Shown piece by piece: positions 1-64,000 of a DNA stretch of 64,000 bases (positions within the stretch are counted from its first letter, which is position 1; every line of letters begins with the position of its first letter). The notes beneath the pieces are model-generated. The model was not told the DNA's origin. It made no database searches and worked only from the letters and a program-made list of their open reading frames with translations. The stretch is taken from the sequence record PZ445448.1. One strand, given 5' to 3'. Both the position numbers and the translations under genes were made by a program. This DNA is from a phage.

Positions 1-151
1 AATGAAGTTTGTCATTGGGCAACACGCCAACAAATTTACCTAGACCCTGTGTGGCTGATTGAAAATAGTCGTTGACAAGAAGTAAGGTTAGATGTAAGAT
101 ACTCCTCACAAACAGAGTATTGATTGTTAAATAATTAAGGAGACCTCTAAG

Positions 152-406
152 ATGAAAATCATGTTGAAACCAGAATGCGTTGCAAACGACCGAGCTTTTA
201 AAGATTGCACACTTGGCGCTACTTATGAAGCAGAGTTTTGTGAGAACCCTTTGGTAAAAGCCCTTTTGGAAGAAGGGGCCCCTCTATCACAAGAAGAGCT
301 TGATGAGCTGGAAAACTCAGCACAGTGCCTTACCTTTAAAGATGATGAAGGAGACTCTGTCTGGTGCACTGTTAACGAAGTAGTTTTTGTAAAAACTGAA
401 CATTAA
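152..406 (+). CDS. hypothetical small acidic protein
   Basis: ORF starts 8 nt after AAGGAG; TTGACA-type promoter about 70 nt upstream. Confidence 0.55.
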   Translation: MKIMLKPECVANDRAFKDCTLGATYEAEFCENPLVKALLEEGAPLSQEELDELENSAQCLTFKDDEGDSVWCTVNEVVFVKTEH

Positions 407-469
407 TACTTGACAACAGCGATAGGACCTAATACAATGGTCCTATCAAAACGAAAGGGGACCACAGCA

Positions 470-730
470 ATGACCAAACAATATCAACGAATTAAAGCCA
501 AGGTTAAGCCAGACTATCTAGAGAAGGACTCTGCTTTTCGGGACTGCACAGCTGACAAAGTTTACACAGGGGCCGTCCTGTTGAACGATAAACTTGAAGT
601 AGATGTGCTGGGTAAAGAGGCCGTTATCGAGGATGACAACGGTGACTGTGTTTTCTGCACCACACGAGAGCTAGAAGTCTTAGAATATTTCGGTGAAATC
701 TTCAACTCCTTAGACGACGAGGAAGCGTGA
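470..730 (+). CDS. hypothetical protein (start moved to internal ATG, MTKQYQ...)
   Basis: ATG preceded by AAAGGGGA; promoter TTGACA..TAATACAAT with hairpin upstream. Confidence 0.5.
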   Translation: MTKQYQRIKAKVKPDYLEKDSAFRDCTADKVYTGAVLLNDKLEVDVLGKEAVIEDDNGDCVFCTTRELEVLEYFGEIFNSLDDEEA

Positions 731-1119
731 TGAAAAATATTTGGGATATCGATATCTTTGAAGCCTCTAAGCTTGACGGTGCTGATGGAGTGATTATGGT
801 GTCTGATGGCAAGGCAACACTAACTTCCGGAGATATCATCTATGCCTTGGACGAGCTGGCGCTTCTGAAATCTACCGGTAACACTTTGGAGGAGCGTCTT
901 CAAGGATTCGCTTTCAAAGAAGGTACAAATACAGCCATGATGTGCACCACACGGACAGTTCAGGTTGGTAACGGTGTCTATATGATTATTGCTGTGTGTC
1001 CTAAATTCAGCAACGTCAACAAAGATGATGCTGACGCGGTCAACGATGTGGTTGTTCTCTTCGTGGGTGACGCTATGGCAGATCTGATGAATGCAGGAGA
1101 AGCAGCAAATGAAGACTGA
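727..1119 (+). CDS. hypothetical protein
   Basis: ATGA stop-start overlap with upstream gene (translational coupling). Confidence 0.5.
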   Translation: MMKNIWDIDIFEASKLDGADGVIMVSDGKATLTSGDIIYALDELALLKSTGNTLEERLQGFAFKEGTNTAMMCTTRTVQVGNGVYMIIAVCPKFSNVNKDDADAVNDVVVLFVGDAMADLMNAGEAANED

Positions 1120-1411
1120 AAACATCACCCCAGCAGGGTTCTTAAAAGTATACCGTGAACTGCTATATACTACAGAGGACAGTGTTCTAGAGTATCCAGA
1201 ATATCTTTTGCTGTATAAGTATCTGCAGGAGGCTGGTGAAAATCTGCCAGTTAGTGCAGAAGGTGGTCCAAACTGGATATACAGCGCATGGAGAAAGGTT
1301 GACATTCTCCCAGACCCAGGTAAAGATATGGTAGTTTGGCAGCTTATCAACAACATCGGGATTCCAATCTTTGATGAAGCTGTTAAAATCTATTTTGAAC
1401 TTGACGATTAA
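1109..1411 (+). CDS. hypothetical protein (start at MKTENITP)
   Basis: ATG 8 nt after GCAGGAGAAG. Confidence 0.5.
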   Translation: MKTENITPAGFLKVYRELLYTTEDSVLEYPEYLLLYKYLQEAGENLPVSAEGGPNWIYSAWRKVDILPDPGKDMVVWQLINNIGIPIFDEAVKIYFELDD

Positions 1412-1428
1412 TATCAGGAGACCTTAAG

Positions 1429-1674
1429 ATGACTGAAGCAGTTGCTCGCGCAGGACAGAAAGTACGTTGTGTTGAAGTAGGTTTTGGTGGCAAAGGGTGT
1501 CAAAACTTGACTCAAGGCAAGGAATATGCTGTTATCTCTGGTGGTGGCGACGAAAGTATTGTGTTCGAGGGCCACATCCTGGATGCTGAAAACTTTGAAA
1601 TCTTTGACGACGATGGGGATCCGATCACCTGCCTGCTGGACGGGAATTGGGGAACTTTCGAAGTGATTGGCTAA
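1429..1674 (+). CDS. hypothetical small acidic protein
   Basis: ATG after CAGGAGACC SD. Confidence 0.5.
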   Translation: MTEAVARAGQKVRCVEVGFGGKGCQNLTQGKEYAVISGGGDESIVFEGHILDAENFEIFDDDGDPITCLLDGNWGTFEVIG

Positions 1675-1757
1675 CAAATACCTATTGTAATTTACAGAAG
1701 GGGATGCTAAAATAGTGTCTCCTTCTATGTTGTTCAAATAAAATCGGAGATTCCATA

Positions 1758-2126
1758 ATGGAACAAATGAACGATCAAGAGTCGGTTGCGATGAACGAGC
1801 AAGAACAACCTCAAGAATTTTTCTTAGGGTTAAGTAAAGATCAAGTGTCTCTTTTGCTAGTGCTTTCTTCTTTCATGGGAAGACTTCAGGAGCTCACACA
1901 ACAACCGGAGGCTGAACAATTATTTCAGGCTCTGCGTGAAGAAGAAAAATATCGTCGTTTGGACTATGCCTTAGGTTGGGTAGCTCAACAACGAGATATG
2001 CTGATGGCCCTCTCTGGGACCACAAGTTTTGCAATGGGCCTGTTGGCTCAAGTTCAGGACAAATTAATTCAAGCAGGGTTTGCACACACGGCAAACACTA
2101 ACGAAGAACAAGGAGACAAAGAATGA
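1758..2126 (+). CDS. hypothetical protein
   Basis: ATG after TCGGAGATT SD. Confidence 0.5.
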   Translation: MEQMNDQESVAMNEQEQPQEFFLGLSKDQVSLLLVLSSFMGRLQELTQQPEAEQLFQALREEEKYRRLDYALGWVAQQRDMLMALSGTTSFAMGLLAQVQDKLIQAGFAHTANTNEEQGDKE

Positions 2127-3349
2127 GCGTTATTCAACAATTCGCTAACCCGATGAATCCGCGTGAAACTGTTTTACTGGCTCACGGCATGATTAAACGC
2201 GTCAGCATCAAGCCTATCAAAGGTGCTGATCCTACAACAGGTATTAAAACCACTGTGTGGCAAGGTAAGAAAATTGAATCCAGCCACACCATCTCTTTAC
2301 TGATTTCTGAACTGGATTCCTCTGATAACCTACTTCAAGGTGGTGAAGAAGTTTGGATCAGTATGGGCGATAAGCTGCTTAAACCGGGTCATCAAGACTC
2401 TGTCTCTGTTAAAATTGATGACAAGTGGGAAACCGTAACGCCAGGATGGATCGTAAATATCCCTTTGAAGGCAAACGAGCATAACGGTAAGACCTACTAC
2501 AAAGGCTCACTGGCTAAGATGGTTAAGCTGGGTGCAGGAGAGGCTCCAGCAGCGACTCAGCAGCAAAAACAGCAACAAGGTGCACAATCACAAGGCCAGA
2601 AGCAGAAACCTCAGCAGAATGCCAATCAGGACGTTTTACGCATCTATGGTGATGTGACTCAGATTGTTGGCAACGTGGTTACTGTAAATGATCACAAGAT
2701 TGGCGAAGGTGCTATGGTTGTAACTGATGAGCAGCTTAAAGACCTGGTGGTAGGTGGTCGTGTTGCAGCCATTGTGGACAAAGACACCGGAAACATTATC
2801 AGTGGTTTCAAAGCCTACCCACCTAAGGCAGAGAACGGCACTCAAGGCCCTGGTGGCAAGCGTAAATCCTCTTACGACCCTATTGGTGTGGAGACGGGGC
2901 ATAGCATCAATGCGTTGCAGATCATCCTGGATCGTGGGTTTAAGGTAGACGACCCACTAGGCGTGGCTAAAACACTGCACGTAGTCACCATCGAGCTTAA
3001 GAAAGAGTATGCTCAAGCCACCAACCGAACTGAAGATGAAGTAGGTGCCAGTGTCGGTAATGCGGTGTTGAACGCTTGTCGCCGTATTGACAAGAAAACG
3101 AAAGTTGATGATTTTGCAGCGGCAATTACTGCAGAAGCAAAAGATGTCTTGACTAATCTGGCTGAGCCGTTGTACGATTGGATCAAGAACGGTGCTGGGT
3201 CAACTGACCATCAAGAACCTCAGGCTGCCAAACAGGAAGCAGCTCCACAGCAAAACACTGTAGACGCTCCTCCTGTAAATGATGGGGAAGATGACCCGAT
3301 GGATCAGAATCCAGCACAGTATGACTTCTGTGATGACATACCGTTTTAA
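2123..3349 (+). CDS. SSB-like protein with Gln-rich linker and C-terminal YDFCDDIPF tail
   Basis: C-terminus DFCDDIPF matches the conserved acidic tip of bacterial SSB (DFDDDIPF); ATGA overlap with upstream gene. Confidence 0.55.
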   Translation: MSVIQQFANPMNPRETVLLAHGMIKRVSIKPIKGADPTTGIKTTVWQGKKIESSHTISLLISELDSSDNLLQGGEEVWISMGDKLLKPGHQDSVSVKIDDKWETVTPGWIVNIPLKANEHNGKTYYKGSLAKMVKLGAGEAPAATQQQKQQQGAQSQGQKQKPQQNANQDVLRIYGDVTQIVGNVVTVNDHKIGEGAMVVTDEQLKDLVVGGRVAAIVDKDTGNIISGFKAYPPKAENGTQGPGGKRKSSYDPIGVETGHSINALQIILDRGFKVDDPLGVAKTLHVVTIELKKEYAQATNRTEDEVGASVGNAVLNACRRIDKKTKVDDFAAAITAEAKDVLTNLAEPLYDWIKNGAGSTDHQEPQAAKQEAAPQQNTVDAPPVNDGEDDPMDQNPAQYDFCDDIPF

Positions 3350-3363
3350 CAATTAGTTAACAT

Positions 3364-3393
3364 AGCCCTGCCCGAAAGGGTGGGGCATTTTTG
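3364..3393 (+). terminator. intrinsic terminator (GC stem, GAAA loop, T-run)
   Basis: GCCCTGCCC GAAA GGGTGGGGC followed by ATTTTT. Confidence 0.6.
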
Positions 3394-3411
3394 TATAAGG
3401 AGATCTGAAAA

Positions 3412-3828
3412 ATGACATTAGAAGATATCATTGTTAAACCTGAGAACTATGACCAATACAACCTGTCAACTCAATCTGTAGACCTTGGATGCGCCACAGT
3501 TAGTGCGTGGCTGGTTAATGGAAAAGAGCTGGACAAGTGCTTAGAAGCTCACATGTCTGTTAACAAGTTTCTGGATGAAAATACTCACTGGCTTGAGGGT
3601 GCTGGAGTATATGCTTCATGGTTGGAGAGCATGGGCTTTGACTATCAATCTGATGAAGGGTGGTGGAGCTATCTAGCTATCTGTCCAGAAACACTGCAAT
3701 GCTTCATGAAATACTCTGAAGATCTTGAGTACCGGGCGGTGGTTGATAGTGCTATTGCCCGTTATAGCCGTAAACCTTTTTCCCATGACATTAAAACTGT
3801 GGAAGAATTTGTTGAAGTTTTCTGTTGA
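3412..3828 (+). CDS. hypothetical protein
   Basis: ATG after AAGGAGATC SD. Confidence 0.5.
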   Translation: MTLEDIIVKPENYDQYNLSTQSVDLGCATVSAWLVNGKELDKCLEAHMSVNKFLDENTHWLEGAGVYASWLESMGFDYQSDEGWWSYLAICPETLQCFMKYSEDLEYRAVVDSAIARYSRKPFSHDIKTVEEFVEVFC

Positions 3829-3924
3829 CACAGGTTGAAAGGTGTGCAATTATAACTTCATAAAACGGGAGGACGTGATGAACGAAGAAAACTGGGATGT
3901 ATAACTAACAGGAGGCCACTGCCC

Positions 3925-4122
3925 ATGATTTATCGAATCCGTGTAAGAGAAGATGCACCAGGCTGTTACTTTGACTGGCGTGGGTGGTGGTTTCTCCACC
4001 CAATGGATGGACTCACAGATAGAATGCTGGATGCTGCCCTTTATACAGATACCGACATAGAGTATAATCTTTATCTGAAGGATGGTATAGATAACGGCCT
4101 GTTTGAAGCAATTCCTGTGTAA
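3925..4122 (+). CDS. hypothetical small protein
   Basis: ATG after ACAGGAGGCC SD; TTGACA promoter at about 3826. Confidence 0.45.
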   Translation: MIYRIRVREDAPGCYFDWRGWWFLHPMDGLTDRMLDAALYTDTDIEYNLYLKDGIDNGLFEAIPV

Positions 4123-4247
4123 GAGACTGTGATAGCCATGTTTTATGATCTTCCTGTAGCACCACCTGTTGAACCTGGAGAACTAAGATGATCTATGAAA
4201 TGCCAAAATTGATCCGTGACGATGCCTAAAACGCTCACACCATTATT

Positions 4248-4613
4248 ATGGGCAAACGCATGGATATTATTTGTCATAAAGATTTCTGGGAAGGAAGTTA
4301 CTTCACAGAATATTTTGGTAAACTGGACAATGGTCTGCTGATCCAGTTCTACACCGATGCGGAAAACAACATTCACTGGGAGTTCGAAACTGAAGATATC
4401 CATAAACTTTTCACCTTCCTCGGTATTAAGGTTGAGGCCAAGTTTGAAGAAGGTGAGTGCGACGATTGTGGATTCTATGAGGTAACAGATTTCTATCTCC
4501 CGAGTGGTGAGAACCTTTACTATGAGAGTCACTTCGGAAACACCAACATGCCTCAAAGCTGGGAAGAATTTTTCAGTATCGTAGAAGAGGAGCTGGCATA
4601 CCGTGATTATTGA
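4248..4613 (+). CDS. hypothetical protein
   Basis: ORF in plus-strand array; weak SD. Confidence 0.4.
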   Translation: MGKRMDIICHKDFWEGSYFTEYFGKLDNGLLIQFYTDAENNIHWEFETEDIHKLFTFLGIKVEAKFEEGECDDCGFYEVTDFYLPSGENLYYESHFGNTNMPQSWEEFFSIVEEELAYRDY

Positions 4614-5061
4614 TACTGTAAAGGGAGATTTAATCTCCCTTTTTAAGAGCGGTGCTGGTCACCTAATCCACGGTTGTAACTGCTTCCACACAATGGGTAA
4701 GGGCATAGCAAAACAGATTGCCCGTGAGTTTCCTCAAGCATTGTCAGCCGACAAAGAGACCAGACACGGTTGCCTAAGTAAACTGGGTGCGTTCTCCCGA
4801 TGGGAGCACTTATCTCCGAGAGGTATTGTCTACGGAATCAATCTGTATACTCAGTTCTACCCAGGGCCTAATGCTGAATATTTCTCAATCCTGAAAGGCT
4901 TTGAGCTAGTCAATGAGGTATTCGAGGGATCGACTTTACCATTCTACATCCCTAAGATCGGGTGCGGCATAGGCGGTTTGAAGTGGGAGCACGTAGAGGA
5001 CGTTATTAACCTCGCCACTTTTGATATAGATATTATCGTGGTGGAGTACAAAGAGTGTTGA
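4603..5061 (+). CDS. macro-domain protein (ADP-ribose binding/processing fold)
   Basis: motifs HGCNCFHTMGKGIA and IPKIGCGIGGL resemble macrodomain Gly-rich loops. Confidence 0.5.
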   Translation: MIIDTVKGDLISLFKSGAGHLIHGCNCFHTMGKGIAKQIAREFPQALSADKETRHGCLSKLGAFSRWEHLSPRGIVYGINLYTQFYPGPNAEYFSILKGFELVNEVFEGSTLPFYIPKIGCGIGGLKWEHVEDVINLATFDIDIIVVEYKEC

Positions 5062-5086
5062 CAGCCGACTTTTGAGATGGTATAGT
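5058..5086 (+). promoter_or_regulatory. sigma70-like promoter TTGACA-N17-TATAGT
   Basis: consensus -35 and near-consensus -10 with 17-nt spacer. Confidence 0.45.
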
Positions 5087-5117
5087 CACCACAACGATTG
5101 AGAGAGGGAGCACCACT

Positions 5118-5318
5118 ATGGAGACTAAAATCTTAATTCTGGCTGTGATAGATACGACCGAAGGGGCCGTGTTCGAATCTGCAGGAGGGTATTTCTACCT
5201 GCCCTACGGAAAAATAACTTCCGAACCGAGTAAAGATTCAATCCTTAAAGTGTTCCCTTGTGCTTTCTGGCTGGAGATTCTAGTAGAAGATTGCAGAGGA
5301 TTGGGGAGAGAATTATGA
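5118..5318 (+). CDS. hypothetical small protein
   Basis: ATG after GAGAGGGAGC SD. Confidence 0.4.
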   Translation: METKILILAVIDTTEGAVFESAGGYFYLPYGKITSEPSKDSILKVFPCAFWLEILVEDCRGLGREL

Positions 5319-5509
5319 GAAACAAGAAAGAGCTTTATTCTGGCGAGTGGATCAACGATCAACAGGTCGGAGAGGTAACCTGCTTCCGGTGTTTTACTCG
5401 GTACAATCTTAAAACTGCACCAAAAAGTGTTCCAAAGACTGACGGTTATTACATAAAAGAACCTCATTGCCCAAAATGTAAATGCCGATTGTACTGGAGC
5501 AATCTATAA
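5315..5509 (+). CDS. zinc-ribbon small protein (CxxC...CxxC)
   Basis: ATGA overlap with upstream gene; TCFRCF and HCPKCKC motifs. Confidence 0.45.
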   Translation: MRNKKELYSGEWINDQQVGEVTCFRCFTRYNLKTAPKSVPKTDGYYIKEPHCPKCKCRLYWSNL

Positions 5510-5513
5510 GAGG

Positions 5514-5541
5514 TTGACATCTGAAAACTGCAGTGTATAGT
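5514..5541 (+). promoter_or_regulatory. sigma70-like promoter TTGACA-N16-TATAGT
   Basis: -35/-10 hexamers. Confidence 0.45.
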
Positions 5542-5572
5542 ATACGCATAAACTAACAGAGAGCGATGTATT

Positions 5573-5764
5573 ATGGTAATTTTTAACCGGGATGGTATCA
5601 TAGTTAGACAGCACCCGTTCCTTGAATACTATCAAATTGAGCAATGGTGCTACGGGGATTGCAGTCACTCCTATGGGCAAAGTTGGGGATATCGCACAGT
5701 TTTTGAATCAACAGACCTTGACAAAGTAAGACAGAAAGTTTTAGAACTTATTAACAACAAGTGA
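5573..5764 (+). CDS. hypothetical small protein
   Basis: ORF downstream of promoter. Confidence 0.45.
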   Translation: MVIFNRDGIIVRQHPFLEYYQIEQWCYGDCSHSYGQSWGYRTVFESTDLDKVRQKVLELINNK

Positions 5765-5773
5765 GTATGATAT

Positions 5774-6106
5774 ATGGTAACATTAGAAAGACGTAAAGCT
5801 ATCGCCGCCACACTGGCAGACATCTTTTGGGATTGCAACTTAAAAGATACCAGAAATTGTGGCGCATCTGTAGATGTATTATTCCCACGGCCCACCATTG
5901 TTGCAATGGGAAACCTGTTAAACGTAGTGTACGGAGCATGGGACAAAGAAGGTGGATTCTATATCTGGCAACCTGACTACGGAGCCTGGAAAGAGGTAAG
6001 GGGTGCGGATGACTTTGGGCCTACAGTTGCTAAGATGGATGGCTGGGAAATTTATGTTGGAAACGACATGAAGCTGAAAGGCGAGATTGTTTACTGGTTA
6101 CCTTAA
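5774..6106 (+). CDS. hypothetical protein
   Basis: ORF in array. Confidence 0.45.
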   Translation: MVTLERRKAIAATLADIFWDCNLKDTRNCGASVDVLFPRPTIVAMGNLLNVVYGAWDKEGGFYIWQPDYGAWKEVRGADDFGPTVAKMDGWEIYVGNDMKLKGEIVYWLP

Positions 6107-6126
6107 GAAAGTGCAGGAGATAAAGT

Positions 6127-6372
6127 ATGAACAAAGGGTGGACATTTGTAGACGGCGTTAAAAACATGCCTCTAGGAAAGTATATCGTAGCCATGGCTGA
6201 TGAGGATGGCAATGTAGATTTCGGAGCTTGCGAGGTTGTTCTTGCAGGATCTGGTAACTATGTGAGTAAAACCGGGATAATTAACGGTCAGTTCTACTTT
6301 GATCACAACCCTGTTGTAGCGTATATGGCTATGCCAGAGTTCAAGTTCCCAAAGGAGGGTGCAGATGTTTAA
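6127..6372 (+). CDS. hypothetical protein
   Basis: ATG after GCAGGAGATAAAGT. Confidence 0.5.
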   Translation: MNKGWTFVDGVKNMPLGKYIVAMADEDGNVDFGACEVVLAGSGNYVSKTGIINGQFYFDHNPVVAYMAMPEFKFPKEGADV

Positions 6373-6562
6373 GCTTAAATCTGCATGGAACATCGCTGTG
6401 GGGGACGAGATCCGTATCCCAGGTGGAAAGACCATTATGAAGATATCTCGTATTGAGTACGAAGGTGACCGTGTATTCCACATCTTCGCAGAAGATGGTC
6501 GAGAAATTTATATACAGGCAGGTTCTCACATTTATATCCGTAAGAAAGGGGACGACAAATGA
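6359..6562 (+). CDS. hypothetical small protein
   Basis: ATG after AAGGAGGGTGCAG. Confidence 0.45.
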   Translation: MQMFKLKSAWNIAVGDEIRIPGGKTIMKISRIEYEGDRVFHIFAEDGREIYIQAGSHIYIRKKGDDK

Positions 6563-6888
6563 CAGAGATCATCATTTCAACTGCAGGGTATGTGTTCCTG
6601 ACAATCATTGCACTGACTATTTTGGTGACAGTGTATGGGTTTGTTATCCTTCCTATCCTTGAGACATTTAGTTTGTGTCGGTGTTGGAGAAAAGCTTACG
6701 GTCCACAACCATGGAAGGACTGGCCCCACCTGGTGCGCTTAGCGTTCTCTTATGCTTACGATCACTCCAGTAGTGCATGCATAACCGGATACCACGCCCA
6801 CAACTGGAGCTGGGAAGGATTGAGGAAATGGAATGTTACAAAGACCATACCTCTACGCATGTACAAACCTAAAAACAAAGACAGCTGA
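6559..6888 (+). CDS. hypothetical membrane protein
   Basis: N-terminal hydrophobic stretch; ATGA overlap. Confidence 0.45.
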   Translation: MTEIIISTAGYVFLTIIALTILVTVYGFVILPILETFSLCRCWRKAYGPQPWKDWPHLVRLAFSYAYDHSSSACITGYHAHNWSWEGLRKWNVTKTIPLRMYKPKNKDS

Positions 6889-6889
6889 T

Positions 6890-7480
6890 ACTTGAAAATT
6901 CCTGGCATATCAAGTGTAAGGGGGATTTCTAAAATGGATTTCCTCCTTTTGATATTTCACCGGGCTGGATATTTTAAAATTCTTAGAAAATCAGAAAATG
7001 GATCGAAAACTAAAATGGATTTTTCAGAGTAGGCGCGACAAGCTGAATAACTCATCCTATCGTTTGCACCATATTCCAGGCCACCATTATAGATTTCCCA
7101 CACATGCTAACCTCCCTCTACTAGAACTTCCTCCACTTGCCCTTAACCTTCTATGGTAACAATCTAACCACTATCTTGAAGTTGCGGTGCAGCTTTCCAA
7201 GTACTCGATCTACTTTTCATTTCATGGCTTGGATTTTCTGAAAATTTTTCTCGATAAATTTCTCAGTACTCGATCTGTTTTTCGTTTTCTGAATCGGATT
7301 TTCTGGAAATCGTTCCGGATCTCGACCTGAAATTTTTGGGGACGAAATCGATTTTTCGTTTTCAGAAATGGATTTTTAAAATTTCTATATGGGAATATTT
7401 TATGGGATACTGTTTTATAGGAAATTGTTACGGAGGGTAATTAGCATGCTAATTAAATTTATTAAATGCGAGGAGTTCTC
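6890..7480. repeat. gene-free AT-rich region with GGATTTT(C) repeats and duplicated AGTACTCGATCT
   Basis: at least 6 copies of (A)TGGATTTT and two copies of CAGTACTCGATCT; no ORF with SD. Confidence 0.5.
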
Positions 7481-7524
7481 ATTTAGAATTTTGAATGATA
7501 ATCATTCTCGTTTGCAGAATAACG

Positions 7525-7549
7525 GGCAGGCCCGGTGATTGTCTCCCCC
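7525..7549 (+). repeat. 25-bp core GGCAGGCCCGGTGATTGTCTCCCCC inside a longer hairpin; inverted partner at 17149-17173
   Basis: 24/25 identity to the reverse complement of 17149-17173. Confidence 0.6.
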
Positions 7550-7949
7550 GTCACCGGTGCCTGCCGTCCTTTCGATAGGTATATTGTGCCACCTGGCGGG
7601 GCCGCTGTCAACACTTTTCAAAAAATTTTTCTAACCTGATGCGCTAACCGCTGCAACCTGGCGGGGCCAGCCTGGCAGGACCTAACTGACCAGGTAGGAG
7701 AGAATGAAGGCTTGTAAACCTGGTGGGCCTATGCTATAGGACAGGTAACAATTGAAGAGGAGGTACAAAAATGAAAGGTAATGTGATCCCCTGGAAAATG
7801 TAGCTATTAATGACGCTGAGGCTATCGCCCTGGTTGAAAAGGCCATGGCGGGAGCGTTGGAACATAAAGAAGAGTACGAAAAAATGATGGTTAACCTGGT
7901 AGGGCGGCGGCAGGTGGATTCTATCATAAAAAATAATTTAAAATAATTG

Positions 7950-7977
7950 TTGACAACCGGGGGAGTCCTGCTATTCT
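7950..7977 (+). promoter_or_regulatory. sigma70-like promoter, first of the cassette array
   Basis: TTGACA and TATTCT 16 nt apart, followed by strong SD and ATG at 8030. Confidence 0.45.
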
Positions 7978-8029
7978 TACCCTACAAGGTGAACAACACC
8001 GCACTAACTAGTAAAGAGGATAAAAAATC

Positions 8030-8227
8030 ATGAACGCATACGGAATCAAAGTACGTCGCAACACTCGCCAGGTGGTCACCGATCAAGTGGTTTGCCTGGT
8101 GGATGTAACCATCAACAACGGGCAAGGCCTTTATAAATTTCGTCGCGGTCATAGCTATACCCTGCAACAGCTTAATCGTTGCGCCCTGACAAAAGGTCAG
8201 ATCAATCACTGGTTTAATAAAAAATAA
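8030..8227 (+). CDS. hypothetical small basic protein
   Basis: AAGAGGATAAAAAATC-ATG. Confidence 0.55.
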   Translation: MNAYGIKVRRNTRQVVTDQVVCLVDVTINNGQGLYKFRRGHSYTLQQLNRCALTKGQINHWFNKK

Positions 8228-8230
8228 GTA

Positions 8231-8259
8231 TTGACATACGCCCCGACACAAAATATACT
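8231..8259 (+). promoter_or_regulatory. sigma70-like promoter TTGACA-N17-TATACT
   Basis: hexamers with 17-nt spacer. Confidence 0.5.
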
Positions 8260-8291
8260 GAAATCACAAAAGACACTAAGAGGATAAAATC

Positions 8292-8690
8292 ATGAAAACC
8301 ACAACCTTTAATTTTGACAATGCCGACTTCTCTTTTTCTGATGTCAAGAACTGCCGCCGTGATCGTGGATTTTACAAGGCTTATAATCTGGTTGGCCTGG
8401 ACGATGATAATAATTTGCACGAAGTAGCGGAGATCCGGTACTATGCCGCCGCCAGCGGTAACACTAACTACTGCGTTTTTTGGATACACGACAACAAGAA
8501 CAATAAGTACGGTTATACTGGCGGCAAGGCGAGCGGTCACGGTTATGATAAAGCTAACGCAGCACTTGAGAGCGCATTAAATGCTATGGGGATCACTGCC
8601 AACGGCTGGATCTATGAAGAAGAGTTTTTGTCAGCACTTGCTGCCCACCTGGGGTATAAAAAGCACATTGTGACATGCGCCCACGAATAA
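8292..8690 (+). CDS. hypothetical protein
   Basis: AAGAGGATAAAATC-ATG. Confidence 0.55.
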   Translation: MKTTTFNFDNADFSFSDVKNCRRDRGFYKAYNLVGLDDDNNLHEVAEIRYYAAASGNTNYCVFWIHDNKNNKYGYTGGKASGHGYDKANAALESALNAMGITANGWIYEEEFLSALAAHLGYKKHIVTCAHE

Positions 8691-8782
8691 AAAAAAAAAA
8701 AATTATTGACACGCTGCAAAATTCAAGTAAACTATACACAAAAGGCGGGAATGTTTCCCGCCAACACAAAGGAAAAAAGATC

Positions 8783-9178
8783 ATGAATAAGAACGTACGC
8801 CGCATCATGAACGAACTGGCAAACGATGAAAAAATTATTGATATGCATTTGGTCAACATTTGCCGCCGTTGTGTAACATATAACAACCGCGCCGCAAAAG
8901 CGCGTGAGATGAACGCAAAAGGCACCTTAAAGCCCTTTCAGGTGGTTGTAAAATCTATAACCAGTGCAGCAGGCCAGGCGCATGACCACAACAACGGGAG
9001 CACTAATATTGATCCGTCTTACGTAATGAAACGGATCCGGACTTGCAAGAATAAAGAGCAGGTGTATAACGTCATAGATTGGCTGGACTCCCTGGGCGAT
9101 GTGGTTTATAATAGGTTTTCTGCAGCTATCGAGATCCAGCTTGACAGACTGGACGGGAAAGTACTGAAAACTTACTAA
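8783..9178 (+). CDS. hypothetical protein (start at MNKNVRR)
   Basis: promoter, GGCGGGAATGTTTCCCGCC hairpin, CA-rich leader, AAGGAAAAAAGATC-ATG. Confidence 0.55.
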   Translation: MNKNVRRIMNELANDEKIIDMHLVNICRRCVTYNNRAAKAREMNAKGTLKPFQVVVKSITSAAGQAHDHNNGSTNIDPSYVMKRIRTCKNKEQVYNVIDWLDSLGDVVYNRFSAAIEIQLDRLDGKVLKTY

Positions 9179-9180
9179 GT

Positions 9181-9228
9181 TTATTTTTAGATGGCCTTGA
9201 CGCCAGGGCCATCAATAAAGTAAACTAA
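9181..9228 (+). repeat. 45-bp palindromic element copy 1 (TTATTTTTAGATGGCCTTGAC.CCAGGGCCATCAATAAAGTAAAC)
   Basis: near-identical copies at 9800-9846 and 13511-13560; hairpin ATGGCC..GGCCAT overlapping TTGAC -35-like hexamer. Confidence 0.65.
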
Positions 9229-9257
9229 TCCCAGTTAAGCTAAAAGGAGGCTTGAAG

Positions 9258-9377
9258 ATGAGCACTACACGCCAGCACACAAAGGTAACTATTATCGTTT
9301 GCATCATTGGTTATATCCTGGCGCAAATGTTGATGGGTAGCGCCAACGGTGTCGCAAAATTTTTCTTAAACTTTTAA
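9258..9377 (+). CDS. small hydrophobic peptide (39 aa)
   Basis: AAAGGAGG SD 7 nt before ATG; single predicted TM helix; below ORF-track size cutoff. Confidence 0.45.
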   Translation: MSTTRQHTKVTIIVCIIGYILAQMLMGSANGVAKFFLNF

Positions 9378-9455
9378 TTGACAAGCTAACTTAGATCGGT
9401 ATACTAAACACATCAACGGGAAAACTTCCCAGAACACACAAAAGGAGAAAACACC

Positions 9456-9797
9456 ATGACCACTATGACCGCCGCAGAAAAAGCTATTCAGATCGCTGCC
9501 CTGAAAAAACAGATCGCAGACCTTGAGAATAAGATCGATAACTTTGAAATCGACGAGGACAAGTACGACGAAAACTATGATGAATGGTTAGACGAGATCT
9601 ACGGCGAAATTATGATCGGAAACATTTCTTTTCTTCCGTCGCGTATCCTCAAGGAGCTAGATCCTATCGCTTACCGCTGCGGATTTAGCGACTACATCGA
9701 CAGCCTGGATATTGAGGACGATGAAGAATACCAGGAATTACAGACAGAGTTGGAAGAAGCAAAAGAAGAGCTTGCGGAGCTGGAAGAAAACGAGTAA
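9456..9797 (+). CDS. hypothetical acidic coiled-coil protein
   Basis: AAAAGGAGAAAACACC-ATG; promoter and hairpin upstream. Confidence 0.55.
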   Translation: MTTMTAAEKAIQIAALKKQIADLENKIDNFEIDEDKYDENYDEWLDEIYGEIMIGNISFLPSRILKELDPIAYRCGFSDYIDSLDIEDDEEYQELQTELEEAKEELAELEENE

Positions 9798-9799
9798 GA

Positions 9800-9846
9800 T
9801 TATTTTTAGATGGCCTTGACTCCAGGGCCATCAATAAAGTAAACTT
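9800..9846 (+). repeat. 45-bp palindromic element copy 2
   Basis: sequence identity with 9181-9228. Confidence 0.65.
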
Positions 9847-9886
9847 TATACTGTTAACACTGAACTAATGCATAGGAGTTAAAACC

Positions 9887-10132
9887 ATGGCAGCACTAAT
9901 CACTAAATATTACGCCCCTACCAACACCAAAAGCGCCCGTATCATGGTAAAAGGCTTCGGACGTAAAAAGGTTTACACCTGGGATTATGCCTTAGACACG
10001 GAAGACAACTACACCAACGCGATGACAGATTTTATTAATGAGCTGAACACGCGGATCTTGACAAATTATAAAATTACCGATATTGCCTATATAGGGGAAG
10101 GCGGGATCTGTTTTGTCGGTATCGTCAAATAA
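9887..10132 (+). CDS. hypothetical protein
   Basis: AGGAGTTAAAACC-ATG. Confidence 0.55.
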   Translation: MAALITKYYAPTNTKSARIMVKGFGRKKVYTWDYALDTEDNYTNAMTDFINELNTRILTNYKITDIAYIGEGGICFVGIVK

Positions 10133-10208
10133 ACTGTTTTTTCGGTGGTCCTGGTAGCAGGGCCATCTATAAAGATAGTTTATCAATACAATGAAAGGAG
10201 AAAGTAAC

Positions 10209-10562
10209 ATGATCAGTGGGGCAAGTTTTATCATTGGCGCTATTGCTACGGCTTTAATTGTAAATAAGATCCAGGATAAAAAGGAAAGAGGAAGTACCGC
10301 CCTTGCAGAATATCCATTTTGGGCATTCAACGATAACGAAGATTATATTATAAAGTATAAAAATAAAGAAGGTGACCAAGTAACACCACGACCGATCCCG
10401 GCTTACAAAATGCAGGAAACACTATACCGCCTGGAGGCGGGTGGCGCAAAAATTGTAGACTTTTGGGGATACGACCACACAGATCAGGAAGTTATAAAGC
10501 GCCGTATCCGGGCTATTCAGGCCAATATTGAAGTTAGCAAGGGGGGAATATATGAAAATTAA
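10209..10562 (+). CDS. hypothetical membrane protein (start at MISGASF)
   Basis: AAAGGAGAAAGTAAC-ATG; N-terminal TM helix. Confidence 0.5.
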   Translation: MISGASFIIGAIATALIVNKIQDKKERGSTALAEYPFWAFNDNEDYIIKYKNKEGDQVTPRPIPAYKMQETLYRLEAGGAKIVDFWGYDHTDQEVIKRRIRAIQANIEVSKGGIYEN

Positions 10563-10749
10563 TTTCGAGAAAATTGTAAAGCGCCCTCATGATTCCGAAG
10601 AGCTGCCAGAACGCCGCCAGCGTAACAATAAACTGAATAAGCCAAAAAGGTTTGGGAAGATCTGGCGGAATCATTATGATCGTAAATTGCCGGGCCTACT
10701 TTTGGAACGTGAACGACAAGCGGAACGATACCGCCACAAAGACAAATAG
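10552..10749 (+). CDS. hypothetical small basic protein
   Basis: GGGGGAATAT-ATG; overlaps upstream stop. Confidence 0.45.
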   Translation: MKINFEKIVKRPHDSEELPERRQRNNKLNKPKRFGKIWRNHYDRKLPGLLLERERQAERYRHKDK

Positions 10750-10756
10750 CAACCAA

Positions 10757-10786
10757 CGCCCCGCCATTGTGCGGGGCTTTTTATTT
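10757..10786 (+). terminator. intrinsic terminator
   Basis: GCCCCGCCATTGTGCGGGGC followed by TTTTTATTT. Confidence 0.65.
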
Positions 10787-10966
10787 CTATCCTACGAATA
10801 GCGCCCCTGGTTGGCCCTGTAAGCGCCAAAAAGGCCCCCACCTATGCAATCGCCCCTTTAACCTGAAAACATCGCCCAGGGCCGTTTTATGGCGTTAAAA
10901 ATATCATTGACATCGTCAACAGGTTAGCTATACTAACCACATCAAAGAGAGAAAGGAGTAAACGCC

Positions 10967-11227
10967 ATGCGTAAATTAAAAAATTTTGATAAAGTTGATG
11001 TTATCCTGAATAATTTTTACTACTGCAACAACAAGGCTATTTGGTGGCGTGATAGTTCCACCGATAAAGTCAAAGCGCGCTTTCTTCAGGGGCACTGGCA
11101 AGGCCGCCCAGTGATTAAAATCATGGGGCAATTGGTAGCGTTTAAAAATTGCCGCCGTGTTGATGACGTTGAGGAGATTTTAAACATTTTGCGCCACAAT
11201 AATTTAAAAAATAGTGTTGACAAGTAA
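10967..11227 (+). CDS. hypothetical protein
   Basis: TTGACA..TATACT promoter; AAGGAGTAAACGCC-ATG. Confidence 0.55.
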   Translation: MRKLKNFDKVDVILNNFYYCNNKAIWWRDSSTDKVKARFLQGHWQGRPVIKIMGQLVAFKNCRRVDDVEEILNILRHNNLKNSVDK

Positions 11228-11244
11228 ATCTCAATAAGTATAAT
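11217..11244 (+). promoter_or_regulatory. sigma70 promoter TTGACA-N16-TATAAT
   Basis: consensus hexamers. Confidence 0.55.
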
Positions 11245-11301
11245 TAAACACACAGGCGGGAAAACTTCCCGCCACTAACAAAGAAAACAGGAGAAAATAT
11301 C

Positions 11302-11925
11302 ATGACCACCGTTAACATTACCACAGGTTACAATTTAGCTTTCGACGTGCTGACCGACGAACAAAAAGAAAAAGCCGTTGAAATGGTCCGCGAAAGAGAA
11401 GAACACAGCGGGGATAACTTTTTTGCAGAAAGTGTAATTGAAGACTATAAAGAATATATCTTTCCAGAGTATGGCCTTGAAGATACCGAAGTACATTGGT
11501 CCGGCTTTTGGTGCCAGGGCGACGGCGCATCAATCAGTGCGGAAAACGTGGATTTAGAAAAATTCTTGCGTAAAGTCAAGTCTCTGACTAAATTCCGCTC
11601 AATTCGTCACTTGTTCGGCACAATGCACGATGGCGAGCTATCCGCAAGTGTTGAGCGCGATCCATATAGCCGTTATAGTCACGAAAACACTGTAAGCGGG
11701 TACATCGATACTACATGGCTAGACCTGACCGCCAAACAAGAAAACAAAGTGGAAGACCTGGAAGAACTGATCACCGAGACGGTACGGGAGCTATCCCGCA
11801 AGGTTTACGTAGACCTGGAGGAGGCCTATCTAGAACAGTTCACCGCAGAAAACCTGATCGGCCTTATCGAGGCCAATGATTGGCGGTTTGATGTCGATGA
11901 ATATGGTGAGATGACTTTTTCATAA
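11302..11925 (+). CDS. hypothetical protein
   Basis: hairpin GGCGGGAAAACTTCCCGCC then AACAGGAGAAAATATC-ATG. Confidence 0.55.
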   Translation: MTTVNITTGYNLAFDVLTDEQKEKAVEMVREREEHSGDNFFAESVIEDYKEYIFPEYGLEDTEVHWSGFWCQGDGASISAENVDLEKFLRKVKSLTKFRSIRHLFGTMHDGELSASVERDPYSRYSHENTVSGYIDTTWLDLTAKQENKVEDLEELITETVRELSRKVYVDLEEAYLEQFTAENLIGLIEANDWRFDVDEYGEMTFS

Positions 11926-12015
11926 ATAAAGTGTTGCAATAACCTAAAAACCTGCTATATTAAAACTCAAGGGGGCAAGACGTTTGCCCCCACACAAAAC
12001 AAAGAGGAAAACATC

Positions 12016-12396
12016 ATGAAAAACACTACTAAAGCTATTGACACTGTTATGTTTAACCTGGTTACATTCCGTGAAGATATGAAAGATCTTCCACGTGAAA
12101 CAGTGTGCGATCACATTGAAAACTATCGCAAACTAATCAAAGAGTTGCCTTTAAAACGTGACCAGTATGCGGCTAACGCTATGCTTAACGCCATGATCAA
12201 AAAGATGATTCAGTGTGATTTAACTCTGGCCTATGATTATGCAGGTGGTCGTTTTGCAGTATACAATCAGCCCGTGCCTGGTATGAGCACCACCGAAGAA
12301 TTGCACGCGTTAAATCTGAAACAAGATGTATGGGATAACATGCCCCGCGTGGTGGTGTGGGCAGAAAGCGGAAAGATTTACGGCGATAATTTTTAA
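12016..12396 (+). CDS. hypothetical protein
   Basis: hairpin GGGGGCAAGACGTTTGCCCCC then AAGAGGAAAACATC-ATG. Confidence 0.55.
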   Translation: MKNTTKAIDTVMFNLVTFREDMKDLPRETVCDHIENYRKLIKELPLKRDQYAANAMLNAMIKKMIQCDLTLAYDYAGGRFAVYNQPVPGMSTTEELHALNLKQDVWDNMPRVVVWAESGKIYGDNF

Positions 12397-12460
12397 TCAG
12401 GTAACAGGCGGCATATTTGCCGCCTTATTGTTAAACAGAACTGCAAAAGAGGTACATAGA

Positions 12461-12832
12461 ATGGAATTTATTATTTTGGCTGTAGTAGTTGCCTTGTTCA
12501 ACGCCTGGATCGCTGGCAAGATAGGTAGATCCGCTTTTCTATGGTTTGTTATATCTATTTTCCTGGGAGTGGTTGCAACTATTGTATTGGTTATCCTTGC
12601 AATTGTTGACAAGGGCGATAATAGAAAGGGTAAAGTGTTTTCCGACCTGTATGACGCACAAACGTTTGTCAACGCCTATTATAGTGATCTTCCAGTCTCC
12701 CTACGCTGCAGCCTGGCACAACAGGTTTTTGATGAGGCTAAAACCAGAGACCAAGCCCATGAGATATGTTTAACTGAAGCGGATCGCCTATTTGAGAGGA
12801 ATAGAAAATATGTGGACCAGCCGTTTAAATAA
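12461..12832 (+). CDS. hypothetical membrane protein (start at MEFIILAV)
   Basis: terminator hairpin then AAGAGGTACATAGA-ATG; two hydrophobic segments. Confidence 0.5.
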   Translation: MEFIILAVVVALFNAWIAGKIGRSAFLWFVISIFLGVVATIVLVILAIVDKGDNRKGKVFSDLYDAQTFVNAYYSDLPVSLRCSLAQQVFDEAKTRDQAHEICLTEADRLFERNRKYVDQPFK

Positions 12833-12942
12833 CGCCACGTTAATTAATCCCTTTAGTGAAGATTTGAAGCCAGCCGCCTGGCGTGACGGATTCAATAACG
12901 AACGCTTTATTTTCAGGCCTGATCTTGAGGAATTTTATAACA

Positions 12943-13068
12943 ATGGATCGAACAACAGCGGAGATAATTTTTCTTGTGGTGTGCGTGGTGATAGGACTCC
13001 TGGGGGCCATTGTAAACCACGTCACTACTAACAGGAGGGAAGGGGGAGACGATGACAACCAAGGATAA
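12943..13068 (+). CDS. possible small TM peptide
   Basis: hydrophobic 41-aa ORF; competing overlapping ORF 12810-13031 in another frame. Confidence 0.25.
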   Translation: MDRTTAEIIFLVVCVVIGLLGAIVNHVTTNRREGGDDDNQG

Positions 13069-13170
13069 GCCATGCGCTGATAAGGTGCGCCGTGTTATGG
13101 TATGGCTTGAGATTATCGCCCTTGAAATATTGTTAGGCGTAGGGATGTACTTTATCGCTGTAAGTAACTA
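13052..13170 (+). CDS. small hydrophobic peptide (39 aa)
   Basis: GGGGGAG SD then ATG; followed by terminator. Confidence 0.4.
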
Positions 13171-13173
13171 AGA

Positions 13174-13203
13174 GCGGCCCCCGATCATGGGGGCCTATCT
13201 TTT
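13174..13203 (+). terminator. intrinsic terminator
   Basis: GGCCCCCGATCATGGGGGCC followed by TATCTTTT. Confidence 0.6.
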
Positions 13204-13309
13204 AAAAAATTTTTCTTCCGGGGTGTTGCAATCCGGTCCGGAATGTGGATAATAACAATCAACGGGGAGCTAATCCCCACCACCACAAAAACCAGAAAGG
13301 AGAAACAAA

Positions 13310-13510
13310 ATGAGCAACAATATCCGCGTTATTAACTTCAAAAAAGAAGAAAAAATTGCCGTGCTGATTGACGGTCAAGAAATCTTCAAGGGCGACTATG
13401 AAGATCATCAAACGGCGATTAGTATCACTCGCGTGATTGGTTATCATAATTTCTACCCCCAAGGCGCTGAGGCAGCAGTTAAACGAATCAAAGAGATTGT
13501 AGGCCTGTAA
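13310..13510 (+). CDS. hypothetical small protein
   Basis: hairpin GGGGAGCTAATCCCC then AAAGGAGAAACAAA-ATG. Confidence 0.55.
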   Translation: MSNNIRVINFKKEEKIAVLIDGQEIFKGDYEDHQTAISITRVIGYHNFYPQGAEAAVKRIKEIVGL

Positions 13511-13560
13511 AATTTATTTTTAGATGGCCTTGACTTCAGGGCCATCGATAAAGTAAATTT
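13511..13560 (+). repeat. 45-bp palindromic element copy 3
   Basis: sequence identity with 9181-9228. Confidence 0.65.
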
Positions 13561-13603
13561 AAACCCTGTTAAAATACCACGCAGTTAACAAGGAGTGATA
13601 GAC

Positions 13604-13903
13604 ATGTTTATCCAGGCTAATAATCTTTATTTCTTTGATGGTCAGATCGTAGATGGTGTGGAAGTGGAGATCACCGGGTGCCCTGGCGGTCAGGCTATGA
13701 CTTTTCGGAATAATGCCTTTGATGATTCTCATATCGTTATGAGAATGGAAGTTACGAAGCTGGACGACAAGAAAACACTTATTGACTATTCTGTGAAAGA
13801 TCATCCAGACTACCGCATGATCCATGGTGATTTGTGCATTGTTGACCGTGACAAGGTGGGCGGCATTGTGATCGCTATTGTGAACGATGTTTTCTCAAAC
13901 TAA
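13604..13903 (+). CDS. hypothetical protein (start at MFIQANN)
   Basis: AAGGAGTGATAGAC-ATG. Confidence 0.5.
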   Translation: MFIQANNLYFFDGQIVDGVEVEITGCPGGQAMTFRNNAFDDSHIVMRMEVTKLDDKKTLIDYSVKDHPDYRMIHGDLCIVDRDKVGGIVIAIVNDVFSN

Positions 13904-13920
13904 TTTCAGCAGGCGATTTT

Positions 13921-14271
13921 ATGAAAGTCAAACTATATTACCTTAATGAGCTTAACCCCCTTGCCCAGGTCCGCGCCCTAGCTAATACCTTGATTTGTGA
14001 GAAATCTGTATATTGTGTTGAGCTTAACGCCATGCGTGAACGTCTCAAAGGTGGTTACTTTGACATCCATGCTGCAATCAACGGCCTGAATATGGAATTT
14101 ATACGCTTACGTAACAGCCGCCGGAATCTGGCAAGAATGGAACAAGATCCGGCCCACCTTCGTAAGCTGGTTATTGAAAATCATCTGATGTTTAATGCCG
14201 AGGGTGATTATTACCATTTTCACCGCAAACGCTGGTACCGTGGCGGCAATACAGGCAAGAATGCAAAATAA
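13921..14271 (+). CDS. hypothetical protein
   Basis: ORF in array. Confidence 0.5.
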   Translation: MKVKLYYLNELNPLAQVRALANTLICEKSVYCVELNAMRERLKGGYFDIHAAINGLNMEFIRLRNSRRNLARMEQDPAHLRKLVIENHLMFNAEGDYYHFHRKRWYRGGNTGKNAK

Positions 14272-14308
14272 GGCCCCTAGCAGGGCCTGCAGCAATATAA
14301 TCACATAA

Positions 14309-14340
14309 AGGCCATGCGGTTGCATGGCCTTTATTATTTT
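14309..14340 (+). terminator. intrinsic terminator
   Basis: AGGCCATGCGGTTGCATGGCCT followed by TTATTATTTT. Confidence 0.65.
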
Positions 14341-14473
14341 GGCGTTACAACGGCATACGGGGCGCTTAAAAAATTTTTAAAGAAGTACTTGCATCATTCC
14401 CGACAATATGGATAATAAGAGTTGTCGAGGGGGAGGCCCCCAATCGTTGACCAGATAGATAGGAGTTAAAATC

Positions 14474-14758
14474 ATGGCTATTGTTACCGCTGGCGATGTA
14501 GTAGAAATGGAAGCAAAATACTTAAAAGCGGGTATGCACATCCTACGGAATGATCAAGAGTTATTATTAACGATGGTTGACTATAATCACGGCCAGGATT
14601 ATCCAAGCATCGACTACTTTTTTGAGTATGTTGATGAAGAGTTGAAAGAGGATGAGGCCTATTGCGGTGAGTTCTGCAACTTCTTTTGTCCTGATGAGGT
14701 TGTAAAGGTTATTTATCAACCTGGCGTAGCTTTCCCGCTGCACGCTATCAATAAATAA
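14474..14758 (+). CDS. hypothetical acidic protein
   Basis: hairpin GGGGGAGGCCCCC then AGGAGTTAAAATC-ATG. Confidence 0.55.
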   Translation: MAIVTAGDVVEMEAKYLKAGMHILRNDQELLLTMVDYNHGQDYPSIDYFFEYVDEELKEDEAYCGEFCNFFCPDEVVKVIYQPGVAFPLHAINK

Positions 14759-14813
14759 ACCTGGCGGGGCCGAAAAGGCCCCCAATTATGAAAATAAAGA
14801 GAGGCAAATCATC

Positions 14814-15047
14814 ATGATGGAACAAATTAAACGCGCCGAGGCTATTAATGGCAACGTGATCTATTTTGTCAGCAAAAACGAAAAAGGCGTACCATATGCG
14901 GCAGTAATAGTACAACCTGACGGCGATTATTGGTTTACTGTGTACGGCGCTTATTCTTTTGGGCGTCCAGTGCATGATAAAATTTTGAAAGTAGCGAACC
15001 CTACCGGGAAGAATATCACAGCAGAAAAATTTTTTGAAAATAGTTGA
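14814..15047 (+). CDS. hypothetical protein
   Basis: AAGAGAGGCAAATCATC-ATG. Confidence 0.5.
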   Translation: MMEQIKRAEAINGNVIYFVSKNEKGVPYAAVIVQPDGDYWFTVYGAYSFGRPVHDKILKVANPTGKNITAEKFFENS

Positions 15048-15122
15048 CATGACCATATAAGACTGTAATATATAAATCAAAGGGGGCAACTAACCCCACC
15101 AACTACAAAGAGGATAAAAATC

Positions 15123-15302
15123 ATGGCTATTATTGCAAAGACTGAGATCGTAGGCTTAGATTCTATTCTCCTCGCATATGAGGAAGCTATAGAAATGTAT
15201 GTGGTTTCCTATGGTGAGTATATCCGTGAATATAAATCTATTGATCTGGCTTTTGAATGTTATATCCGCCAGGTTAATAAAGCGTACGATGATTATCGTT
15301 AA
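15123..15302 (+). CDS. hypothetical small protein (59 aa)
   Basis: promoter, hairpin GGGGGCAACTAACCCC, AAGAGGATAAAAATC-ATG; below ORF-track size cutoff. Confidence 0.5.
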   Translation: MAIIAKTEIVGLDSILLAYEEAIEMYVVSYGEYIREYKSIDLAFECYIRQVNKAYDDYR

Positions 15303-15389
15303 AATAGTTTGACAACAGCCATCTTACAAAGCATAATACATAAGGCGGTGGAATGGTCCGCCACCTGGAACAAAGAAGAGGTAAACACC

Positions 15390-15635
15390 ATGAAAAGCAA
15401 TAAAGGTTATAACGGTTACAAAAACAAAACTCATTGGAATGTAAGCCTTTGGATTAATAACGATGAGTCATTGTACCGGTTGGCCCAAGGCTTTATTAAC
15501 GCCAATGCTAATCGTAATGATGCGGCGCGGGATATGATGCTTTTTCTGGAGCTAACCGGACAAGATAAGACCCCGGACGGCTTCAAGTACAGCACTACGG
15601 CGATCCGTGCCGCGATGGTTGGAATGAAACACTAA
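15390..15635 (+). CDS. hypothetical protein (start at MKSNKGY)
   Basis: promoter, hairpin GGCGGTGGAATGGTCCGCC, AAGAGGTAAACACC-ATG. Confidence 0.55.
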   Translation: MKSNKGYNGYKNKTHWNVSLWINNDESLYRLAQGFINANANRNDAARDMMLFLELTGQDKTPDGFKYSTTAIRAAMVGMKH

Positions 15636-15712
15636 AAGCACATAGCTGCCTTACCCTGGGGCTGTGGTAGCGGCCCCATGAATAAGGTTACTAACAGAAG
15701 AGAATAAACACC

Positions 15713-15817
15713 ATGAAACAGAAATTAATCGATGCAGTGATCTTGGTTATTGCCCTGGGTATTGGCCTGATTGCAACCATGTCTAATATGATCTTGTCTT
15801 CCAACGGTATCGGGTGA
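15713..15817 (+). CDS. small hydrophobic peptide (34 aa)
   Basis: AGAGAATAAACACC-ATG; single TM helix. Confidence 0.4.
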   Translation: MKQKLIDAVILVIALGIGLIATMSNMILSSNGIG

Positions 15818-15826
15818 GGTTGGCAA

Positions 15827-16042
15827 ATGATCACTAACAAAACAGGCAAAACGGAATTTTTACGCAACTTACAGATCGGCAAGCCTGAGATCTGGTACTG
15901 CACTAAAACACCACGTGACGAAATGAAAGACTTCACCGCCACGCTGCAACGGGTAAAGATATCTATCACGCAGAAAAAGGCCTTACTAGTGGTGGAAGGG
16001 GAGATCCCCCAAACCGTTGTTATAGTTGAGCGTACAGCATAG
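15827..16042 (+). CDS. hypothetical protein
   Basis: GGTGAGGTTGGCAA-ATG. Confidence 0.45.
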   Translation: MITNKTGKTEFLRNLQIGKPEIWYCTKTPRDEMKDFTATLQRVKISITQKKALLVVEGEIPQTVVIVERTA

Positions 16043-16133
16043 TTTAATTTATACAGATACCTGAAAATTAACCAACAAAGCATAAACAGGCGGTTACCGC
16101 CGCCTTAAACGTAGCAGAAAGAGGATAGACACA

Positions 16134-16418
16134 ATGAAAAAGATGATCGCAGTGGTTACCCTGGTTGTTGGACTTAATGCGCCTGTAATGGCTAAAGAGC
16201 TGGCAAAAGAGGTTAATCTAACGGATATTCATGCCGTCAATCAAATCGGGGTTACTTATCGCTTATGCCTTGCCGCTAAAACTTTTAAGGACGGCACAAC
16301 AGAGTACTACGGATTCGAGGGTATCCGGTGCGGTGAGCTTGCTCGCGACCTTAAGGAAGATCCAGACCTGGAGGATCTGCCCATAACCGTGAACGGAAAA
16401 ACTTACGTGAACCGTTAA
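16134..16418 (+). CDS. hypothetical secreted protein with signal peptide
   Basis: hairpin GGCGGTTACCGCCGCC, AGAAAGAGGATAGACACA-ATG; N-terminus MKKMIAVVTLVVGLNAPVMA. Confidence 0.55.
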   Translation: MKKMIAVVTLVVGLNAPVMAKELAKEVNLTDIHAVNQIGVTYRLCLAAKTFKDGTTEYYGFEGIRCGELARDLKEDPDLEDLPITVNGKTYVNR

Positions 16419-16420
16419 CC

Positions 16421-16555
16421 ATGAGAAAGATAATTATTACCATGGGGATCGTGGCGGCAATGTTGGCGATCTTTCCCTTTATGGTTAGGTATGTGCTGAT
16501 TAATGTTGTCCTGGTAGTCAGCGATCTGGTGTTATATATTAACTCATTGTTTTAG
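16421..16555 (+). CDS. small hydrophobic peptide (44 aa)
   Basis: ATG 2 nt after upstream stop; strongly hydrophobic. Confidence 0.35.
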   Translation: MRKIIITMGIVAAMLAIFPFMVRYVLINVVLVVSDLVLYINSLF

Positions 16556-16563
16556 GCGCGATA

Positions 16564-16755
16564 ATGACAGCGGAAGAAGTTAAAAAAGTACTGGCGGTAC
16601 TGCGTTATCATAATCATTGCAAGGTGAAGAATGATCCTGATTATCTTGATTCATCCCTTGAAGAGGATACACTACAAGCCATAAGCAACATGCAAGAATT
16701 GCTTAAGCGTATGACAGAGAAAAACCGACCGGACTACATAGGGGGTAAAATATGA
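16564..16755 (+). CDS. hypothetical protein
   Basis: ORF in array. Confidence 0.45.
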   Translation: MTAEEVKKVLAVLRYHNHCKVKNDPDYLDSSLEEDTLQAISNMQELLKRMTEKNRPDYIGGKI

Positions 16756-17063
16756 TCGCTATTACGCCAACCGTTTTAGATTGGTATCGGCAACGCATAG
16801 CGCCTCCGCTGGCTATCTTCAAAGATGCGGAAGCAAAACAACGCCGGATCTCAATACATGAGATCATCAACCTTAACGCTGGAGGCACACCATACCGCCC
16901 AGGACCTGGCCGTGAGATGGACAATACATTGGCGATCCTGAAGATACGCCGTAAACGGTCCTCCCTTACGCTGGATTCATTACACACAATGCAGTCCCCG
17001 TTCCAGGTGACTGGGAAACGGATCGCCAGGTCCTGGACAAAGGCCAATGACCGGACCGTATAA
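16752..17063 (+). CDS. hypothetical protein
   Basis: ATGA overlap with upstream gene. Confidence 0.45.
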   Translation: MIAITPTVLDWYRQRIAPPLAIFKDAEAKQRRISIHEIINLNAGGTPYRPGPGREMDNTLAILKIRRKRSSLTLDSLHTMQSPFQVTGKRIARSWTKANDRTV

Positions 17064-17148
17064 ATAAAAAGTGTTTTGGTACTGATTTTGGGGTTGACTT
17101 GTTCGGCCCCTTTTGCTATTCTTATTAAACGGGCGGCACTTGGGAACA

Positions 17149-17173
17149 GGGGGAGACAATCACCAGGCCTGCC
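17149..17173 (-). repeat. inverted copy of the 25-bp core at 7525-7549
   Basis: reverse complement GGCAGGCCTGGTGATTGTCTCCCCC. Confidence 0.6.
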
Positions 17174-17281
17174 TGTCATATAAGAACTATAAAAACCGTT
17201 GACATCTGCCAGGGGGTGGGGTAACATTTATCTTGAAGGGGCAAAGGTGCCCACACAACAACCAGAAGAGAGGAAAACACT

Positions 17282-17554
17282 ATGTCAAGCTGGATTAATC
17301 AAGAAGTCGAATCACGTTTTAATGCTATTTGGGATCTCATCGAAAAAGAAGACGGCACATCAAGCCCCTACCTCAACAATTTGGAATTCCATTTTGTGGA
17401 AGCGATGAACGCAGAACATGATCACGAAGGTGGTGCGGACGAGTTCGCTAAAGGGTATGGCTTCAACAATGCCAACGAAATGATCGAGGCGGTTGTACTC
17501 CAGGCTGAGGAAGATTATCAATTAAAAACGCTTGAATTCTGCCGCCGTAAGTAA
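17282..17554 (+). CDS. hypothetical acidic protein
   Basis: TTGACA promoter, hairpin, AGAGAGGAAAACACT-ATG. Confidence 0.55.
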   Translation: MSSWINQEVESRFNAIWDLIEKEDGTSSPYLNNLEFHFVEAMNAEHDHEGGADEFAKGYGFNNANEMIEAVVLQAEEDYQLKTLEFCRRK

Positions 17555-17614
17555 TAAGATAATGACACGGGCCGGGAGGCCCACTAATCAGAACCACACA
17601 AAGAGGTAAACATC

Positions 17615-17878
17615 ATGAAACGTCTTGATCAGCTTAAACTAGTTCAGTACATGGCCTACAAAGTTCTTGAAGTCCAAAAAGGTAGCAAAAAAGAGGTTTG
17701 CGAGAAAGCATATAAGATCTTTACCCGTAAAAAAGATGATTGGATGTTACGCCAGACCAAAAAAGCCGATATCCTGGGATACCTGGAAGAAGAGATCCGA
17801 CTTGAAGAACAAGAAGAGATCCGCCGTAGTGAGGCAGATTATCAGGCAGCTTGGGAAAACTGGATGAGCAACAAATAA
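17615..17878 (+). CDS. hypothetical protein
   Basis: hairpin GGGCCGGGAGGCCC then AAAGAGGTAAACATC-ATG. Confidence 0.55.
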   Translation: MKRLDQLKLVQYMAYKVLEVQKGSKKEVCEKAYKIFTRKKDDWMLRQTKKADILGYLEEEIRLEEQEEIRRSEADYQAAWENWMSNK

Positions 17879-18022
17879 TACAACAAGTTACATGGTCAGG
17901 GGCAATAAAGCCCCTTGATCACATAAAAATTATGCTATCCCTGGTTGACAGGGATCGGCAGTTTTGCTATATTCTTTTTTGAAGGGAAGTTGTAAGAAAA
18001 TTAACTAAGAGGTAAAAACACC

Positions 18023-18442
18023 ATGAACATTAAATCTAATAATCCGGCATATAGCTTTGATAACGCTTTTTGTCACGGTCCGGCGGCGAAAGGATTCGAA
18101 ATCGATGGTAAACTAATTATTGTCAATGTTGACGGGGAAGAGGTTGCAGTATATCCGGTGGCAGACGTAAAAAGCCGTTTACAATGCCGCATGGATGTTA
18201 CCGCCTATCAGCTTGATCCGGTCCGCATAGTTGCCCTGGTCCTGGAAGAAGAAATTAAAGCCATGCACCATAGCAACAGATTTATTGGTGACGCGCAGGA
18301 TAATATGAAAGTATGCCGCCATAAAGTTAATGAAGTGCTTAAAGAGTACGGCTATAAAGATCTTATGATCAAACGTGAGGAAAAATTCCGCTACCGTAAC
18401 GACCTGGCAAATCGGATTTTTGAAATATACGAATCATTATAA
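18023..18442 (+). CDS. hypothetical protein
   Basis: TTGACA..TATATT promoter; AAGAGGTAAAAACACC-ATG. Confidence 0.55.
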   Translation: MNIKSNNPAYSFDNAFCHGPAAKGFEIDGKLIIVNVDGEEVAVYPVADVKSRLQCRMDVTAYQLDPVRIVALVLEEEIKAMHHSNRFIGDAQDNMKVCRHKVNEVLKEYGYKDLMIKREEKFRYRNDLANRIFEIYESL

Positions 18443-18461
18443 TTTTTTAACTGAATTATCA

Positions 18462-18486
18462 AGGGGCTTAGGCCCCTTTCTTTTTG
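18462..18486 (+). terminator. intrinsic terminator closing the plus-strand array
   Basis: AGGGGCTTAGGCCCCT followed by TTCTTTTTG. Confidence 0.65.
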
Positions 18487-18489
18487 TCT

Positions 18490-20950
18490 GCTCTTCCTCC
18501 TACCACAAACGGCCCAGCCTGGCAAGTGGAATAATTGACTAGCCATCAATCCCACACACTGTACAAATATACATGGAAAATAACTATTGCATAATTTTTC
18601 ATTGTGTGGTAGCAGGTCCATTTTTACCCGTTTTCTCTCTCAAAATTGCACGTAATGCCGCTATTGCACAAAATTTAACCTGATGCACATCTTCAATATC
18701 TTGTCAACAACTAAAAATCTTTATAAGTCATACACTTACACACTCACAAAAGCGTGTTCTACGTGAAAAATCGAGTATAACTATAGCCGCCAGATCTCAG
18801 AATTTACGTACGCTCACCATTCTATAGTCTGCTAAGTATTTATTCCAACCATGGAATAACGGAATAGTCAATACCTGCATAAAATAATTATTCGTGTAAA
18901 CTGCATAACATAAATCAGCTCAGGTGTCAACATTTTTCGTAAACAGTCCGAAATTGTCACGGTGAGTTATCATAAACAGAGAAATATTTAGTCGTCTAAT
19001 GTTTACTGTACATTACTATACTGACTGGAATCATTAGATGACTAAGAGAAAGATAAGAAATAATTAACAATACAATTATTTTATCTGTAACAATAAGGCA
19101 ACTATGCAAACGAATGGCATGGCGCGACGGAGTCGCGACATAATATAAAAGCAGTAACCATCACCCCCGTGATAGTTTGTCTGCAAACTATTAATCAGAT
19201 CATAGTTGCCTTGTATTTAGTTAATCATGACATAACAAGCAAGGCAACTATAGATCTTCTAATAGTTGCCCTGCTTTTATATTATGTCATAGAAACACCC
19301 GAAGGGGTGACCAAAGGTCACCTGGCATGGCCAGTGAAAGATTATTAACTTGTTAATTGTTAACTTGCTAATTGTTTTCATGCAAACGAATGTCATGGCT
19401 TATCCTATCTGTGTAAACAGTCAAGGTGTAAACTATCCAGGCGTAAACAATCTATACGTGAACAGTGAAACATGAAATAATAACAGTCGTTATTGTGTCG
19501 AAAGTGTATAAGGTGTCATAGTATGTCAGACAAGTTTTTCTCCTCTTTGTCAAGTGCTGCATGAAAAATTTACAAGCTTGTATGGTAGCATTTTTGCTGC
19601 CCTGTTTACATTCAGTTGTGTATGTATAACCCTTGTTGTGTGGGCGTTTAGACGTCTAGACGGTTGGAAGTCCGCAGGTTAATATCTAATCTATTGGCTG
19701 CTAACTATATCCCACACAAATAGTAAGAAATATAATTGTTATGTGCGTAAACAGTAACTCATGTTATCAATCCCTGTATGTATCGCCAGTGGTGCGCATA
19801 ATGGGTATTATGTTAAATTGCCCGTAATGATAACTATTCTCACAATGATAGGTATTCTCATTCACTCCCACAAGATAGGTTGCAAATGTTGTGCCACTGT
19901 GTGAACGGCCTCACCTATTAATTTGCCTCACTGCCTCGATATTTGAGAATTGTTATAAGAATGAGAAGTATTCCCATTTCGTCCGCCTGGCAGCACTCCA
20001 GTCGCTACCGCTCATGACAGGGCAGAACTAGACCCTCTTCAGATATTTCTGGCTGACTCTTCAGGCCTGTGTGGGAAAAGCCAACCTCTCCGGCGGCGGG
20101 GAGGGGTTTGTCAGGAAAATTGCAGGTCAATTAAAAAATTTACGTGGTATATGAAGCGCTCTTCAGGTAAGGCATGTATTATGGGATGAAACCCTCTTCA
20201 GGCAATGATATTTGTGGGTGTGATATTTGCTGGAAAGCCAGATATGACGGGACTCCCGGCGGGGCAGGGGTAGTACAGACAGGGGAAATATGGAGGATGT
20301 AGTTGGGGGAGTTGATCAAACAGGTAGAGTATGGAATATGTTACAAGTATGTTAAATATGGAGGGTGGATATCTGTAGGATTTATGTGTAAAATCAAAGA
20401 CTTAAGTGGTGTTGTGGTATTTTCTATAAATAATTCAAGTTTAATAGGTAATATTTGTCTCTATCCGCTTTGTGTGGTAAACAAATTCAGATGGTGTTGG
20501 TTTACAAGTGTATACATAATATACAAATTAAAGATACAAGAAACCCCCCTCCCCCTTCGGCTACCATTCACCTTTTCCTCTGACTGGTACTTAAACACTT
20601 ATTCAGACTCTTCAGGTTATCACCCATATATCATATGGCAGTGACTGGTGTCCTCCGGCCCCTCTTTCGTCACCCGTCCGCTTCGCCATGCTAATGCCAT
20701 AGCCAATGGTTCGGTTGTTCACCCTGTTCACTCAGGTGTATCTCCATACCCCTTCAAACCGAAGAGAACAGAAAACCCGAATTACTCGGTAAAAGAAAAG
20801 AGAAGAACTTAATTTTATCAGGATAGGCAAGAATGTCAAGGCATGACTGCTCACTAAACAAGCAAACAGTCATGTGTGGGAGGTAAGTGATTGTGGTGGT
20901 AGGAAATTTAGTTGAAAGATGTGTTATAGGTGCTCCCAGCACTTTAGCCG
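18490..20950. repeat. 2.4-kb gene-free repeat-dense region (GTAAACAG iterons, AAGGCAACTAT sites, CTCTTCAGG repeats)
   Basis: no ORF with SD on either strand; multiple short repeat families. Confidence 0.6.
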
Positions 20951-20966
20951 GGTAGCTAATTGTGTG

Positions 20967-21182
20967 TCAGTCCAGTGGTTCATCACCTACTTCACTGAAA
21001 TCAATGTTCATGGTCTCCTCCCAACCATCAATCTCAGCACCAGAGTAGAGATCTTTAGGACTTACTCCCAAAGCATCAGCAACAGAGTCCATATTTAACA
21101 CCTCTGGCAGGTATGATTTATCGAATTCAAGGTAAATCAGGCCACGAGTATTGTCAGCTCCACCAAATATTTCTATCTTCAT
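20967..21182 (-). CDS. hypothetical small acidic protein
   Basis: AGAGGAGATTTC-ATG on minus strand. Confidence 0.45.
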   Translation of the reverse strand: MKIEIFGGADNTRGLIYLEFDKSYLPEVLNMDSVADALGVSPKDLYSGAEIDGWEETMNIDFSEVGDEPLD

Positions 21183-21303
21183 GAAATCTCCTCTGGAAAT
21201 GAGAGTGTGAACAGGGTTTTATACGTTCCGATGCACAGGAATTATGCACGTTTTCCTCTTCAGGCCATGCTTTAGCATGAGGAACCTGTGTGGGCTCGGT
21301 GCT

Positions 21304-21516
21304 TCATAGTCTACCACCCCTGAACTCTTCGTGCTCAGGCATAATAGAGAACCAGATATCTACGATGTCTTCCCACGTTAGGTCATCAGCCTCAGGATCT
21401 ACCTGGAGCAAAGATGGAGAATCTTCAGAATCGAAGTTTTCCTCTTGCACTGGCTCAGTCAAGGGACATATAGTCACTCCTTTGGATGTCTCTTCAGATG
21501 CATGCGTGTTTATCAT
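21304..21516 (-). CDS. hypothetical acidic protein (internal start of a longer ORF)
   Basis: acidic C-terminal half; upstream half has atypical composition. Confidence 0.3.
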   Translation of the reverse strand: MINTHASEETSKGVTICPLTEPVQEENFDSEDSPSLLQVDPEADDLTWEDIVDIWFSIMPEHEEFRGGRL

Positions 21517-21876
21517 GTTCCACCCGTGAGTATTCCGGCAACAGCCGCTATGGACGTAATGATCATCAGAATAACCACCAAAACCTCTGACAATGTTTTC
21601 ATTGTGTATCCCATATTCTCCAAACGATGTGTGGATACTATCACTGGAGCGGCAATGTGTCAACAGAAACGCCGCGAGGGTTTGGTTAAAATCCGAGCGT
21701 ATGGTGATTTGGGTCAAAACGGACGTGCGTTCTCGCTACGCTCGAAATATAGAGTTGTTTGTAGGAAGCTCTTAAACGCTCTGTAACGAGATTATCTGTC
21801 CAAGGTATGCAATCGTGCACCAGATAAAGAAAAGGACGCCACAGAGCGTCCTAGGTGTCTTAAATTTGATATTTTG

Positions 21877-22176
21877 TTATACCCATGAGGGTTTATCAAG
21901 GTTGGAGTAGCTGAAAGGTGTCAAAAGGTGATTGTCAAAATCTCTCAAACTATCCAGATCTTTCTCCTCGTCCTGACACCATCTGTGCCTACATTTATTG
22001 TTGTAGTGCATAGAATGCATAGCGTTCTGCAACTTAACAGGTACAAGTGATTCAGGAGTAGATAGTATTGTTGGGTATGCCAGAACCACCTCAAACAGTG
22101 GAAACACATCGAAACTAAAGTCTACCTCTGCAGAGGTTGATGGCATGTAAGAGTATTTAGCCGCCTTTGTAGACAT
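21877..22176 (-). CDS. hypothetical protein (start at MSTKAAKY)
   Basis: GAGGTGG SD then ATG. Confidence 0.4.
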   Translation of the reverse strand: MSTKAAKYSYMPSTSAEVDFSFDVFPLFEVVLAYPTILSTPESLVPVKLQNAMHSMHYNNKCRHRWCQDEEKDLDSLRDFDNHLLTPFSYSNLDKPSWV

Positions 22177-22184
22177 AATCCACC

Positions 22185-22511
22185 TCACACAGGTTTGATA
22201 ATACCTTTACCGAATAATTCTTCGTATCTAATCTTATCCGGATCCCACTCCTGGATAATTTCGAAGACAATATCCAACCCAGGGATAATCACTTCTCCAG
22301 TGTCAAGTTTGGCAAGAACAAAACCAGAAGGCTGAATGGTTTCCCAGTTGCGCCGATTGGAATAGAAGACCTCGAAAATATCGCCGACCTTTATCTGTTG
22401 ATCAAGATGTTCAAGATTCTCTTTCATATAGACGCAGCGGATTTTTCGTGCAGGCCATAGACCACCTGCATCACGTTCATTTAGCTCTTTTACAGTAATC
22501 GGTATACCCAT
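22185..22511 (-). CDS. hypothetical protein
   Basis: ORF in minus-strand array. Confidence 0.45.
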   Translation of the reverse strand: MGIPITVKELNERDAGGLWPARKIRCVYMKENLEHLDQQIKVGDIFEVFYSNRRNWETIQPSGFVLAKLDTGEVIIPGLDIVFEIIQEWDPDKIRYEELFGKGIIKPV

Positions 22512-22532
22512 CTCAAATCTCCTTCATAGATA

Positions 22533-22560
22533 GTAAAAAGAGGGGCCCAAGCCCCCCTCT
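22533..22560 (-). terminator. intrinsic terminator (minus strand)
   Basis: AGAGGGGGGCTTGGGCCCCTCT followed by TTTTTA on the minus strand. Confidence 0.55.
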
Positions 22561-22566
22561 TTGTCA

Positions 22567-22872
22567 TTATTCTACAGAGCGTTTGAACAGAATGTCTGCC
22601 TCAGACATGTGCTCAACCTCTTCTTCGATTTTAGCGCGACGTTTTTCAGCCTCATAGCGAATATCGAACTCGGTAGCCACCAGAGATTTGATGAATTTAG
22701 GAGAATACAGGTGATCCTGCTTCTCAACGAGAATGATATCCTTAATGGCATCTTTCAGATCTTTAATCTGAAGTTGGAGTTCTACCAGTTCTTCGATTGT
22801 TTTGCGAAGGCGATCACGCTCTGCAGTGTCAGAAGGAAGAGAGGTGAACAGTTCAACTTTAGATTTAGCCAT
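22567..22872 (-). CDS. hypothetical coiled-coil protein
   Basis: ORF with charged heptad-like sequence. Confidence 0.45.
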   Translation of the reverse strand: MAKSKVELFTSLPSDTAERDRLRKTIEELVELQLQIKDLKDAIKDIILVEKQDHLYSPKFIKSLVATEFDIRYEAEKRRAKIEEEVEHMSEADILFKRSVE

Positions 22873-22900
22873 AGTAAGAGTCTCCTTATGTTGTTTTAAA

Positions 22901-23152
22901 TTAACGTTCTACAAAAATACCGTTCAGTTCAATAACCAGGAATTTCTGGTCTTCACTATCGTCTCGTGCCAGCACCTCACAGACGTATCGGTCATCCCCA
23001 TCATCATCGCAGTCAAATACAAGACTGAGGACTTTATCATGGTAAACCTTCGCAACTACCGCCTCGTAAGTATTGCCGATTGTGAATCCAAGATAATCTC
23101 CGATGCATTTGACAACAACATGGTCTCCAGCATTTAAGTCAATCTTCGTCAT
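22901..23152 (-). CDS. hypothetical protein (start at MTKIDLN)
   Basis: AAGGAGCGCAGTA-ATG. Confidence 0.45.
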   Translation of the reverse strand: MTKIDLNAGDHVVVKCIGDYLGFTIGNTYEAVVAKVYHDKVLSLVFDCDDDGDDRYVCEVLARDDSEDQKFLVIELNGIFVER

Positions 23153-23307
23153 TACTGCGCTCCTTGGGTAATAATACTGTATGTAAAACTTTAACCAGAG
23201 ATGTGAATAACGCCCCAAAACACACCGATAGCGCTAAAACAGACAAGGCCATCATTAAAGCTTCAGTAAAATCAGTCATTCCTCACCTCTTGTTAGTCAC
23301 TATACTA

Positions 23308-23571
23308 TCATTTATCCTTGTCGTCAAGAACTTTTTTAAATCTTTCAGGGATATCTCCCGTTCTTAGATAGTTCATGACCTCGCAAGGTTCCCACTTGAA
23401 TTTCTTACAGAGCAGGGCGGCTGAGATTGTTTCATTGCGAAAAGAAAGGATATTAATATCCCACTCTGAGAACCCCAACTTCCGAAGGGTAGCTACAGAA
23501 ATCCTCACCGCAACCCAGCAGCAAAAACATGCAACAAACGCCACTGCTACAACCCACATCAGGATGTTCAT
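23308..23571 (-). CDS. hypothetical membrane protein
   Basis: N-terminal TM helix. Confidence 0.45.
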   Translation of the reverse strand: MNILMWVVAVAFVACFCCWVAVRISVATLRKLGFSEWDINILSFRNETISAALLCKKFKWEPCEVMNYLRTGDIPERFKKVLDDKDK

Positions 23572-23580
23572 ATAAGCACC

Positions 23581-23664
23581 TTACTGAAATACAAGACACA
23601 GTGTTAAGGTTACTGACCAGCAAATAATTAACAGTGCCGTTGCAACCTTGGCAAGATTTATCAT
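23581..23664 (-). CDS. small hydrophobic peptide (27 aa)
   Basis: ATGA overlap with upstream stop; AGAGG SD. Confidence 0.35.
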   Translation of the reverse strand: MINLAKVATALLIICWSVTLTLCLVFQ

Positions 23665-23948
23665 AGTGCCTCTAAGATTTCATATCCTTCGGGTCGGAAT
23701 ACAAGCCACTCCGTGGCTCCGTTTGGTCGATACGCTTTATACAGAACAACCTGGTCTCGGCACATGCACATGGCTACATAGTTTTCATCCACACCTGCAG
23801 CCTGCATTGCATCTTCTTCTCCGGCAACTGCTTTGCTTACAACTTCCTTGGTAGGCAGGTGTGCGATCAGCTCGTCACCATCATTAATTCCAAAATGGCT
23901 GAGTTCGCCGTTGGTATCTTTAATCTTAATCTTAACCAGATCTTTCAT
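23661..23948 (-). CDS. hypothetical protein
   Basis: ORF in array. Confidence 0.45.
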   Translation of the reverse strand: MKDLVKIKIKDTNGELSHFGINDGDELIAHLPTKEVVSKAVAGEEDAMQAAGVDENYVAMCMCRDQVVLYKAYRPNGATEWLVFRPEGYEILEAL

Positions 23949-24277
23949 TAGTCTTCCCCCAGGTTCAAAGGTCCTAAGATTTCATATGCCAGATTAGAAG
24001 TTACAAGAGGGTCTTCTGCGTCTTTAGTATTATACCACCCGTGAATAACCAGAGTCCCACTTTGTTTCATGTCCAACTGGAACTCTTCTGCCGTTTCCTC
24101 ATCCAGCTCCAAGATTTCCATAAGGTATTTGATGTTAGGGAGGTATGCAGCTGTTACAGTCCCCTCTACCAGACCTTCAGGCCAACCTACATCTGGATGA
24201 CAAGTAGGAACCAGATTGGTCAGCTTAATGGTGTACGCTTTTTCTGCACGAGCCTTCAGTAACGGGTCAATCTTCAT
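23948..24277 (-). CDS. hypothetical protein
   Basis: ORF in array. Confidence 0.45.
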   Translation of the reverse strand: MKIDPLLKARAEKAYTIKLTNLVPTCHPDVGWPEGLVEGTVTAAYLPNIKYLMEILELDEETAEEFQLDMKQSGTLVIHGWYNTKDAEDPLVTSNLAYEILGPLNLGED

Positions 24278-24627
24278 TATTCGTCCTCCTCTTCGGTACC
24301 TGCTTCCAGTAATAAGTTAAGAATATCTTCTGCACAAGGCTCATAGAACTCTTGGCCTTCATTATCGATGATTTTGTAGTCATCTCCGCGAATAATCAGA
24401 GGATCACTCTCAAAATTATCGAGACCTTTAACAACGACAACACGATCGATTGCCATCATTGTAAGAACTTTATCGACATCTTCCTCTGCTACACCATACT
24501 GCAGCAGAATGTCTTTGGTAGGAGGAACAGCATCCACCACAACACCGTTACCAAAACCTTCCGGTAAGTTAGCTAAAATATCTTCCGGAACCACACTAAC
24601 ATCAAAACCAGTAATTTCTACTTTCAT
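24277..24627 (-). CDS. hypothetical acidic protein
   Basis: ORF in array. Confidence 0.45.
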   Translation of the reverse strand: MKVEITGFDVSVVPEDILANLPEGFGNGVVVDAVPPTKDILLQYGVAEEDVDKVLTMMAIDRVVVVKGLDNFESDPLIIRGDDYKIIDNEGQEFYEPCAEDILNLLLEAGTEEEDE

Positions 24628-24888
24628 TTACAGCACCTCTTCGTCAACTACTTCATAAAAATGGCCTGGGATTGCAATAGCGTTCTCACCTTCACCTACA
24701 AACACAGTTCCGTCAAGAATCAACATCATAAGAGTTTCTGGAATATCCTCTTCCTGAACGTTGCCAAAACCTTTAATCAGCTCGTAGGTTGGAAGATTTA
24801 CCTCTAAGATGTCACCATCTTTAGAGCGGAAATCAACACCATCCTGAATCTCTGCCATTTCAAGGTTTTTCAGTTTAATCTTCATCAA
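24628..24888 (-). CDS. hypothetical small protein (MKIK family-like)
   Basis: N-terminus MKIKLKNLE similar to neighbouring small proteins. Confidence 0.45.
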   Translation of the reverse strand: MMKIKLKNLEMAEIQDGVDFRSKDGDILEVNLPTYELIKGFGNVQEEDIPETLMMLILDGTVFVGEGENAIAIPGHFYEVVDEEVL

Positions 24889-24964
24889 TCAGTCTCCCGT
24901 CTTGTTAAGATGAAGGTATTATTTCACACAGGGTTGGCGTTGTCAACACCTGTGTGCAAGAAAA

Positions 24965-25360
24965 TTACTGAAACAGTGCGGATAAATTACCTTCTGGTGG
25001 GAACTTATCTGCCAAAAACGGTGTTAGCACAGTAGCCTTCTGAAGATCTGGGGTCCACTCGTTGTTCAGAACATCCCAGTAGTACGCAATGTTGCTGTGT
25101 GGGTGCCGCATTACGAACTTTTTCCCTTCGTAGTCATCTGAAACCTCTACAGAAGAAATAACAACAGAATCTTCAAGGGTTTCTTCATAGAAAGATCCAC
25201 CTTCAAATTTCCAACGAGATGCAAGAGCTCCTGCCTTGAACGCTGCAGATAACGGACTGTCTGCAAGAACATACATTTCTTGCACTCTGTCGCTGCGATC
25301 TTTGCTTCTTACGTTGTATACAGTATCTGAGCTATACTCAACACGGTATAGGCTTACCAT
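24965..25360 (-). CDS. hypothetical protein, paralogue of 27167-27565
   Basis: shared segments HP.S...YW......WTP with 27167-27565. Confidence 0.45.
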   Translation of the reverse strand: MVSLYRVEYSSDTVYNVRSKDRSDRVQEMYVLADSPLSAAFKAGALASRWKFEGGSFYEETLEDSVVISSVEVSDDYEGKKFVMRHPHSNIAYYWDVLNNEWTPDLQKATVLTPFLADKFPPEGNLSALFQ

Positions 25361-25719
25361 TACCGCACCTCCTCAATAACTTCCACATCTGAGCCCACCA
25401 CAAATGCAAAAGGACAGGTTTCATGAAAGACATCCGGATCGCCGCCAAGCTTGCTAACAATCTCTCCACCACTAATAAACACAAGCTCACCGATATTCAT
25501 CAGATTGCTGAAATAGTACCCATAATGATTAAAGAATGCAGCAGGGTCAGGTAGACTAGTAGCCTCAAGCACTACATCAGTTGAGGTTACTTTCTTATCA
25601 TAACCTCTCGCCTTTTGAGATGCAAGATCTGCAGAATCCTCAGGCGACCGGAGATGCACAGGAATTGTTTCACCAATAAAGCGTACTTTCATATTATCAC
25701 CCAACAACCATAGCTTCAA
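25360..25719 (-). CDS. hypothetical protein
   Basis: ORF in array. Confidence 0.45.
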   Translation of the reverse strand: MKLWLLGDNMKVRFIGETIPVHLRSPEDSADLASQKARGYDKKVTSTDVVLEATSLPDPAAFFNHYGYYFSNLMNIGELVFISGGEIVSKLGGDPDVFHETCPFAFVVGSDVEVIEEVR

Positions 25720-25960
25720 AAGGGGTCATGAACGAATAAACGGCATCATCATCTGCTTCAGGGAATGCTCCCAAAGACTTCATGTCTGAGCCCTTGACAA
25801 ATACAAGGTTTTGATCAAAAGCTTCTTGAGGATCAATCCGATACATATTTCGTAGAATATCGCCTACCTCCTCATCAAGAGGTGAGTATGCTGTGCACGT
25901 TTTTCCGATCAAGCTTTGAGAATCAGGGTATCCACCTGAAGTTTTAAAATAAACAATCAT
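25697..25960 (-). CDS. hypothetical small protein (divergent member of MKVK family)
   Basis: shared VKG.D...GA motif. Confidence 0.4.
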   Translation of the reverse strand: MIVYFKTSGGYPDSQSLIGKTCTAYSPLDEEVGDILRNMYRIDPQEAFDQNLVFVKGSDMKSLGAFPEADDDAVYSFMTPFEAMVVG

Positions 25961-26051
25961 ATAGTATCACCTCTGGTAAGAGATTGGGATTCCTTTCCCA
26001 CAAATAATTACAAACCTTCCTTATCGAGGAAGTATGCTAATCCAAGCAGGA

Positions 26052-26321
26052 TTATTCCTCTACAATCTCATACACATCCGGAGTTACAATCAACTCTTCT
26101 CCGTTACCCGGTGCAACAAACACCACCATGCCTTCAGGTGTGTGCTTTTTAGCCATCTCGATAACATCTTCTCGCAGAGCTGGCTCCATCAGATCAAAAC
26201 CTTCACCCAGGGCATCACGAACCACCTTCATATAGTCAACTGGTTGTGCTTCGACAATCATACCTTCAACCAGTCCACAGTTTTTGTCTGCCAGCTCAGT
26301 TTTGAATAATTTAATTTTCAT
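26052..26321 (-). CDS. hypothetical small acidic protein
   Basis: ORF in array. Confidence 0.45.
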   Translation of the reverse strand: MKIKLFKTELADKNCGLVEGMIVEAQPVDYMKVVRDALGEGFDLMEPALREDVIEMAKKHTPEGMVVFVAPGNGEELIVTPDVYEIVEE

Positions 26322-26458
26322 TTAGAGGTCTCCTCAATTATTTGATATTAATAGCCGTAACCTAACACATTAACTACAACTGCGATTGCAAACATAATTT
26401 CAAAGCATGCAATCTCTACATTTGGAACTAATTTCTTGATCACACCCATTGTAGCACC

Positions 26459-26776
26459 TCATTCTCTAAAGTCAATCTTTACTTTGCCTTTCCCCTTACC
26501 TTTCTTTCCACCGCATTTAGCCAGTTGACGTGCTGCAACATCTACCATACGGTCAGTTGCCTCGTAAGCATCACTGCCTTTAGCTTTGGCAATAACTTCT
26601 TTTCCAGAATTGTCAAAAATGAACGCCATAACTTCCTGGTGATCATTTTCAACTTTTACACTCACACGTGCATAGTTGGCAGAGGGATGCAAACGCTCCA
26701 GCTTAGACATTTTGTGGGAAATGAAAGACACCATACCTTCAGTGATTTCTACGTTGCCAGTGATTTCAATTTGCAT
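26459..26776 (-). CDS. hpf: ribosome hibernation promoting factor homologue (HPF/YfiA/RaiA family)
   Basis: MQIEITGNVEITEG...KVE...DAYEATDRMVDVAARQLAK aligns with E. coli HPF MQLNITGNNVEITEA...KVEK...DMYAAIDGLIDKLARQLTK. Confidence 0.65.
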   Translation of the reverse strand: MQIEITGNVEITEGMVSFISHKMSKLERLHPSANYARVSVKVENDHQEVMAFIFDNSGKEVIAKAKGSDAYEATDRMVDVAARQLAKCGGKKGKGKGKVKIDFRE

Positions 26777-26858
26777 AACGTGTTCCTTTTAAAGAAGAGG
26801 GAACCAAACCCTCTTTGAAAACAATGATACTAAATCTGAAGCGTTGTGTCAACAGTTT

Positions 26859-27149
26859 TTACAGATTGTTGTCGATAGTTTTTAAAATATCCACAGCAAG
26901 ATCTGCCATTTTTCGAACATACTCTGCAAACTCAACAGGATCCTTGATCAAAGAATTCACAGGGTCGTACCCTAGAGCGTTCAAAATGGCTGCAGCATCT
27001 ACAACCTTCTCATCATTTGCGAAGATCTCTCCATCAAACTTGTAGGTCCATTTTGAGTCAATCTTGGCAGGGAATGATTGGTCAACGCTTGTTACACCAT
27101 CCTTTTTAAACGCTCCGGTGTTATCAGTGTCTAGAACTAAATCCATCAT
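26859..27149 (-). CDS. hypothetical protein
   Basis: ORF in array. Confidence 0.45.
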   Translation of the reverse strand: MMDLVLDTDNTGAFKKDGVTSVDQSFPAKIDSKWTYKFDGEIFANDEKVVDAAAILNALGYDPVNSLIKDPVEFAEYVRKMADLAVDILKTIDNNL

Positions 27150-27166
27150 GTTAGTACCTCACCGTT

Positions 27167-27565
27167 TCAGTTTAGCTTTTCTTCAACAACCCCATAGCTC
27201 GGGACAGAGTCAAGAGCTTTCTGGTTTAAAAGTGGTGTAGCAGAATCTGCAAACGGTGTCCAAGTTTTTGTTCTGGCATTCCAGTAATGCTTCACTCTGG
27301 AATCTGGATGCACTATAACAAAAACTTTTTCACTTGTCAACACATTAATTTCTTCTACACCCTTGCTGATAATTTCTCCGTCATAGCCACCAGTCTGGTA
27401 TCCTTCGTACCAGGTTCTTGCATATGCATAGCCAGCCTGCCAGCATGCAGCCTCCTCCGAGGTGGAGACTACGTAGAAGTCTTTCTCAAATTCTGGGATA
27501 CGCCCTTGCTTTACGCTCCAAGCTCCGCGAATTTTCATTGTAACTTTGAACAGTTTATTTTTCAC
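27167..27565 (-). CDS. hypothetical protein, paralogue of 24965-25360
   Basis: shared motifs with 24965-25360. Confidence 0.45.
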   Translation of the reverse strand: MKNKLFKVTMKIRGAWSVKQGRIPEFEKDFYVVSTSEEAACWQAGYAYARTWYEGYQTGGYDGEIISKGVEEINVLTSEKVFVIVHPDSRVKHYWNARTKTWTPFADSATPLLNQKALDSVPSYGVVEEKLN

Positions 27566-27577
27566 AACGGTTACCCA

Positions 27578-27832
27578 TCACAGCTCTACAATCTCTGCAT
27601 CTGACCCTGCCCCAAAGGCATAATAGGATTCTTCCCCGAAATAATATTCCGGTGCACCAGCAGCGATCAGGTCTGATCCCAAGATAAACACCACGTTGTG
27701 GCCTACATAACTGTGATGTTGCCGCACAGGATCATCCCACGGCAACCCTTCAAAGTATACCGCAGGAACGACCTTTCCCTTCAGGAAGGATTGTCCCAAG
27801 TAGACGTTAGAATCAAGAATTTTAACCTTCAT
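27578..27832 (-). CDS. hypothetical small protein, MKVK family
   Basis: MKVKILDSNVYLGQ..LKGKVV....ILGSDLIAAGA..E.VEL paralogous to 27822-28049 and 31469-31702. Confidence 0.5.
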   Translation of the reverse strand: MKVKILDSNVYLGQSFLKGKVVPAVYFEGLPWDDPVRQHHSYVGHNVVFILGSDLIAAGAPEYYFGEESYYAFGAGSDAEIVEL

Positions 27833-28049
27833 TCTCGTCCTCCACTATCTCTACATCCTCACCAAGGGCAAAGTTGTAGGTCCACTGGCTGTCAAAGCAG
27901 TCCTGAGATGCACCAGCGGAAATAAGATCTGCACCTTTTATTTTTAAAAGGTCAGGATAATCTTCGTTAGGGATAGCGGTAAACACTTTCCCCACTAAGG
28001 GCTCCTGACCAATATAGAAGCTTGAATCTAAAACTTTAACTTTCATCAA
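27822..28049 (-). CDS. hypothetical small protein, MKVK family
   Basis: MMKVKVLDSSFYIGQ..LVGKVF....IKGADLISAGA. Confidence 0.5.
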   Translation of the reverse strand: MMKVKVLDSSFYIGQEPLVGKVFTAIPNEDYPDLLKIKGADLISAGASQDCFDSQWTYNFALGEDVEIVEDENEG

Positions 28050-28333
28050 CGGTCTCCCTCAGGCGGTTGTGGGACGTAAACACTGTTACGAATATCGTCA
28101 GCAGTGTAGTAATAAGTGGTTCCAACCCTATCTCGGGCTGCAATGTACTCTGCTATACCAATAAGTGCCATTGATTTGGTGGCGTATCTTCCCCACTCGT
28201 TAGCTCCCCAGTAGAATTTAGACCAGTAGGGAATAATACCGAACAAATATACCTTTTGACGAACTTCCCAGTAAGTGCCTTTTCCGACAAGTTTAAACTC
28301 TACTTCACTACTGTTAATCTTTTTCATTATCAA
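28046..28333 (-). CDS. hypothetical protein
   Basis: ORF in array. Confidence 0.45.
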   Translation of the reverse strand: MIMKKINSSEVEFKLVGKGTYWEVRQKVYLFGIIPYWSKFYWGANEWGRYATKSMALIGIAEYIAARDRVGTTYYYTADDIRNSVYVPQPPEGDR

Positions 28334-28626
28334 TCTCCCTCTACCGTGGTCGGATTGTCAGTAAGAAATTGAGCATTGGCTGGAGGCACGCCTGACATTT
28401 TCCACACAACCATAAGTTTGTAACCAGGAACTCTATTAAGTGCAGATCGAGTAGAGTTTGTGCACGTATACTTTCGCTTTCCAAACCCGTTCTCCATCAT
28501 AATCCAGTACCCAGTATCTTTGTCACCAGGTATCGGTAGACCACCTTCATCAACCCACTGAATGGACCACGGCACGATGGCTACAGCTTTATATTTAAAC
28601 TTTTTAAACCACTCAAAAAGTTTCAT
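28330..28626 (-). CDS. hypothetical protein
   Basis: ORF in array. Confidence 0.45.
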   Translation of the reverse strand: MKLFEWFKKFKYKAVAIVPWSIQWVDEGGLPIPGDKDTGYWIMMENGFGKRKYTCTNSTRSALNRVPGYKLMVVWKMSGVPPANAQFLTDNPTTVEGD

Positions 28627-28721
28627 AATTCAGCCTCGCATAGACATAATCACTATAAACAGGCAAACAATGAATCCGAATGCCACGCCACCCATAAACG
28701 TTAATATTGATGCAATCATAG

Positions 28722-28907
28722 TCAATCAGCCTCGCTTGGCAACTCTTCTACCTTAACATGCCGAAAAGTGTTACCGTAATGGTTGATCCATGACATCAGC
28801 TCGCTTTCTTGCTCTTCCTCTGGGATGAACTCTCGAATGCTGACAAGTTTTAAGAAAACCCAATCACAATCTGCACCCATTCTACCAGACAGGCAATAGT
28901 GCTTCAT
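28722..28907 (-). CDS. hypothetical small protein (start at MKHYCLS)
   Basis: AGGTGGGGG SD before internal ATG. Confidence 0.4.
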   Translation of the reverse strand: MKHYCLSGRMGADCDWVFLKLVSIREFIPEEEQESELMSWINHYGNTFRHVKVEELPSEAD

Positions 28908-28923
28908 AAAACCCCCACCTGGT

Positions 28924-29118
28924 TTAGAATATTGCTTCTTCCATTGCACCTGAGAGCAACAAAGAGGTGATCTGGCTAACATTCATCTCAGACTCTACTT
29001 CCTCCCCTTTGAAAGGTTCGCGGCAGAATAGGACTGTTTCAGGACTTTTACTTCGAACAATATAATACAAATCATTCAATGTGTTGTAGTAATAAGTGTT
29101 AAAACGTAAGTTTTTCAT
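28924..29118 (-). CDS. hypothetical small protein
   Basis: ORF in array. Confidence 0.4.
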   Translation of the reverse strand: MKNLRFNTYYYNTLNDLYYIVRSKSPETVLFCREPFKGEEVESEMNVSQITSLLLSGAMEEAIF

Positions 29119-29402
29119 TTTCTAGTCCCCTTCTTAGATTTTTGTGTAGAAACGCTTTCTGCAATACGAGACAAACGTTCTTCTGAAGCCTTGCCTATTC
29201 CAGGTTTTTTGAGTGGGTTATCTTTATGACCACAATCCAATTGGATATTGGATACCTCTCCAACCTTGTAAGTCAATTCTAGCAAAAGGTTGTCGTCCTT
29301 GTCAAATGTTCTTACGATAAATTTTTTATCGTTCTCCTGAACTTCGTATCGGGTACCCGCAGTATACAGCATGGTGCCATCCGCATAGGATATCCAGATC
29401 AT
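29115..29402 (-). CDS. hypothetical protein
   Basis: ORF in array. Confidence 0.45.
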   Translation of the reverse strand: MIWISYADGTMLYTAGTRYEVQENDKKFIVRTFDKDDNLLLELTYKVGEVSNIQLDCGHKDNPLKKPGIGKASEERLSRIAESVSTQKSKKGTRK

Positions 29403-29746
29403 TGAACCTCCTTCTGCTGCAACAGCATTAACTCTTTGTTGGAGATTTTTACTGCTGTTTTTATTGTTCCATCTTCACGAAACCACGACCAGAACTCTAC
29501 AGTGTCCCCACTGTCAAGCAAAGCATACCCGTGGTAGAAGTCTTTGTCCTTAGACAGTTTCTCATCTATGTCTGCATCGACACATTCGTGATCCATAGCA
29601 TTTTGCCTGAATGCATCGGTTATACCAATGCACGCCTTGCTCTCAAGACTGGTATATCCGATATCTTTTAATTCAGTTTCCCAAGTCCAGTACCCTATAA
29701 AAGCTAAAACAGCTACCCACATTAATAACGTTTTAATCTTTGGCAT
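29399..29746 (-). CDS. hypothetical exported or membrane-anchored protein
   Basis: N-terminal hydrophobic segment LLMWVAVLAFIGYW. Confidence 0.45.
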   Translation of the reverse strand: MPKIKTLLMWVAVLAFIGYWTWETELKDIGYTSLESKACIGITDAFRQNAMDHECVDADIDEKLSKDKDFYHGYALLDSGDTVEFWSWFREDGTIKTAVKISNKELMLLQQKEVQ

Positions 29747-29808
29747 TCTCTCTACCTCTTTCTTAGTTTATTTCACTATGGCACATCCTTTGTGCCATAT
29801 CTCAACCA

Positions 29809-30270
29809 CTACTTAAATAGTAGTCCAAAATAGTGCAAAATTAACAGAAGTTGAACTACACCTAGTGCAACGGCGAGTATGTTAATCTTAGAATCGAAAA
29901 ACTTCTTAACTTTTACTCTAAAAGGTTCCTTAATGTCCTTTACGATCCTATTTATAGATGATTTCATATCCCTGATTACCATCCTAAACATTAGAGACGG
30001 ATCTTCCTTCTCTGTAATAGAATCGAAAACATACTCTCTTCGGTCATAAGGACCTCCAGATCTGCGTATTAACCTCTCCACAGAGACCTCGTACGACACA
30101 CCTGTAACGTAATCATCTATGATAAGTAGTGACGGGTCTTTATCGTCCAAGGGTATTAAAGTTATCTTTCCAGATTTTGTTAAAATTTCCCCTTTTTCAA
30201 GCAAGGTGTACCAATGCTCTCTGCCAAGACTGTTGAGGCACGTTTTTACATATTTAACAAACATCGTCAC
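29809..30270 (-). CDS. hypothetical protein with C-terminal TM helix
   Basis: C-terminus ILAVALGVVQLLLILHYFGLLF. Confidence 0.45.
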   Translation of the reverse strand: MTMFVKYVKTCLNSLGREHWYTLLEKGEILTKSGKITLIPLDDKDPSLLIIDDYVTGVSYEVSVERLIRRSGGPYDRREYVFDSITEKEDPSLMFRMVIRDMKSSINRIVKDIKEPFRVKVKKFFDSKINILAVALGVVQLLLILHYFGLLFK

Positions 30271-30452
30271 CCCTCATCGCACGTCTGATATAACCACTCT
30301 ATAAAATCTTGATACCATTCGCCCTCTGAGCGCTCCGTAGGCCAATAATCTTCACCCTCTCGTGCATTAAAATCTGAGTATTCAACTTTCCACTCCTTTA
30401 CCAGCTCGTGGAGAAGGTTTTCAGCCTGCTCTAAAGATTTATTTTTTACCAT
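30267..30452 (-). CDS. hypothetical small acidic protein (start at second ATG)
   Basis: AAGGAG SD before second ATG. Confidence 0.4.
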   Translation of the reverse strand: MVKNKSLEQAENLLHELVKEWKVEYSDFNAREGEDYWPTERSEGEWYQDFIEWLYQTCDEG

Positions 30453-30671
30453 TGCTGTCTCCTTTTTCAAGATAGTTATACATCAGAACTGCACCACCTA
30501 AGATGGCTACCAGTAACAATACCCCAGATAGCATCTCAATAAACATGGCTTGAAACACTGGAAGGCCTCCCTAAATTAACGCACCATTTTAAATACATGC
30601 TCTTTTCCCATAAAGGTGCCTGGCTAAGATCTGCGTAGAACGCAATCTCTTTAAGAACAGTATAAACAGTT

Positions 30672-30908
30672 TTAGGTGCGGTCTCCATCCCTACCCTCCT
30701 TTTTCTCCTTACGGATATTCTTGTAGTAATCAACCAAGCACATTATCACGATGAAGATAACAACAGGCCAAAAAGGTGCAGCAGTGATGATGGTGATAAA
30801 ATCATCAAACTTCACCCTTCGTCTGGACACGATGCATACACCTGTCAAGAATACCGCTGTTATAACGGACATTACCAGGTAACCTATTAGCACAACATTT
30901 ATACTCAT
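30672..30908 (-). CDS. hypothetical membrane protein (2 TM)
   Basis: two hydrophobic segments. Confidence 0.4.
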   Translation of the reverse strand: MSINVVLIGYLVMSVITAVFLTGVCIVSRRRVKFDDFITIITAAPFWPVVIFIVIMCLVDYYKNIRKEKKEGRDGDRT

Positions 30909-30938
30909 TGGTCCTCCCTTTGTAGGTTAAATTGTATA

Positions 30939-31472
30939 CTACAAATGGTCGCTGAGGGTGTCAAGAAAATTATCCCGTTCTTTCTCAGAGTTTTCATGTG
31001 TGTAGCTGAAAAACATATCGAGAATAACCTTATTGATATATTCCAGCTCCTCTGTGTTCAGATGCTTAGCAGGATCTACAATGACATCCCAAATATCATA
31101 CAGACCGCACTCATGATACCCATAACGCCACTCAATTGTCAAGCTGAGCGGCAAATCTTTACCTTCACAAACAACCTTCCATCTACATATGTTGGTATCT
31201 GGTCGTACCTGTGCACGGTACACCTGCACAAAATCCAATTTGAATTTGAGGTACTCGTCATACAATTTAAGCACAAAGCTCTCGATTTGTGGAGACACTT
31301 TTGCAGCAAACTGTGCGTATTTGTACTTGCACTGGATGATCTTTCTGCGTTTTGCAGTTAAATTTTTTGCCGCCAGTTGTTCTTCAGTGTATCTCCACCT
31401 ACGATCAACAAACGCAACAGGGTCTTTGTCCCCATAGAGGTCTTCCCAGTTAATCAGAAGCATACCTGTCAC
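30939..31472 (-). CDS. hypothetical protein
   Basis: ORF in array. Confidence 0.45.
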   Translation of the reverse strand: MTGMLLINWEDLYGDKDPVAFVDRRWRYTEEQLAAKNLTAKRRKIIQCKYKYAQFAAKVSPQIESFVLKLYDEYLKFKLDFVQVYRAQVRPDTNICRWKVVCEGKDLPLSLTIEWRYGYHECGLYDIWDVIVDPAKHLNTEELEYINKVILDMFFSYTHENSEKERDNFLDTLSDHL

Positions 31473-31702
31473 TCCTCCACAACTTCAAGGCCTTTACCGC
31501 CTCGCTCTGGCAGATTACTTAAAGATAGGTAATACATATAATCAGGAGAGATCCTGCCAGACTCTGCACCTGCAGCTAGTAAATCCTTCCCTTTAACCAG
31601 GACAACATTCTCGTTTGCAGATAGCCGTTTTGCTTCCACAATTTTACCAACACAGTCAACCAAGGAAGGGTACCCTAAATCTGTAAGAAATTTAACTTTC
31701 AT
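31469..31702 (-). CDS. hypothetical small protein, MKVK family
   Basis: MKVKFLTDLGYPSL..VGKIV....VKGKDLLAAGA..LEVVEE. Confidence 0.45.
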   Translation of the reverse strand: MKVKFLTDLGYPSLVDCVGKIVEAKRLSANENVVLVKGKDLLAAGAESGRISPDYMYYLSLSNLPERGGKGLEVVEE

Positions 31703-31739
31703 GCTACCTCCTACCTACCGTCCCTGGTAAGATAAATTA

Positions 31740-32138
31740 TTACTGAACAGAGCGCGGTGCTGGGAAGGATAACTCTTCTAAAGAGAAGATTTCATTTCCT
31801 ACCACCCAAGTTGCTGGGTCATCTGGATCAACAGGTTGGATAATCATTACCTCATCCGCCTCGCACACACGTTTCCCACCCATAGTAGCGTCAGCCACTA
31901 ACATACGCGGCTCTTCAGAAATGCACAGGTAGCCACCTCGGCCCACTGTTCCTTCCACGGGATCCTGCCCTTTGACCACAATGAATACCTTCTCTCCTGT
32001 GGAGATATTACTTTTCACACTAACAGTTTGACCAACTTTAGATGTACCGATCTTGGTGGCTTCAAACATTAAATCCCGAATTACTGTTGCATAGTTGCCG
32101 GACACTTTCTTACCTTCTTTAGTAATCTCAATCTTCAT
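31740..32138 (-). CDS. hypothetical protein
   Basis: ORF in array. Confidence 0.45.
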   Translation of the reverse strand: MKIEITKEGKKVSGNYATVIRDLMFEATKIGTSKVGQTVSVKSNISTGEKVFIVVKGQDPVEGTVGRGGYLCISEEPRMLVADATMGGKRVCEADEVMIIQPVDPDDPATWVVGNEIFSLEELSFPAPRSVQ

Positions 32139-32410
32139 AATCTAGGCTCCTTAAATGAATCTATGTAATCAATTAAATCCCAAGCATCGCGATGGGCTGT
32201 CAGAGGGTATACTTCTCCGAGAGGGATCATAGCAATAAGTCTATCAAAAACCCAGTCTGGACGCAACATTTTATGGTGATATTCCCACTCACCTTCCACA
32301 GATTTTTTCTGAGTGATCAGGATCTCTGTGTAGTGTTTCGCCTGTCTTGAGTAGATTGAAAATGACTTGTACATAAATGACCCCCTCTTGTTGAAAACAA
32401 CAATACACAA
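32135..32410 (-). CDS. hypothetical protein
   Basis: ORF in array. Confidence 0.45.
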   Translation of the reverse strand: MCIVVFNKRGSFMYKSFSIYSRQAKHYTEILITQKKSVEGEWEYHHKMLRPDWVFDRLIAMIPLGEVYPLTAHRDAWDLIDYIDSFKEPRL

Positions 32411-32725
32411 CTACCAGGTTACTGTCAAGTAGGCAACCGTATTATTTTTCTCTGGGGAGATGCCAACAACATCTACCTGCAGACCTCCTGCTCTTAAATC
32501 TCCAACAATGTGCGGGAAGTAATCTGAGAGATGCGAGGGTAGATTTATCGAAAATCCGCACCCCAGAAAGCCTGCTAACGCTTTATTTTGTATCTCCCCT
32601 ACAATCGCATCATAAATGGAGTTAAGCTCGTCAGGGAGCGTTACAGGGCGTTTTAGCGCTAGCTGGTGTAATTTGTCCTTAGCACTCATTTTCATTTCAG
32701 GTCTACCTCTGGGGGTGCCAACCAC
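32411..32725 (-). CDS. hypothetical protein
   Basis: ORF in array. Confidence 0.45.
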   Translation of the reverse strand: MVGTPRGRPEMKMSAKDKLHQLALKRPVTLPDELNSIYDAIVGEIQNKALAGFLGCGFSINLPSHLSDYFPHIVGDLRAGGLQVDVVGISPEKNNTVAYLTVTW

Positions 32726-33225
32726 ATAAACGGCGGCAAGTCTAAACGGTTTTTCTTATCCCACACAAAATATGCATATGCTTGCCCGTCAGTTCTGCCG
32801 TTTGATTGAAATGATGGACGCTTAGATATTGTGATCACAGTAGTAGGTGCATTATCAAGCCACCATTCAAATCTGGCTTTGCTTTCCAGAAAATTAAGAC
32901 GCAAAAGCATAATAACTACGTCAGCATCTTTCAACGCCTTGTCTACAAACTCACGAGCCAGGCTGTATGGTGGGTTGGTGATAATACAGTCAACATGGTT
33001 GTATTCTGTATTCAGATAGTCAACACCTTCTTGTATTTCTCCCCATGCAGATCCTAACGGCATACGGGAGTAGAACACACCTGAGGCACTATTCCTGCAA
33101 GGCTCTAAGTAGGTCCAGTCTTCTGGGAACGGAATAAGGTCATACAGCCCTTCTGCACACCACTCCGGTGTCACATACTCATCGTAGGCGTTACGTTGTT
33201 CATCAGGTTTTCTAGCACAAGTCAT
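32692..33225 (-). CDS. putative small N6-adenine methyltransferase-like protein
   Basis: catalytic-type motif ITNPPYS. Confidence 0.4.
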   Translation of the reverse strand: MTCARKPDEQRNAYDEYVTPEWCAEGLYDLIPFPEDWTYLEPCRNSASGVFYSRMPLGSAWGEIQEGVDYLNTEYNHVDCIITNPPYSLAREFVDKALKDADVVIMLLRLNFLESKARFEWWLDNAPTTVITISKRPSFQSNGRTDGQAYAYFVWDKKNRLDLPPFMWLAPPEVDLK

Positions 33226-33240
33226 GCAAATCTCCAGATC

Positions 33241-33264
33241 ATAAAAGCCCTCCGAAGAGGGCTT
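33241..33264 (-). terminator. intrinsic terminator (minus strand)
   Basis: AAGCCCTCTTCGGAGGGCTT followed by TTAT on minus strand. Confidence 0.5.
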
Positions 33265-33276
33265 TAGAATTAATGT

Positions 33277-34326
33277 TTAAGCTTCTTCGACAATTCCTGC
33301 ACCCAGGATTTTTTCATTGAGCTCTTTTGCTGTTTTAATAATATTGTCCACCAGACGCTTGCGAGTCTTATCTTTCACCTTAACCTCTTCACCGCCGTTC
33401 AGAGTAGTCTTCAATTGAGACAGAATATCCTGAAGTTCAACGACAGAGAATCTCTGCAGATCTTCTGAAGTAATCTCACTCAGGGCAATTCTGACGGTCT
33501 CGCCACTTTCCATCTGCAGATTCAGGAACACAGTGTGAACATCACCTTTCGAACCACCCGCTTTTGCAGATTCAACAGCATGAACTAACTCATCTAAAGA
33601 TGTGCACTGGTGAATCTCCGGAAGACCTGCTTCACCTAACACGCCTTCTTCATCACCTTTTGCCAGAAGCTTTTTCGGTTTTTGTCCGTTCTGGATGCGT
33701 TGTATGTTGCCTTCATCCAGAATAATAGCTCCAGTGCGTGCTGCCAGCTCTTCTCCGTCCAACCACACTTCGCCACCAGCTGTGATGGATGCGATCTCAT
33801 CTTCTGTCAGCACCCCACCGTAGTATTTTTCGATCAGGCGTTCAAAACGTTTTTTCCAGTAGCTGACCTGAGTATTCATGTTCACACCGTTACCATAAGT
33901 GCCACCTTGATAGTAGTGGAACATAAACTCTGTGTCCGGAGCCACAGTACGTTCTTTACAACCAAGCCATAAGATTGTTCCAGCAGAGCAGCACATCCCT
34001 TCAGCATGTGCAACAACGCTTGCCTGAGACTCTCGGAATGCCTGCAGATAAGCCATTGCAATGTTCACGCAACCCCCAGGGCTATTGATGATCACCCGAA
34101 TGCTTTCTTCCGGCTGAGCCATACGGATCGTCTGCAGACGAGACATATGATCTTGTAAGTCTTCCAAATCGTCGATATAAAGAACGTGGTCAACAACAGG
34201 TGTTGGGTAGCTGTATGTTTCCATGATACCGCCCGGCATACCAAACATTTTATTACTCATAGGTTCGAAACCGTTCTGTTTTTCTTTCATGCCGTGTACC
34301 ATGGTTCTGCGAGGTGTTAAATTCAT
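33277..34326 (-). CDS. ClpP-family serine peptidase with about 150-aa C-terminal extension
   Basis: INSPGG and MCCSAG(T) align with ClpP INSPGG and AASMG; downstream His in FHYYQ. Confidence 0.55.
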   Translation of the reverse strand: MNLTPRRTMVHGMKEKQNGFEPMSNKMFGMPGGIMETYSYPTPVVDHVLYIDDLEDLQDHMSRLQTIRMAQPEESIRVIINSPGGCVNIAMAYLQAFRESQASVVAHAEGMCCSAGTILWLGCKERTVAPDTEFMFHYYQGGTYGNGVNMNTQVSYWKKRFERLIEKYYGGVLTEDEIASITAGGEVWLDGEELAARTGAIILDEGNIQRIQNGQKPKKLLAKGDEEGVLGEAGLPEIHQCTSLDELVHAVESAKAGGSKGDVHTVFLNLQMESGETVRIALSEITSEDLQRFSVVELQDILSQLKTTLNGGEEVKVKDKTRKRLVDNIIKTAKELNEKILGAGIVEEA

Positions 34327-34386
34327 GAGAAATCCTTAATATTGGAAGTTGAAAGCTATTTATTTAAACCTGATTCACATTTACCT

Positions 34387-34698
34387 TTATTTAGCAATCA
34401 CTATGGAATACTTACGATTGTCAGAAGCATCACAACTCAATGATTGCCAGTCTACCACATACCACGTATCATTGTCAACAATTACTTTATCGCCTGTTCT
34501 GTAGCAGGTACTGCTTTCAATAATCCGAGACTCGATAAAGAATCTGTGTCGGCGCTCACGTAGCAACGCTAAGTTGATTATATTACCACCACTGTCCTTG
34601 ATCCACACATTCTTGGATCCTTTATTTGCCAAAATTGTCTCGCCGTTGTAGACAAACAGGCAGTATATTTTATTCAGTTTCTCTTGTATTGTAGCCAT
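34387..34698 (-). CDS. hypothetical protein
   Basis: TTGACA..TATTAT promoter on minus strand upstream. Confidence 0.45.
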   Translation of the reverse strand: MATIQEKLNKIYCLFVYNGETILANKGSKNVWIKDSGGNIINLALLRERRHRFFIESRIIESSTCYRTGDKVIVDNDTWYVVDWQSLSCDASDNRKYSIVIAK

Positions 34699-34799
34699 AC
34701 TGTCCTTCTCTCTGTTTTGTCCGATAATAATATCTAAAGCTTACCTATTTGTCAACAACTGTTTTAGATATTTAAGGGTGGAATAACCACCCTTCTGTA

Positions 34800-35588
34800 T
34801 TACTCGGAAACAGGGGTCCAAATATGATTTGCACGATCCTCAATAAGATTGAGTGCGATCTGACGACCCAACCCGGAACGAACGACATCGTCTGGACTAT
34901 CAAAGCTGATCATTCCAACCTCAGGATCTGGATGACGAGTAAAGAAATCCGTCACCCATGCAAGGCCAGATTTACCAGGGATGTCACGTTGGCTATTATC
35001 ACCCATAATTACAAGGGTGGCCTGATCAGAGATCCTTGTGATAATTGACAACATTTCTTCAGGGTTAGTTTGCTGTGCCTCGTCAATCAGGACAAAGCAT
35101 CGCTCATCGAAACTACGACCACGAATGCTTTCAACTTCACAAATCTCGATACGACTGTTCTGACCGTCTCCCAGCATTGCGGCAAAAGCACCTTTGCCAA
35201 CACGACGACAAATCGTGTCCATCATGCTTCGAAGATAGGGCCACAGTTTCTGCATTGCATTTCCGGGTTTAAATCCTGAAGTCTTTCCTGTCTGGACGTA
35301 AGGACGTGCAACAATGATCTTATCAATCTCGTTCTTACGCAGAAGATCACCTGCATATGCAGATGCCATAAATGTCTTACCGGATCCAAACACACCGTTT
35401 ACAATAATAATCTTACGTGACCCTAGATAATCAAGATACTTTTGCTGCTTCTTATTCATTGGTCGGAGAGCTGGAGCGGTGTGCTCTCTTTCGTCAGCAA
35501 ATTTCTCAGCAGCCTTACGCAGGCGATCAGATTTGCGAGCCTCTCTAGCTTCATCACGCATGCGTTTTGTTTCTTTAGCTCGACCCAT
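34800..35588 (-). CDS. phoH: PhoH-like ATPase
   Basis: Walker A GVFGSGKTF and overall PhoH-like layout. Confidence 0.75.
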   Translation of the reverse strand: MGRAKETKRMRDEAREARKSDRLRKAAEKFADEREHTAPALRPMNKKQQKYLDYLGSRKIIIVNGVFGSGKTFMASAYAGDLLRKNEIDKIIVARPYVQTGKTSGFKPGNAMQKLWPYLRSMMDTICRRVGKGAFAAMLGDGQNSRIEICEVESIRGRSFDERCFVLIDEAQQTNPEEMLSIITRISDQATLVIMGDNSQRDIPGKSGLAWVTDFFTRHPDPEVGMISFDSPDDVVRSGLGRQIALNLIEDRANHIWTPVSE

Positions 35589-35626
35589 GTTGGGACTCCT
35601 TTCAGATTGAGATGTGCCAAGTACTT

Positions 35627-35977
35627 TTACTGCAACAGTTTTTCAATAGCCGCTTCCATGCTGCTTGCAACAGCCTGAACTCGGATATTCATCTCTTCTT
35701 GGTGGATCAGCTCCTTAAGCTCTTTAATGGTAAATTCTTTAGAGAAACCTTCCACCATAATCTTGTGCAAAGATTCTTGCGTGTCTACTTGCAAGAACTT
35801 TTCCAGTTTGTTGGCAGAGGCTTCTAAATCAGCCCGAATACGAGGGTCATCTGTGCGATTCAGCATTAGGCGTAAGCCATCAAGATTAGTAGAAATAGCA
35901 TCTGCATGTTGAGTAACTAACCGTGGCAAAATGATGTCTACAAACTTATTAGCCAAATCGATACGTTCTTGTGTCAC
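35627..35977 (-). CDS. hypothetical protein (GTG start)
   Basis: ORF overlapping upstream stop. Confidence 0.4.
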   Translation of the reverse strand: MTQERIDLANKFVDIILPRLVTQHADAISTNLDGLRLMLNRTDDPRIRADLEASANKLEKFLQVDTQESLHKIMVEGFSKEFTIKELKELIHQEEMNIRVQAVASSMEAAIEKLLQ

Positions 35978-36087
35978 TGTTGCACCCCCTCTTCATCTTC
36001 ATGATGTTTCTTTTCACGCTTGTGTTTTTTCTTAAGCTCAAGCGCAATCTCTTTCTTGTACGCCTTCTTCAAGGCTTTTTTAGCCAT
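35974..36087 (-). CDS. small basic protein (37 aa, Lys-rich)
   Basis: GAGGAGGTGCCAA-ATG; below ORF-track size cutoff. Confidence 0.4.
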   Translation of the reverse strand: MAKKALKKAYKKEIALELKKKHKREKKHHEDEEGVQQ

Positions 36088-36118
36088 TTGGCACCTCCTC
36101 TGCTTTCATTTTACGATA

Positions 36119-36148
36119 ATTATACCTATCTAAACAAAGCTTTGTCAA
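36119..36148 (-). promoter_or_regulatory. sigma70 promoter TTGACA-N18-TATAAT (minus strand)
   Basis: consensus hexamers upstream of 36087 start. Confidence 0.5.
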
Positions 36149-36151
36149 CAA

Positions 36152-36625
36152 CTAGTCTACCTGAACCCAACCGCCTGATACTTTTTTAAACATTCTTTGG
36201 TTATCACTGCCTCGGAACGGTTTCTTGGTTGGTAAATCTTTTACATACTTACCGTCAATGATGATATCAGCCAGTTTAAGAACATCACTAGAGATATGGT
36301 CAAATGTGAACCCAGTATATACAAGAATAGTTTTCTTGTCACCAAATTTTTCCTTAATTTTCTCCATCAGGCTAATAATATCTGGCTCATTATAGTATGC
36401 TAAGGGTTCTCCACCCAGCAGAGAGATACCGCACACAGACGGGTTATCTAAATCTGACAAGATTTTTTGCAAGTCTTCTTCAGTGAACTCCCTCCCCTTA
36501 TCTTTTGACCAAAATGCCTGATTAAAGCAACCAGGGCAAGCGTGTGGGCACCCAGATACCCACAAGGCAGTTCTAATACCTGGCCCTTCGGTGTAAGATA
36601 TTTCTGTGTATCCGACAATGTTCAT
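36152..36625 (-). CDS. nrdG: anaerobic ribonucleotide reductase activating protein (radical SAM)
   Basis: CPHACPGC radical-SAM cysteine motif; adjacent to nrdD. Confidence 0.75.
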   Translation of the reverse strand: MNIVGYTEISYTEGPGIRTALWVSGCPHACPGCFNQAFWSKDKGREFTEEDLQKILSDLDNPSVCGISLLGGEPLAYYNEPDIISLMEKIKEKFGDKKTILVYTGFTFDHISSDVLKLADIIIDGKYVKDLPTKKPFRGSDNQRMFKKVSGGWVQVD

Positions 36626-36738
36626 AGATACTCCGCATCACATTTAGGGCAATGCCAAATAAAATCGTCTAGTGCCTTGCACCAACGAAGATTGCAACTA
36701 CATCCGCACTTGCAAATTTTATAAATACCTGATGACAT
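36622..36738 (-). CDS. Cys-rich mini-protein (38 aa), probable zinc ribbon
   Basis: AGGAGGTG SD; CKCGCSC...C...HCPKC; stop overlaps nrdG ATG. Confidence 0.45.
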   Translation of the reverse strand: MSSGIYKICKCGCSCNLRWCKALDDFIWHCPKCDAEYL

Positions 36739-36801
36739 ACTGCACCTCCTAGCTCACTGTGTGTCAATAATATGCCACATCCTTGTGGCTTTTGTCAAGA
36801 A

Positions 36802-38010
36802 TCAGCAACCACAACTTCCGTAGTGCTTAACTCGCTCGATAACTTCCGCTTGCTTACCTTTATTGTAAGGACGGGAGTTAGGACTGGAAAGATATCCAGA
36901 CACTCTTCGGATCACTGAGATATATTGTTCATCGTGGCATCCGCACGCAGGGCAGCAGAACCCTTTAGCTGTTGCACTGAACTCACCAGAGAAACCACAC
37001 TTGAGACATTTATCCACAGGTTGGTTAATACCAAAATACATAATGTGTTTATACCCGAAGTCAACAAGAGCCTCTAAAGCATCCAAGTTGTTTTTCAGGT
37101 TAGGTGTCTCTACGTATCCGATGTTGCCACCAGAGGAGATCATAGCAAAACCTTCCTCATACTCCCACTTATCAAAAGGAGAGCTATTTATCCATACTGG
37201 CTGATGGAAACTGTTGGTGAGATATTCATGCTCGTGCTTCAACACTTCCGGATATTCACGATCCAGACAGGTTGCAGCTTTATAGCATAGACTCTCAGAA
37301 GGAGTGCCGTACAAGCTAAACGCTAGTCTACTTTCCTTCTTGTATCGCTCACAAGCATCTCTCATGTGCTGAAGGATTCCAAGAGCTAAAGCCTTGTCAC
37401 CCTCTCTACCCAAAATCTGACAGGTTTCATACACACCAATATACCCAATACTGATGGAAGCGTACCCGTCATAGAAGAGTTTATCAATACTCTCTTCAGG
37501 ATCCAGGCGAGCAAGAGCTCCTTCACACCACATGATTGGGTTCTGCCCTGCCTTTGTTCCTTTTAGACGGTTAACCCTTACAAGGTGAGCCTCGTATGCA
37601 AGATCCAAGTATTCGTCAAGAACTGCAAAGAAATCAACACCTTCCGTCTTAGCTTTTGCCGCAATCATTGGTAGGTTAAGGCTAACAACGCCTAAGTTAA
37701 ATCTGCCAAGATATTTCTCCTCGCCTGTTTCCAAGTCACTGTATTTGCTAAGAAAACTCCGGCAACCCATGCTCGTTACTTTGCCATCTGTCGAGCCTGT
37801 CACTTTTCTATTTAGTGGTACAGATACGAAGTCAGGGTAGATACGTTCTGCACAGCATTCCAGAGCTAATCGTTTCAAATCATAGTTAGGATCCTCAGGG
37901 TTCATGTTGACACCCTCTTCTAGGAAGAACAGCACTTTAGGGAACACAGGTGTGATCCGTTCTTCACCAAGACCCATTTTGTGGACTTTCAAGTAATTTT
38001 TGGTAATCAT
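36802..38010 (-). CDS. nrdD: anaerobic ribonucleoside-triphosphate reductase, C-terminal exon (boundary approximate)
   Basis: C-terminal CCPACGC zinc site and glycyl-radical-type RRVSGYL motif. Confidence 0.7.
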   Translation of the reverse strand: MITKNYLKVHKMGLGEERITPVFPKVLFFLEEGVNMNPEDPNYDLKRLALECCAERIYPDFVSVPLNRKVTGSTDGKVTSMGCRSFLSKYSDLETGEEKYLGRFNLGVVSLNLPMIAAKAKTEGVDFFAVLDEYLDLAYEAHLVRVNRLKGTKAGQNPIMWCEGALARLDPEESIDKLFYDGYASISIGYIGVYETCQILGREGDKALALGILQHMRDACERYKKESRLAFSLYGTPSESLCYKAATCLDREYPEVLKHEHEYLTNSFHQPVWINSSPFDKWEYEEGFAMISSGGNIGYVETPNLKNNLDALEALVDFGYKHIMYFGINQPVDKCLKCGFSGEFSATAKGFCCPACGCHDEQYISVIRRVSGYLSSPNSRPYNKGKQAEVIERVKHYGSCGC

Positions 38011-38318
38011 TCTACCAAAGACCGAGGTATCCAGTCCTAAACTTAATGTGATAAAAGGGGTTTGCGGTCCCCACCCTTATGTTTCCACAAGGCCAGACTA
38101 TCTCTTGCCTGAAATCACACCGTGTGATTCTTAATCAGACCCCTGCGTTTCGGAATCTTCCATAATCCCTACACCAAAAGGTTAGTCGTTACAACCGCCT
38201 CACTCCTTGTGAAGCTAGTCACGGGATTGGCATAGCTTTCGCCTTAGCGTTCCCCGTTAGCCAGCGATCAGCTGACCCCTCATACTAAGGTTAGCAGAGT
38301 TTTAAAACGGCCAGTTTG
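38011..38318 (-). other. candidate self-splicing group I intron interrupting nrdD (exact splice sites not determined)
   Basis: about 308-bp ORF-less GC-rich hairpin-dense insert between two halves of nrdD; AGATAGTCTGG element; ACCTCGGT repeated at both flanks. Confidence 0.5.
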
Positions 38319-39182
38319 TTAACCGTTTACCGAGGTTAGTGTGTTGATCTGATAAAGCAACGTCTGCATGCTGTCAAACACGTCTTTATCTGTCATTTGC
38401 ATTGCAACAGTCTCAGCATCTGGCAACCAATGTTCCTGGCAAAATTTAAGGTTCTTCTCATAAGTCGCCTCAGCATACTGTGCCAAATAATGGTCAATAT
38501 GGCTCATAGTCTGACCCCCATATTGAGCACTAGCTACTGCACTAGAGATTTGGCTAAGGATTGTTGTTGCAACCCCTATTGACTTCGGCTTACTGACATG
38601 GGCGTTACCAATGTTGAATCCGTTTTCCAACATATCTGGATAATTTACCAAACAACAGTTTGTTAACGGACTGATCAAGTAGTCAAGATCATGCACATGG
38701 ATGAAGCCTTTATTGTGCTCTTCTGAAACACGGTCTGGCAGGATCTGTGTTGATGCAAGGTGTTTGCTAAGGATGCCTGCAAGCAGGTCACGATGAGTGT
38801 GTACATGATTGGTAGGCTTATTTGCGTTTTCTTTTGTAAATTCATCACAAGTTCGATCCAAGAAGCCACTAATATCTGCAAGCAGTTTTCCACCTGCCTC
38901 TCTGTTATTATCTCTTGTCTGTCTATACTGGATGTATTCTCTGGCTGCACATTTTAAACCCATATCCATAAGAGCATCTTCAACAAGGATATGGATATTT
39001 TTTACAGAGATCGTGCACTGGTCGGTTGGTAGATTGTTAGCAACAACTTCATTAACCGCGCAGGCGATCCGGTAAGCTTCTTCTTCAGTATGTCCAGACT
39101 CAAGTAAGGCGGACTCTGCCGCCTTGATCACCTTAATTCCGTTATAGAACTCTTCTCTACCGTCCCGTTTTACAACTTTCAC
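38319..39182 (-). CDS. nrdD: anaerobic ribonucleoside-triphosphate reductase, N-terminal exon (boundary approximate)
   Basis: N-terminal ATP-cone-like segment MKVVKRDGREEFYNGIKVIKA; in-frame stop lies inside the presumed intron. Confidence 0.7.
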   Translation of the reverse strand: MKVVKRDGREEFYNGIKVIKAAESALLESGHTEEEAYRIACAVNEVVANNLPTDQCTISVKNIHILVEDALMDMGLKCAAREYIQYRQTRDNNREAGGKLLADISGFLDRTCDEFTKENANKPTNHVHTHRDLLAGILSKHLASTQILPDRVSEEHNKGFIHVHDLDYLISPLTNCCLVNYPDMLENGFNIGNAHVSKPKSIGVATTILSQISSAVASAQYGGQTMSHIDHYLAQYAEATYEKNLKFCQEHWLPDAETVAMQMTDKDVFDSMQTLLYQINTLTSVNG

Positions 39183-39457
39183 TTTTTCTCTCCAAAACCA
39201 TTCTTAACAAAAGAGATGAAATCGTCGGCACCGCCTATATGGACACTGTCAAGATCGCTTTCTAAGAAGATCTGCGGCAACGTTCTGGGGACAATTGGAC
39301 TGCACTTCTCAATAAGCTCTTCTTTTGTGTAGCCCTCGCCAAGTGTCTTATATACAAAAGGCAGACCTTTGCTGATTGCAAATTCTTTTGCTCTGACACA
39401 ATGTGGGCAGTTATCCTTACCGTAAATGATGATGAAAAAAGATTTTTCGCAGCTCAT
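39179..39457 (-). CDS. glutaredoxin-like redoxin (CPHC)
   Basis: YGKDNCPHCVRAKEF active-site motif; between nrdB and nrdD. Confidence 0.7.
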   Translation of the reverse strand: MSCEKSFFIIIYGKDNCPHCVRAKEFAISKGLPFVYKTLGEGYTKEELIEKCSPIVPRTLPQIFLESDLDSVHIGGADDFISFVKNGFGEKK

Positions 39458-39460
39458 ATA

Positions 39461-40549
39461 TTAAAACTCCCAAATTTCTTCTTCAGCGTCGTTAACAGTT
39501 GTGTTGACGCGGTAGTCAGTGTTCGACATTTCTTGGTTCGCCGTCTGTTGTAATGAAGGTTTCATCCACACCTGCATAAACGGTAGCGGGTCCTTTGTTG
39601 GCGGCACAAAGTCTTTGTCGATGTCGTAGTAATCATAAATCGGTGAGCAGTTATAGTCAACCCACTCTTTAAGCAACGGTGAGTTAAGACCTATAATCGC
39701 TCTTCCTTCGCTGAAAATATAGTCACTCCAACCGTACTCTTTGGTTCGTACTTCATCAAGAATCTCTTTTAACTCCCCCTTTATCTCAAGGAAGCTTTTC
39801 TCCCATGCGGGATCATTAAGCAAGATATCAATGATGGCAAAATCACCTTTCGAATGTAGCATTTCGTCAAGCATGATTTTTTGAACAAGCTGCGCCACCT
39901 GAACAAAGATACCCTGTTCAGCTACTGCGAAAGTGCATGCAAAACTTGCAATAAACTCAATACTTTCCAGAGCTAAAAGCGCAAAAAGCGCTCTAAGAAT
40001 GCATTTCCGCACAATATCTTCTTCAACACTAGAAGGATCCAGGCGGTATTTTGCACCAATAACCTCAAGCTCTTGCATGTATTTGACAATAACGCCGGAT
40101 CTGCTCAGAACGTTTTGGTTTTCCTGAATCTCTTCTATAATCTCACGGGCATTGGGGAGGCATTGTCTAACAATCTCTGAGTAAGTTAGTGCGTGAAGAA
40201 CTTCAATCTCTGACTGTTTCATCAATAGAGTGAAAAGCTCACTATTAGTGATGAATGGTGAAAAGAGGCAGATGATCGATCTTGCCGCAACGCTATCAGC
40301 CTCCCATTGCCACATCAAGGTCTGCACCATCACGTCATAAGTTGACTTTGAGCATGTTACAAAATCTGAAATAGATTGCGACAAATCCACTTCATCCTCT
40401 GCCCAATCTTGCTCTTTTTGTTTTTTGTATAGTTCAAACAGTTGTGGATATTTTTTGTTGATAGAGTCGTACATACCCATTTGCTGTCCCAGAAACAGCG
40501 GATAGTCACCAGTTTTATGAGCGGTGTTCTCAGCATTAAATACAGCCAT
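39461..40549 (-). CDS. nrdB: ribonucleotide reductase class Ia small subunit
   Basis: ferritin-like di-iron protein immediately downstream of nrdA. Confidence 0.75.
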   Translation of the reverse strand: MAVFNAENTAHKTGDYPLFLGQQMGMYDSINKKYPQLFELYKKQKEQDWAEDEVDLSQSISDFVTCSKSTYDVMVQTLMWQWEADSVAARSIICLFSPFITNSELFTLLMKQSEIEVLHALTYSEIVRQCLPNAREIIEEIQENQNVLSRSGVIVKYMQELEVIGAKYRLDPSSVEEDIVRKCILRALFALLALESIEFIASFACTFAVAEQGIFVQVAQLVQKIMLDEMLHSKGDFAIIDILLNDPAWEKSFLEIKGELKEILDEVRTKEYGWSDYIFSEGRAIIGLNSPLLKEWVDYNCSPIYDYYDIDKDFVPPTKDPLPFMQVWMKPSLQQTANQEMSNTDYRVNTTVNDAEEEIWEF

Positions 40550-40560
40550 TATTCTACCTC

Positions 40561-40581
40561 TAAAATGGGGCCGGAAGCCCC
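40561..40581 (-). terminator. possible attenuator/terminator between nrdA and nrdB
   Basis: GGGGCTTCCGGCCCC followed by ATTTTA on minus strand. Confidence 0.35.
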
Positions 40582-40588
40582 TTTAAAA

Positions 40589-42904
40589 TTATAGTGCACA
40601 GCTTTCGCAATACGGATCTTCAACTGAACTATCTGCAATCAAAGGATAGTTCTTTCTGGTTTCATCTTCAGCCTGTTTCTTGGCATGAAGTTCCTCTGCC
40701 AAGGAGTCACCAGCACCAACCCTAGAGTTTAAATAATACCATGTCTTCATCCCGAATTTAGTGGCACGGATAAGGTACCCTAACTGCTCCTTCATTGAAA
40801 TTTTACCATCTTTCAACTTGGTGTAGTCTATGTATAAATCCGCGCTGATTGCCTGACCTGTGAATTTTTGAATCACGGCATACATATCGATCATGTCGTT
40901 AGTATCAACGTCCCAAGCCGAAGTGTAATACTCTTTCAACTCATCATAGTCAGGAACGATAAACAGCACCTGCCCTTGTGGCGACTTTTTAAAGATAATG
41001 TGCTCACGGACAGGATAAACCCCGTTAGTGGTGTTTGTTGCCAGCGAAGAGCTTTCATTAGGCATATATGCTTCAAGAACGCTATTACGTAGCCCACCAT
41101 TTTCAACGATTTCTTTACGTAACCCTTCCCAATCCTGTTTAAGAGAAGGATCTTTCACCACGCTATCGACCTCTTTGTTATAGGTGTCGATTGGTAACCA
41201 ACCTTCTGGATATTTTGTTTTATGCATCCACTCGCAGACACCACGCTCTTTTGCCAACCGTAAACTTGCCTTATGCAAGCTGTAGCTGTGAAGTTCTGCA
41301 AGATCGTGAACGAGCTGTTTACTTTCAGGAGATCCGTAAGTAACCTTGTGGCTGGCAATAAAATGTGCAACATTGGTAAGGCCAACCCCGATGGATCTGC
41401 GTTTTTTAACTGTGCTTTCCATATTTTCATACGGATATGTCATGATTTCCATAACATTGTCAATCATAAGCACCGTATAGTATGCAACATCCTCATACTC
41501 CTCTGGAGTAACCCTCCCAGCTACAAGAGATGACAGGAAGCACAATGCAACCTCTCCATCATCAGCATCGTACTTGAAGATATTACGCATATCTGAATAG
41601 CCTTTTGTCGGGAGGGCTATTTCTGCACACAGGTTACTTGAATAGATCACATCTTTAAAAGGTGTATGTCTATTCATCTCATCTGTCCAGTATACATACA
41701 GCCTTCCCACCTCAGTACGCTGCGTGATCAGTTCAACAGCAAGATCTCTGGCCCGGATCCATGTTTTAGGAATACTGTCATCTTTAGCAATACGATCAAC
41801 CTCTGCATCAAACTCCTCCATAGACATGGTGAAGATACCCTCATGCAGTTGAGGCGCGTGCTTATAAGAAACAAGCATCCAATCCAAATTCTTAGCCACA
41901 CGGTTGATAAACGACCTATTAATACCGATGGAGTAGTCCATGGTGTTGATTCTTTTTGAAGCAACAGTCATAGGGTTTCTCAAACGGATTAGCTCATCAA
42001 TCTGCGGGTCCAGTGCAAGGAATGATACTGTTGCAGAACCGCCACGTGATTGTTGTCTGTTCTCCTTAACACCAGCATCAATACCTCGATAATATGGAAT
42101 CTTACCCATATGTTTAATAGTGTTACCACGAACACCATCGCCTGCAGATCTTGAGGATAAATAGTAGCCGATACCTGCCTGGTTAACCGTCATTGTGTAC
42201 GCAACTTCACGTGCCACGCCAATAGATTTTGCTGTATCGTCAGCTTTTATTACACAACAAGATGCATACCCTGTCTTACCTGTGCGCAGCCCGTTTAAGT
42301 ACGGTGTCGGGGCATTGATTTTTAAGTCGGACAGATAAGTGTATAATTTTACAACATCGTTGATACGACGTTCTTTCGGCATATTCTTCATGACAGCCAT
42401 TGCTATCCCCATAAACATCATCTGGGGAGATTCAAACAAGGTGTCTTTAAGAGTATCCTTGATCCCGTATTTGTCGCGAAACTGTTTAAGGACTGCATAG
42501 CCATAACCGAGATCTTTACTGTGGTCAATAACAGCGTCTAAAGTGTTTAGCTCGGTAAAGCTATAACCCATATCCTCCCAATACCCTTTCTCAACCATGG
42601 TATTGTAAAATGATGGTAAGGAAGGGATCTTTGTAAACCCTCCAAAAGCCTCTTTATAAATCTGACCAATAAGAACACGACCAGCCATACGGGAATGTGC
42701 TTCGTCTTTACGGCTAACACATGAGTCTATGATAGCTTGGTTAACTTCTTTGGTTGTACATCCATCATACAGTCGTTTGTATGCATCCAGTGCAATGTGT
42801 GACCAATTGCCGTTACCGTCGTCACCGAAAATAGCTGCCTTATTTAAACGTTCTGGATCGAATGCCACTTCACATCCGTTGCTTTTAATTACCTTGGTGA
42901 TCAA
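40589..42904 (-). CDS. nrdA: ribonucleotide reductase class Ia large subunit
   Basis: N-terminal ATP cone, NLCAEIALPT active-site region, C-terminal CESCAL. Confidence 0.85.
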   Translation of the reverse strand: MITKVIKSNGCEVAFDPERLNKAAIFGDDGNGNWSHIALDAYKRLYDGCTTKEVNQAIIDSCVSRKDEAHSRMAGRVLIGQIYKEAFGGFTKIPSLPSFYNTMVEKGYWEDMGYSFTELNTLDAVIDHSKDLGYGYAVLKQFRDKYGIKDTLKDTLFESPQMMFMGIAMAVMKNMPKERRINDVVKLYTYLSDLKINAPTPYLNGLRTGKTGYASCCVIKADDTAKSIGVAREVAYTMTVNQAGIGYYLSSRSAGDGVRGNTIKHMGKIPYYRGIDAGVKENRQQSRGGSATVSFLALDPQIDELIRLRNPMTVASKRINTMDYSIGINRSFINRVAKNLDWMLVSYKHAPQLHEGIFTMSMEEFDAEVDRIAKDDSIPKTWIRARDLAVELITQRTEVGRLYVYWTDEMNRHTPFKDVIYSSNLCAEIALPTKGYSDMRNIFKYDADDGEVALCFLSSLVAGRVTPEEYEDVAYYTVLMIDNVMEIMTYPYENMESTVKKRRSIGVGLTNVAHFIASHKVTYGSPESKQLVHDLAELHSYSLHKASLRLAKERGVCEWMHKTKYPEGWLPIDTYNKEVDSVVKDPSLKQDWEGLRKEIVENGGLRNSVLEAYMPNESSSLATNTTNGVYPVREHIIFKKSPQGQVLFIVPDYDELKEYYTSAWDVDTNDMIDMYAVIQKFTGQAISADLYIDYTKLKDGKISMKEQLGYLIRATKFGMKTWYYLNSRVGAGDSLAEELHAKKQAEDETRKNYPLIADSSVEDPYCESCAL

Positions 42905-43131
42905 TTTGCTTCCTCCACTTCACTAACGTATTTATCAAGGCAGGTATCAGTATCTTGCTGGATAAAAGTATCCTCTTCTACAGAGATATTTATAATTTTA
43001 CCTGTATACTCGTCATAATAGACATCATCATACATTTTAATATCGTTTGTCAGGCCATTGAACCAAAGCCAACCAACATACTCTGCCCGACTTGCAAAAC
43101 CAAGATCCTTCCACTTGGAGTTATGACTCAT
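42901..43131 (-). CDS. hypothetical protein (start at MSHNSKW)
   Basis: AAGGTGG SD before internal ATG. Confidence 0.4.
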   Translation of the reverse strand: MSHNSKWKDLGFASRAEYVGWLWFNGLTNDIKMYDDVYYDEYTGKIINISVEEDTFIQQDTDTCLDKYVSEVEEAN

Positions 43132-43141
43132 CTTCACCACC

Positions 43142-43603
43142 TTAGCTTTCAATACCGAATAATTTTTCCAGGCGATGCAGATCTTCAAAATTGAAAGGTT
43201 CATCAACAATATGAATATCTTCAGCCTTTTCAGATTGTTTTGTATACTTTCTTACATTAACACGATCCTCTACAGGGATATCATACGGGAGATCTTGAAC
43301 AAGCATTGCCTCACCAGGTGCTTTATCTACATCTAAAATATCTACACCGTTATACATTTGTGGGTATCTAAAGTCTGCACGCATGACACCAGCAAATACA
43401 TCTGCCTTTCGATAATGTGTTGGCTTATTTTTGCATCGAACGTTTTTTCCACGAAGAACATCAATACTTTTTAAATCAAACCCTACGGCAAAGAGTGCAG
43501 CTCGGAGACCGTTTCGTGTGCGAACGTTAAACCCGGGGACGGTAGATAGAAAATCTAAAGTAACTGAAATAAATGTCTTTTTAGGAATCATAACATTACT
43601 CAT
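43142..43603 (-). CDS. hypothetical protein (start at MSNVMIP)
   Basis: GGAGACAGAT-ATG; TTGACT..TATAAT promoter upstream. Confidence 0.4.
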   Translation of the reverse strand: MSNVMIPKKTFISVTLDFLSTVPGFNVRTRNGLRAALFAVGFDLKSIDVLRGKNVRCKNKPTHYRKADVFAGVMRADFRYPQMYNGVDILDVDKAPGEAMLVQDLPYDIPVEDRVNVRKYTKQSEKAEDIHIVDEPFNFEDLHRLEKLFGIES

Positions 43604-43701
43604 ATCTGTCTCCATTTCTGGCTCACCAACAAAGTGAGCCATTATTATAGATTATCTAATACTATTAGTCAACACAAAAGTTACCTATCGCTGTGATAGG
43701 A

Positions 43702-44685
43702 TTAACCTTTCACGAAGTGGTTATTAAGCAGTTGTCTGTGCTGAACCCACCCACAAAAGTTGGCAGACCAGAATTTACCATCACGGTCTTGATGGGTTAC
43801 ACCTTCCTGCCAAGTACTGATGTCTTGTGTGATTTCACATGAAGACAGGTAGTAGTTTAAACGTTCCATTGCATTATCGTGATCCATAGGTGTTGCCTGG
43901 TGCTCGTAAGGGCTTGCATGAATACGATCCCCACCAATCAATTTTTTAGCAACACTATCTGCCTTTTCAAACGTGCTGTCAATATTTCGATAAGATACTT
44001 GTGCACAGCAACTAGCACTGATAGACAGAGCTTCTTTAGTATCGAGAATGCAAAGCTTTCCTTCTGTGTCACGTACAGCGTAGTTAAACTCTCCGTCCAA
44101 ATAAACGTGCTCTACATATGGGGTGTGCCATTGACCCGGTTTAAGGATTTCAGGAGTGCTATTCTCAAGAGCCTCCCACATACAATTAGCTAACATCTGA
44201 ATCGTAGGATCCGCATCGTGCCAGCAACGGAGGTGGAAAAAATTATTCCACTCGGTGCTTGTTACAACTGTTTTCATGCGCTGGAACGGCTCCACTAAGC
44301 GGTTACATACTTGCTTATGGTAACCAGCAAGGGCGAACTTCTCTGCATGCCAAGCGGCGTTTTTTGCAGCTTCTTTCCAAAACTCTTCAGGAGTTAGCTC
44401 CATGTCAGTGTACTCTACACGGATCTTTTGATCGTGTTCCCCACCATCTTCCATTCCTCGCTTATTTACACCGAAGCGAACTGGCATTGCCGGATTCTCC
44501 ACAATCTGTTGCAGCATCTTTCCGACAGGCACTGCACGGGAAGACATGGCGTTTCGGCTGAACACTCGGTGCGTCATAAGCTCTGAGTGAATAATTCGAG
44601 GATACTCTAGCTCAAAAGTGGTGATGCGCTTACCTTTCTCGGAAATGCTGTCAGCAATGATCTTTGCAGTGCACAGTTTTAGCAT
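43702..44685 (-). CDS. thyX: flavin-dependent thymidylate synthase family protein
   Basis: THRVFSRNAMSSRA matches the ThyX RHRxxSxNxxSxR signature. Confidence 0.65.
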   Translation of the reverse strand: MLKLCTAKIIADSISEKGKRITTFELEYPRIIHSELMTHRVFSRNAMSSRAVPVGKMLQQIVENPAMPVRFGVNKRGMEDGGEHDQKIRVEYTDMELTPEEFWKEAAKNAAWHAEKFALAGYHKQVCNRLVEPFQRMKTVVTSTEWNNFFHLRCWHDADPTIQMLANCMWEALENSTPEILKPGQWHTPYVEHVYLDGEFNYAVRDTEGKLCILDTKEALSISASCCAQVSYRNIDSTFEKADSVAKKLIGGDRIHASPYEHQATPMDHDNAMERLNYYLSSCEITQDISTWQEGVTHQDRDGKFWSANFCGWVQHRQLLNNHFVKG

Positions 44686-44885
44686 TATTTAGCTCTCCTT
44701 GTTTTAATTTTGGAAATTTCGTCTGGGTTTATGTTGGCCTTAAATGCAAGGTATCTGTTGAACATATCGGAGCACATGTCTTGGGTGATCCTGGAGGCAT
44801 ACACCAGCTTACCTCCCAGATCATACACCTCTAGCCAGTCACCGTATCTGACTACAGGATCGCCACCTTTAGAACATCTGCCCAT
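44685..44885 (-). CDS. hypothetical small protein
   Basis: ORF in array. Confidence 0.4.
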   Translation of the reverse strand: MGRCSKGGDPVVRYGDWLEVYDLGGKLVYASRITQDMCSDMFNRYLAFKANINPDEISKIKTRRAK

Positions 44886-44886
44886 T

Positions 44887-45480
44887 TCAAATACCTTCTA
44901 AAAACTTTCCTATTTTATACCAGCTATTAGCGGTATAGTCAACACTGACCTTTAACTCCTCAAATTGCTCATAAGGCGTATCTTTTAGGATTTTAATAAC
45001 TTCAGGGCGTGAAGCGAATTGGTTCAGGTATTCATGCCTGTCGTCAATTATAACATCTACAGCCACATTTCCCTTGAAATGCGTGGCGTAGAAGCCGTGA
45101 CCCTGGGTGTGATCGTCCAGATCCATAAAATCACTAGTCCAACGCTTTAAGAACCTTGATTTAGATGCAAGGTGACCTTTCTTGCATACCGAGATAAATG
45201 CAAGCTTGTGACCACGAGCCACCAAATCTTTCATAACCTCAATAGCCCCCTCTTCAGGCTTAAGAAAGTCGTAGAGGAACGGGTCACTCCAGAAATCAAA
45301 AGGCCCTATGATGTTTTCTTTGGGGCGATCAGGCCAATACTTTGACAGATCGTAATACATTAACCCATTAGAAGGTTTAGTGACTGTCTTACTGGCTGGA
45401 CCATATAAACGCTCCAACCACTCCCACCATGCTGTTCCTGAATCTACCAGTGTCAAATCTACATCAATACCGATTAACAT
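44887..45480 (-). CDS. putative HAD-like phosphatase / deoxyribonucleotidase
   Basis: N-terminal IGIDVDLTLVDS resembles HAD motif I. Confidence 0.35.
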   Translation of the reverse strand: MLIGIDVDLTLVDSGTAWWEWLERLYGPASKTVTKPSNGLMYYDLSKYWPDRPKENIIGPFDFWSDPFLYDFLKPEEGAIEVMKDLVARGHKLAFISVCKKGHLASKSRFLKRWTSDFMDLDDHTQGHGFYATHFKGNVAVDVIIDDRHEYLNQFASRPEVIKILKDTPYEQFEELKVSVDYTANSWYKIGKFLEGI

Positions 45481-46088
45481 TCTTCTTGGGCCTCTTTAGC
45501 ATCAATATACTTGCACACAATCTCCGATGCACATTCCCAAGGTGCACCTTCAGGGTTTACAACATCGAACTCAATTCCTTTTATTCCGTTCTTTTCCAGA
45601 CTTAGATAGGTTCTGGAATCATTTCCCCAGTCATATCCGACACGGTGAATACGGAACAACAACAGATCTCCACCTGTGCTGTACGCGTACTCGCTAAGGC
45701 ATGCCAGCTCCTCTTTGAATCCACCATCGGAGTAAACAACAACCCCTTTACCTTTAGGGAAATCTTTCTTCAAAGATGCGACTGCGGCTTTACCGAAAGC
45801 ATCTTCACCAAAGATAGGTTTAATCAGATTTTCACTACAATGGATCATCCATTCTCGCGGAGAAACATGCTTGCCGTCTATCATTAAGAAAGGGCAAGGC
45901 TCTTCTTTGTAGTGGCGGTCATAAAGTGCATTCCAGAGTTGAGGAGTTACACCAGCTGCCTTAATTGCCACACTGAAGAGCATCTCCTTAACCTCACGGT
46001 GGTGTGAGTTAGGAATAGCTTCCAACAAGAGATCTGCAATGTGATCCTTACCACTGCTGGGTGGGGCGTTAAGAACAATAATATCCAT
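45474..46088 (-). CDS. putative deoxynucleoside monophosphate kinase (T4 gp1-like P-loop)
   Basis: P-loop NAPPSSGKD with GKD variant as in T4 dNMP kinase; GGAGGT SD. Confidence 0.45.
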   Translation of the reverse strand: MDIIVLNAPPSSGKDHIADLLLEAIPNSHHREVKEMLFSVAIKAAGVTPQLWNALYDRHYKEEPCPFLMIDGKHVSPREWMIHCSENLIKPIFGEDAFGKAAVASLKKDFPKGKGVVVYSDGGFKEELACLSEYAYSTGGDLLLFRIHRVGYDWGNDSRTYLSLEKNGIKGIEFDVVNPEGAPWECASEIVCKYIDAKEAQEEC

Positions 46089-46291
46089 CAAAAACCTCCG
46101 TGGTATTCTTCAACTGCATCAATAATACTTTTACACTTATCTACCAGCTCGTTAGCCACTACAGCATCGTCTTCCCAAACAGCTTCCTCGATCTGATCAA
46201 GCAATGATCGCATCTTACCCATCATTTCTGGGATAAAGTCTTCTGAAAAGCTGTCTGGAATTGTTAACTTTAGTGTCATTGCGTTCTCCAA
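46088..46291 (-). CDS. hypothetical small acidic protein
   Basis: ORF in array. Confidence 0.4.
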   Translation of the reverse strand: MENAMTLKLTIPDSFSEDFIPEMMGKMRSLLDQIEEAVWEDDAVVANELVDKCKSIIDAVEEYHGGF

Positions 46292-46306
46292 TCATACTAT
46301 GCGTTA

Positions 46307-46765
46307 TTAGAAGTTTGTTTTTACACGTCCCTTTTCATCAACCTCGTTGTTGGCTAGAAGCGTTACAAAGTCTGTGAAACGGACATGAAGAACTCTTTTC
46401 TTATCAAGGTATCCTAAAGCCACCCCTGAGAAATTTAGCATCAAAGGGGCTAAAGAAGCTCTGGCACTGAAATGCTGTTGTTCTACCCTTCCAACACCCT
46501 TAGTGTAGGATGGGTTAAGATTGTAAGTTCTGAATCCCAGTTTTGTTGGAGCTTTAGAATTAAAAACAACTTTATAGCGTTTCTTACTCAACTTATGCTC
46601 CAGGATAAGCATTCCCTTATCACCCTTGATAAGTTGAAAATCTGTAAAGTGCTCTTTTAATACGAAAGGTAATGCCAGTCCCATCGCCTGCCCCCTTTGT
46701 ACCGCTGTCTCACCAAAAGCTTTTGCATCAGTAAGTTCTTTGGTCAAGTCTATGCTTTTGATCAT
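46307..46765 (-). CDS. hypothetical protein
   Basis: GGAGAC SD. Confidence 0.45.
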   Translation of the reverse strand: MIKSIDLTKELTDAKAFGETAVQRGQAMGLALPFVLKEHFTDFQLIKGDKGMLILEHKLSKKRYKVVFNSKAPTKLGFRTYNLNPSYTKGVGRVEQQHFSARASLAPLMLNFSGVALGYLDKKRVLHVRFTDFVTLLANNEVDEKGRVKTNF

Positions 46766-47546
46766 ACCTAGTCTCCAAAATGTATTGTAGTTCTTTCTTA
46801 CCTATACTCTTCATTCCGGCAGTCTTACCTGCTTCTTCTTGAAAAGAAGAATAGCATTCAGCAAACACTCTGTCAACACCGTCAACTAAAGATTTTATGA
46901 AATATGTTGATTCTTCAGATTTTGGGTCATCCTCCCCCAATACTTTTCCAGCATTATACCCAACACGTCTTACACAGAAGTCGTAGTCATCTGGAGTGCT
47001 AAAAGAAAATAACTTATTCTCCCCAATCTCTACAGGATCCCTGTTGCACGCCTTTTTCTCCCAAATTTGGAAAACACACGGCACGTCATAAGGTTTGCCA
47101 TTAAGTAGAAACGAGTTCTTAGGGCACCTTTCACTGTAGACAAGGTGCATCGACATGTCCAGTTTGTTTGCAAAAAATATTTTTTCAAATGTCCGTGGCA
47201 AGATGAAGGCTATAGCCCCTCCAAGCTCTAGCAATGATGCACAATGGTTGAAGAATTTGCAAGCTAAAGATGAATTCTTGCCAAATGGTGGGTTACCTAT
47301 GAAGACATCTGCCTTGGGATGAACCTCCAAGAAGTTTGCCTGAATGCACGGTGTTGGTCCTTCAAATTCAGGATCTGGTACTAAATCGTACGACAGTATC
47401 TCTGAAAATAGTTTTGAAAAAGAACCCCTTCCAGCAGAAGGCTCAACGTATGCACAATTCCCATACTTATCTTTTACTTTACCAACAAGATATTCTGCAT
47501 ACTCAGGGTTTGTGTAATATTTGTCGTTGGACTCTTTCTTACTCAA
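46728..47546 (-). CDS. DNA methyltransferase (amino-MTase, NPPF motif)
   Basis: motif I VEPSAGRGSF and motif IV FIGNPPFG. Confidence 0.55.
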   Translation of the reverse strand: MSKKESNDKYYTNPEYAEYLVGKVKDKYGNCAYVEPSAGRGSFSKLFSEILSYDLVPDPEFEGPTPCIQANFLEVHPKADVFIGNPPFGKNSSLACKFFNHCASLLELGGAIAFILPRTFEKIFFANKLDMSMHLVYSERCPKNSFLLNGKPYDVPCVFQIWEKKACNRDPVEIGENKLFSFSTPDDYDFCVRRVGYNAGKVLGEDDPKSEESTYFIKSLVDGVDRVFAECYSSFQEEAGKTAGMKSIGKKELQYILETRYDQKHRLDQRTY

Positions 47547-47559
47547 AGTGCCTCCAAAA

Positions 47560-47583
47560 GGAAAAGGGAGGCTTGCGCCTCCC
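47560..47583 (-). terminator. intrinsic terminator (minus strand)
   Basis: GGGAGGCGCAAGCCTCCC followed by TTTTCC on minus strand. Confidence 0.5.
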
Positions 47584-47592
47584 TATACTTGA

Positions 47593-48576
47593 TTAGATTA
47601 TCTGAATCAGGGTGTTTTTCATTTCTTCTCTGGTACGGATGTTGTTACGGTCACGAACAACAGATCCACAACCTTCGCAGCGATATGTTTTAAATGCACT
47701 CAGTTGAGTATACGCCAAAGCTTCTTCCTCGTGAAGGTGTTCTCCACCACAGCGTGGGCAACGAACCTTTGGCTCCTCGTCCTGGTAGTACAATGACATG
47801 TTTGGGTGCTGCTTAGCAAACGGGCGAGCCAGCAAATACAGTCCTTCCAGAGACAGGATATCACCAACATTATACTCCCGCATCTGTTTAAATGCCTCAA
47901 GATCGCCATGGACACACTTGATCCACATTTCAAATGTGTGATCAATCAGTTTCTGTCTGGCCAGTTGGAAGTATTTGCATGCATACTCCAAAGTGTTTGC
48001 ATTCAAACGGAATGCCTTCTTGATCATTTTAAGGGTGTCAACCTCTTTGTAGGGGCTTGTTGGAGGCAACCCGTGAAATGCAAATCGTTGGTTGGCCCAC
48101 CCGCAGTCAAAACCTGAATTGTGGGCTACTGCGACATCGCATTTATCCAGATAATACCACAAATCCTGAATCAATTCGAGATCATTGTGAATATCCTCAT
48201 CCCACATTTTGTAATCGGGAAGAGCGCAGTCAACCACACTAGGGCTGTCTAACCACTTACCTGCGAAAGTTAGCATATAAGGCATAACTTCAATACCACA
48301 GGTTTGAATGTTGGTCTTATAGTGCCCAAAGAACCAGCCGTTTGTTGGGGATGTCTCTGTATCATACACCCAAACTTTAGCGCCTTTGTGCTCTTCAAGG
48401 AAGCGCTCCGTTGCTTCTCCTACAATCTCTGACATATTCTCTTGTGCACGTTTAAGCTGTAGTCGGATCCAGCTCTCACGTGACTCACGGCCTAAAAATT
48501 CACGAGCAATTTGTCTATTAGTGTATCCCTGTTGCTTTAGTGTTAAAATTTGCTCAAGAGTTAACTTTGTCATCAT
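47593..48576 (-). CDS. putative DEDD-type 3'-5' exonuclease with N-terminal HTH and C-terminal zinc ribbon
   Basis: VWVYDTETS exonuclease motif I-like; CPRCGG...CEGCG. Confidence 0.4.
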   Translation of the reverse strand: MMTKLTLEQILTLKQQGYTNRQIAREFLGRESRESWIRLQLKRAQENMSEIVGEATERFLEEHKGAKVWVYDTETSPTNGWFFGHYKTNIQTCGIEVMPYMLTFAGKWLDSPSVVDCALPDYKMWDEDIHNDLELIQDLWYYLDKCDVAVAHNSGFDCGWANQRFAFHGLPPTSPYKEVDTLKMIKKAFRLNANTLEYACKYFQLARQKLIDHTFEMWIKCVHGDLEAFKQMREYNVGDILSLEGLYLLARPFAKQHPNMSLYYQDEEPKVRCPRCGGEHLHEEEALAYTQLSAFKTYRCEGCGSVVRDRNNIRTREEMKNTLIQII

Positions 48577-48588
48577 CGTTAAGATTCC

Positions 48589-48810
48589 TTAGTAAAACTG
48601 AAGAATGTCTTTTAAAGCGAAGTCACGATATTCGCCCTTGTCTACATCGAAGGCACGCATCAACCACTGCTCTTCTTTATGATACTCTGTAGAGCCAAAC
48701 CATAAATTAGGCTCAGTAACGCAGCGATCTGCAACAACACCTTTCCAGTTACGGTATTTCATCCTGATCAGGACTGAGTCGCAAGGATTGAATACCTTTT
48801 TCATCCCCAT
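48589..48810 (-). CDS. hypothetical small protein
   Basis: ORF, partially overlapping next gene. Confidence 0.35.
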   Translation of the reverse strand: MGMKKVFNPCDSVLIRMKYRNWKGVVADRCVTEPNLWFGSTEYHKEEQWLMRAFDVDKGEYRDFALKDILQFY

Positions 48811-49354
48811 AGAAATCTCTCTCCTCAGTTTTCTTTATAAACTCTTGCATGTAGAACTCAATAGCCTCATGCTTGGTGCACTCCGGATCAATGACAAGAT
48901 TGAGATCTGATTCTGCTCGTGCAATAATCGTAGCTTTAGAGCATCTCCTCAAGAACTTTGTCATATCATCTCTGTAGTTTTTGTGGAGCGGGAAGTCGCT
49001 GTAGTCTTTCTCCAAATAGTCAGCCATCCGGCGCAACGCCTCTGATAAACTGCAATCTGTATACTCGTTACAGTATTTCATCCAGTATTTAAGCACATAC
49101 CCCTCAAAGGTATTAGTGCATTGAGACAAAACACCCCTGCAACGACCAGTCAGATGATCATGATCTAAACAAGGCTTACGAAGTGGCTCGCACAAGATCG
49201 GATCAAGACCATCCTGCTCCTCTGACAATTCTTTTCGAAAGTTGGCTATGTCCTTAGAATCTTTTAACCACCCGTTATGAACTGGGGCTTTGACAGCTTT
49301 CTTTCTTATTTTACGCTTTGCGATAATCCCTCCAGATGAGCCCTGCCTATCCAA
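48749..49354 (-). CDS. endonuclease VII-family protein (Holliday junction resolvase-like)
   Basis: CEPLRKPCLDHDHLTGRCRGVLSQCTN matches the endo VII zinc/His-Me finger signature. Confidence 0.55.
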   Translation of the reverse strand: MDRQGSSGGIIAKRKIRKKAVKAPVHNGWLKDSKDIANFRKELSEEQDGLDPILCEPLRKPCLDHDHLTGRCRGVLSQCTNTFEGYVLKYWMKYCNEYTDCSLSEALRRMADYLEKDYSDFPLHKNYRDDMTKFLRRCSKATIIARAESDLNLVIDPECTKHEAIEFYMQEFIKKTEERDFYGDEKGIQSLRLSPDQDEIP

Positions 49355-49935
49355 TAAGCATCTGCGAGATCGGCCTTACCTTGTACCAAATTGATCCCGT
49401 CTAGGAACCCAGGTTCAGATACTTCGCAGGCCTTAACCATCAACTTTTTATCCATTGTAACAGGTTTCTTCACAGTATGCTCTTTACCTGTCTTTTTGTC
49501 AAGCTTTTTCTTCTCCTCAAAAGCAAGTTCTTCAGGAAGATGACTACGAGCAAACTTTTTGGCAGTTGTTGGTGTCACTGTGTGGACCTTAAACAGGCCG
49601 TCATTTTCACAATCAGCTAAGGCATCCCAAAGCATAATTTCAAGACCGTAAAACAACCCAGCCAGTTCACGTGTGGCATCCCCGCGTGATCCAAAGGAAA
49701 GCCCTTCCATAACCACGGTGTCAACGTGATGCGTGTGGATATAATATCTGACCTGTTTGCAGATCCAGTCAATACGCTCAGCAGCTGTTGCAAAAGAAAC
49801 CGTCCCTGGTTTCTTCTCTTTTGCAGATGAGCTTTGAGTTCGTAACACAACCTTATGAACAGGCTTTCCATCGTCCCATACAACGCAAGCTGTGTGTGTC
49901 AACGACTGGTCTATGGATAATAGACGCTCTCTCAT
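49306..49935 (-). CDS. putative RuvC-like nuclease
   Basis: N-terminal LLSIDQSLTHTACVVW resembles RuvC-fold first strand; weak. Confidence 0.3.
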   Translation of the reverse strand: MRERLLSIDQSLTHTACVVWDDGKPVHKVVLRTQSSSAKEKKPGTVSFATAAERIDWICKQVRYYIHTHHVDTVVMEGLSFGSRGDATRELAGLFYGLEIMLWDALADCENDGLFKVHTVTPTTAKKFARSHLPEELAFEEKKKLDKKTGKEHTVKKPVTMDKKLMVKACEVSEPGFLDGINLVQGKADLADAYWIGRAHLEGLSQSVK

Positions 49936-50267
49936 GCTTCCTCATCCTCCTCTCCTTCATCAGGAGCATAAGCCTTATCTTTGAACAAGACGAGAGAGCA
50001 AAGCTTAACATCTGTTTCCACACTGGTGAACATGCATAACCGCTCGCCCTCAATCAACTCACAATCCTCTTTTAAAACAGCAGACCATACACGGTCATCT
50101 GCGTAATCATCTGTGTACAGGATGTATGAAATAGTGTCATCTTCATACAACCGCCACATACCTGTGGCAACAATAAATGTATTTTTTGTTTTAATGGTCC
50201 CTGTTGTATGATCATCCTCAAAAACAGCTTCCATAATTGCACTATCTACAGAATTTTTAGTCATCAA
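49932..50267 (-). CDS. hypothetical protein
   Basis: ORF in array. Confidence 0.4.
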   Translation of the reverse strand: MMTKNSVDSAIMEAVFEDDHTTGTIKTKNTFIVATGMWRLYEDDTISYILYTDDYADDRVWSAVLKEDCELIEGERLCMFTSVETDVKLCSLVLFKDKAYAPDEGEEDEEA

Positions 50268-51403
50268 ATTGCTCCAACATTTCTAAGAACGTTAACAAGT
50301 TTTGTTTGATCATTGAATGTTCGCTTCATATACAAACAGTCAAAAATTATACTCATCCATTGACCTACGGAAATTCTACGATCAATACCATTGAAGTCAG
50401 TATACTTAACAACACCTTTCGGGAACCACTTCTTGTACTGATCAATAATAGCCATCCACATCTCCTTTGGAGTGCTGCACTGAGACAGTAGGTAGAATGC
50501 TGAGGCATCTCCGAACTTACCCTTACCGATAAGTCCCTGATACGGCTTGATGTTGTCAGCAGAGTCACCACACAGCATTTGGTATCCGAAGAACAGCATT
50601 CCGTAACCACCAACCTCTCCATTAGGCTTCATGAAGATGTTCCCCATACCGTTATCGATCAGCATAGGGGTTTCTCTTACAAAATCTCCCTTATCGTTTC
50701 GCATGGGATCGAACACAAGCCCCGGTAGTGTTCTTTGGTCCTTATCAATAGAGATAATAAACTTGTTGAACTTACCTGTTTTTTGGTAGTGGTTCCAACC
50801 TTCAAATTGCTGGATAGCTAACCAGTCGTCAGCCTCGATACCGTTGATCACTTGAGCATTATACTGCTTTTGGAGATACTGTCTTGCATCTCCAAGCAGC
50901 AGTGGTCGAAGAGTATTGTTACGGTTGGCTTTATATCTTTCCGGCATGGGAAGATCTAGTCTGAAATTACCTGTGCCTCCAAGTACCCCCACGCACCGAT
51001 CTTCCGGAATACCGAGATAATTAAGGACTGCATTAGCTTTACACTTAATTGTGTGCAAGCAGTTCTCTACAGGATCAGGGGTTTGGATATCTAAGACATC
51101 GAAATCTTCTCGTGTCCACGGAATAAACTCCTTGCCAGCCTTTTTACATGCAGCTTCACGGTTGGTATTCTCAGCTTTTAACCAACCACCAACGGTGTTC
51201 TTCTGCCGCCCCCAGAACTCTGTTCGTGTTTTAAACATCTTCTTACGTCCGGAGGCTTTGTGTGTTACCTCAATTGTCCTTTTTTCACAACTTGCTGCAG
51301 CTTGATATGCAACCTGATCGAAGTCATAATAAACTATAGCGTCAGGTTCAAGAAGATCAGCCAGACAATCTATGGACTCAATAAGTGGATATTCTCTACT
51401 CAA
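50264..51403 (-). CDS. putative flap endonuclease / 5'-3' exonuclease (RNase H-like)
   Basis: NGIEADDWLAI matches the G.EADD.IA motif of the 5' nuclease family. Confidence 0.5.
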   Translation of the reverse strand: MSREYPLIESIDCLADLLEPDAIVYYDFDQVAYQAAASCEKRTIEVTHKASGRKKMFKTRTEFWGRQKNTVGGWLKAENTNREAACKKAGKEFIPWTREDFDVLDIQTPDPVENCLHTIKCKANAVLNYLGIPEDRCVGVLGGTGNFRLDLPMPERYKANRNNTLRPLLLGDARQYLQKQYNAQVINGIEADDWLAIQQFEGWNHYQKTGKFNKFIISIDKDQRTLPGLVFDPMRNDKGDFVRETPMLIDNGMGNIFMKPNGEVGGYGMLFFGYQMLCGDSADNIKPYQGLIGKGKFGDASAFYLLSQCSTPKEMWMAIIDQYKKWFPKGVVKYTDFNGIDRRISVGQWMSIIFDCLYMKRTFNDQTKLVNVLRNVGAI

Positions 51404-51704
51404 AGACCCTCCTGTTAGTTATTCTGCAAGATGGTTGGATGCTGTAATGGAAGGCATCATCACTCTCTGCAATAAGTGACTCAACATCCCAATACTTTTC
51501 AAAAAGGAACGGATTAGACCCCCAGTGGTGGGTTATTTTCATCAAGGAGTCTGGTATCATATAACCACAGATCTTAATTACATCGCCAGGTTGAATTGTG
51601 TTTTCATGAAGGTTGCTTGCCTTCTTCAGAATCATACCTTTATGATTCTCGTTTGCATACAACTGGACAATATCTTTATCTTCAACAATAAAAATTTTAA
51701 GCAT
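51396..51704 (-). CDS. hypothetical protein
   Basis: ORF in array. Confidence 0.4.
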   Translation of the reverse strand: MLKIFIVEDKDIVQLYANENHKGMILKKASNLHENTIQPGDVIKICGYMIPDSLMKITHHWGSNPFLFEKYWDVESLIAESDDAFHYSIQPSCRITNRRVFE

Positions 51705-51763
51705 ATCTAGTTCTCCTAGTTTATAGATATCTTACCGATAATATCAGATTAATAACACTTTTG

Positions 51764-52057
51764 TCAAGACTTTTTAGTCTTTCTTGGAGAGCTTTTTGTT
51801 GATCTTTTCCTTTTGTGGTAGATTCCAAGTGCAGCGTTTTCTTGGGCGCACGTTTTAACAGTTCTCAGACAAGAACTTTCAGCTTTAGGCAGGTTTAACT
51901 CCCACCAACCAAGCCAGTAAAGTTCTGATTCAGACAACTGCTCAGATTCAGCCTTCCGATACAAGGCTTGCATACCTCTGATGATATCGTCCAGAGGTGT
52001 ATCGAATACAAAAGCTGTCTTATCGAATTTCTCTTTTACAGGTTTCTTATCCATCAA
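51764..52057 (-). CDS. hypothetical basic protein
   Basis: TTGACA promoter upstream on minus strand. Confidence 0.4.
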   Translation of the reverse strand: MMDKKPVKEKFDKTAFVFDTPLDDIIRGMQALYRKAESEQLSESELYWLGWWELNLPKAESSCLRTVKTCAQENAALGIYHKRKRSTKSSPRKTKKS

Positions 52058-52511
52058 GGTAACCCTCTATCCACGAAAAGTCAGTCTTCCACTCTGGAAC
52101 TTTACTAAGCTCACGCCACTCTGCAAAGCAGTCTCGGTAATACTCCTCTGCCATACCTTTGGTGATCTTATTCACCTTAGCCAACTGATTAACTGCCTGA
52201 GCATACTTTCCACGAATATTTGCTAACCCAGGATGCACCGATGTGTGACAATCTGGGCACAACGCTATCAGTCCGACAAGCCGGATCACTCCCTCTTCGA
52301 AAGTGTAAAGTTCATGACACTCCACTGGGTGTTTGCTGCCTTTACCGCCGCACACCTCACAGGTGTAGTTGGCTTCTCTATAGCACTTCTTGCGGATCTT
52401 ATCCCACTCACTCTTCTTTACAGCGTTTCGGAGGTTATTATACCAAGCTGTTTCTGGGATCAGTTGCACAATAAGCCTGCGTTCAGACTTCATTAAACGT
52501 CCGTCTTCCAC
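52047..52511 (-). CDS. putative HNH-like zinc-finger nuclease
   Basis: CEVCGG...HPVECHE...CPDCH arrangement. Confidence 0.35.
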   Translation of the reverse strand: MEDGRLMKSERRLIVQLIPETAWYNNLRNAVKKSEWDKIRKKCYREANYTCEVCGGKGSKHPVECHELYTFEEGVIRLVGLIALCPDCHTSVHPGLANIRGKYAQAVNQLAKVNKITKGMAEEYYRDCFAEWRELSKVPEWKTDFSWIEGYLDG

Positions 52512-52520
52512 GTATCCTCC

Positions 52521-52727
52521 TCATTCAAAGAAATGGGTACGAGGGCAGGAACCTGCCTCTCCTTGTTTCACAAGTTCGTAGAGCTCACCTTGGCTTGTCT
52601 CATAAAGGCAAATACGTTTACCATTGTCCCGATATACATCGACAAGATACGCTGTTTCACCTGCAAACACTACACCACAGGCCAGACATGCTGCCATGAA
52701 CAAAATTGCCAACAGAAAATCTTTCAT
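52521..52727 (-). CDS. small putative lipoprotein / secreted protein
   Basis: N-terminus MKDFLLAILFMAACLAC signal-peptide-like with Cys. Confidence 0.45.
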   Translation of the reverse strand: MKDFLLAILFMAACLACGVVFAGETAYLVDVYRDNGKRICLYETSQGELYELVKQGEAGSCPRTHFFE

Positions 52728-52790
52728 GGTTAAACCCTCCTAAACATTTTATGAGGCAACAATACCACGTCCGTGTGGTTATGTCAATGA

Positions 52791-53261
52791 TCAATCAAGG
52801 ACAACACCGCCTGCCTTTTTAAACACCTCGATCAACTTCTCAATCTTCTGTTCATGCTGACCATATCCAGCACCAGGTAACGAAGCCCAGCGGGAACGGC
52901 ATTTATGGATAGCCTCGTGGATACGCCCTTCGTCAATGTCGGCGAGAGCCTTGCACTCACGGATCAGTTGCAACGCAATCTTGTCCTGACTGGCAGGGCC
53001 AAAATCTGGCAATCCTAACTGTTCCATGTAGTGTTTAGCAAACTTCTCCAAAACCTGGTAACGCCCAGCAGCGGAGGAGGTAAGTTTAGCATTTAGCTTA
53101 ACGTACACACCTGGATGCTTGCTGTAATCGCTAAACAGCTTGCCACCAACTATGACATCATAGCCCCGATCCTTGGTGGGTTGTCTACCATTATCTGTGC
53201 CTTCTGAATATGCGATCATATCCAAGAAAGCTTTTCGTTGAACATTTTTATCAAGTTTCAT
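52791..53261 (-). CDS. endolysin, lambda R-like lytic transglycosylase
   Basis: QRKAFLDMIAYSEGTDNGRQPTKDRGYDVIVGG closely matches lambda R N-terminus. Confidence 0.75.
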   Translation of the reverse strand: MKLDKNVQRKAFLDMIAYSEGTDNGRQPTKDRGYDVIVGGKLFSDYSKHPGVYVKLNAKLTSSAAGRYQVLEKFAKHYMEQLGLPDFGPASQDKIALQLIRECKALADIDEGRIHEAIHKCRSRWASLPGAGYGQHEQKIEKLIEVFKKAGGVVLD

Positions 53262-53385
53262 TTTTCATACTCTCCAGTTTACTCATAACTAACCAGATCA
53301 ACAACACTACACAGTGTGGTTATGTAGGTGCCAATTGAAAAACCATCATTCGATTGGCTACCGTTACCTACTAAACCTTCCTACA

Positions 53386-54669
53386 TCATTCCAGAACCTC
53401 CCAAGTGTCTGGGTCAACATTTCGGACGCAGATACCGACAGGGAATTGGTAGTTGTTGTCTTCTGTCCTTGATTGATATTTGAAGGTGACAAACTTGCCG
53501 ATCATTTCCTGCATCCTGTCATAGCTACGCTCCTCGTGCGTGCCTTTCATCTTCATTTTAACAATAACACCTTCCTTGTCAACACAGATAAGAACACCTT
53601 CATCATTCTTATCTTTCTCAACGTCAATAACTTTCACCTCTGCGTCGTTGAACTTTTTCCATTTCAATGCTTCAGATGTTCGCTGACCGTACTCGTATTT
53701 ACCGCAGAAATTACGCATGATAGTACCTTCATATCCTTCGGACATGAATATACCAACAGATTCTTCGCAATGATCAACTGTGTACGCAAGCTCTGCGTCA
53801 ACAACCTTGATATGGTCAAGCATCAGAGTGGTAACGGTATCCTCTGCATCCATAAGATCCTTGCAGCGTCCAGACTCTGTTTCTGGATCCCACCACACCT
53901 TGTCGCTAGGAATATCAAAAATGTGATACTCCAGATCGTAGCTACAGTACCCACCGTAACGCAAATCATCACGAACAGGCTCAACATCGACAGGAATATC
54001 TACCTTGTTGAAGTTTTTGTATGTTGATAAGCCTGCCTTAATTGCTGCATGACGGCGTTTTTTATCTGCCTCATAGTCTTTATCGATCTCGGCCTGAATC
54101 TCTTCCTGTGTGCGCCACCGTTTAGCAAGAGACACTATTTTCTGCAAAGGAAGACCATGAATGTATAGTTCCCCATCAAGTTGTTTAATCCCAGTGGTAG
54201 AATGGAAAGAACGAAGTTGCTCTAAAAGCTTTCCTTGAATAGGGTAGGACTTATTACCACGGGAAATAAATTTAGGCTCACCATTTTGGAAAACAACAAG
54301 CAGACGAAGGCCATCTAACTTACGCAAGATCCAGCAAGGTAATTTAAGTGCCTTGCCACGCTTCAGGTAGTCATGCACCAGCATGGGTAAAAGATCAACA
54401 CCCTGCTCGCAATCTTCCATGTTTTCAACATACCCCAGACGGACTTGTTTTTCCCACTTGCTGATAGCCTCAAGCTCGGCCTGTTGCTCAGCTGTAGTCT
54501 CGTTGGCACGACCTACGTTCTTAGGTGTGCATACCGTCTCTTTGTACTGCAGTTTACCATCAAGCTTGCCAAACTCTACGATAACCTTATCACCATCCGT
54601 GAATACTTTCCACTGTTGGTAGCTGCCATCTTTATTCAGTGCGTACAGTGTTGTTTTGATCTGATGCAT
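53386..54669 (-). CDS. ATP-dependent polynucleotide ligase (DNA ligase-like)
   Basis: nucleotidyltransferase motif I KLDGLR; later EGTIMRN and KWKKF motifs. Confidence 0.55.
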   Translation of the reverse strand: MHQIKTTLYALNKDGSYQQWKVFTDGDKVIVEFGKLDGKLQYKETVCTPKNVGRANETTAEQQAELEAISKWEKQVRLGYVENMEDCEQGVDLLPMLVHDYLKRGKALKLPCWILRKLDGLRLLVVFQNGEPKFISRGNKSYPIQGKLLEQLRSFHSTTGIKQLDGELYIHGLPLQKIVSLAKRWRTQEEIQAEIDKDYEADKKRRHAAIKAGLSTYKNFNKVDIPVDVEPVRDDLRYGGYCSYDLEYHIFDIPSDKVWWDPETESGRCKDLMDAEDTVTTLMLDHIKVVDAELAYTVDHCEESVGIFMSEGYEGTIMRNFCGKYEYGQRTSEALKWKKFNDAEVKVIDVEKDKNDEGVLICVDKEGVIVKMKMKGTHEERSYDRMQEMIGKFVTFKYQSRTEDNNYQFPVGICVRNVDPDTWEVLE

Positions 54670-54938
54670 TACTCGGCCTCTTCCTTAAAAATTTTAAACA
54701 TCTCTTCTTTACTCATTACCAACCAGTCTCCCATAAAGTCAACTAGCCAATCTCCCTGGTACAAGACAAGGTTACCAAAAGGCTCGACAAGCTCACACAT
54801 GCGACGAAGATCTCTGGTCCGAACAGGTGACGATGTAAACACACCTGTATCAATCCACCGTTGCAGATCAGATACTGATGAAGAGCTTCCGTCAAACTGA
54901 TGTGCTTCTACAGGTTTAGCAAGATTAAATAACGGCAT
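54669..54938 (-). CDS. hypothetical protein
   Basis: ORF in array. Confidence 0.4.
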   Translation of the reverse strand: MPLFNLAKPVEAHQFDGSSSSVSDLQRWIDTGVFTSSPVRTRDLRRMCELVEPFGNLVLYQGDWLVDFMGDWLVMSKEEMFKIFKEEAE

Positions 54939-55233
54939 TGCAGTCCTCCTTCTGTAGTAGGTCTTTTATAGGATAAACAAGTAAGTGTGGGTCGTAATAA
55001 CGTATAGTCCTATTCTGCCACACTATGAACTTTATTACAACCAAATTTACAATATCTTTATCACCATGTAGCCCAACACACACATTTGTCCATATTTTGT
55101 GGTTGAAGACCTTGCTATCGATGTAGATTTTAGTGTCAAACTTATCCTCCATTCTACCAATAAGTTTGATCAGCTCCTTCATCTGGTCGCCAAACACAGC
55201 ATCTTTTTCAAGATCTCTGGAATGCTTGTACAT
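54925..55233 (-). CDS. hypothetical protein
   Basis: ORF in array. Confidence 0.4.
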   Translation of the reverse strand: MYKHSRDLEKDAVFGDQMKELIKLIGRMEDKFDTKIYIDSKVFNHKIWTNVCVGLHGDKDIVNLVVIKFIVWQNRTIRYYDPHLLVYPIKDLLQKEDCNAVI

Positions 55234-55295
55234 AACTGACTACCTCACTGCATACTTTCCATAGTAAGTAAAGCCGGGTAATCCCGGCTATGTTG

Positions 55296-56009
55296 TTAAA
55301 TATACTCTGTTACATCCTTGAAGCTCGAAGGCTTCATAATCTTACCTTTACTGTCAAGGAATATAATAACTTTATTGCCGTTGTAGAACTCCTCTTTAGC
55401 AACGAAACCTTCGTAGCGACCACCAAAACGACGCTCAAGATCTTTAATCTCCAACTCGATGAGTTGTTCAGCAGGCATATCTGCACTGGCACCGTGTGAA
55501 TGCCGTAGATGGTTGATCCGTGCAAACTTACTGTCATTAGATTTTAGAACCTTCCGCATCATCCCACACACATCCCCGCTAAGCTGGAACAGCAAAGCTG
55601 TTGATAACTCCGCTAGTCGGTAAGCTGACGCTCTTTGCTTGGATGTGTTTTTCGCAGCGATCAGTGTATCATAGAACTCACCGATCTTGAACTTAAGACC
55701 TCGCGGATTATCAAACAGGTTTGACCACTTTTCGTGGTTATCATTAACAAGATAAGCTGCATAACTTGTGACAACGTGAAGATCGCAGGCCTCTTTTAGC
55801 AGGTGATCTCCACCATCACCTTTCTCCAGCTCTTCCAAAACCTCATTGAACTCTTCCTCAATGAAGCTAAGCTGTAATTCGAATGGTGTGTATGATTTTT
55901 TCACTTTAGCTGCCACACGGTTCCAGTTTTCCACCCAGTTGGCAGACCAAAGGTAGTTTTCAGGCTGGGACAGTTTTTCCAGGTTGTCGATCAGTTTAGT
56001 ATTCAGCAT
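55296..56009 (-). CDS. putative MazG-like nucleotide pyrophosphohydrolase
   Basis: IEEEFNEVLEELEKGDGGDHLLKEACDL resembles the MazG EExxE...D metal-binding helix. Confidence 0.4.
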   Translation of the reverse strand: MLNTKLIDNLEKLSQPENYLWSANWVENWNRVAAKVKKSYTPFELQLSFIEEEFNEVLEELEKGDGGDHLLKEACDLHVVTSYAAYLVNDNHEKWSNLFDNPRGLKFKIGEFYDTLIAAKNTSKQRASAYRLAELSTALLFQLSGDVCGMMRKVLKSNDSKFARINHLRHSHGASADMPAEQLIELEIKDLERRFGGRYEGFVAKEEFYNGNKVIIFLDSKGKIMKPSSFKDVTEYI

Positions 56010-56022
56010 TAAAGGTCTCCTT

Positions 56023-56784
56023 TTAAAGTTCCATAAAGTTTTCTACAGTTTCAATAAATGCTTTATCAGAGAAAGCGTCAACAGCACCGTTAAACCATAC
56101 AGGGATCCCGCGATCCTCATATTGATAAAGGTCGCTACGTGAAATGCCACTTCCATCTGCACTCTGCGAATCATACTTGTTTACAATCAGCAGTTTTGTG
56201 CCTTTACAAGTAGCAGGAAACAATTCCCAGTTAAAATTAATAACTGTGTTAGAACAACCTACCAGGATCACCATATCATTGCTTGTGAGAGATGTCAACA
56301 GGTCATACATGTCTGTATACTTAGGAGCAACCTCACCGAAGAACACTACATTGGGCTTAACCCAGGTATACTTGCCTGTATCTACCTCCGTGTATCCGAT
56401 ATTTTTAATTACATCATTACCTTCAGCATCTTCGTAGGTGATTTCAGGCAAATACCCGTGGACATGTAAAATATCTTCATGTTTTACACCAGCACGCTCC
56501 AGCAAATCATCTACATTGGTAGTAAGGTTGATCACACGACCAGACCAGCGGGAATACCACTCAGCGATCCGAAGATGTGCAAGGTTAGGATCAACACTGC
56601 CCAGAGCTACACGACGTGCATTGTAAAAGTCATGCACCTTATAGTAGTTCTTGGCAAAGGTGTGGATGTTGCACACCTCATCGATGCTGAAATTCTCCCA
56701 CATTGCAGTGCTACCAGATCGGAAAGTGGGAATACCAGATTCAGCGCTCAAACCAGCACCGGAGATAATAATCAGTCGTCGCAT
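56023..56784 (-). CDS. Sir2-family NAD-dependent deacylase / ADP-ribosyltransferase
   Basis: GAGLSAESGIPTFRSG Rossmann/NAD motif at N-terminus. Confidence 0.75.
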   Translation of the reverse strand: MRRLIIISGAGLSAESGIPTFRSGSTAMWENFSIDEVCNIHTFAKNYYKVHDFYNARRVALGSVDPNLAHLRIAEWYSRWSGRVINLTTNVDDLLERAGVKHEDILHVHGYLPEITYEDAEGNDVIKNIGYTEVDTGKYTWVKPNVVFFGEVAPKYTDMYDLLTSLTSNDMVILVGCSNTVINFNWELFPATCKGTKLLIVNKYDSQSADGSGISRSDLYQYEDRGIPVWFNGAVDAFSDKAFIETVENFMEL

Positions 56785-56792
56785 AAGTGTCC

Positions 56793-57143
56793 TCAGTAGA
56801 TGTTTTGTTTAATCTCTATTCCAAACTTCTTGAATGAGTCAGCAGCAAGCATAAATTTACGAGCTGCCGATGGATTAGAAGTATGCACGAAAATAATCAC
56901 GTTGTCAATAAGTGGTGGCTTTCCGAATACAAGTTTCTCCTCTAGCGCAGAGAAGCAGTCGTACCCTTCAAGCACTTCACCTAGATCATTGTCAAAATGC
57001 CACTCAGAAACGCGCCTGTAGAGCTTTCTATTATCGTTAATAAAATCCATGAACTCAGAAGAGTTCTTCAGCCAAAGAGCATCTTGGATTCCGTAATTTG
57101 ACGGATCTCTCAAGTCATCTAGCCACACAATCAACTTCTTCAT
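56793..57143 (-). CDS. hypothetical protein (start at MKKLIVW)
   Basis: ATGA overlap with RNA ligase stop; GAGGA SD. Confidence 0.4.
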   Translation of the reverse strand: MKKLIVWLDDLRDPSNYGIQDALWLKNSSEFMDFINDNRKLYRRVSEWHFDNDLGEVLEGYDCFSALEEKLVFGKPPLIDNVIIFVHTSNPSAARKFMLAADSFKKFGIEIKQNIY

Positions 57144-58075
57144 TGCATATAGTCCTCGTTGTGAAAATAGCAATCAAGTATCTCACGGCGTTCCTGCTCC
57201 AGGAGGCAGTTCCACACATCTTCTGTGTAATTGCTACGAATGAAGTTTACCATGCCATAAAACTCTTCGTCAATACGTTTAAAGATATCATCATCCCAAA
57301 TCTTCCAAGCTTTACCCCTCATTACGGCCTTCCGTGCCAAATAGTATGGAGACTTGATCTTCAGCTGCAGGTCATAAGGGTAGTAAGGCTTACGGATCAT
57401 ATACCCTTCGCCCCTTGTTTCTGCAGCTAATTCTTTTGCATAGCTGAACGGGATTTCACGCAAAGTGTGAGGACGTTTTGCACCAAGGTATTTGGCAATC
57501 CCATCTAAAGCTGCTTCTGGTAGCATTATTCCAGAATCATTATATCTGCAACCTATCAAATATGCGCCATGGTCTTCTTGAACAATATGCGGATCTGAAG
57601 GGTGACAAATTTCAAACATGAATGTCATGTTTTCATTGCCCATAACCTTCTTGATAAGATCTAAATTACCACATTGCTCTTGGATGGTTTCCTTTGCAAG
57701 GTTACAATATGGAGAATCAAGAGACCCGGTTGTTGAGAACAATAGGTCACCTTTATGAGATGATACCACACCAAGGAATCCGTTCTTTTTCTCTACCGCA
57801 GTCACAAGCTTATTGTCAGGCAGGTTGGTGGAGTTTTCTCCCAAGTTAAACACTTTTGTGAAGGGCCATGCCACAACATTTCCTTCATTACCTACAACAA
57901 TGCCTCGGCACTCCAGTAAACGAGGGGACAAATGCCATAAATTGTTGTAAAATACTTTTCTAGCATATTTATAGATCTTTAACCCGAGATCTGGGTAATA
58001 CCTACTGGTTACAAGACCTTTGTCAACTAGGTCGTCTGCATTAAAATACTTCATCATACGTTCCTCATTTGTCAT
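57140..58075 (-). CDS. RNA ligase 1-like (T4 RnlA family)
   Basis: LLECRGIVV, KVFNLGEN and VEKKNGFL align with T4 Rnl1 ALECRGIMF, KFFNLNEN and TKEDGSL. Confidence 0.6.
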   Translation of the reverse strand: MTNEERMMKYFNADDLVDKGLVTSRYYPDLGLKIYKYARKVFYNNLWHLSPRLLECRGIVVGNEGNVVAWPFTKVFNLGENSTNLPDNKLVTAVEKKNGFLGVVSSHKGDLLFSTTGSLDSPYCNLAKETIQEQCGNLDLIKKVMGNENMTFMFEICHPSDPHIVQEDHGAYLIGCRYNDSGIMLPEAALDGIAKYLGAKRPHTLREIPFSYAKELAAETRGEGYMIRKPYYPYDLQLKIKSPYYLARKAVMRGKAWKIWDDDIFKRIDEEFYGMVNFIRSNYTEDVWNCLLEQERREILDCYFHNEDYMQ

Positions 58076-58175
58076 TTTGTCAGTCTATCCTGCCACACAA
58101 ATAACCTAGTGTCAACACTTGAAATTAACAAAACAGTTAGATATACTATCGTTGAAATTAAAACGGAGGGTCACT

Positions 58176-58586
58176 ATGTCTAAAATGCTATATATCGTGC
58201 GTGGTCTACCAGGGTCTGGCAAATCAACACTGGCAAATGCGCTATCTTTAGAGGGTCTGTATCCACATTTTGAGAACGACATGTTCTGGTATGACGATGA
58301 CGGCAATTACAACTGGGATGCAAGTAAAGTAACACTCGCAGCGAAATGGTGCAAAGATAACGTAGAAGATATGATGCGTATGGGATACGACCGTATCGTG
58401 GTAAGTAATACGTTTACAAAAGAAAAACATGTGCAGGAATATGTTGACATGGCAATCAGTCATGGGTATAGTTATACCGTGATCGTGGTTGAAAACCTCC
58501 ACGGTAATAAAAGCATTCATGATGTTCCAGACAAGGTTGTGGATCGTATGGAACGCCAGCTTAAAAACTGCATTAAACTTAAATGA
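58176..58586 (+). CDS. P-loop kinase (polynucleotide kinase-like)
   Basis: Walker A GLPGSGKST; GGAGGG SD; divergent from RNA ligase gene. Confidence 0.55.
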   Translation: MSKMLYIVRGLPGSGKSTLANALSLEGLYPHFENDMFWYDDDGNYNWDASKVTLAAKWCKDNVEDMMRMGYDRIVVSNTFTKEKHVQEYVDMAISHGYSYTVIVVENLHGNKSIHDVPDKVVDRMERQLKNCIKLK

Positions 58587-58593
58587 GGAATGT

Positions 58594-59148
58594 ATGAAAT
58601 ACTTTGTAACAAGCGACACACACTTTCTCCACCAGCGGGTCATGGAGTTTGATTCATGTCAAAAACACAGATCTCAGTATGATCACAATCTTGACAGTAT
58701 GAATGCGGGAATCATCGCCGAATGGAACTCTGTTGTGTCACCTGCAGACACTGTGTTCCACTTGGGAGATATTGCGTGCACTAATGATAAGAATATCAAC
58801 AACTTACTTCCAGATATTCTAAATATGTTGAACGGACATATTATTCTTGTTCGTGGCAACCATGACACACGGACGACTGTCAGAATTATGAAAGAGTTCG
58901 GTCATGAGGTTGTAGATTATTACGAGCTTCGCCACAACAAGAATTTGATCTGTATGAGCCATTACCAGTTTGCAAAGTGGAACAGAAAGCCTCACGGATC
59001 AGTCCAACTGTTCGGTCATGCTCACGGAACCACACAGCAGTTGTTTGGCAGGCAGTTTGATGTCGGTTGGGATGTGTGGGGGAGACTCTTACCATTAGAA
59101 GAGGCATACCGTATTGCAATGAGTCTTGCTATTGACAGCTGGGAGTAA
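58594..59148 (+). CDS. metallophosphoesterase (calcineurin-like phosphatase)
   Basis: motifs TSDTHF, GDIA and RGNHD. Confidence 0.6.
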   Translation: MKYFVTSDTHFLHQRVMEFDSCQKHRSQYDHNLDSMNAGIIAEWNSVVSPADTVFHLGDIACTNDKNINNLLPDILNMLNGHIILVRGNHDTRTTVRIMKEFGHEVVDYYELRHNKNLICMSHYQFAKWNRKPHGSVQLFGHAHGTTQQLFGRQFDVGWDVWGRLLPLEEAYRIAMSLAIDSWE

Positions 59149-59195
59149 TCCCTGCTATTTTAAAGAAAATTGCCACACAAGGAGAATCAGGAGAT

Positions 59196-59546
59196 ATGAA
59201 AGATGGGGATAAGCTGCTATATCTTAAAGTCCCCCTTGAAATACTGTCTATGTCAAAAGTTTTGAATGACACAACTGGGGAGGTTGTTGTTCTTGACTTG
59301 TATGACAAGATCGTATACTGCTACCTGCACAACTGGTATAAGCTTGGAGGAAGTTCACGCTTCACACCCAGCACAAGGAAAATTGCAGCAGATGTTGGGA
59401 TAAAGAAAACAAAAGCAGCAGCGTGCGTTAAAACTTTAGAATGTGCAGGAGTGGTTGAAATATCCACACAAGGGAGAGGTAAAAGATGCACATTTTCCAA
59501 AGTTTTGCCACCAGAAGAGGTTATTCGAATGTCAACAACTGGTTAG
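59196..59546 (+). CDS. putative DNA-binding protein (winged-helix-like)
   Basis: ORF with SD; C-terminal segment TRKIAADVGIKKTKAAACVKTLECAGVV; immediately upstream of hairpin repeat array. Confidence 0.4.
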   Translation: MKDGDKLLYLKVPLEILSMSKVLNDTTGEVVVLDLYDKIVYCYLHNWYKLGGSSRFTPSTRKIAADVGIKKTKAAACVKTLECAGVVEISTQGRGKRCTFSKVLPPEEVIRMSTTG

Positions 59547-59620
59547 ACCAGTAAAAACTTAAATATCTGTACTATAAGGATTCGTATGTTTTATGTTCGC
59601 TCTGGAACAGAGGTTAGTAA

Positions 59621-59703
59621 CTGTCCGTGATACGGACACTACTGTCCGTCACGCGGACACATCTGCCCGTAATACGGACACTAACTGTCCGTGATACGGA
59701 CAC
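59621..59703. repeat. four tandem 21-22-bp units each holding a 7-bp-arm hairpin (CTGTCCGTGATACGGACAC)
   Basis: units start at 59621, 59642, 59663, 59685; TGTCCGT / ACGGACA arms. Confidence 0.7.
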
Positions 59704-59850
59704 ATAAAGAATATAACTAAAATAACTAAATAATAAAAAATAAAAGATCTAGTACTTATGGTACTAAGTACATATACTTAACTTATGTAGAATATACTAG
59801 ATCCTAAGTACCATGTTTTAAATTTATTACTTACTATGGGTAGTGTCGGC

Positions 59851-60100
59851 CCTTCATTGGCACTCGCCTACGAGGGGCGAGATGCCGGGCCTCCCTGGTG
59901 CACACAATAACAGAAGTGCATACATGCAGGTCTGGTAACATGTGTGGGAGCGAAGCGATAGCGCAGGCCAAAGGCCGAGCACTGATGTGGACCACCGACG
60001 AAAGCTTGCCAGCGCCGTAAGGAGTCGGTTGAGAGTCTCCCGCGCGAGCTTGGATGAAGTTTATGTGTGGAAACGGACAAGAAGGCCCCTAAATCGCTCC
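59851..60100. ncRNA. candidate structured RNA or regulatory element (GC-rich island)
   Basis: abrupt GC rise; nested hairpins such as GGCACTCGCC-TACGAG-GGGCGAGATGCC; no credible ORF. Confidence 0.25.
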
Positions 60101-60206
60101 ACAGCTATATAAACTATACCAGGTAAGGCAATCGCACCAGTTTGATAGAAAAGCTCGTTACAAAGCGATACAGTGAGTTTTTCTATAACTTGAAGAGGAG
60201 GTAGTT

Positions 60207-60785
60207 ATGAGTCCACGCAAAGATGACCGTGAAAAGATTGCAAAACGTTATCAGAATGAAGAACAGATGGAGAAAACTTTCAAGTGGAAGCCAGGTTTCC
60301 AGCGTAATCATTCTAACGCTCGTGATCGTAAGCATCCGGATAAGTGGTTAACACCGCCAAATGATGGCATTCAGGTTGGTGATGAGAAGGAGCTGTCACC
60401 TGGAAAAGATGGCAACTACATTCGAACTAAGGAAGCAGGTCCAAAGGATGACAGCTATCTTGTAGATAAGGTTCTTGACGGTGTTGATGTAGGTGTTGAC
60501 ACTGTACGAAACCTTTTTCTTGGTTGGTATCGCACAGGGTTTTTCGACATCAAGGCTATTCGTCGTGTTTGTGATATTAAAAAGTCTGCCTACGATGATG
60601 ATTCCCTACATCGCACTCTGAGACAATACTCAGAGAGATACGGTCATCCAGTTATCACTCTTGACGATATTAACGAAGTTATGTATCATGTAGAGGTTGT
60701 TGCAGGTAGGTTCGGTGATGCATATCTCGGTATTCTCTCTGCAAAGGATGAGGTAATGTTAAATAAGATTTACTATGAACGCTGA
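60207..60785 (+). CDS. hypothetical protein
   Basis: GAAGAGGAGGTAGTT-ATG. Confidence 0.5.
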   Translation: MSPRKDDREKIAKRYQNEEQMEKTFKWKPGFQRNHSNARDRKHPDKWLTPPNDGIQVGDEKELSPGKDGNYIRTKEAGPKDDSYLVDKVLDGVDVGVDTVRNLFLGWYRTGFFDIKAIRRVCDIKKSAYDDDSLHRTLRQYSERYGHPVITLDDINEVMYHVEVVAGRFGDAYLGILSAKDEVMLNKIYYER

Positions 60786-60795
60786 GGGGCGATTA

Positions 60796-60984
60796 ATGAA
60801 CAATCCGGTAGCAAAGAACTGTAATAAATTCAACAAGTCTGCGATTCACACTGACAGGAAAAAGAGTTGGTTTCCTGACATTGACGAGGAGCTTGAGAGT
60901 TACTTTGAAGATTTAGTCACCAATGCAGAGGAGGTTGCGATTAAAGAATACGCAGACAGGAGGGATAAGGCCGGAATCTGTTGA
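60796..60984 (+). CDS. hypothetical small protein (start at MNNPVAK)
   Basis: GAGGGG SD. Confidence 0.4.
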   Translation: MNNPVAKNCNKFNKSAIHTDRKKSWFPDIDEELESYFEDLVTNAEEVAIKEYADRRDKAGIC

Positions 60985-61060
60985 CAAAAATAATGTTACC
61001 TGATAAGATCTGCAATATGATGTGATACAATTTTAACTTACGAGGTCTACAGGTAATGCT

Positions 61061-61303
61061 ATGTTTAAGGTTAAGCTCGTTTTTCGTTCCATGAATGAGG
61101 ATTATTTAGAAGATGAAGGTGAATTTCGTGCACTGGATGATGCAATAGATTTTGCCAACGACTTAGCTTGTATGAATACGGGTTATGGGCTATGCTGTTG
61201 GGATGGTGGTGTTCAGATCGGTGATAGCAAGATCTTCTACTTCTACCCTGAGCCCGATAACAAACAAATTAAGTATGTTTTATTTATTTGTGCTTTACAA
61301 TGA
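61061..61303 (+). CDS. hypothetical protein
   Basis: TTGACA promoter at 60973; ORF. Confidence 0.45.
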   Translation: MFKVKLVFRSMNEDYLEDEGEFRALDDAIDFANDLACMNTGYGLCCWDGGVQIGDSKIFYFYPEPDNKQIKYVLFICALQ

Positions 61304-61329
61304 GGTTGTTTTCGTGTATCATGATGAAT

Positions 61330-61620
61330 ATCCAATTTAAAGATGAATTTGATGGCTTTATCTCCGGATGCTTTGAAACAGGGTTCGGAGAAGACTGAGT
61401 TCCCCTTAGAGGGCTTGATAGTGCACCACACTTAAAATGGTAGGGGCAGCCAGCACATGACGATGTGACTCCAGCCAACCTGTAACAAGGTCGAGCCGAA
61501 GCGCGGGTAATAGGCCTCTGGTAACCCACTTGTTGGGTCTTGCTGGTCCAGGACGCTGGACAAGTCGCAGGGAACACCACCCTGCGGCGAACTTGACAAT
61601 CAGTATTTGCTATGATAAAA
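61330..61620. ncRNA. candidate structured RNA or leader (second GC-rich island)
   Basis: GC-rich with perfect hairpin CGCAGGG-AACACCAC-CCTGCG and others; no credible ORF. Confidence 0.2.
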
Positions 61621-61649
61621 TCCACCTATCACGTGATAATGGAGGAAAC

Positions 61650-61988
61650 ATGGCGGATACAACTAAAAAGCGTCGCCGTAGAGGCAGACCTCTGAAAGAG
61701 GAGTCCAACGCCATTCAGCTAGAGAAGAACATCCTTGATATGAAGGAATCTTTTATAGCGATGGTTCCAGAAGCTCACAAAGTTTTAAGAGAGCTGATGT
61801 TGGACCCGAAAACCAAACAAAATATTCGTCAAAGCATTGCAGAGTATGTTCTTGATAAGGCAGACCGAATGCAGGAAGAATATGATGAGATGTTTGGTGA
61901 AGAGGAAGAGGTGGTAGTAGAAGAGGCTGAAAAACCAGCACCTTTTATGCCATTCACCACAGAAATACAGCCTGTTGGCAATAGTTAA
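61650..61988 (+). CDS. hypothetical protein with AT-hook-like KKRRRRGRP motif and acidic C-terminus
   Basis: TGGAGGAAAC-ATG; TTGACA-N17-TAAAAT promoter upstream. Confidence 0.5.
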   Translation: MADTTKKRRRRGRPLKEESNAIQLEKNILDMKESFIAMVPEAHKVLRELMLDPKTKQNIRQSIAEYVLDKADRMQEEYDEMFGEEEEVVVEEAEKPAPFMPFTTEIQPVGNS

Positions 61989-61997
61989 AATATTTTC

Positions 61998-62026
61998 TTG
62001 ACAAACTTTGCTTAACAGTGTAATAT
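61998..62026 (+). promoter_or_regulatory. sigma70 promoter TTGACA-N17-TAATAT ahead of tRNA cluster
   Basis: consensus hexamers about 60 nt upstream of first tRNA. Confidence 0.5.
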
Positions 62027-62084
62027 TGTAAACATGGTCTCCCACCTTTTCTGGCGGCTAAGGTGTAAAAGAAAGCCACCCAGT

Positions 62085-62159
62085 GCCCTGTTAGCTTAGT
62101 GGATAAAGCAGCGGCCTTCTAAGCCGTTGACACTGGTTCGAGTCCAGTACGGGGTGCCA
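62085..62159 (+). tRNA. tRNA-Arg (anticodon TCT)
   Basis: cloverleaf folded by hand: acceptor GCCCTGT/ACGGGGT, anticodon loop CTTCTAA, T-loop TTCGAGT, encoded CCA. Confidence 0.75.
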
Positions 62160-62163
62160 AATT

Positions 62164-62250
62164 GGGGAGTTATCCCGTAGAGGTAGCGGTGTAGACTGTA
62201 AATCTATTGTCATTGCGACTCGGGTGGTTCGACTCCACCACTCCCCACCA
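62164..62250 (+). tRNA. tRNA-Tyr (anticodon GTA), long variable arm
   Basis: acceptor GGGGAGT/ACTCCCC, anticodon loop CTGTAAA, T-loop TTCGACT, CCA. Confidence 0.7.
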
Positions 62251-62364
62251 AATTTATATTTTTAGATGCATAAATAATACAGATAATGGCATTGATATTT
62301 ATCGTCGTTTATACTAGTCACTAACTGCTCGAAAATCAGTGTCATTATCAGTATAATTTATAAA

Positions 62365-62455
62365 GGAGGGTAGGGAGCAATGGTGCTCAAGCGGTCTTGA
62401 AAACCGTCCCGTTGAGGATGACTCGATGATGGTTCGATTCCATTACTCTCCGCCA
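62365..62455 (+). tRNA. tRNA-Ser (anticodon TGA), long variable arm
   Basis: acceptor GGAGGGT/ACTCTCC, anticodon loop CTTGAAA, T-loop TTCGATT, CCA. Confidence 0.65.
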
Positions 62456-62553
62456 CATTGTTGACCTTGTAATTAAGCGAAAGCCGGAAGCAGAACCGGA
62501 TTATCAAATGTTACAGTCGTCATCGCCGACTAGCAACATGGTCAACATACTGA

Positions 62554-62650
62554 GCTAGGTAAGCCCTTTGGCAAGGGCGAGGATTTTTAATCCTGAAAAT
62601 AGACGAGGTAGTCGTTGAATACATAGGTGGTTCGATTCCATCACCTAGCA
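62554..62650 (+). ncRNA. 97-nt tRNA-like element with irregular anticodon region
   Basis: perfect 7-bp acceptor GCTAGGT/ACCTAGC, D-arm, T-loop TTCGATT, but about 10-24 nt too long and no clean anticodon stem. Confidence 0.35.
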
Positions 62651-62657
62651 CCTTTTT

Positions 62658-62733
62658 GCTGATGTAGCACAATCGGTAGTGCAATTGATTTGTAATCAAT
62701 AGGTTGTAGGTTCAAGTCCTGCCATCAGCACCA
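62658..62733 (+). tRNA. tRNA-Thr (anticodon TGT)
   Basis: acceptor GCTGATG/CATCAGC, anticodon stem ATTGA/TCAAT loop TTTGTAA, CCA. Confidence 0.8.
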
Positions 62734-62734
62734 A

Positions 62735-62809
62735 GGCCCTGTAGCTGGAAGGTTCAAGCAAGCGACTCATAATCGCCAGACGGTGGTTCAATTCCACCCA
62801 GGGCCACCA
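62735..62809 (+). tRNA. tRNA-Met or Ile2 (anticodon CAT), elongator type
   Basis: acceptor GGCCCTG/CAGGGCC with G1-C72, anticodon loop CTCATAA, CCA. Confidence 0.7.
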
Positions 62810-62820
62810 AATAGTAAATA

Positions 62821-62897
62821 CTCCGCGTAGCTCAGCTTGGTAGAGCGCCTGATTTGGGATCAGGAGGTCGAGTGTTCGAATCACTCCGTGGAGACCA
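62821..62897 (+). tRNA. tRNA-Pro (anticodon TGG)
   Basis: D-arm GCTCAGCTTGGTAGAGC, anticodon stem CCTGA/TCAGG loop TTTGGGA, T-loop TTCGAAT, CCA. Confidence 0.8.
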
Positions 62898-62943
62898 CTT
62901 TCAGTTATACTTTAAACATATATAAACAAAAGGAACCTTTAAA

Positions 62944-63213
62944 ATGTATACACTTAAAATTGTAGAGCGTGTAAATCCAACTCATACCGTAGATTTTCGT
63001 GACGATTTCAATCCTCTGGCTGTAAATCTTCGAGAGTCATATCATGAACTCAGCTGCGATGCAGTGGTGGTCTTTTTTGAAGACAACTCTGAAGGGGCGG
63101 TAGCTTGTGTTGTTGATAGTGAGCAGAAGTTTTATATTTACAGAGATGTAGATGCATACTTGATGAATGAAAACGCAGTTACTGTTAGAATCATCCACCG
63201 AGTGCCTCGATAA
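62944..63213 (+). CDS. hypothetical protein
   Basis: AAAGGAACCTTTAAA-ATG. Confidence 0.45.
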   Translation: MYTLKIVERVNPTHTVDFRDDFNPLAVNLRESYHELSCDAVVVFFEDNSEGAVACVVDSEQKFYIYRDVDAYLMNENAVTVRIIHRVPR

Positions 63214-63266
63214 GTATTAGTCTCCTTTTAGTTAGTTTCGATCTATTTAGGTTACTCAATTTTAAC

Positions 63267-63300
63267 CCGCCCCGTTAGCTGTATAGCTGCGGGGTTTTTT
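63267..63300 (+). terminator. intrinsic terminator
   Basis: CCGCCCCG...CGGGG followed by TTTTTT. Confidence 0.6.
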
Positions 63301-63318
63301 CGTTTCTGGAGCCTTAAA

Positions 63319-63717
63319 ATGATTTCAGGTTTAACATGGCTGAGTAGGTATAGAGGGATCATAAAAGGTTTAGTTTTTGCAGCGGCTATAGGTACAGCTT
63401 ATCTTGGGGCCGTGTATTGGTTTAACTCTAAGCTTAATGAAGCCTACCAAGAAGGTGTGTTAGCAACAGAGTTGAAGTGGGAACGGATCCTTGATCAGCA
63501 ACAAAAGCAGGCCGACAAAATTAAAATGGGCCACGCAGAGGAGGTTAAAAACCTTGAAAAATCCCTTTCTGATCTACAGGATAAATTAAATATAGCTGAG
63601 AGGGCAGGTAGAGAAAAGCAGATTATCTACCTCCAATCACCTGAAGGTAAGAAGTCAACACTTCCTGATCAGCTTATAGATATTTATAATGAGAGTATCA
63701 ATCAGGAGGATCGATGA
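63319..63717 (+). CDS. putative inner-membrane spanin (Rz-like)
   Basis: N-terminal TM helix then long charged coiled coil; o-spanin gene starts at its stop. Confidence 0.5.
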   Translation: MISGLTWLSRYRGIIKGLVFAAAIGTAYLGAVYWFNSKLNEAYQEGVLATELKWERILDQQQKQADKIKMGHAEEVKNLEKSLSDLQDKLNIAERAGREKQIIYLQSPEGKKSTLPDQLIDIYNESINQEDR

Positions 63718-64000
63718 GAGTTGCCACACTGTTTATTGCGTGCTTGTTATTATGTGGGTGTGCAACCAGCGTTGAGAGAGAATACAAGATTGACCCTCCG
63801 GATGTAGGAAGGTTGATTGTTAAACCCCCAGAAGGTGCCATGAAACCACCTGCTAAGGCTATGCCTTTGAAGAAAGGTGCGCCAGATGCAGTGAATTCTG
63901 GCATTATGAGGGATAATAATCTGTCTTGTAGCAATGATAGAGCTAAATTGATCATTTTGCAAGACTATATTAGAACACTGTTTCCAAAGGAGAGAGGTTA
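63714..64000 (+). CDS. putative outer-membrane lipoprotein spanin (Rz1-like), 3'-partial at window end
   Basis: signal peptide with lipobox-like LLCGC; Pro-rich mature part; ATGA overlap with i-spanin. Confidence 0.5.
   Translation, partial: MRVATLFIACLLLCGCATSVEREYKIDPPDVGRLIVKPPEGAMKPPAKAMPLKKGAPDAVNSGIMRDNNLSCSNDRAKLIILQDYIRTLFPKERG

Follow-up and report, generated by a model that had tools for sequence, protein, structure and literature searches.

[quoted passage not shown] We assign the window to a Vequintavirus (rV5-like) phage of E. coli. The gene is matched by 115 phage records at 90–99% DNA identity, almost all of them from Vequintavirus (rV5-like) E. coli myoviruses, and is labelled "hypothetical protein" in every one. 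The protein matches PHROG 4477 ("unknown function") over residues 1-408 with an E value of 5e-173. A word-indexed search gave 54 relatives, and a profile search of 1.84 billion cluster representatives (clustering at 50%) gave 226, 152 of them at E <1e-10. Many family members are short (260–300 aa), and the layout shared by the family is an N-terminal beta-domain followed by a helical domain and then an acidic tail. Some annotators of phAPEC8-like and Justusliebigvirus phages call the homologue "single-stranded DNA-binding protein", a label that is probably owed to the tail because the NCBIfam SSB models match the tail only.

According to the ORF listing and the translation of the window, the gene is a single ORF of 408 codons that starts with an ATG and is orthologous to rV5 gp209 and Bas52_0087. 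A Shine-Dalgarno sequence AGGAG can be read at 2111..2115 (+), 7 nt before the ATG. The C-terminus of the protein reads ...NPAQYDFCDDIPF and is followed by a TAA stop codon at 3347-3349; as the stop comes directly after the tip, Phe408 has a free carboxylate. Directly 3' of the gene a terminator scan found a hairpin with a T-run that looks like an intrinsic terminator (3365..3396, +; strong hairpin at 3365-3386). The upstream ORF 1758..2126 ends with a TGA that shares bases with the ATG at 2123 (ATGA), an arrangement suggestive of translational coupling between the two genes. This upstream ORF (+) encodes an acidic, Q-rich protein of 122 aa, the orthologue of rV5 gp210 (PHROG 7310, unknown function), and is apparently not kept beside distant homologues of the SSB-like gene.

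At least a dozen genome-maintenance proteins are recruited by the SSB hub via its C-terminal tip, and the SSB-Ct pockets contact the carboxylate of the terminal Phe. A first-pass annotation of the window had described the 408-aa protein at 2123-3349, had matched its last residues YDFCDDIPF to the conserved tail DFDDDIPF and had seen no resemblance of its N-terminal domain and Q-rich linker to E. coli SSB. We found the same ORF and tail by translation, and the other two observations were borne out as well, the match by family-wide conservation and the hhalign alignment of the tail, and the dissimilarity by the limitation of all sequence likeness to the tail. When all six frames of the 64-kb window are translated, the pattern [DE][DE][IVL]PF occurs a single time, namely at the C-terminus of the SSB-like protein. 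The protein ends with -PF in 145 of the 184 family members with at least 230 aa and with -IPF in 98 of them; 19 of the 184 carry the tail DFDDDIPF and eight PPMDFDDDIPF, which equals the C-terminus of E. coli SSB, and in four of these eight the match extends to EPPMDFDDDIPF. Looser tails (...DDLPF, ...EDVPF, ...DAPW, ...GLDF) are present in many members. Since even homologues with no more than about 20–30% identity keep the tail, we regard the tip at this C-terminus as not being due to chance. Cys403 stands where 80% of the family has an Asp and is a lineage variant common to rV5 itself. The protein thus shows the disordered linker and the acidic tip with a free carboxylate that are expected of a bacterial SSB, with a Cys at one of the acidic positions. 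In an alignment of the family profile with E. coli SSB only the last 13 columns align (hhalign probability 93%), which was also seen with BLASTP and in a PDB profile search.

For the architecture of the protein AlphaFold2 models, both full length and domain-only, were built with the family alignment. Residues 1-138 (2123..2536, +) are modelled as an all-beta domain with a pLDDT of about 80–88, which is the predicted OB-fold domain 1 and the predicted ssDNA-binding domain. It is followed by a Q-rich linker (residues 141-169; 2543..2629, +), disordered in the model (pLDDT <50) and differing in length among close homologues, in which the Q-rich stretch QQQKQQQGAQSQGQKQKPQQNANQ occupies residues 146-169. 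Residues 171-232 (2633..2818, +) form a second small beta-barrel with a pLDDT of ~80, and the order of its secondary structure elements, beta1-beta2-beta3-helix-beta4-beta5, is OB-like. The best-conserved part of the family is a four-helix domain (residues 253-355; 2879..3187, +) with a pLDDT of 94–98 in the domain-only model; D252 (codon 2876-2878) lies directly before its first helix and Y351 (codon 3173-3175) inside it. Residues 359-408 are disordered in the full-length model (pLDDT <50) and comprise a linker that is acidic and rich in P, Q and E by composition (residues 359-400; 3197..3322, +) and the tip DFCDDIPF (residues 401-408; 3323..3346, +), the counterpart of the E. coli SSB-Ct DFDDDIPF.

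The second barrel is confined to the long family members of about 400 aa; it is missing in P0051–P0054 and most of the short members, and its mean occupancy is 50/145. An origin of this barrel by internal duplication of OB domain 1 was considered and rejected, as hhalign gave a probability of 0.1% and no sequence relation between the two. The residues H55, W78, W102, H/Y120, K123 and Y126 are conserved in OB domain 1 over 145 members; surfaces of OB folds that bind ssDNA typically employ aromatic and basic residues. A search of BFVD gave weak matches to DUF2815 and 'phage ssDNA-binding' proteins.

RecO was also found among the structural matches of the predicted OB fold. A RecO-like layout would fit an accessory ssDNA-binding mediator, acting as recombination mediator or in annealing, helicase loading or restart, with the host SSB working at the phage fork. 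We regard such a role as quite improbable, as the matches to RecO cover the OB part only (about 80 residues) and are ranked under many SSBs, and no relative of the four-helix domain was found in the PDB. In addition, a RecO-like mediator combines the OB fold with the RecO helical and zinc-binding domains, a combination that is not found here, and RecO-type mediators bind the SSB tip and do not carry one, whereas an acidic linker with a tip is a hallmark of SSBs.

Outside its tail the protein can not be connected to SSBs by sequence. Pfam gave no match for the window protein or any of the 145 family members. The NCBIfam models PRK09010 and TIGR00621 hit only the last 30–70 residues of some homologues, far under the cut-off, and the N-terminal domain is not recognised by the PF00436, TIGR00621 and PRK09010 models as that of a bacterial SSB would be. 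Comparison of the family OB domain 1 with the canonical SSB OB alignment by hhalign resulted in a probability of 0.3%. A homology of the body to known families was rejected, because Pfam, NCBIfam and phmmer/hmmsearch searches of the PDB gave nothing or the tail only. Compared to E. coli SSB (PF00436 / TIGR00621), the window protein is without sequence homology outside the tail, has 408 instead of 178 aa with an additional beta-barrel and a four-helix domain, and carries its Q-rich linker between the two beta-domains and not ahead of the tip. The canonical SSBs of temperate phages and plasmids are likewise SSBs with a host-like tail that recruits partners, as described for the temperate phage HK620, where the SSB tail NDYPPF recruits Sak4, but these HK620-type SSBs are true PF00436 homologues, in contrast to the window protein.

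In the genomes of rV5-like phages the gene follows a T7-like family-A DNA polymerase gene at a distance of about 3 kb, and ahead of the polymerase come a primase-helicase and another helicase, all of them just beyond the beginning of the window; in relatives the replisome genes (polymerase, primase-helicase) are found 3–8 kb upstream. The arrangement of primase-helicase and PolA, then a few small genes and the SSB-like gene, is kept in the rV5-likes and recurs in two distant homologues (27–33% identity) on unrelated contigs. The window protein shows the layout of its family, with a predicted OB fold, a predicted four-helix domain, the -PF tail and the position downstream of primase-helicase and PolA (synteny in L001, L005, L006 and L007). 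On one contig with a distant homologue, a T7 gp5.9-like protein (Pfam Phage_T7_Gp5_9; L005:9837-10001) is encoded immediately upstream, and its gene, as annotated, ends on the base (10001) with which the SSB-like gene begins; T7 gp5.9 is a RecBCD inhibitor.

We also looked for another SSB of the phage. The RefSeq record of rV5 has no gene annotated as SSB, phmmer searches with E. coli SSB and T7 gp2.5 found nothing in rV5 or the window, and of 30 rV5 hypothetical proteins of SSB size from outside the virion module not one matches an SSB PHROG. A second SSB in the phage was rejected, as none is present in the rV5 annotation or in the PHROG scans of these 30 proteins.

A divergent phage SSB had been one of the readings offered by the first-pass annotation, with the prediction of an OB fold as a check. 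The fold is indeed predicted for the N-terminal domain, with SSBs as its best PDB matches, so that at the level of the predicted model the SSB-resembling OB fold of a bacterial SSB is present; the tail of the family, the synteny and the lack of any other SSB candidate in rV5 support this reading too. We propose that OB domain 1, helped in this lineage by the second barrel, would coat the ssDNA of a T7-like replisome, and we infer the ssDNA binding from the fold, the conserved residues, the synteny and the lack of an alternative SSB. The four-helix domain may provide self-association, cooperativity or a surface for partners, for which the positions of the escape mutations described below speak. 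The disordered acidic linker of ~45 residues would present DFCDDIPF, a tip that copies the host SSB-Ct and by which the ssDNA-bound protein could dock on the host proteins ExoI/SbcB, RecQ, PriA, chi, RecO and others and possibly also, in the manner of T7 gp2.5, on the phage polymerase.

The tip occurs in two natural forms. In rV5 gp209 there is no stop after IPF and the ORF runs on with APVGLQYGKSRIHAL (L004:21981-22030, minus strand of the record), and in rV5 and many relatives (also L008:7170-7218 and L010–L052) ...DDIPF is followed by 14–15 residues consisting of 'APIGLQY' and a hydrophobic end. The phages DrSchubert and EmilHeitz likewise have a capped tip. This cap is absent from the window with its stop at 3347-3349. 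The free-tip peptide of the window is PAQYDFCDDIPF and that of Bas52 ...SFDDDIPF, and the capped form reads ...DDIPFAPVGLQYGKSRIHAL. In rV5 the HNH homing-endonuclease gene rv5_gp208 is located exactly between the IPF codon and the terminator (window 3347-3411 compared to L004:21386-22009), with the ATG of the endonuclease inside the extension ('caa tAT Ggc'). A probe for the endonuclease matches 52 rV5-like records, 32 of them at full length, and the window represents the empty, free-tip allele. Our first reading of the extension as a mere by-product of the homing endonuclease was rejected as the full explanation, because one lineage (...DEDIPFSPVGLQYGKHRVYIL, then the terminator) keeps the extension without the endonuclease and because of canonical SSBs in IMG/VR. 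There a scan for IPF-AP[IV]GLQY resulted in 43 loci, which comprise 40 different DNA versions and vary freely at synonymous positions, and about 25 of the 43 are canonical SSBs with the ending ...DFDDDIPF-APIGLQY[PR]ALL[NM]C[MI] and unrelated downstream genes. As the cap is found on many canonical phage SSBs with free synonymous variation, it appears to be selected at the protein level. A literature search for 'GLQY' and SSB found no description of it. Since the SSB-Ct pockets engage the carboxylate of the terminal Phe (compare the modelled contact between carboxylate and R452 in DnaG), the cap should change the binding of the tip. One might speculate that an independently evolved SSB family acquired the host SSB-Ct and that phages switch between a free and a capped tip as an undescribed device to control the access of host SSB-interacting proteins or defence sensors, an idea to which we give only a small chance. 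It speaks against an SSB with a docking tip that natural alleles with a non-C-terminal tip are common.

The closest known system is Bas52_0087 (QXV84166.1) from Escherichia phage RudolfGeigy (Bas52, Vequintavirus, MZ501102), a protein of equal length and at the same genomic position that is identical to the window protein in 403 of 408 residues (99%). Two of the five substitutions are located in or adjoin the tip, which reads YSFDDDIPF in Bas52 and YDFCDDIPF in the window. A literature search for rV5/Vequintavirus and SSB found no description of the protein other than a preprint on the DRT10 defence from 30 April 2026. Bas52 mutants that escape the DRT10/UG17 reverse-transcriptase defence carry the single substitutions D252V or Y351C in Bas52_0087, which was named 'phage-encoded SSB-like protein' and identified as the DRT10/UG17 trigger; for its structure Phold gave an "SSB-like fold" and AlphaFold2 two OB folds with a disordered C-terminus, and the authors compared its tip FDDDIPF with the C-tip of E. 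coli SSB (bioRxiv 10.64898/2026.04.29.721553). Both the observation and its SSB-like interpretation have thus already been published for a 99%-identical protein and are not new. Both affected residues, D252 and Y351, are found in the window protein as well. Beyond the two OB folds and the disordered C-terminus of the preprint, our models add a separate and confident four-helix domain at 253-355, and it is this predicted domain, the conserved core of a large family, that contains Y351 and directly follows D252. New is also that the middle barrel, as judged from its distribution in the family, is lineage-specific and that no sequence homology to SSBs can be detected in the body.

The same work bears on the idea of a tail mimic, in which the protein displays the SSB-Ct in many copies and competes with host SSB for ExoI, RecQ, RecJ, PriA and others, so that host nucleases and repair are disarmed or diverted, with coating of ssDNA not being the main job of the protein. 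An interference with SbcB/ExoI by competition or displacement has been proposed for Bas52_0087, and SbcB dosage modulates the DRT10 restriction of Bas52 (bioRxiv 10.64898/2026.04.29.721553). This idea would also agree with a tip (nearly) identical to that of the host, in some members up to the extended match given above, and with a body that has no sequence relation to SSBs. We nevertheless find such a decoy distinctly improbable, since it would need neither OB fold(s) with conserved aromatic residues nor a fixed synteny with the replisome, since Bas52_0087 expressed alone is not toxic (and not sufficient to trigger DRT10), unlike the expectation for a strong titration of the SSB interactome (bioRxiv 10.64898/2026.04.29.721553), and since alleles with a capped tip are common in viable phages. 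Moreover, the searches of rV5 and the window found no other SSB that the phage could use besides that of the host.

With an SSB of the phage itself as the preferred reading, the partner of the tip has to be considered, and here T7 offers a comparison. T7 gp4 carries an acidic tail ending in Phe, and the acidic tail of T7 gp2.5, which also ends in Phe, makes contact with the phage polymerase and helicase. Like gp2.5, the window protein combines a predicted OB fold with an acidic, Phe-ended tail in a phage with a family-A polymerase and a primase-helicase, so that at the level of sequence and gene content the acidic tail with a terminal aromatic residue and the T7-like PolA and primase-helicase of a gp2.5-type system are all found. 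The primase-helicase, which is encoded outside the window (Bas59 L001:3896-5974; equivalent of rV5 gp225 in L004), ends with ...PGFEDDETPF, and more distant relatives of it end with ...NKDF and ...EGSY. Like that of T7 gp4, the tail of the rV5 primase-helicase is acidic and Phe-ended; it resembles the tip of the SSB-like protein, and the two would parallel the T7 gp4/gp2.5 pair. It could therefore be that the tip serves phage-internal contacts only, to the polymerase, the primase-helicase or by folding back on its own OB domain as in T7 gp2.5, and that its likeness to the host tip reflects convergence and no hijacking, an explanation that differs from the preferred one only in the partner of the tip. 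The T7-like replisome with PolA and primase-helicase, the ending ...EDDETPF of the latter, the binding properties of the T7 tail and the looser tails of many family members are in line with it. We still consider it rather unlikely, as the members from enterobacterial phages match the host tail over 8–12 residues including the non-acidic PPM/EPPM, which goes beyond a generic need for acidic residues, and as the genetic link of Bas52_0087 to SbcB/ExoI, a classical SSB-Ct partner, points to the host (bioRxiv 10.64898/2026.04.29.721553).

Two further regions of the window were noted. An AT-rich and ORF-poor stretch at about 18600-20300, where the gene orientation switches, is the counterpart of the 2.6 kb that are left unannotated in rV5 between rv5_gp158 and gp159. 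In this stretch ATAGTTGCC recurs in the manner of iterons and an 18-nt sequence is repeated perfectly in inverted orientation (19137-19154 / 19271-19288), so that it may act as an origin of replication or in regulation. A tRNA cluster at 62085-62897 (+) encodes tRNAs for Arg, Tyr, Ser, Thr, Met and Pro, and ARAGORN additionally reported a 99-nt tRNA-like element with a 4-base anticodon loop ('tRNA-???') at 62554-62652, in a stretch that is unannotated in rV5.

With respect to annotation, what is listed as "hypothetical protein" in over 100 rV5-like phages, and PHROG 4477 with it, can now be named a putative SSB. Its 99%-identical counterpart in Bas52 has been shown genetically to be what DRT10 senses (bioRxiv 10.64898/2026.04.29.721553). 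The natural alleles with free and capped tips, existing side by side, offer a test case for functions that require a free C-terminal Phe. Furthermore, an SSB that joins an unrelated body to the tip of its host would mean that a virus equipped with a replisome of its own is still able to connect to the SSB hub of the host or to compete for it.

Follow-up and report, generated by a model that had tools for sequence, protein, structure and literature searches.

A stand-alone macrodomain gene of an rV5-like coliphage with a predicted Asn/Gln active site and a probable role in reversing DarT2 modification of DNA

The window analysed here is the whole 64,000-nucleotide stretch of sequence record PZ445448.1, which belongs to a Vequintavirus, an rV5-like coliphage. 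A macrodomain gene lies on the plus strand at 4603..5061, with a GTG start, a TGA stop and 152 codons for amino acids, as defined by the ORF list together with Pfam, PHROG, AlphaFold2 (AF2) and Foldseek. The GTG aligns with Met1 of both T4 Tk.4 and the homologue of phage W115, and 4603 is therefore taken as the correct start; a Shine-Dalgarno-like GAGGAG (4587..4592, plus strand) was read from the sequence 10 nt 5' of it. The gene sits within a long plus-strand block of small genes, which the initial annotation had labelled early. Its orthologue in phage HeinrichReichert is bas58_0093, and near-identical genes in GenBank bear the labels "macro domain protein", "phosphatase" and "O-acetyl-ADP-ribose deacetylase". 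Purifying selection was found among rV5-like phages of informative divergence, with dN/dS of 0.18-0.30. Furthermore, blastn against 5,426 complete E. coli genomes returned 0 matches, which argues that the gene is neither a recent capture from E. coli nor a resident prophage gene. It is a real, conserved gene of a kind that is widespread in phages and has been described before.

The upstream gene (4188..4613, plus strand; ORF list and PHROG 8157) has no assigned function and no Pfam match, and its 3' end runs 11 nt into the macrodomain gene. Its PHROG match begins at profile position 21, for which reason the true start was placed about 20 codons earlier, at 4188, in agreement with the annotation of bas58_0092. 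The two genes are probably co-transcribed and translationally coupled. A consensus scan gave a candidate sigma-70-like promoter, TTTATA-17-TATAAT (10/12), at 4040..4068 on the plus strand, 5' of the two-gene unit; near-consensus sites of this type are present in the region, and the total count of sigma-70-like sites there is not above the shuffled expectation, which lends no support to early expression. Ten flanking genes were compared with PHROGs and Pfam. All are of no assigned function except one with a phage zinc-binding domain (5258-5509), so that no functional partner was found locally, and none of the ten matched DarT or any other ART. In rV5-like phages the genes for the primase-helicase and the DNA polymerase precede the macrodomain gene by a few kb.

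The assignment to the macrodomains, proposed in the initial annotation from two Gly-rich motifs, is borne out by sequence, profile and predicted structure alike, and both motifs fall within the ORF. In an HMM search, PF01661 matched the protein with 28.5 bits (E 1.6e-6) at a gathering cut-off of 22 bits; the same Pfam family is precomputed on many of its homologues. PHROG 335 matched with an E-value of 2.9e-60, and the family profile reached PDB macrodomains with E-values down to 2.3e-19. The AF2 model of the 152-residue protein has a pLDDT of 94.4 and a pTM of 0.90, and its predicted fold is the three-layer alpha/beta/alpha macro fold. Foldseek with this model gave a probability of 1.00 to TARG1, Poa1p, DarG, BT1257 and SCO6735, and 173 PDB matches at E <= 0.001, with TM-scores of 0.7-0.84 to solved macrodomains. 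The same five proteins provided the significant PDB sequence matches, while TTHA0132 and viral X-domains ranked far lower with much weaker scores. By sequence and predicted fold, the protein is assigned to the ALC1-like/TARG1 class as a stand-alone and putatively catalytically competent macrodomain. A name of MacroD/YmdB-type O-acetyl-ADP-ribose deacetylase or "RNase III regulator" was rejected, since the closest structures are all of the ALC1-like/TARG1 class; the name, whose second form is used in some records, is judged to be an inherited COG label.

Three motifs outline the predicted active site. Motif 1 (residues 23-36, HGCNCFHTMGKGIA; 4669..4710, plus strand) contains His23, Asn26 and a Gly-x-Gly phosphate-binding loop, and aligns with H24, N27 and K34 of SCO6735, N22 of DarG, and H23 and S30 of Poa1p. 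Among 70 homologues G24, N26, G34 and A36 are invariant, and H23, C27, M31 and G32 are at least 90% conserved. Lys33, which corresponds to Lys34 of SCO6735 in the alignment, varies in the family and is Ser in T4 and Ala in the consensus. Motif 2 (residues 80-84, NLYTQ; 4840..4854, plus strand) has Gln84 where DarG and TARG1 carry their catalytic Lys (K80 and K84, respectively); N80 and Q84 are invariant in the 70 homologues, and Q84 aligns with Gln85 of SCO6735. Motif 3 (residues 116-126, IPKIGCGIGGL; 4948..4980, plus strand) is the second Gly-rich loop, lying over the diphosphate and distal ribose, and aligns with PRIGCGL(D/A)(R/G) of TARG1/SCO6735 and with PPLGVGNGGL of DarG. G120 is invariant in the same homologues, and P117, I119, G122 and G125 are conserved. 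The glycines of both loops (G32, G34, G120, G122 and G125) are thus conserved or invariant throughout the 70 homologues, and ADP-ribose binding is predicted. That N26 and Q84 never vary among homologues so divergent points to selection on catalysis. In these alignments the phage clade lacks the catalytic lysine of DarG and has an invariant Gln (Q84) and Asn (N26), as does SCO6735, which cannot remove ADP-ribose from DNA thymidine without them. This Gln/Asn detail of the T4/rV5 clade seems to have gone unremarked before.

SCO6735 (PDB 5E3B) and the Bacteroides protein BT1257 (2FG1/2AFC) have the best family profile-to-PDB scores, 2.3e-19 and 3.5e-17, and both share the N-x-x-x-Q motif. H24, N27, K34 and Q85 of SCO6735 are matched by His, Asn, Lys and Gln of the window protein, and in neither is a catalytic Lys or Asp present. 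The two differ in that identity is about 26%, Gly24 stands in place of Val25, and SCO6735 is a chromosomal protein of Streptomyces coelicolor rather than a viral one. SCO6735 takes ADP-ribose off DNA thymidines and protects cells against DarT, and its activity is lost in Q85A, N27S and K34E mutants (PMC9411070). Its extended basic mobile loop (K89, K94) has been proposed to clamp DNA; this loop, which follows the Gln, is missing from the window protein and T4 Tk.4, both of which have a gap of 5-6 residues relative to SCO6735/BT1257. The pI of the window protein is 6.1, mildly acidic, versus 9.7 for SCO6735.

The DarG2 macrodomain (M. tuberculosis 5M3I; T. aquaticus 5M31/5M3E) is the best single-sequence PDB match (8.1e-8) and shares the fold (TM about 0.75), the conserved Asn, the Gly-rich loops and the presumed substrate. 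In fact, the only PADLOC and NCBIfam matches of the window protein are to DarG, and to its macrodomain part alone: NF048014 gave 48.5 bits (cut-off 250) over profile positions 2-143 of 338, and the PADLOC match covers positions 3-141 of 329. The catalytic Lys80 of DarG is replaced by Gln84, the C-terminal DarT-binding domain is absent, and there is no adjacent darT. DarG proper was rejected on these grounds, the score being far below the cut-off. Human TARG1/OARD1 (4J5R/4J5S) has the best TM-scores (0.77-0.84) and is similar in size, topology and the PRIGCG motif, but its Lys84/Asp125 dyad is Gln84/Gly124 in the window protein, and a Ser occupies the position of Asn26. Yeast Poa1p (6LFQ-6LFU) is the top Foldseek match (5.1e-10), and its motif 1 is nearly identical (IHSCNCNGSWGGGIA vs IHGCNCFHTMGKGIA), with H23 even at the same residue number. 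H23 is conserved in the window protein and T30 aligns with S30 of Poa1p, whose profile score is below those of BT1257/SCO6735. Poa1p also differs by a large insertion, by a TM-score of only about 0.7 with an rmsd above 4 A, and by its substrate, a soluble phosphate ester (ADP-ribose-1''-phosphate) rather than a glycosidic bond. At the position of Gln84 Poa1p presumably has a Ser.

The closest comparison with a known phenotype is T4 Tk.4. Over 153 columns, the full length, the window protein shows 40% identity and 64% positives to Tk.4 (E 8e-42), and both fall in PHROG 335 territory, which places them, on alignment, in the same family of phage macrodomains, that of the Tk.4 protein named AdfM. 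Identity rises to 69.5% with the macrodomain that the T4-like phage W115 encodes in the tk.4 slot, flanked by vs and tk, as the positional orthologue of tk.4. Tk.4 and the window protein are both stand-alone macrodomains of about 150 residues, present in one copy per genome, with identical HGCNCFHTMG and NLYTQ motifs. They differ in phage family and in gene position, the T4 gene being between vs and tk.3 and the rV5-like gene among small uncharacterised genes past the replication module, as well as in Lys33 (Ser in T4) and motif 3 (GCGIGGL versus GAGIGKG in T4). A DarTG2 phenotype is known for the T4 gene alone. Only tk.4 among the T4 genes was depleted on DarTG2 hosts, and a clean tk.4 knockout sensitised T4 to DarTG2; Tk.4 was named AdfM (anti-DarT factor macrodomain) because T4 needs it for growth on such hosts (HIDEN-SEQ preprint 10.1101/2025.11.20.689424). 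The evidence in this preprint is genetic, and enzymatic removal of ADP-ribose is presumed there (10.1101/2025.11.20.689424).

PhiKZ gp104, the chimallivirus AdfM, is likewise a stand-alone phage macrodomain that counters DarTG2, and it removes DarT2 ADP-ribose from DNA in vitro (PMC13309987). Its identity to the window protein is about 20-25% (E 7e-5); the Asn is kept (N23), but the site is of the Lys type (FPTK, K78) as in DarG, in contrast to the Gln of the window protein, and the PhiKZ protein is imported into the phage nucleus. The PhiKZ AdfM is thus a separate Lys-type lineage sharing a name with the T4 AdfM. Three distant homologues are found within phage DNA-replication modules that also encode DnaB, primase, helicase and UDG, and none of the three has a darT neighbour.

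In DarTG2, the DarT2 toxin ADP-ribosylates thymidines in the ssDNA of the phage and blocks its replication. The function considered most likely for the window protein, with a probability of roughly 0.6, is removal of this DarT2-made ADP-ribose from phage ssDNA. After infection of a DarTG2 host, DarT2 would mark the thymidines and replication would be blocked; the 152-residue enzyme would then be made from the non-structural gene block of the phage. Its two Gly-rich loops would bind the ADP-ribose while Asn26 and Gln84 hold its distal ribose in place; water-mediated cleavage of the thymine-ribose bond would then release free ADP-ribose and restore normal DNA, as extrapolated from SCO6735. With the C-terminal DarT-binding domain of DarG absent, the protein would be an "orphan antitoxin", one whose target is the damage rather than, or more than, the toxin. 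The initial annotation had suggested reversal of host ADP-ribosylation immunity, and this role fits, by homology only, the SCO6735 signature and the T4 tk.4 DarTG2 data, the sole experimental evidence on this protein family; DarT2-modified DNA as the target and the Gln-type active site were not named in it.

Several features temper this reading. Sequence is a poor guide to macrodomain specificity (Iyer et al. 2022, PMC9503650), and 40% identity to T4 Tk.4 is no guarantee of the same substrate. The missing DNA-clamping loop of SCO6735 and the family-wide variation at Lys33 speak against an anti-DarT2 enzyme, as does motif 1 (H-x-C-N-C, Thr30), which is Poa1p-like. Acidity counts weakly against a role on DNA: PhiKZ AdfM, a validated case, is itself acidic, more so than the window protein, and overall charge or pI was for this reason rejected as a proxy for DNA binding. 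A literature search found no DarTG2 test of Vequintavirinae or rV5-like phages, and for the transposon screen of the rV5-like Bas54 no DarTG2 test is reported.

The main alternative, though an unlikely one, is housekeeping of soluble ADP-ribose derivatives: as an ADP-ribose-1''-phosphate phosphatase or an O-acyl-ADP-ribose deacylase, the protein would clear the by-products of an NAD+-consuming repair module of the phage. Such a module is present in the window at 53386-59148, with genes for a DNA ligase, a SIR2-family protein (98 bits), a cREC_REC protein (a cyclic-phosphate-processing domain), a T4 Rnl1-like RNA ligase, a kinase and a metallophosphoesterase; PADLOC gave no matches on the SIR2, cREC and ligase genes. 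A sirtuin in this same neighbourhood of "Escherichia phage V5", which has no adjacent Macro gene, was predicted to be KptA-like and to generate ADPr>P (Iyer et al. 2022, PMC9503650). The lead of Poa1p in Foldseek is in line with this alternative, as is the alignment of H23 and T30 with H23 and S30 of Poa1p, both mutated in Poa1p crystal structures, and TARG1 is also called O-acetyl-ADP-ribose deacetylase 1. However, the macrodomain gene and the SIR2/cREC/ligase locus are about 51 kb apart and on opposite strands, and thus do not form one operon. The SIR2 gene (1011 records) is found mainly in T5-like, rV5-like and phAPEC8-like phages, whereas the macrodomain family (2726 records) is abundant in T4-like phages, of which no genome appeared in a spread sample of SIR2 matches; the differing distributions indicate that the two are not obligatorily coupled. 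Gln84 is invariant, and Poa1p presumably has a Ser in its place. The equivalent Gln is essential to the glycohydrolase activity of SCO6735 (PMC9411070), and the DarTG2 phenotype of the T4 orthologue (10.1101/2025.11.20.689424) also speaks against this alternative. The soluble-derivative idea is the source of the historical "A1pp phosphatase" annotation.

A combination of the two is somewhat less probable still: a dual-purpose enzyme might reverse DarT2 marks and also supply the "missing" Macro step of the phage sirtuin-cREC-Rnl1 RNA repair, converting ADP-ribose-1''-phosphate or O-acyl-ADP-ribose from the SIR2 enzyme of the phage into ADP-ribose. If true, the phage would encode every step of an NAD+-dependent route for tRNA repair, which to date exists only as a prediction. 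In a related and similarly improbable reading, the Gln-type phage clade would have a broader or different substrate range than the Lys-type DarG and PhiKZ AdfM.

Equally doubtful is removal of ADP-ribose from protein or RNA, the marks coming from other host ART toxins or defences, or from phage transferases or sirtuins, and not from DarT2 on DNA. SCO6735 and TARG1 also act on glutamate-modified protein (PMC9411070), TARG1 is active on phosphate-end ADP-ribosylated RNA and DNA (PMC11833690), and the SIR2-family protein of the phage itself could ADP-ribosylate targets. Nonetheless, SCO6735 has no activity on guanosine- and 2'-OH-linked ADP-ribosylation of RNA (PMC11833690), and no ART gene lies near the macrodomain gene. 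T-even phages carry Tk.4 and yet are robustly blocked by the mRNA ADP-ribosyltransferase system CmdTAC (PMC11618068); on that account, the Tk.4 family does not obviously reverse the CmdTAC mark.

It is improbable that the protein binds or degrades ADP-ribose-derived immune messengers (Thoeris gcADPR, His-ADPR, N7-cADPR) to keep a signalling defence silent. Macrodomains do bind His-ADPR, as in the Thoeris II effector ThsA, and phage Macro domains were argued, on context, to target mainly low-molecular-weight ADP-ribose derivatives (Iyer et al. 2022, PMC9503650). Against this, the literature search found no experimental precedent for the phage Gln-type clade, the invariant residues are those that SCO6735 needs for hydrolysis of a glycosidic bond (PMC9411070), and DarTG2 is the only reported phenotype of the T4 orthologue. 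Neutralisation of DarT2 mainly by stoichiometric binding of the toxin, instead of enzymatic DNA repair, is just as improbable: catalytically dead SCO6735 (Q85A) did inhibit DarT in vitro more than dead DarG or TARG1 (PMC9411070), but the invariance of N26 and Q84, a sign of selection on catalysis, and the lack of a dedicated DarT-binding domain speak against it.

For the rV5 phages the result is correct but ordinary, and no long-standing question is opened by it; Macro domains occur in about 41% of myoviruses (Iyer et al. 2022, PMC9503650). What it adds is that the name "AdfM" spans two unrelated macrodomain lineages, the T4/rV5 one having a predicted SCO6735-type Asn/Gln site and no catalytic lysine. 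Small and well-behaved, this protein family would be well suited to studying how ADP-ribose is taken off DNA without a catalytic lysine. E. coli and many pathogens carry DarTG systems; for rV5-like phages, which are candidates for therapy with a broad host range, an AdfM-type gene helps to forecast the defences unable to stop them. A NADAR-type anti-DarTG1 gene has also been reported in some rV5-like phages.

The plus-strand open reading frame at 4603-5061 (GTG start, TGA stop, 152 aa) encodes a macrodomain protein. The initial annotation had placed a macrodomain at exactly this frame in the plus-strand block, and both peptides that it quoted were found, HGCNCFHTMGKGIA of motif 1 at residues 23-36 and IPKIGCGIGGL of motif 3 at residues 116-126; an HMM search against the Macro family agreed, with a Pfam score of 28.5 bits, above the curated threshold of 22. 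PHROG 335 was matched with an E value of 2.9e-60, a profile of 70 homologues reached solved macrodomains with E values down to 2.3e-19, and an AlphaFold2 model built from the same alignment (pLDDT 94.4, pTM 0.90) retrieved TARG1, Poa1p, DarG, BT1257 and SCO6735 in Foldseek with probability 1.00 and TM 0.7-0.84. The family assignment is no chance resemblance. Of 50,697 phage records, 2,726 contain a homologue, and Macro domains were reported in ~41% of myoviruses (Iyer et al. 2022, PMC9503650). The gene is a member of a very common, already annotated phage family, labelled 'macro domain protein' (KP869102), 'phosphatase' (NC_022323) or 'O-acetyl-ADP-ribose deacetylase' (PP488543) in near-identical phages. 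In Felix O1-like phages, a homologous macrodomain (~33% identity) forms the N-terminus of a longer protein of 261 aa, annotated 'putative phosphatase', and is fused there to additional C-terminal sequence; the whole gene occupies 3995-4780 of the segment analysed from Felixounavirus JLBYU32.

A Shine-Dalgarno sequence, GAGGAG, lies at 4587-4592, 10 nt 5' of the GTG, and the preceding gene (4188-4613) runs 11 nt into the frame. Homology backs the GTG as start codon: in alignments, residue 1 coincides with Met1 of both T4 Tk.4 and the homologue from phage W115. In phage SYGMH1 (1501-1959 of the segment analysed from MW883061), the deposited coding sequence begins at an internal Met31 (1591), which would remove the His23/Asn26 portion of motif 1, while the GTG at 1501 aligns with Met1 of the T4 and W115 proteins. 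The gene is maintained by selection, since dN/dS among rV5-like orthologues was 0.18-0.30 in the pairs with informative divergence.

T4 Tk.4 aligns with the window protein over its full length at 40% identity and 64% positives (E 8e-42), and the motifs HGCNCFHTMG and NLYTQ are identical in the two. With a T4 transposon library on a host carrying DarTG2, tk.4 was the single significant hit, and a clean knockout rendered T4 DarTG2-sensitive, the gene being named adfM; enzymatic removal of ADP-ribose by T4 AdfM is a presumption in that HIDEN-SEQ preprint (10.1101/2025.11.20.689424). The function of the family in T4 was published in 2025. In W115, a T4-like Krischvirus, the gene of the 'macro domain protein' takes the place of tk.4, flanked by vs and tk, and its product shares 69.5% identity with the window protein; this indicates that T4-like and rV5-like phages have exchanged the gene laterally.

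When the sequence alone was searched against the PDB, the macrodomain of DarG from M. tuberculosis came first (8.1e-8), followed by Poa1p, BT1257, SCO6735, T. aquaticus DarG and TARG1; with the family profile, BT1257 (2.3e-19) and SCO6735 (3.5e-17) led, and TARG1, DarG and Poa1p trailed at ~1e-16 to 4e-16. Because the profile moves BT1257 and SCO6735 above DarG, the family forms a distinct clade within the ALC1-like/TARG1 class. DarG was the sole match in the PADLOC defence library (3.3e-14, profile positions 3-141 of 329) and in NCBIfam (48.5 bits, cut-off 250), both matches spanning the N-terminal macrodomain alone. Identity as DarG itself was rejected: the protein is DarG-like but has neither a DarT-binding domain nor an adjacent toxin.

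The active site is decisive here: seven residues, G24, N26, G34, A36, N80, Q84 and G120, are invariant in the 70 homologues. In alignments, Q84 falls where DarG and TARG1 have their catalytic lysine (K80 and K84, respectively) and where SCO6735 has Gln85 and BT1257 the equivalent glutamine, while Asp125 of TARG1 is matched by a glycine at position 124. His23, Asn26, Lys33 and Gln84 stand at positions equivalent to those of SCO6735, but the window protein lacks the basic loop of 5-6 residues after the glutamine, carries Gly24 in place of Val25 and is mildly acidic. In one of these alignments, the residues of BT1257, SCO6735 and M. tuberculosis DarG were copied out of HMMER alignments, and the TARG1 sequence agrees with the TARG1 segment of the HMMER profile alignment. 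The family uses an SCO6735-type Asn/Gln site, not the DarG lysine. SCO6735 takes ADP-ribose off thymidine in ssDNA and protects both E. coli and S. coelicolor against DarT; its Q85A mutant has lost activity, N27S and K34E retain almost none, and a lysine-independent, water-mediated mechanism was proposed by its authors (PMC9411070). PhiKZ gp104, also named AdfM, removes DarT2 marks in vitro with a DarG-like active site, N23/K78 (Cell Reports 2026, PMC13309987). Since gp104 is distant from the window protein (~20-25% identity, E 7e-5) and Lys-type (FPTK), the name AdfM covers two macrodomain lineages, that of T4 and rV5 being Gln-type; no statement of this distinction was found in the literature searched. 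Only three additions are of note: the placement of the gene in the T4-type AdfM family, the recognition of the Asn/Gln site in that family and, as a possibility, a tie to the SIR2-cREC-RNA ligase module of the phage.

Most likely, the window protein is an orphan, antitoxin-like ADP-ribosylglycohydrolase that strips DarT2-made ADP-ribose from thymidines in phage ssDNA, a reading to which we give a probability of about 0.6. The fold, family membership, conserved catalytic signature, Tk.4 homology and purifying selection are established directly; the literature contributes the behaviour of T4 tk.4 on DarTG2 hosts and the SCO6735 chemistry, and we infer that the window protein shares that substrate and phenotype. 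Reversal of host ADP-ribosylation-based immunity, as initially suggested, is supported by the Tk.4 homology and the SCO6735-type site. The glycohydrolase reading draws contextual support from distant homologues, which on phage-like contigs of 88-94 kb lie inside replication modules (DnaB, primase, DEAD helicase, AAA_24, UDG), and no DarT was found adjoining them there.

An unlikely alternative, though the best of the rest, is a Poa1p-like ADP-ribose-1''-phosphate phosphatase completing a SIR2-cREC RNA-repair pathway. The window carries an RNA-repair-type module at 53386-59148, matching the predicted 'phage V5' sirtuin neighbourhood: an ATP-dependent DNA ligase (53386-54669, minus), a 237-aa frame without a Pfam match, 'Sir2-like' in relatives' annotation (55296-56009, minus), a SIR2-family protein (56023-56784, minus; Pfam 98 bits), a cREC_REC cyclic-phosphate-processing protein (56793-57173, minus), a T4 Rnl1-like RNA ligase (57140-58075, minus), an AAA_33 kinase (58119-58586, plus) and a metallophosphoesterase (58489-59148, plus). 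With 'Escherichia phage V5' as prototype of the SIR2-cREC-ligase neighbourhood, the sirtuin was predicted to act KptA-like in RNA repair, making ADPr>P that is opened by cREC, and it was remarked that no Macro gene is adjacent (PMC9503650). A Poa1p-like phosphatase would complete that pathway, and motif 1 is strikingly Poa1p-like, H23 and T30 aligning with Poa1p H23 and S30. However, the macrodomain gene lies 51 kb from the module on the opposite strand, and the SIR2 gene occurs mainly in T5-like, rV5-like and phAPEC8-like phages, with no T4-like genome in a spread sample of its matches, whereas T4-like phages carry the macrodomain family in abundance. Poa1p presumably has a serine at the invariant-Gln position, which also counts against a phosphatase. 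The DarTG2 phenotype of the T4 orthologue points the same way (10.1101/2025.11.20.689424). Anti-DarT2 and RNA-repair functions are not mutually exclusive, and a tie to the module is possible.

Slightly less probable still is reversal of protein or RNA ADP-ribosylation, as SCO6735 does not act on RNA marks that are guanosine- or 2'-OH-linked (PMC11833690) and T-even phages are still sensitive to CmdTAC, an mRNA ADP-ribosyltransferase system (PMC11618068). Very improbable are degradation of ADP-ribose-derived immune signals and, equally, purely stoichiometric DarT binding, although an inactive SCO6735 mutant still inhibits DarT by binding it (PMC9411070).

The window belongs to a Vequintavirus, an rV5-like coliphage of ~136 kb; the macrodomain surroundings are 96-98% identical to isim, HeinrichReichert (Bas58; orthologue bas58_0093), MaxTheCat and A6-1, and 40-64 kb is 98.7% identical to A6-1. 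GenBank MG0656xx 'Campylobacter phage' (C. jejuni) records share 96-100% identity with this E. coli Vequintavirus in both the macrodomain region and the SIR2 gene, and are probably mislabelled or contaminant assemblies. The macrodomain gene belongs to a long series of small genes on one strand, with primase-helicase and DNA polymerase genes a few kb upstream; its ten nearest neighbours are PHROGs of unknown function, with a phage zinc-binding domain (5258-5509) as their sole Pfam match. Plus-strand sigma-70-like promoters with 11/12 matches lie at 5058-5086 (TTGACA-17-TATAGT, the TTGACA overlapping the macrodomain stop codon) and 5514-5541. Early expression, as initially supposed, is plausible but unproven, because such promoters around the gene show no excess over shuffled expectation.

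Directly 3' of the replication genes, a plus-strand 408-aa frame (2123-3349; PHROG 4477, unknown function) encodes a protein that has long low-complexity stretches rich in Gln, Pro and Ala, ends in an acidic tail and gave no match in a Pfam scan. Between this gene and the next (19372-19950 of the segment analysed), Bas58 carries a putative homing endonuclease, bas58_0089, where the window has only a 62-nt spacer (3350-3411) with a GC-rich terminator-like hairpin (3365-3386, plus); SYGMH1 has an 'endonuclease VII' gene immediately 5' of the same conserved gene. The site looks like a mobile-endonuclease insertion polymorphism.

At the convergence of the plus and minus gene blocks, ~2.3 kb (~18450-20750) holds no ORF of at least 60 aa and is AT-rich (GC 0.36), with direct and inverted copies of ATAGTTGCC(T/C)TG at 19088-19288 and a perfect 18-nt inverted repeat (19137-19154 / 19271-19288). 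The equivalent ~2 kb gap in Bas54 tolerated zero transposon insertions (10.1101/2025.11.20.689424), and the region is possibly an origin of replication or some other essential non-coding element. Finally, a plus-strand cluster of seven tRNAs (Arg-tct, Tyr, Ser, Thr, Met, Pro) lies at 62085-62897 and includes a 99-nt tRNA-like gene (62554-62652), to which ARAGORN assigns a 4-base anticodon and Rfam only 35.5 bits.

Follow-up and report, generated by a model that had tools for sequence, protein, structure and literature searches.

The DNA analysed here is a window of 64,000 nucleotides (record PZ445448.1) from an rV5-like E. coli myovirus (Vequintavirus), one of a group often put forward for use in phage therapy. 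Positions 6500-8100 matched 121 phage records, nearly all of them Vequintavirus at 80-97% identity, that is, rV5-like E. coli myoviruses with genomes of 131-143 kb, and MaxTheCat was the top match at 97%. The annotation over this interval in the matched records reads 'hypothetical protein' only, or is blank, and no Pfam or PHROG function was found for the ORFs flanking the array described below. Elsewhere, the window encodes the iron-dependent ribonucleotide reductases NrdAB and NrdD as well as a polymerase exonuclease subunit, a DNA ligase and an exonuclease; its tRNAs are found at 62 kb only, and no terminase was found among the ORFs screened (the ten largest and those flanking the array). 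The genome paper on rV5 reported a primase-helicase and a DNA polymerase, could define no origin and marked a 'non-coding' box (PMC3606486). The literature that we searched for an origin in the rV5 group, for these repeats and for Fur boxes in lytic phages yielded nothing relevant, nor did it hold a published description of this array or control region. From left to right, the features at the locus are as follows.

6920-7030, plus strand: left motif array, with GATATTT at 6951 and 6968, GAAAAT at 6986 and 6994, (C)TAAAATGGATTT at 6929 and 7010, and GGATTT at 6923
7031-7190, plus strand: variable spacer, C-rich and G-poor, pairwise identity 0.69
7201-7264, plus strand: repeat unit 1 (profile E = 9e-8; repeat families D1 and D2)
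7266-7329, plus strand: repeat unit 2 (profile E = 6e-11; identity within Vequintavirus 0.97-0.98)
7340-7405, plus strand: repeat unit 3 (profile E = 4e-8; identity 0.94-0.97)
7406-7490, no strand assigned: AT-rich linker (identity 0.84-0.95), holding a GGAGGG site resembling a ribosome-binding site and the ATG at 7446
7491-7520, plus strand: putative weak promoter around the Fur box (TTGAAT at 7491-7496, 18-nt spacer, CAGAAT at 7515-7520)
7494-7512, plus strand: predicted Fur box AATGATAATCATTCTCGTT, one mismatch to the palindrome pattern, just right of the array
7525-7565, no strand assigned: GC-rich hairpin, fold z-score -4.5
7583-7611, minus strand: sigma-70-type promoter (TTGACA, 17 nt, CACAAT, with TG before the second hexamer), identity 0.98

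The original prediction had singled out 6890-7480 as a gene-free spacer in which GGATTTT recurs at least six times. It is the shorter word, GGATTT, that occurs six times, always on the plus strand (starts at 6923, 6936, 7017, 7231, 7296 and 7370), and the full heptamer is present only four times (7017, 7231, 7296 and 7370). Six copies of GGATTT in 591 bp compare with 0.33 expected from the whole-window rate (P ~1e-6), and with 0.81 (P = 0.0004) or 1.38 (P = 0.002) expected under order-1 and order-2 models of the AT-rich region itself. The proposed enrichment analysis thus places the motif above its local AT-rich background, and composition does not account for it. Across the whole window GGATTTT is not over-represented (16 vs 14 expected); it is concentrated in the array region. 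Similarly, a word had been described as duplicated 64 bp apart; the duplication is real for the 12-mer AGTACTCGATCT, at 7200 and 7265 and hence 65 bp apart, and the 13-mer as first given occurs once. This 12-mer opens a direct repeat present in three copies, at intervals of 65 and 74 bp, and because neither interval is a multiple of 3 we rejected coding repeats. A further repeated 13-mer, CTAAAATGGATTT, is found at 6929 and 7010.

Each unit follows a common plan, namely a (G)TACTCGATC box, a T-rich run (TTTTTCGTTTTC), an (A)TGGATTTT motif and an A/T tract, which is clearest in units 1 and 2. Unit 1 runs from a GTACTCGATCT box through a T-rich run and TTGGATTTTC to the A/T tract GAAAATTTTTC; unit 2 has the GTACTCGATCT box, TTTTTCGTTTTC and CGGATTTTC; unit 3 begins with the degenerate box GACGAAATCGA and continues with TTTTTCGTTTTC and ATGGATTTTT. 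The units are 64-66 bp long here, and the repeats across the subfamily measure 65-75 bp. The short motifs of the left array are GATATTT and AAATGGATTT, the former over-represented in the window as a whole (30 vs 12.6 expected). The DNA is also easily melted: 7367-7466 is one of the four 100-bp segments with the least stable duplex in the window, and the array region is among the five least stable segments of 200-300 bp and has the highest plus-strand T content in the window. The segment 7208-7507 ranks fifth for low duplex stability among 300-bp segments (z = 3.2) and is not the window minimum.

Two elements of the original description did not survive closer inspection. The interval was said to lack any ORF preceded by a ribosome-binding site, yet GGAGGG, at a distance of 8 nt, precedes the ATG at 7446, which opens an ORF of 30 codons. 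This ORF was rejected as a gene, since it shows six amino-acid changes and no synonymous change among 12 Vequintavirus genomes, and other genera lack it. The two flanking gene blocks were also said to differ in promoter and leader style, yet TTGACA-type promoters stand on both sides (five scoring at least 10/12 in 0-6.9 kb and ten in 7.9-18.4 kb). Several other readings of the interval were discarded. A structured RNA or tRNA-like element had no Rfam match at E ≤1 and fold z-scores of -0.7 and -0.9; a cluster of GATC (Dam) sites was rejected because GATC is not enriched in 6890-7480 (4 vs 3.3 expected) and is missing from the Hena1-like units; and the likeness of GATCTGTTTTTCG to an oriC 13-mer was non-specific, as the window has 56 matches of similar quality. 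Phased A-tracts or intrinsic curvature gave no helical periodicity above shuffled sequences in any genus. The H-NS high-affinity motif TCGATAAATT at 7251 is exact, but it is single, not significant and not conserved across genera. No similarity to a plasmid origin was found.

To assess conservation, we used the mean pairwise identity in an alignment of 12 Vequintavirus genomes. The spacer (7031-7190) reaches 0.69 and the three units (7191-7380) 0.92, with 0.97-0.98 in 30-nt windows over unit 2; the pairwise range across Vequintavirus is 0.92-0.98 for the units and 0.92-0.99 for the units together with the right flank. The core of the left array (6980-7010) and the Fur box with its promoter (7483-7524) both stand at 0.99. 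For the flanking ORFs the values are 0.80-0.97 at codon positions 1 and 2 and 0.70-0.92 at codon position 3, so that constraint on the non-coding modules equals or exceeds that on the neighbouring proteins. We count these values as evidence of probable purifying selection on the units and the right flank. The spacer drifts in sequence and keeps, within Vequintavirus, its length (159-161 nt) and its C-over-G skew (-0.28 to -0.46). This skew is not kept in other genera, and a Rho-loading site in the C-rich spacer was rejected because the composition is kept within Vequintavirus only. The suggestion that the interval is a module junction is borne out in part. Up to about 7540 the window is 100% identical to MaxTheCat and 99.9% identical to ECML-10, and past that point identity to them is just 92-94%; the gene to the left of the array varies by genus; and one Vequintavirus carries an extra gene inserted precisely at 6888/6889.

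The comparative analysis of this junction, likewise proposed at the outset, extended the locus well beyond one genus. In other genera, low-stringency BLAST left the array units undetected and found only the Fur box and the GC element, and we therefore read the layout there from the DNA upstream of this anchor. The same layout was present in the eight Vequintavirinae lineages examined and in two metagenome contigs, the carriers being Klebsiella Mydovirus, Salmonella and Cronobacter Seunavirus, Cronobacter and Enterobacter Certrevirus, Pectobacterium phage POP18, an Erwinia Hena1-like contig and the two metagenome contigs. The left-array motif types stand in the same order in Mydovirus, Seunavirus, Certrevirus, the Hena1-like contig and POP18. 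In the phi92-like phage ESCO13 this layout recurs with different, A-rich repeats, and its left array has only the GATATTT pair in common. A profile HMM built from 12 units, for which several of the matched loci lie outside the building set, found three tandem copies on the same strand, no more and no fewer, in the window and in each Vequintavirinae locus (12 Vequintavirus, Mydovirus, Seunavirus L119 and GAP31, Certrevirus CR8 and F1M1E, POP18, the Hena1-like contig and L113). The 64-kb window holds no fourth copy, the next match in rank having E = 0.96, and the profile had no hit in the terminal-repeat regions of either KPP-1 or BME3.

The number of units is constant, and their sequence changes from lineage to lineage. 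The box and the inner motif are, respectively, GTACTCGATCT and TGGATTTT in Vequintavirus, GTTCTCGATCG and ATCGTATTT in Mydovirus, GTACTCGATC or GTTCTCGATCG and again ATCGTATTT in Seunavirus, GGTCTCGATCG and ATCGTATTC in Certrevirus, and GACTTGAGRGG and TTGGATTTT in the Hena1-like contig. Units of the same genome share 0.66 identity (box 0.80) as against 0.56 (box 0.67) between genera, and same-rank units are no closer to each other than different-rank units. Thus, the units of one genome evolve in concert. Since this concerted evolution is lineage-specific, it points to one lineage-specific, phage-encoded protein that would read all three sites. By comparison, the Fur box and GATATTT are invariant between genera. 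A common upstream gene was considered as the source of the binding protein and rejected, the neighbours being unrelated between genera; the minus-strand ORF at 7682-7927 was likewise found not to be homologous to the small minus-strand gene of Mydovirus and Seunavirus.

The Fur box consensus is a 19-bp palindrome, GATAATGATAATCATTATC, with a 7-1-7 core, TGATAATnATTATCA. The box at 7494-7512 matches this core at 13 of the 14 specified positions, and the window holds five matches at up to three mismatches compared with 0.33 expected. The palindrome AATGA(G/T)AATCATTCTC(A/G)TTT is found in more than 120 bacterial genomes of several phyla. In the chromosomes sampled, the 20-mer of the Fur box precedes fur (twice) and feoA, as identified by Pfam, and a fourth sampled gene gave a weak solute-binding-protein match below the Pfam curated cut-off. 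We read this weakly matching protein and several others downstream of the 20-mer, on the basis of sequence, as probable Fe3+ binding proteins, and three long proteins with signal peptides as probable TonB-dependent receptors; Pfam gave no confirmation for the proteins read in these two ways. Such neighbours are those of the classical Fur regulon, which argues that 7494-7512 is, by prediction, a canonical Fur operator. The putative promoter around it scores 8/12 against the consensus, below the threshold of our scan, and its hexamers and their spacing are kept across genera. In related phages two to four Fur boxes follow one another, at a distance of 29 bp in ESCO13.

To the right of the Fur box, the hairpin, a perfect one, arises from a 134-bp deletion between two copies of CCGGTG(A/G)TTGTCTCC in this phage alone. 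The segment missing at 7538/7539 is present in 11 of 11 relatives, where it contributes a second Fur box together with a further possible leftward promoter. The left arm of the hairpin is part of a CGGTGWTTGTCTC element that is conserved across subfamilies and detectable by BLAST in Mydovirus, Seunavirus, Certrevirus and Stephanstirmvirinae. The sigma-70-type promoter beyond it faces leftwards, into the hairpin, the Fur box and the repeat units. It is the sole minus-strand promoter-like site of at least 10/12 in 0-20 kb, in a gene block that otherwise runs rightwards only, and minus-strand promoter-like sites stand at the equivalent position in Mydovirus and Hena1-like loci. The first ORF to the right of the region is truncated in this phage, with no obvious harm.

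Taken as a whole, the repeats are best explained as belonging to one non-coding control region at about 6920-7660, which would act at the DNA level and of which they make up the left two thirds. The candidate protein-binding array put forward at the outset gains indirect support from the comparative data, in that three unique same-strand units are conserved, non-coding and subject to concerted evolution, and we put the probability that this is a functional cis-acting protein-binding array at about 80%. In such an array the three units would be iteron-like sites for one phage-encoded, lineage-specific DNA-binding protein, and the invariant motifs (the Fur box and possibly GATATTT) would be bound by host proteins or by highly conserved phage proteins, with the proteins on the units and those on the invariant motifs forming one nucleoprotein complex.

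As to what the array is for, our best guess, and a tentative one, is a replication origin or replication-initiation region. We prefer it because the locus is unique and carries several motifs, with iteron-like repeats, AT-rich DNA of low stability and a leftward promoter, and because no origin is known. In this scheme the three units would be the loading site of an initiator, the AT-rich DNA of low stability would be opened or primed by transcription from the leftward promoter, and the balance between the two convergent promoters would depend on whether Fur is bound. Like the iteron origins of lambda (ori), P1 (oriR) and iteron plasmids, the array has direct repeats on the same strand at a unique non-coding locus, adjoining AT-rich low-stability DNA and promoters directed at the repeats, and its repeat sequence co-varies with lineage, as expected for a cognate initiator. 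Against an origin, no initiator gene could be identified beside the array, and three units of 64-75 bp are unlike the classical iterons of 17-22 bp. Nor does the array region share the DnaA boxes of such origins: it has no consensus box, and the single DnaA-like box with one mismatch (TTTCCCACA, 7094) falls inside the variable spacer. The oriC 13-mer likeness at background level, the A-tracts without helical phasing and a duplex stability that is low yet above the window minimum count against an origin as well. The primary origin of T7 and oriF and oriG of T4 offer a second comparison, as there too a promoter fires into an AT-rich, easily unwound segment and the replication enzymes are phage-encoded; however, these transcription-activated origins have no iteron-like repeats, and the leftward promoter here is of the host sigma-70 type and is combined with a Fur operator.

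The same parts could instead serve transcription, with the units and the left array as upstream operator or architectural sites, or as an insulator, under a phage regulator, and with the convergent promoters as an iron-responsive switch for the genes from 7773 on or for a leftward non-coding RNA. We consider this possible though somewhat doubtful. The distance from the units to the Fur-box promoter downstream is 90-300 bp in every genus, a conserved GC element stands between the convergent promoters, the relatives have their rows of two to four Fur boxes, and the NrdAB and NrdD enzymes, being iron-dependent, would give a rationale for iron sensing. The palindrome at 7494-7512 also sits in the promoter spacer, as in Fur-repressed enterobacterial promoters, although those differ in that the phage box belongs to a virulent phage, precedes no iron gene and is multiplied in relatives. 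Such a role is harder to reconcile with the unit motifs, which are found at no other promoter in the window where a general early or middle regulator would show many, with the weakness of the Fur-box promoter (8/12, missed by the scan), and with a first downstream ORF that is truncated here without obvious harm. A junk origin, in which tandem duplications decay in AT-rich intergenic DNA without function, is highly improbable. It could draw on the gene-free 'wastelands' of rV5-like genomes, for which an annotation guide cites rV5 (PMC8785237), and on the neighbouring spacer, which does drift; but three copies stay in register across at least eight diverged lineages, they are better conserved than third codon positions and the adjoining spacer, and the motif excess survives the local-composition null, so that the comparative data already contradict it.

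Two further readings concern the ends of the genome and the movement of DNA. Repeat Region 3 of T5, which is untranslated and well conserved and has nested direct repeats including some of 66 bp, is a candidate injection-stop signal (10.1101/866236), and by analogy host proteins including Fur may hold or pause incoming or packaged DNA at the module. We regard this as unlikely. Both regions are about 1 kb of gene-free DNA more conserved than the neighbouring ORFs, with nested direct repeats of tens of bp and Fur boxes, a few kb from a genome end; the T5 region has its Fur-box array at the first-step-transfer shear point; the module of Mydovirus KPP-1 lies about 8.3 kb from a 514-bp direct terminal repeat supported by PhageTerm (PMC9862379); and a second, larger ORF-free region with Fur-like boxes (18,490-21,000) stands about 12 kb to the right of the array in the window. 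This second region lies between convergent gene blocks and is equivalent to the terminal-repeat region of KPP-1, and it shares with the array module no similarity longer than words of 9-14 nt. Yet the T5 region sits inside a 10-kb terminal repeat, whereas the terminal repeat of KPP-1 does not include the module. T5 also has DnaA boxes paired in inverted repeats, of which 6890-7770 here has none, and a LexA box, which the module likewise lacks. The T5 repeats have no sequence similarity to the rV5-type units, and the unit profile has no match in T5-like or terminal-repeat regions. The module, moreover, lies between similar blocks of small genes with sigma-70 promoters on both sides and bounds no distinct early block, and we know of no two-step injection in rV5-like phages. 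The array was also rejected as a genome terminus: several records begin near the module, yet the KPP-1 repeat, the sole read-supported terminus in the subfamily, is in the other non-coding region. In P1 pac the terminase recognises GATC-containing hexamers, and pacL and pacR of SPP1 are comparable. The array could resemble them as a pac-like site at which the small terminase subunit binds repeated boxes, which we hold to be very unlikely. Like those sites it has short repeated boxes at a unique locus, with a GATC core in most genera; GATATTT clusters both here and beside the terminal-repeat boundary region, and PhageTerm assigned headful packaging to one Vequintavirus (PMC13211470). Unlike them, it adjoins neither a terminase gene, being far from any in the window, nor a mapped genome end, the terminal repeat of KPP-1 being 8.3 kb away. 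GATC is absent from the units of one genus (Hena1-like), and with GATATTT over-represented throughout the window its clusters are weak evidence.

Whichever of these roles applies, no other non-coding module of the subfamily is as well conserved as this region, which would constitute an undescribed, subfamily-wide cis-acting element and which, with three units and one Fur box, is small enough for clean deletion or swap. Should it prove to be the origin, it would offer a way into the replication of rV5-like phages and a means of engineering them; should it prove to be an iron-responsive switch, a virulent phage would read the iron status of its host through Fur.

The T5 parallel may reach further. 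In Repeat Region 3 of T5 (AY587007) a perfect LexA box is annotated just as 'palindrome D' and, past the DnaA boxes, a run of Fur boxes is annotated as direct repeats C and palindromes E-I; the shear point of first-step transfer and the 7.9% nick both fall right at this run. Fur-like boxes are present in the terminal repeats of KPP-1 and BME3 as well. Thus, with those of T5 and of the array, such boxes recur in the non-coding repeat regions of large virulent enterobacterial phages, and the literature searched held no paper that describes this. That Fur-box arrays combined with lineage-specific direct repeats form a common cis-acting device of rV5/phi92-like and T5-like phages, with Fur as a structural or gating factor, is a rather improbable extension of these likenesses. 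Were it true, the transaction would be iron-gated replication initiation or pausing of DNA entry, and the T5 injection stop would involve Fur; the Fur-box array at that stop bears on an old open question. The 20-mer of the Fur box itself turns up in over 120 unrelated viral contigs, frequently right behind a sigma-70-like promoter.

Within the control region, conservation is widest just 3' of the Fur box (7525-7600), where the sequence reads (G)GCAGGnnCGGTGWTTGTCTC. BLAST searches found this element across both the Vequintavirinae and the Stephanstirmvirinae (compared sequences L003, L005, L026, L257 and L259-L261), and convergent promoter-like sites flank it on either side. Because hairpin pairing in the element, as judged by eye, is not preserved between genera, conservation seems to act at the sequence level.

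Within this stretch, a 134-bp segment is missing from our phage alone, at 7538/7539, whereas it is kept in all 11 of the other Vequintavirus genomes compared. In these relatives the segment contains a second Fur box together with a possible minus-strand promoter. The deletion falls between two copies of CCGGTG(A/G)TTGTCTCC, and the loss has left behind a perfect 15-pair hairpin. A sharp mosaic breakpoint is also found here, at approximately 7540: from 6200 to about 7547 the sequence is 100% identical to MaxTheCat and 99.9% identical to ECML-10, but to the right of this identity is only 92-94%. Crossovers between phages seem to take place at the conserved control region. One small ORF follows the control region:

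7773-7805, small ORF of 61 codons in MaxTheCat, here ending after 10 codons because one nucleotide is lost from a run of C

Either the ORF has become a pseudogene or the loss is a sequencing error in the homopolymer. At the other end of the region, a single Vequintavirus, phage 241Ecol014PP, carries an extra 214-codon gene (761-1405 in L133) at the position equivalent to 6888/6889. The insertion falls precisely in the gap that separates the upstream ORF's stop codon from the left motif array, and the inserted gene has no Pfam match. Separating the two conserved arrays is a spacer (7031-7190) whose sequence drifts (0.69 identity); within Vequintavirus its length nevertheless stays at 159-161 nt, and its plus strand keeps a strong bias for C over G. 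This bias is not preserved in the other genera compared. The spacer could serve to hold the two arrays a set distance apart, or to load Rho onto read-through transcripts.

Fur boxes also occur well beyond this group of phages. The perfect Fur palindrome AAATGAGAATCATTCTCATTT was found in more than 120 unrelated viral contigs from IMG/VR (L007-L126), often with a sigma-70-like promoter (TTGACA ... TAAAAT) just upstream and sometimes adjoined by triple DnaA boxes (L046, L100). This recurrence suggests that Fur-controlled promoters may be common in phages. In phage T5 (AY587007), Repeat Region 3 (9330-9660), an untranslated candidate injection-stop signal, contains a perfect LexA SOS box, TACTGTATAAATATACAGTA, annotated as 'palindrome D', as well as an array of Fur boxes annotated as direct repeats C and palindromes E-I. 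The Fur box array coincides with the first-step-transfer shear point and the 7.9% nick. Of the boxes in this region, only the DnaA boxes are treated in the published discussion (10.1101/866236).

A second region without ORFs spans 2.5 kb (18490-21000) and is flanked by convergent gene blocks, with plus-strand genes to the left and minus-strand genes to the right. Besides repeated CTCTTCAG words, it contains:

19826-19978, Fur-like boxes
19938-20222, four copies of GATATTT

For the Klebsiella Mydovirus KPP-1, PhageTerm supports a direct terminal repeat of 514 bp (PMC9862379), and this repeat lies in the KPP-1 region that corresponds to 18490-21000. By analogy with KPP-1, the physical ends of our genome are probably located in this region. 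Elsewhere in the window, seven tRNA genes (Arg, Tyr, Ser, Thr, Met, Pro) are clustered at 62085-62897; the call at 62554-62652 is unusual in having a four-base anticodon.
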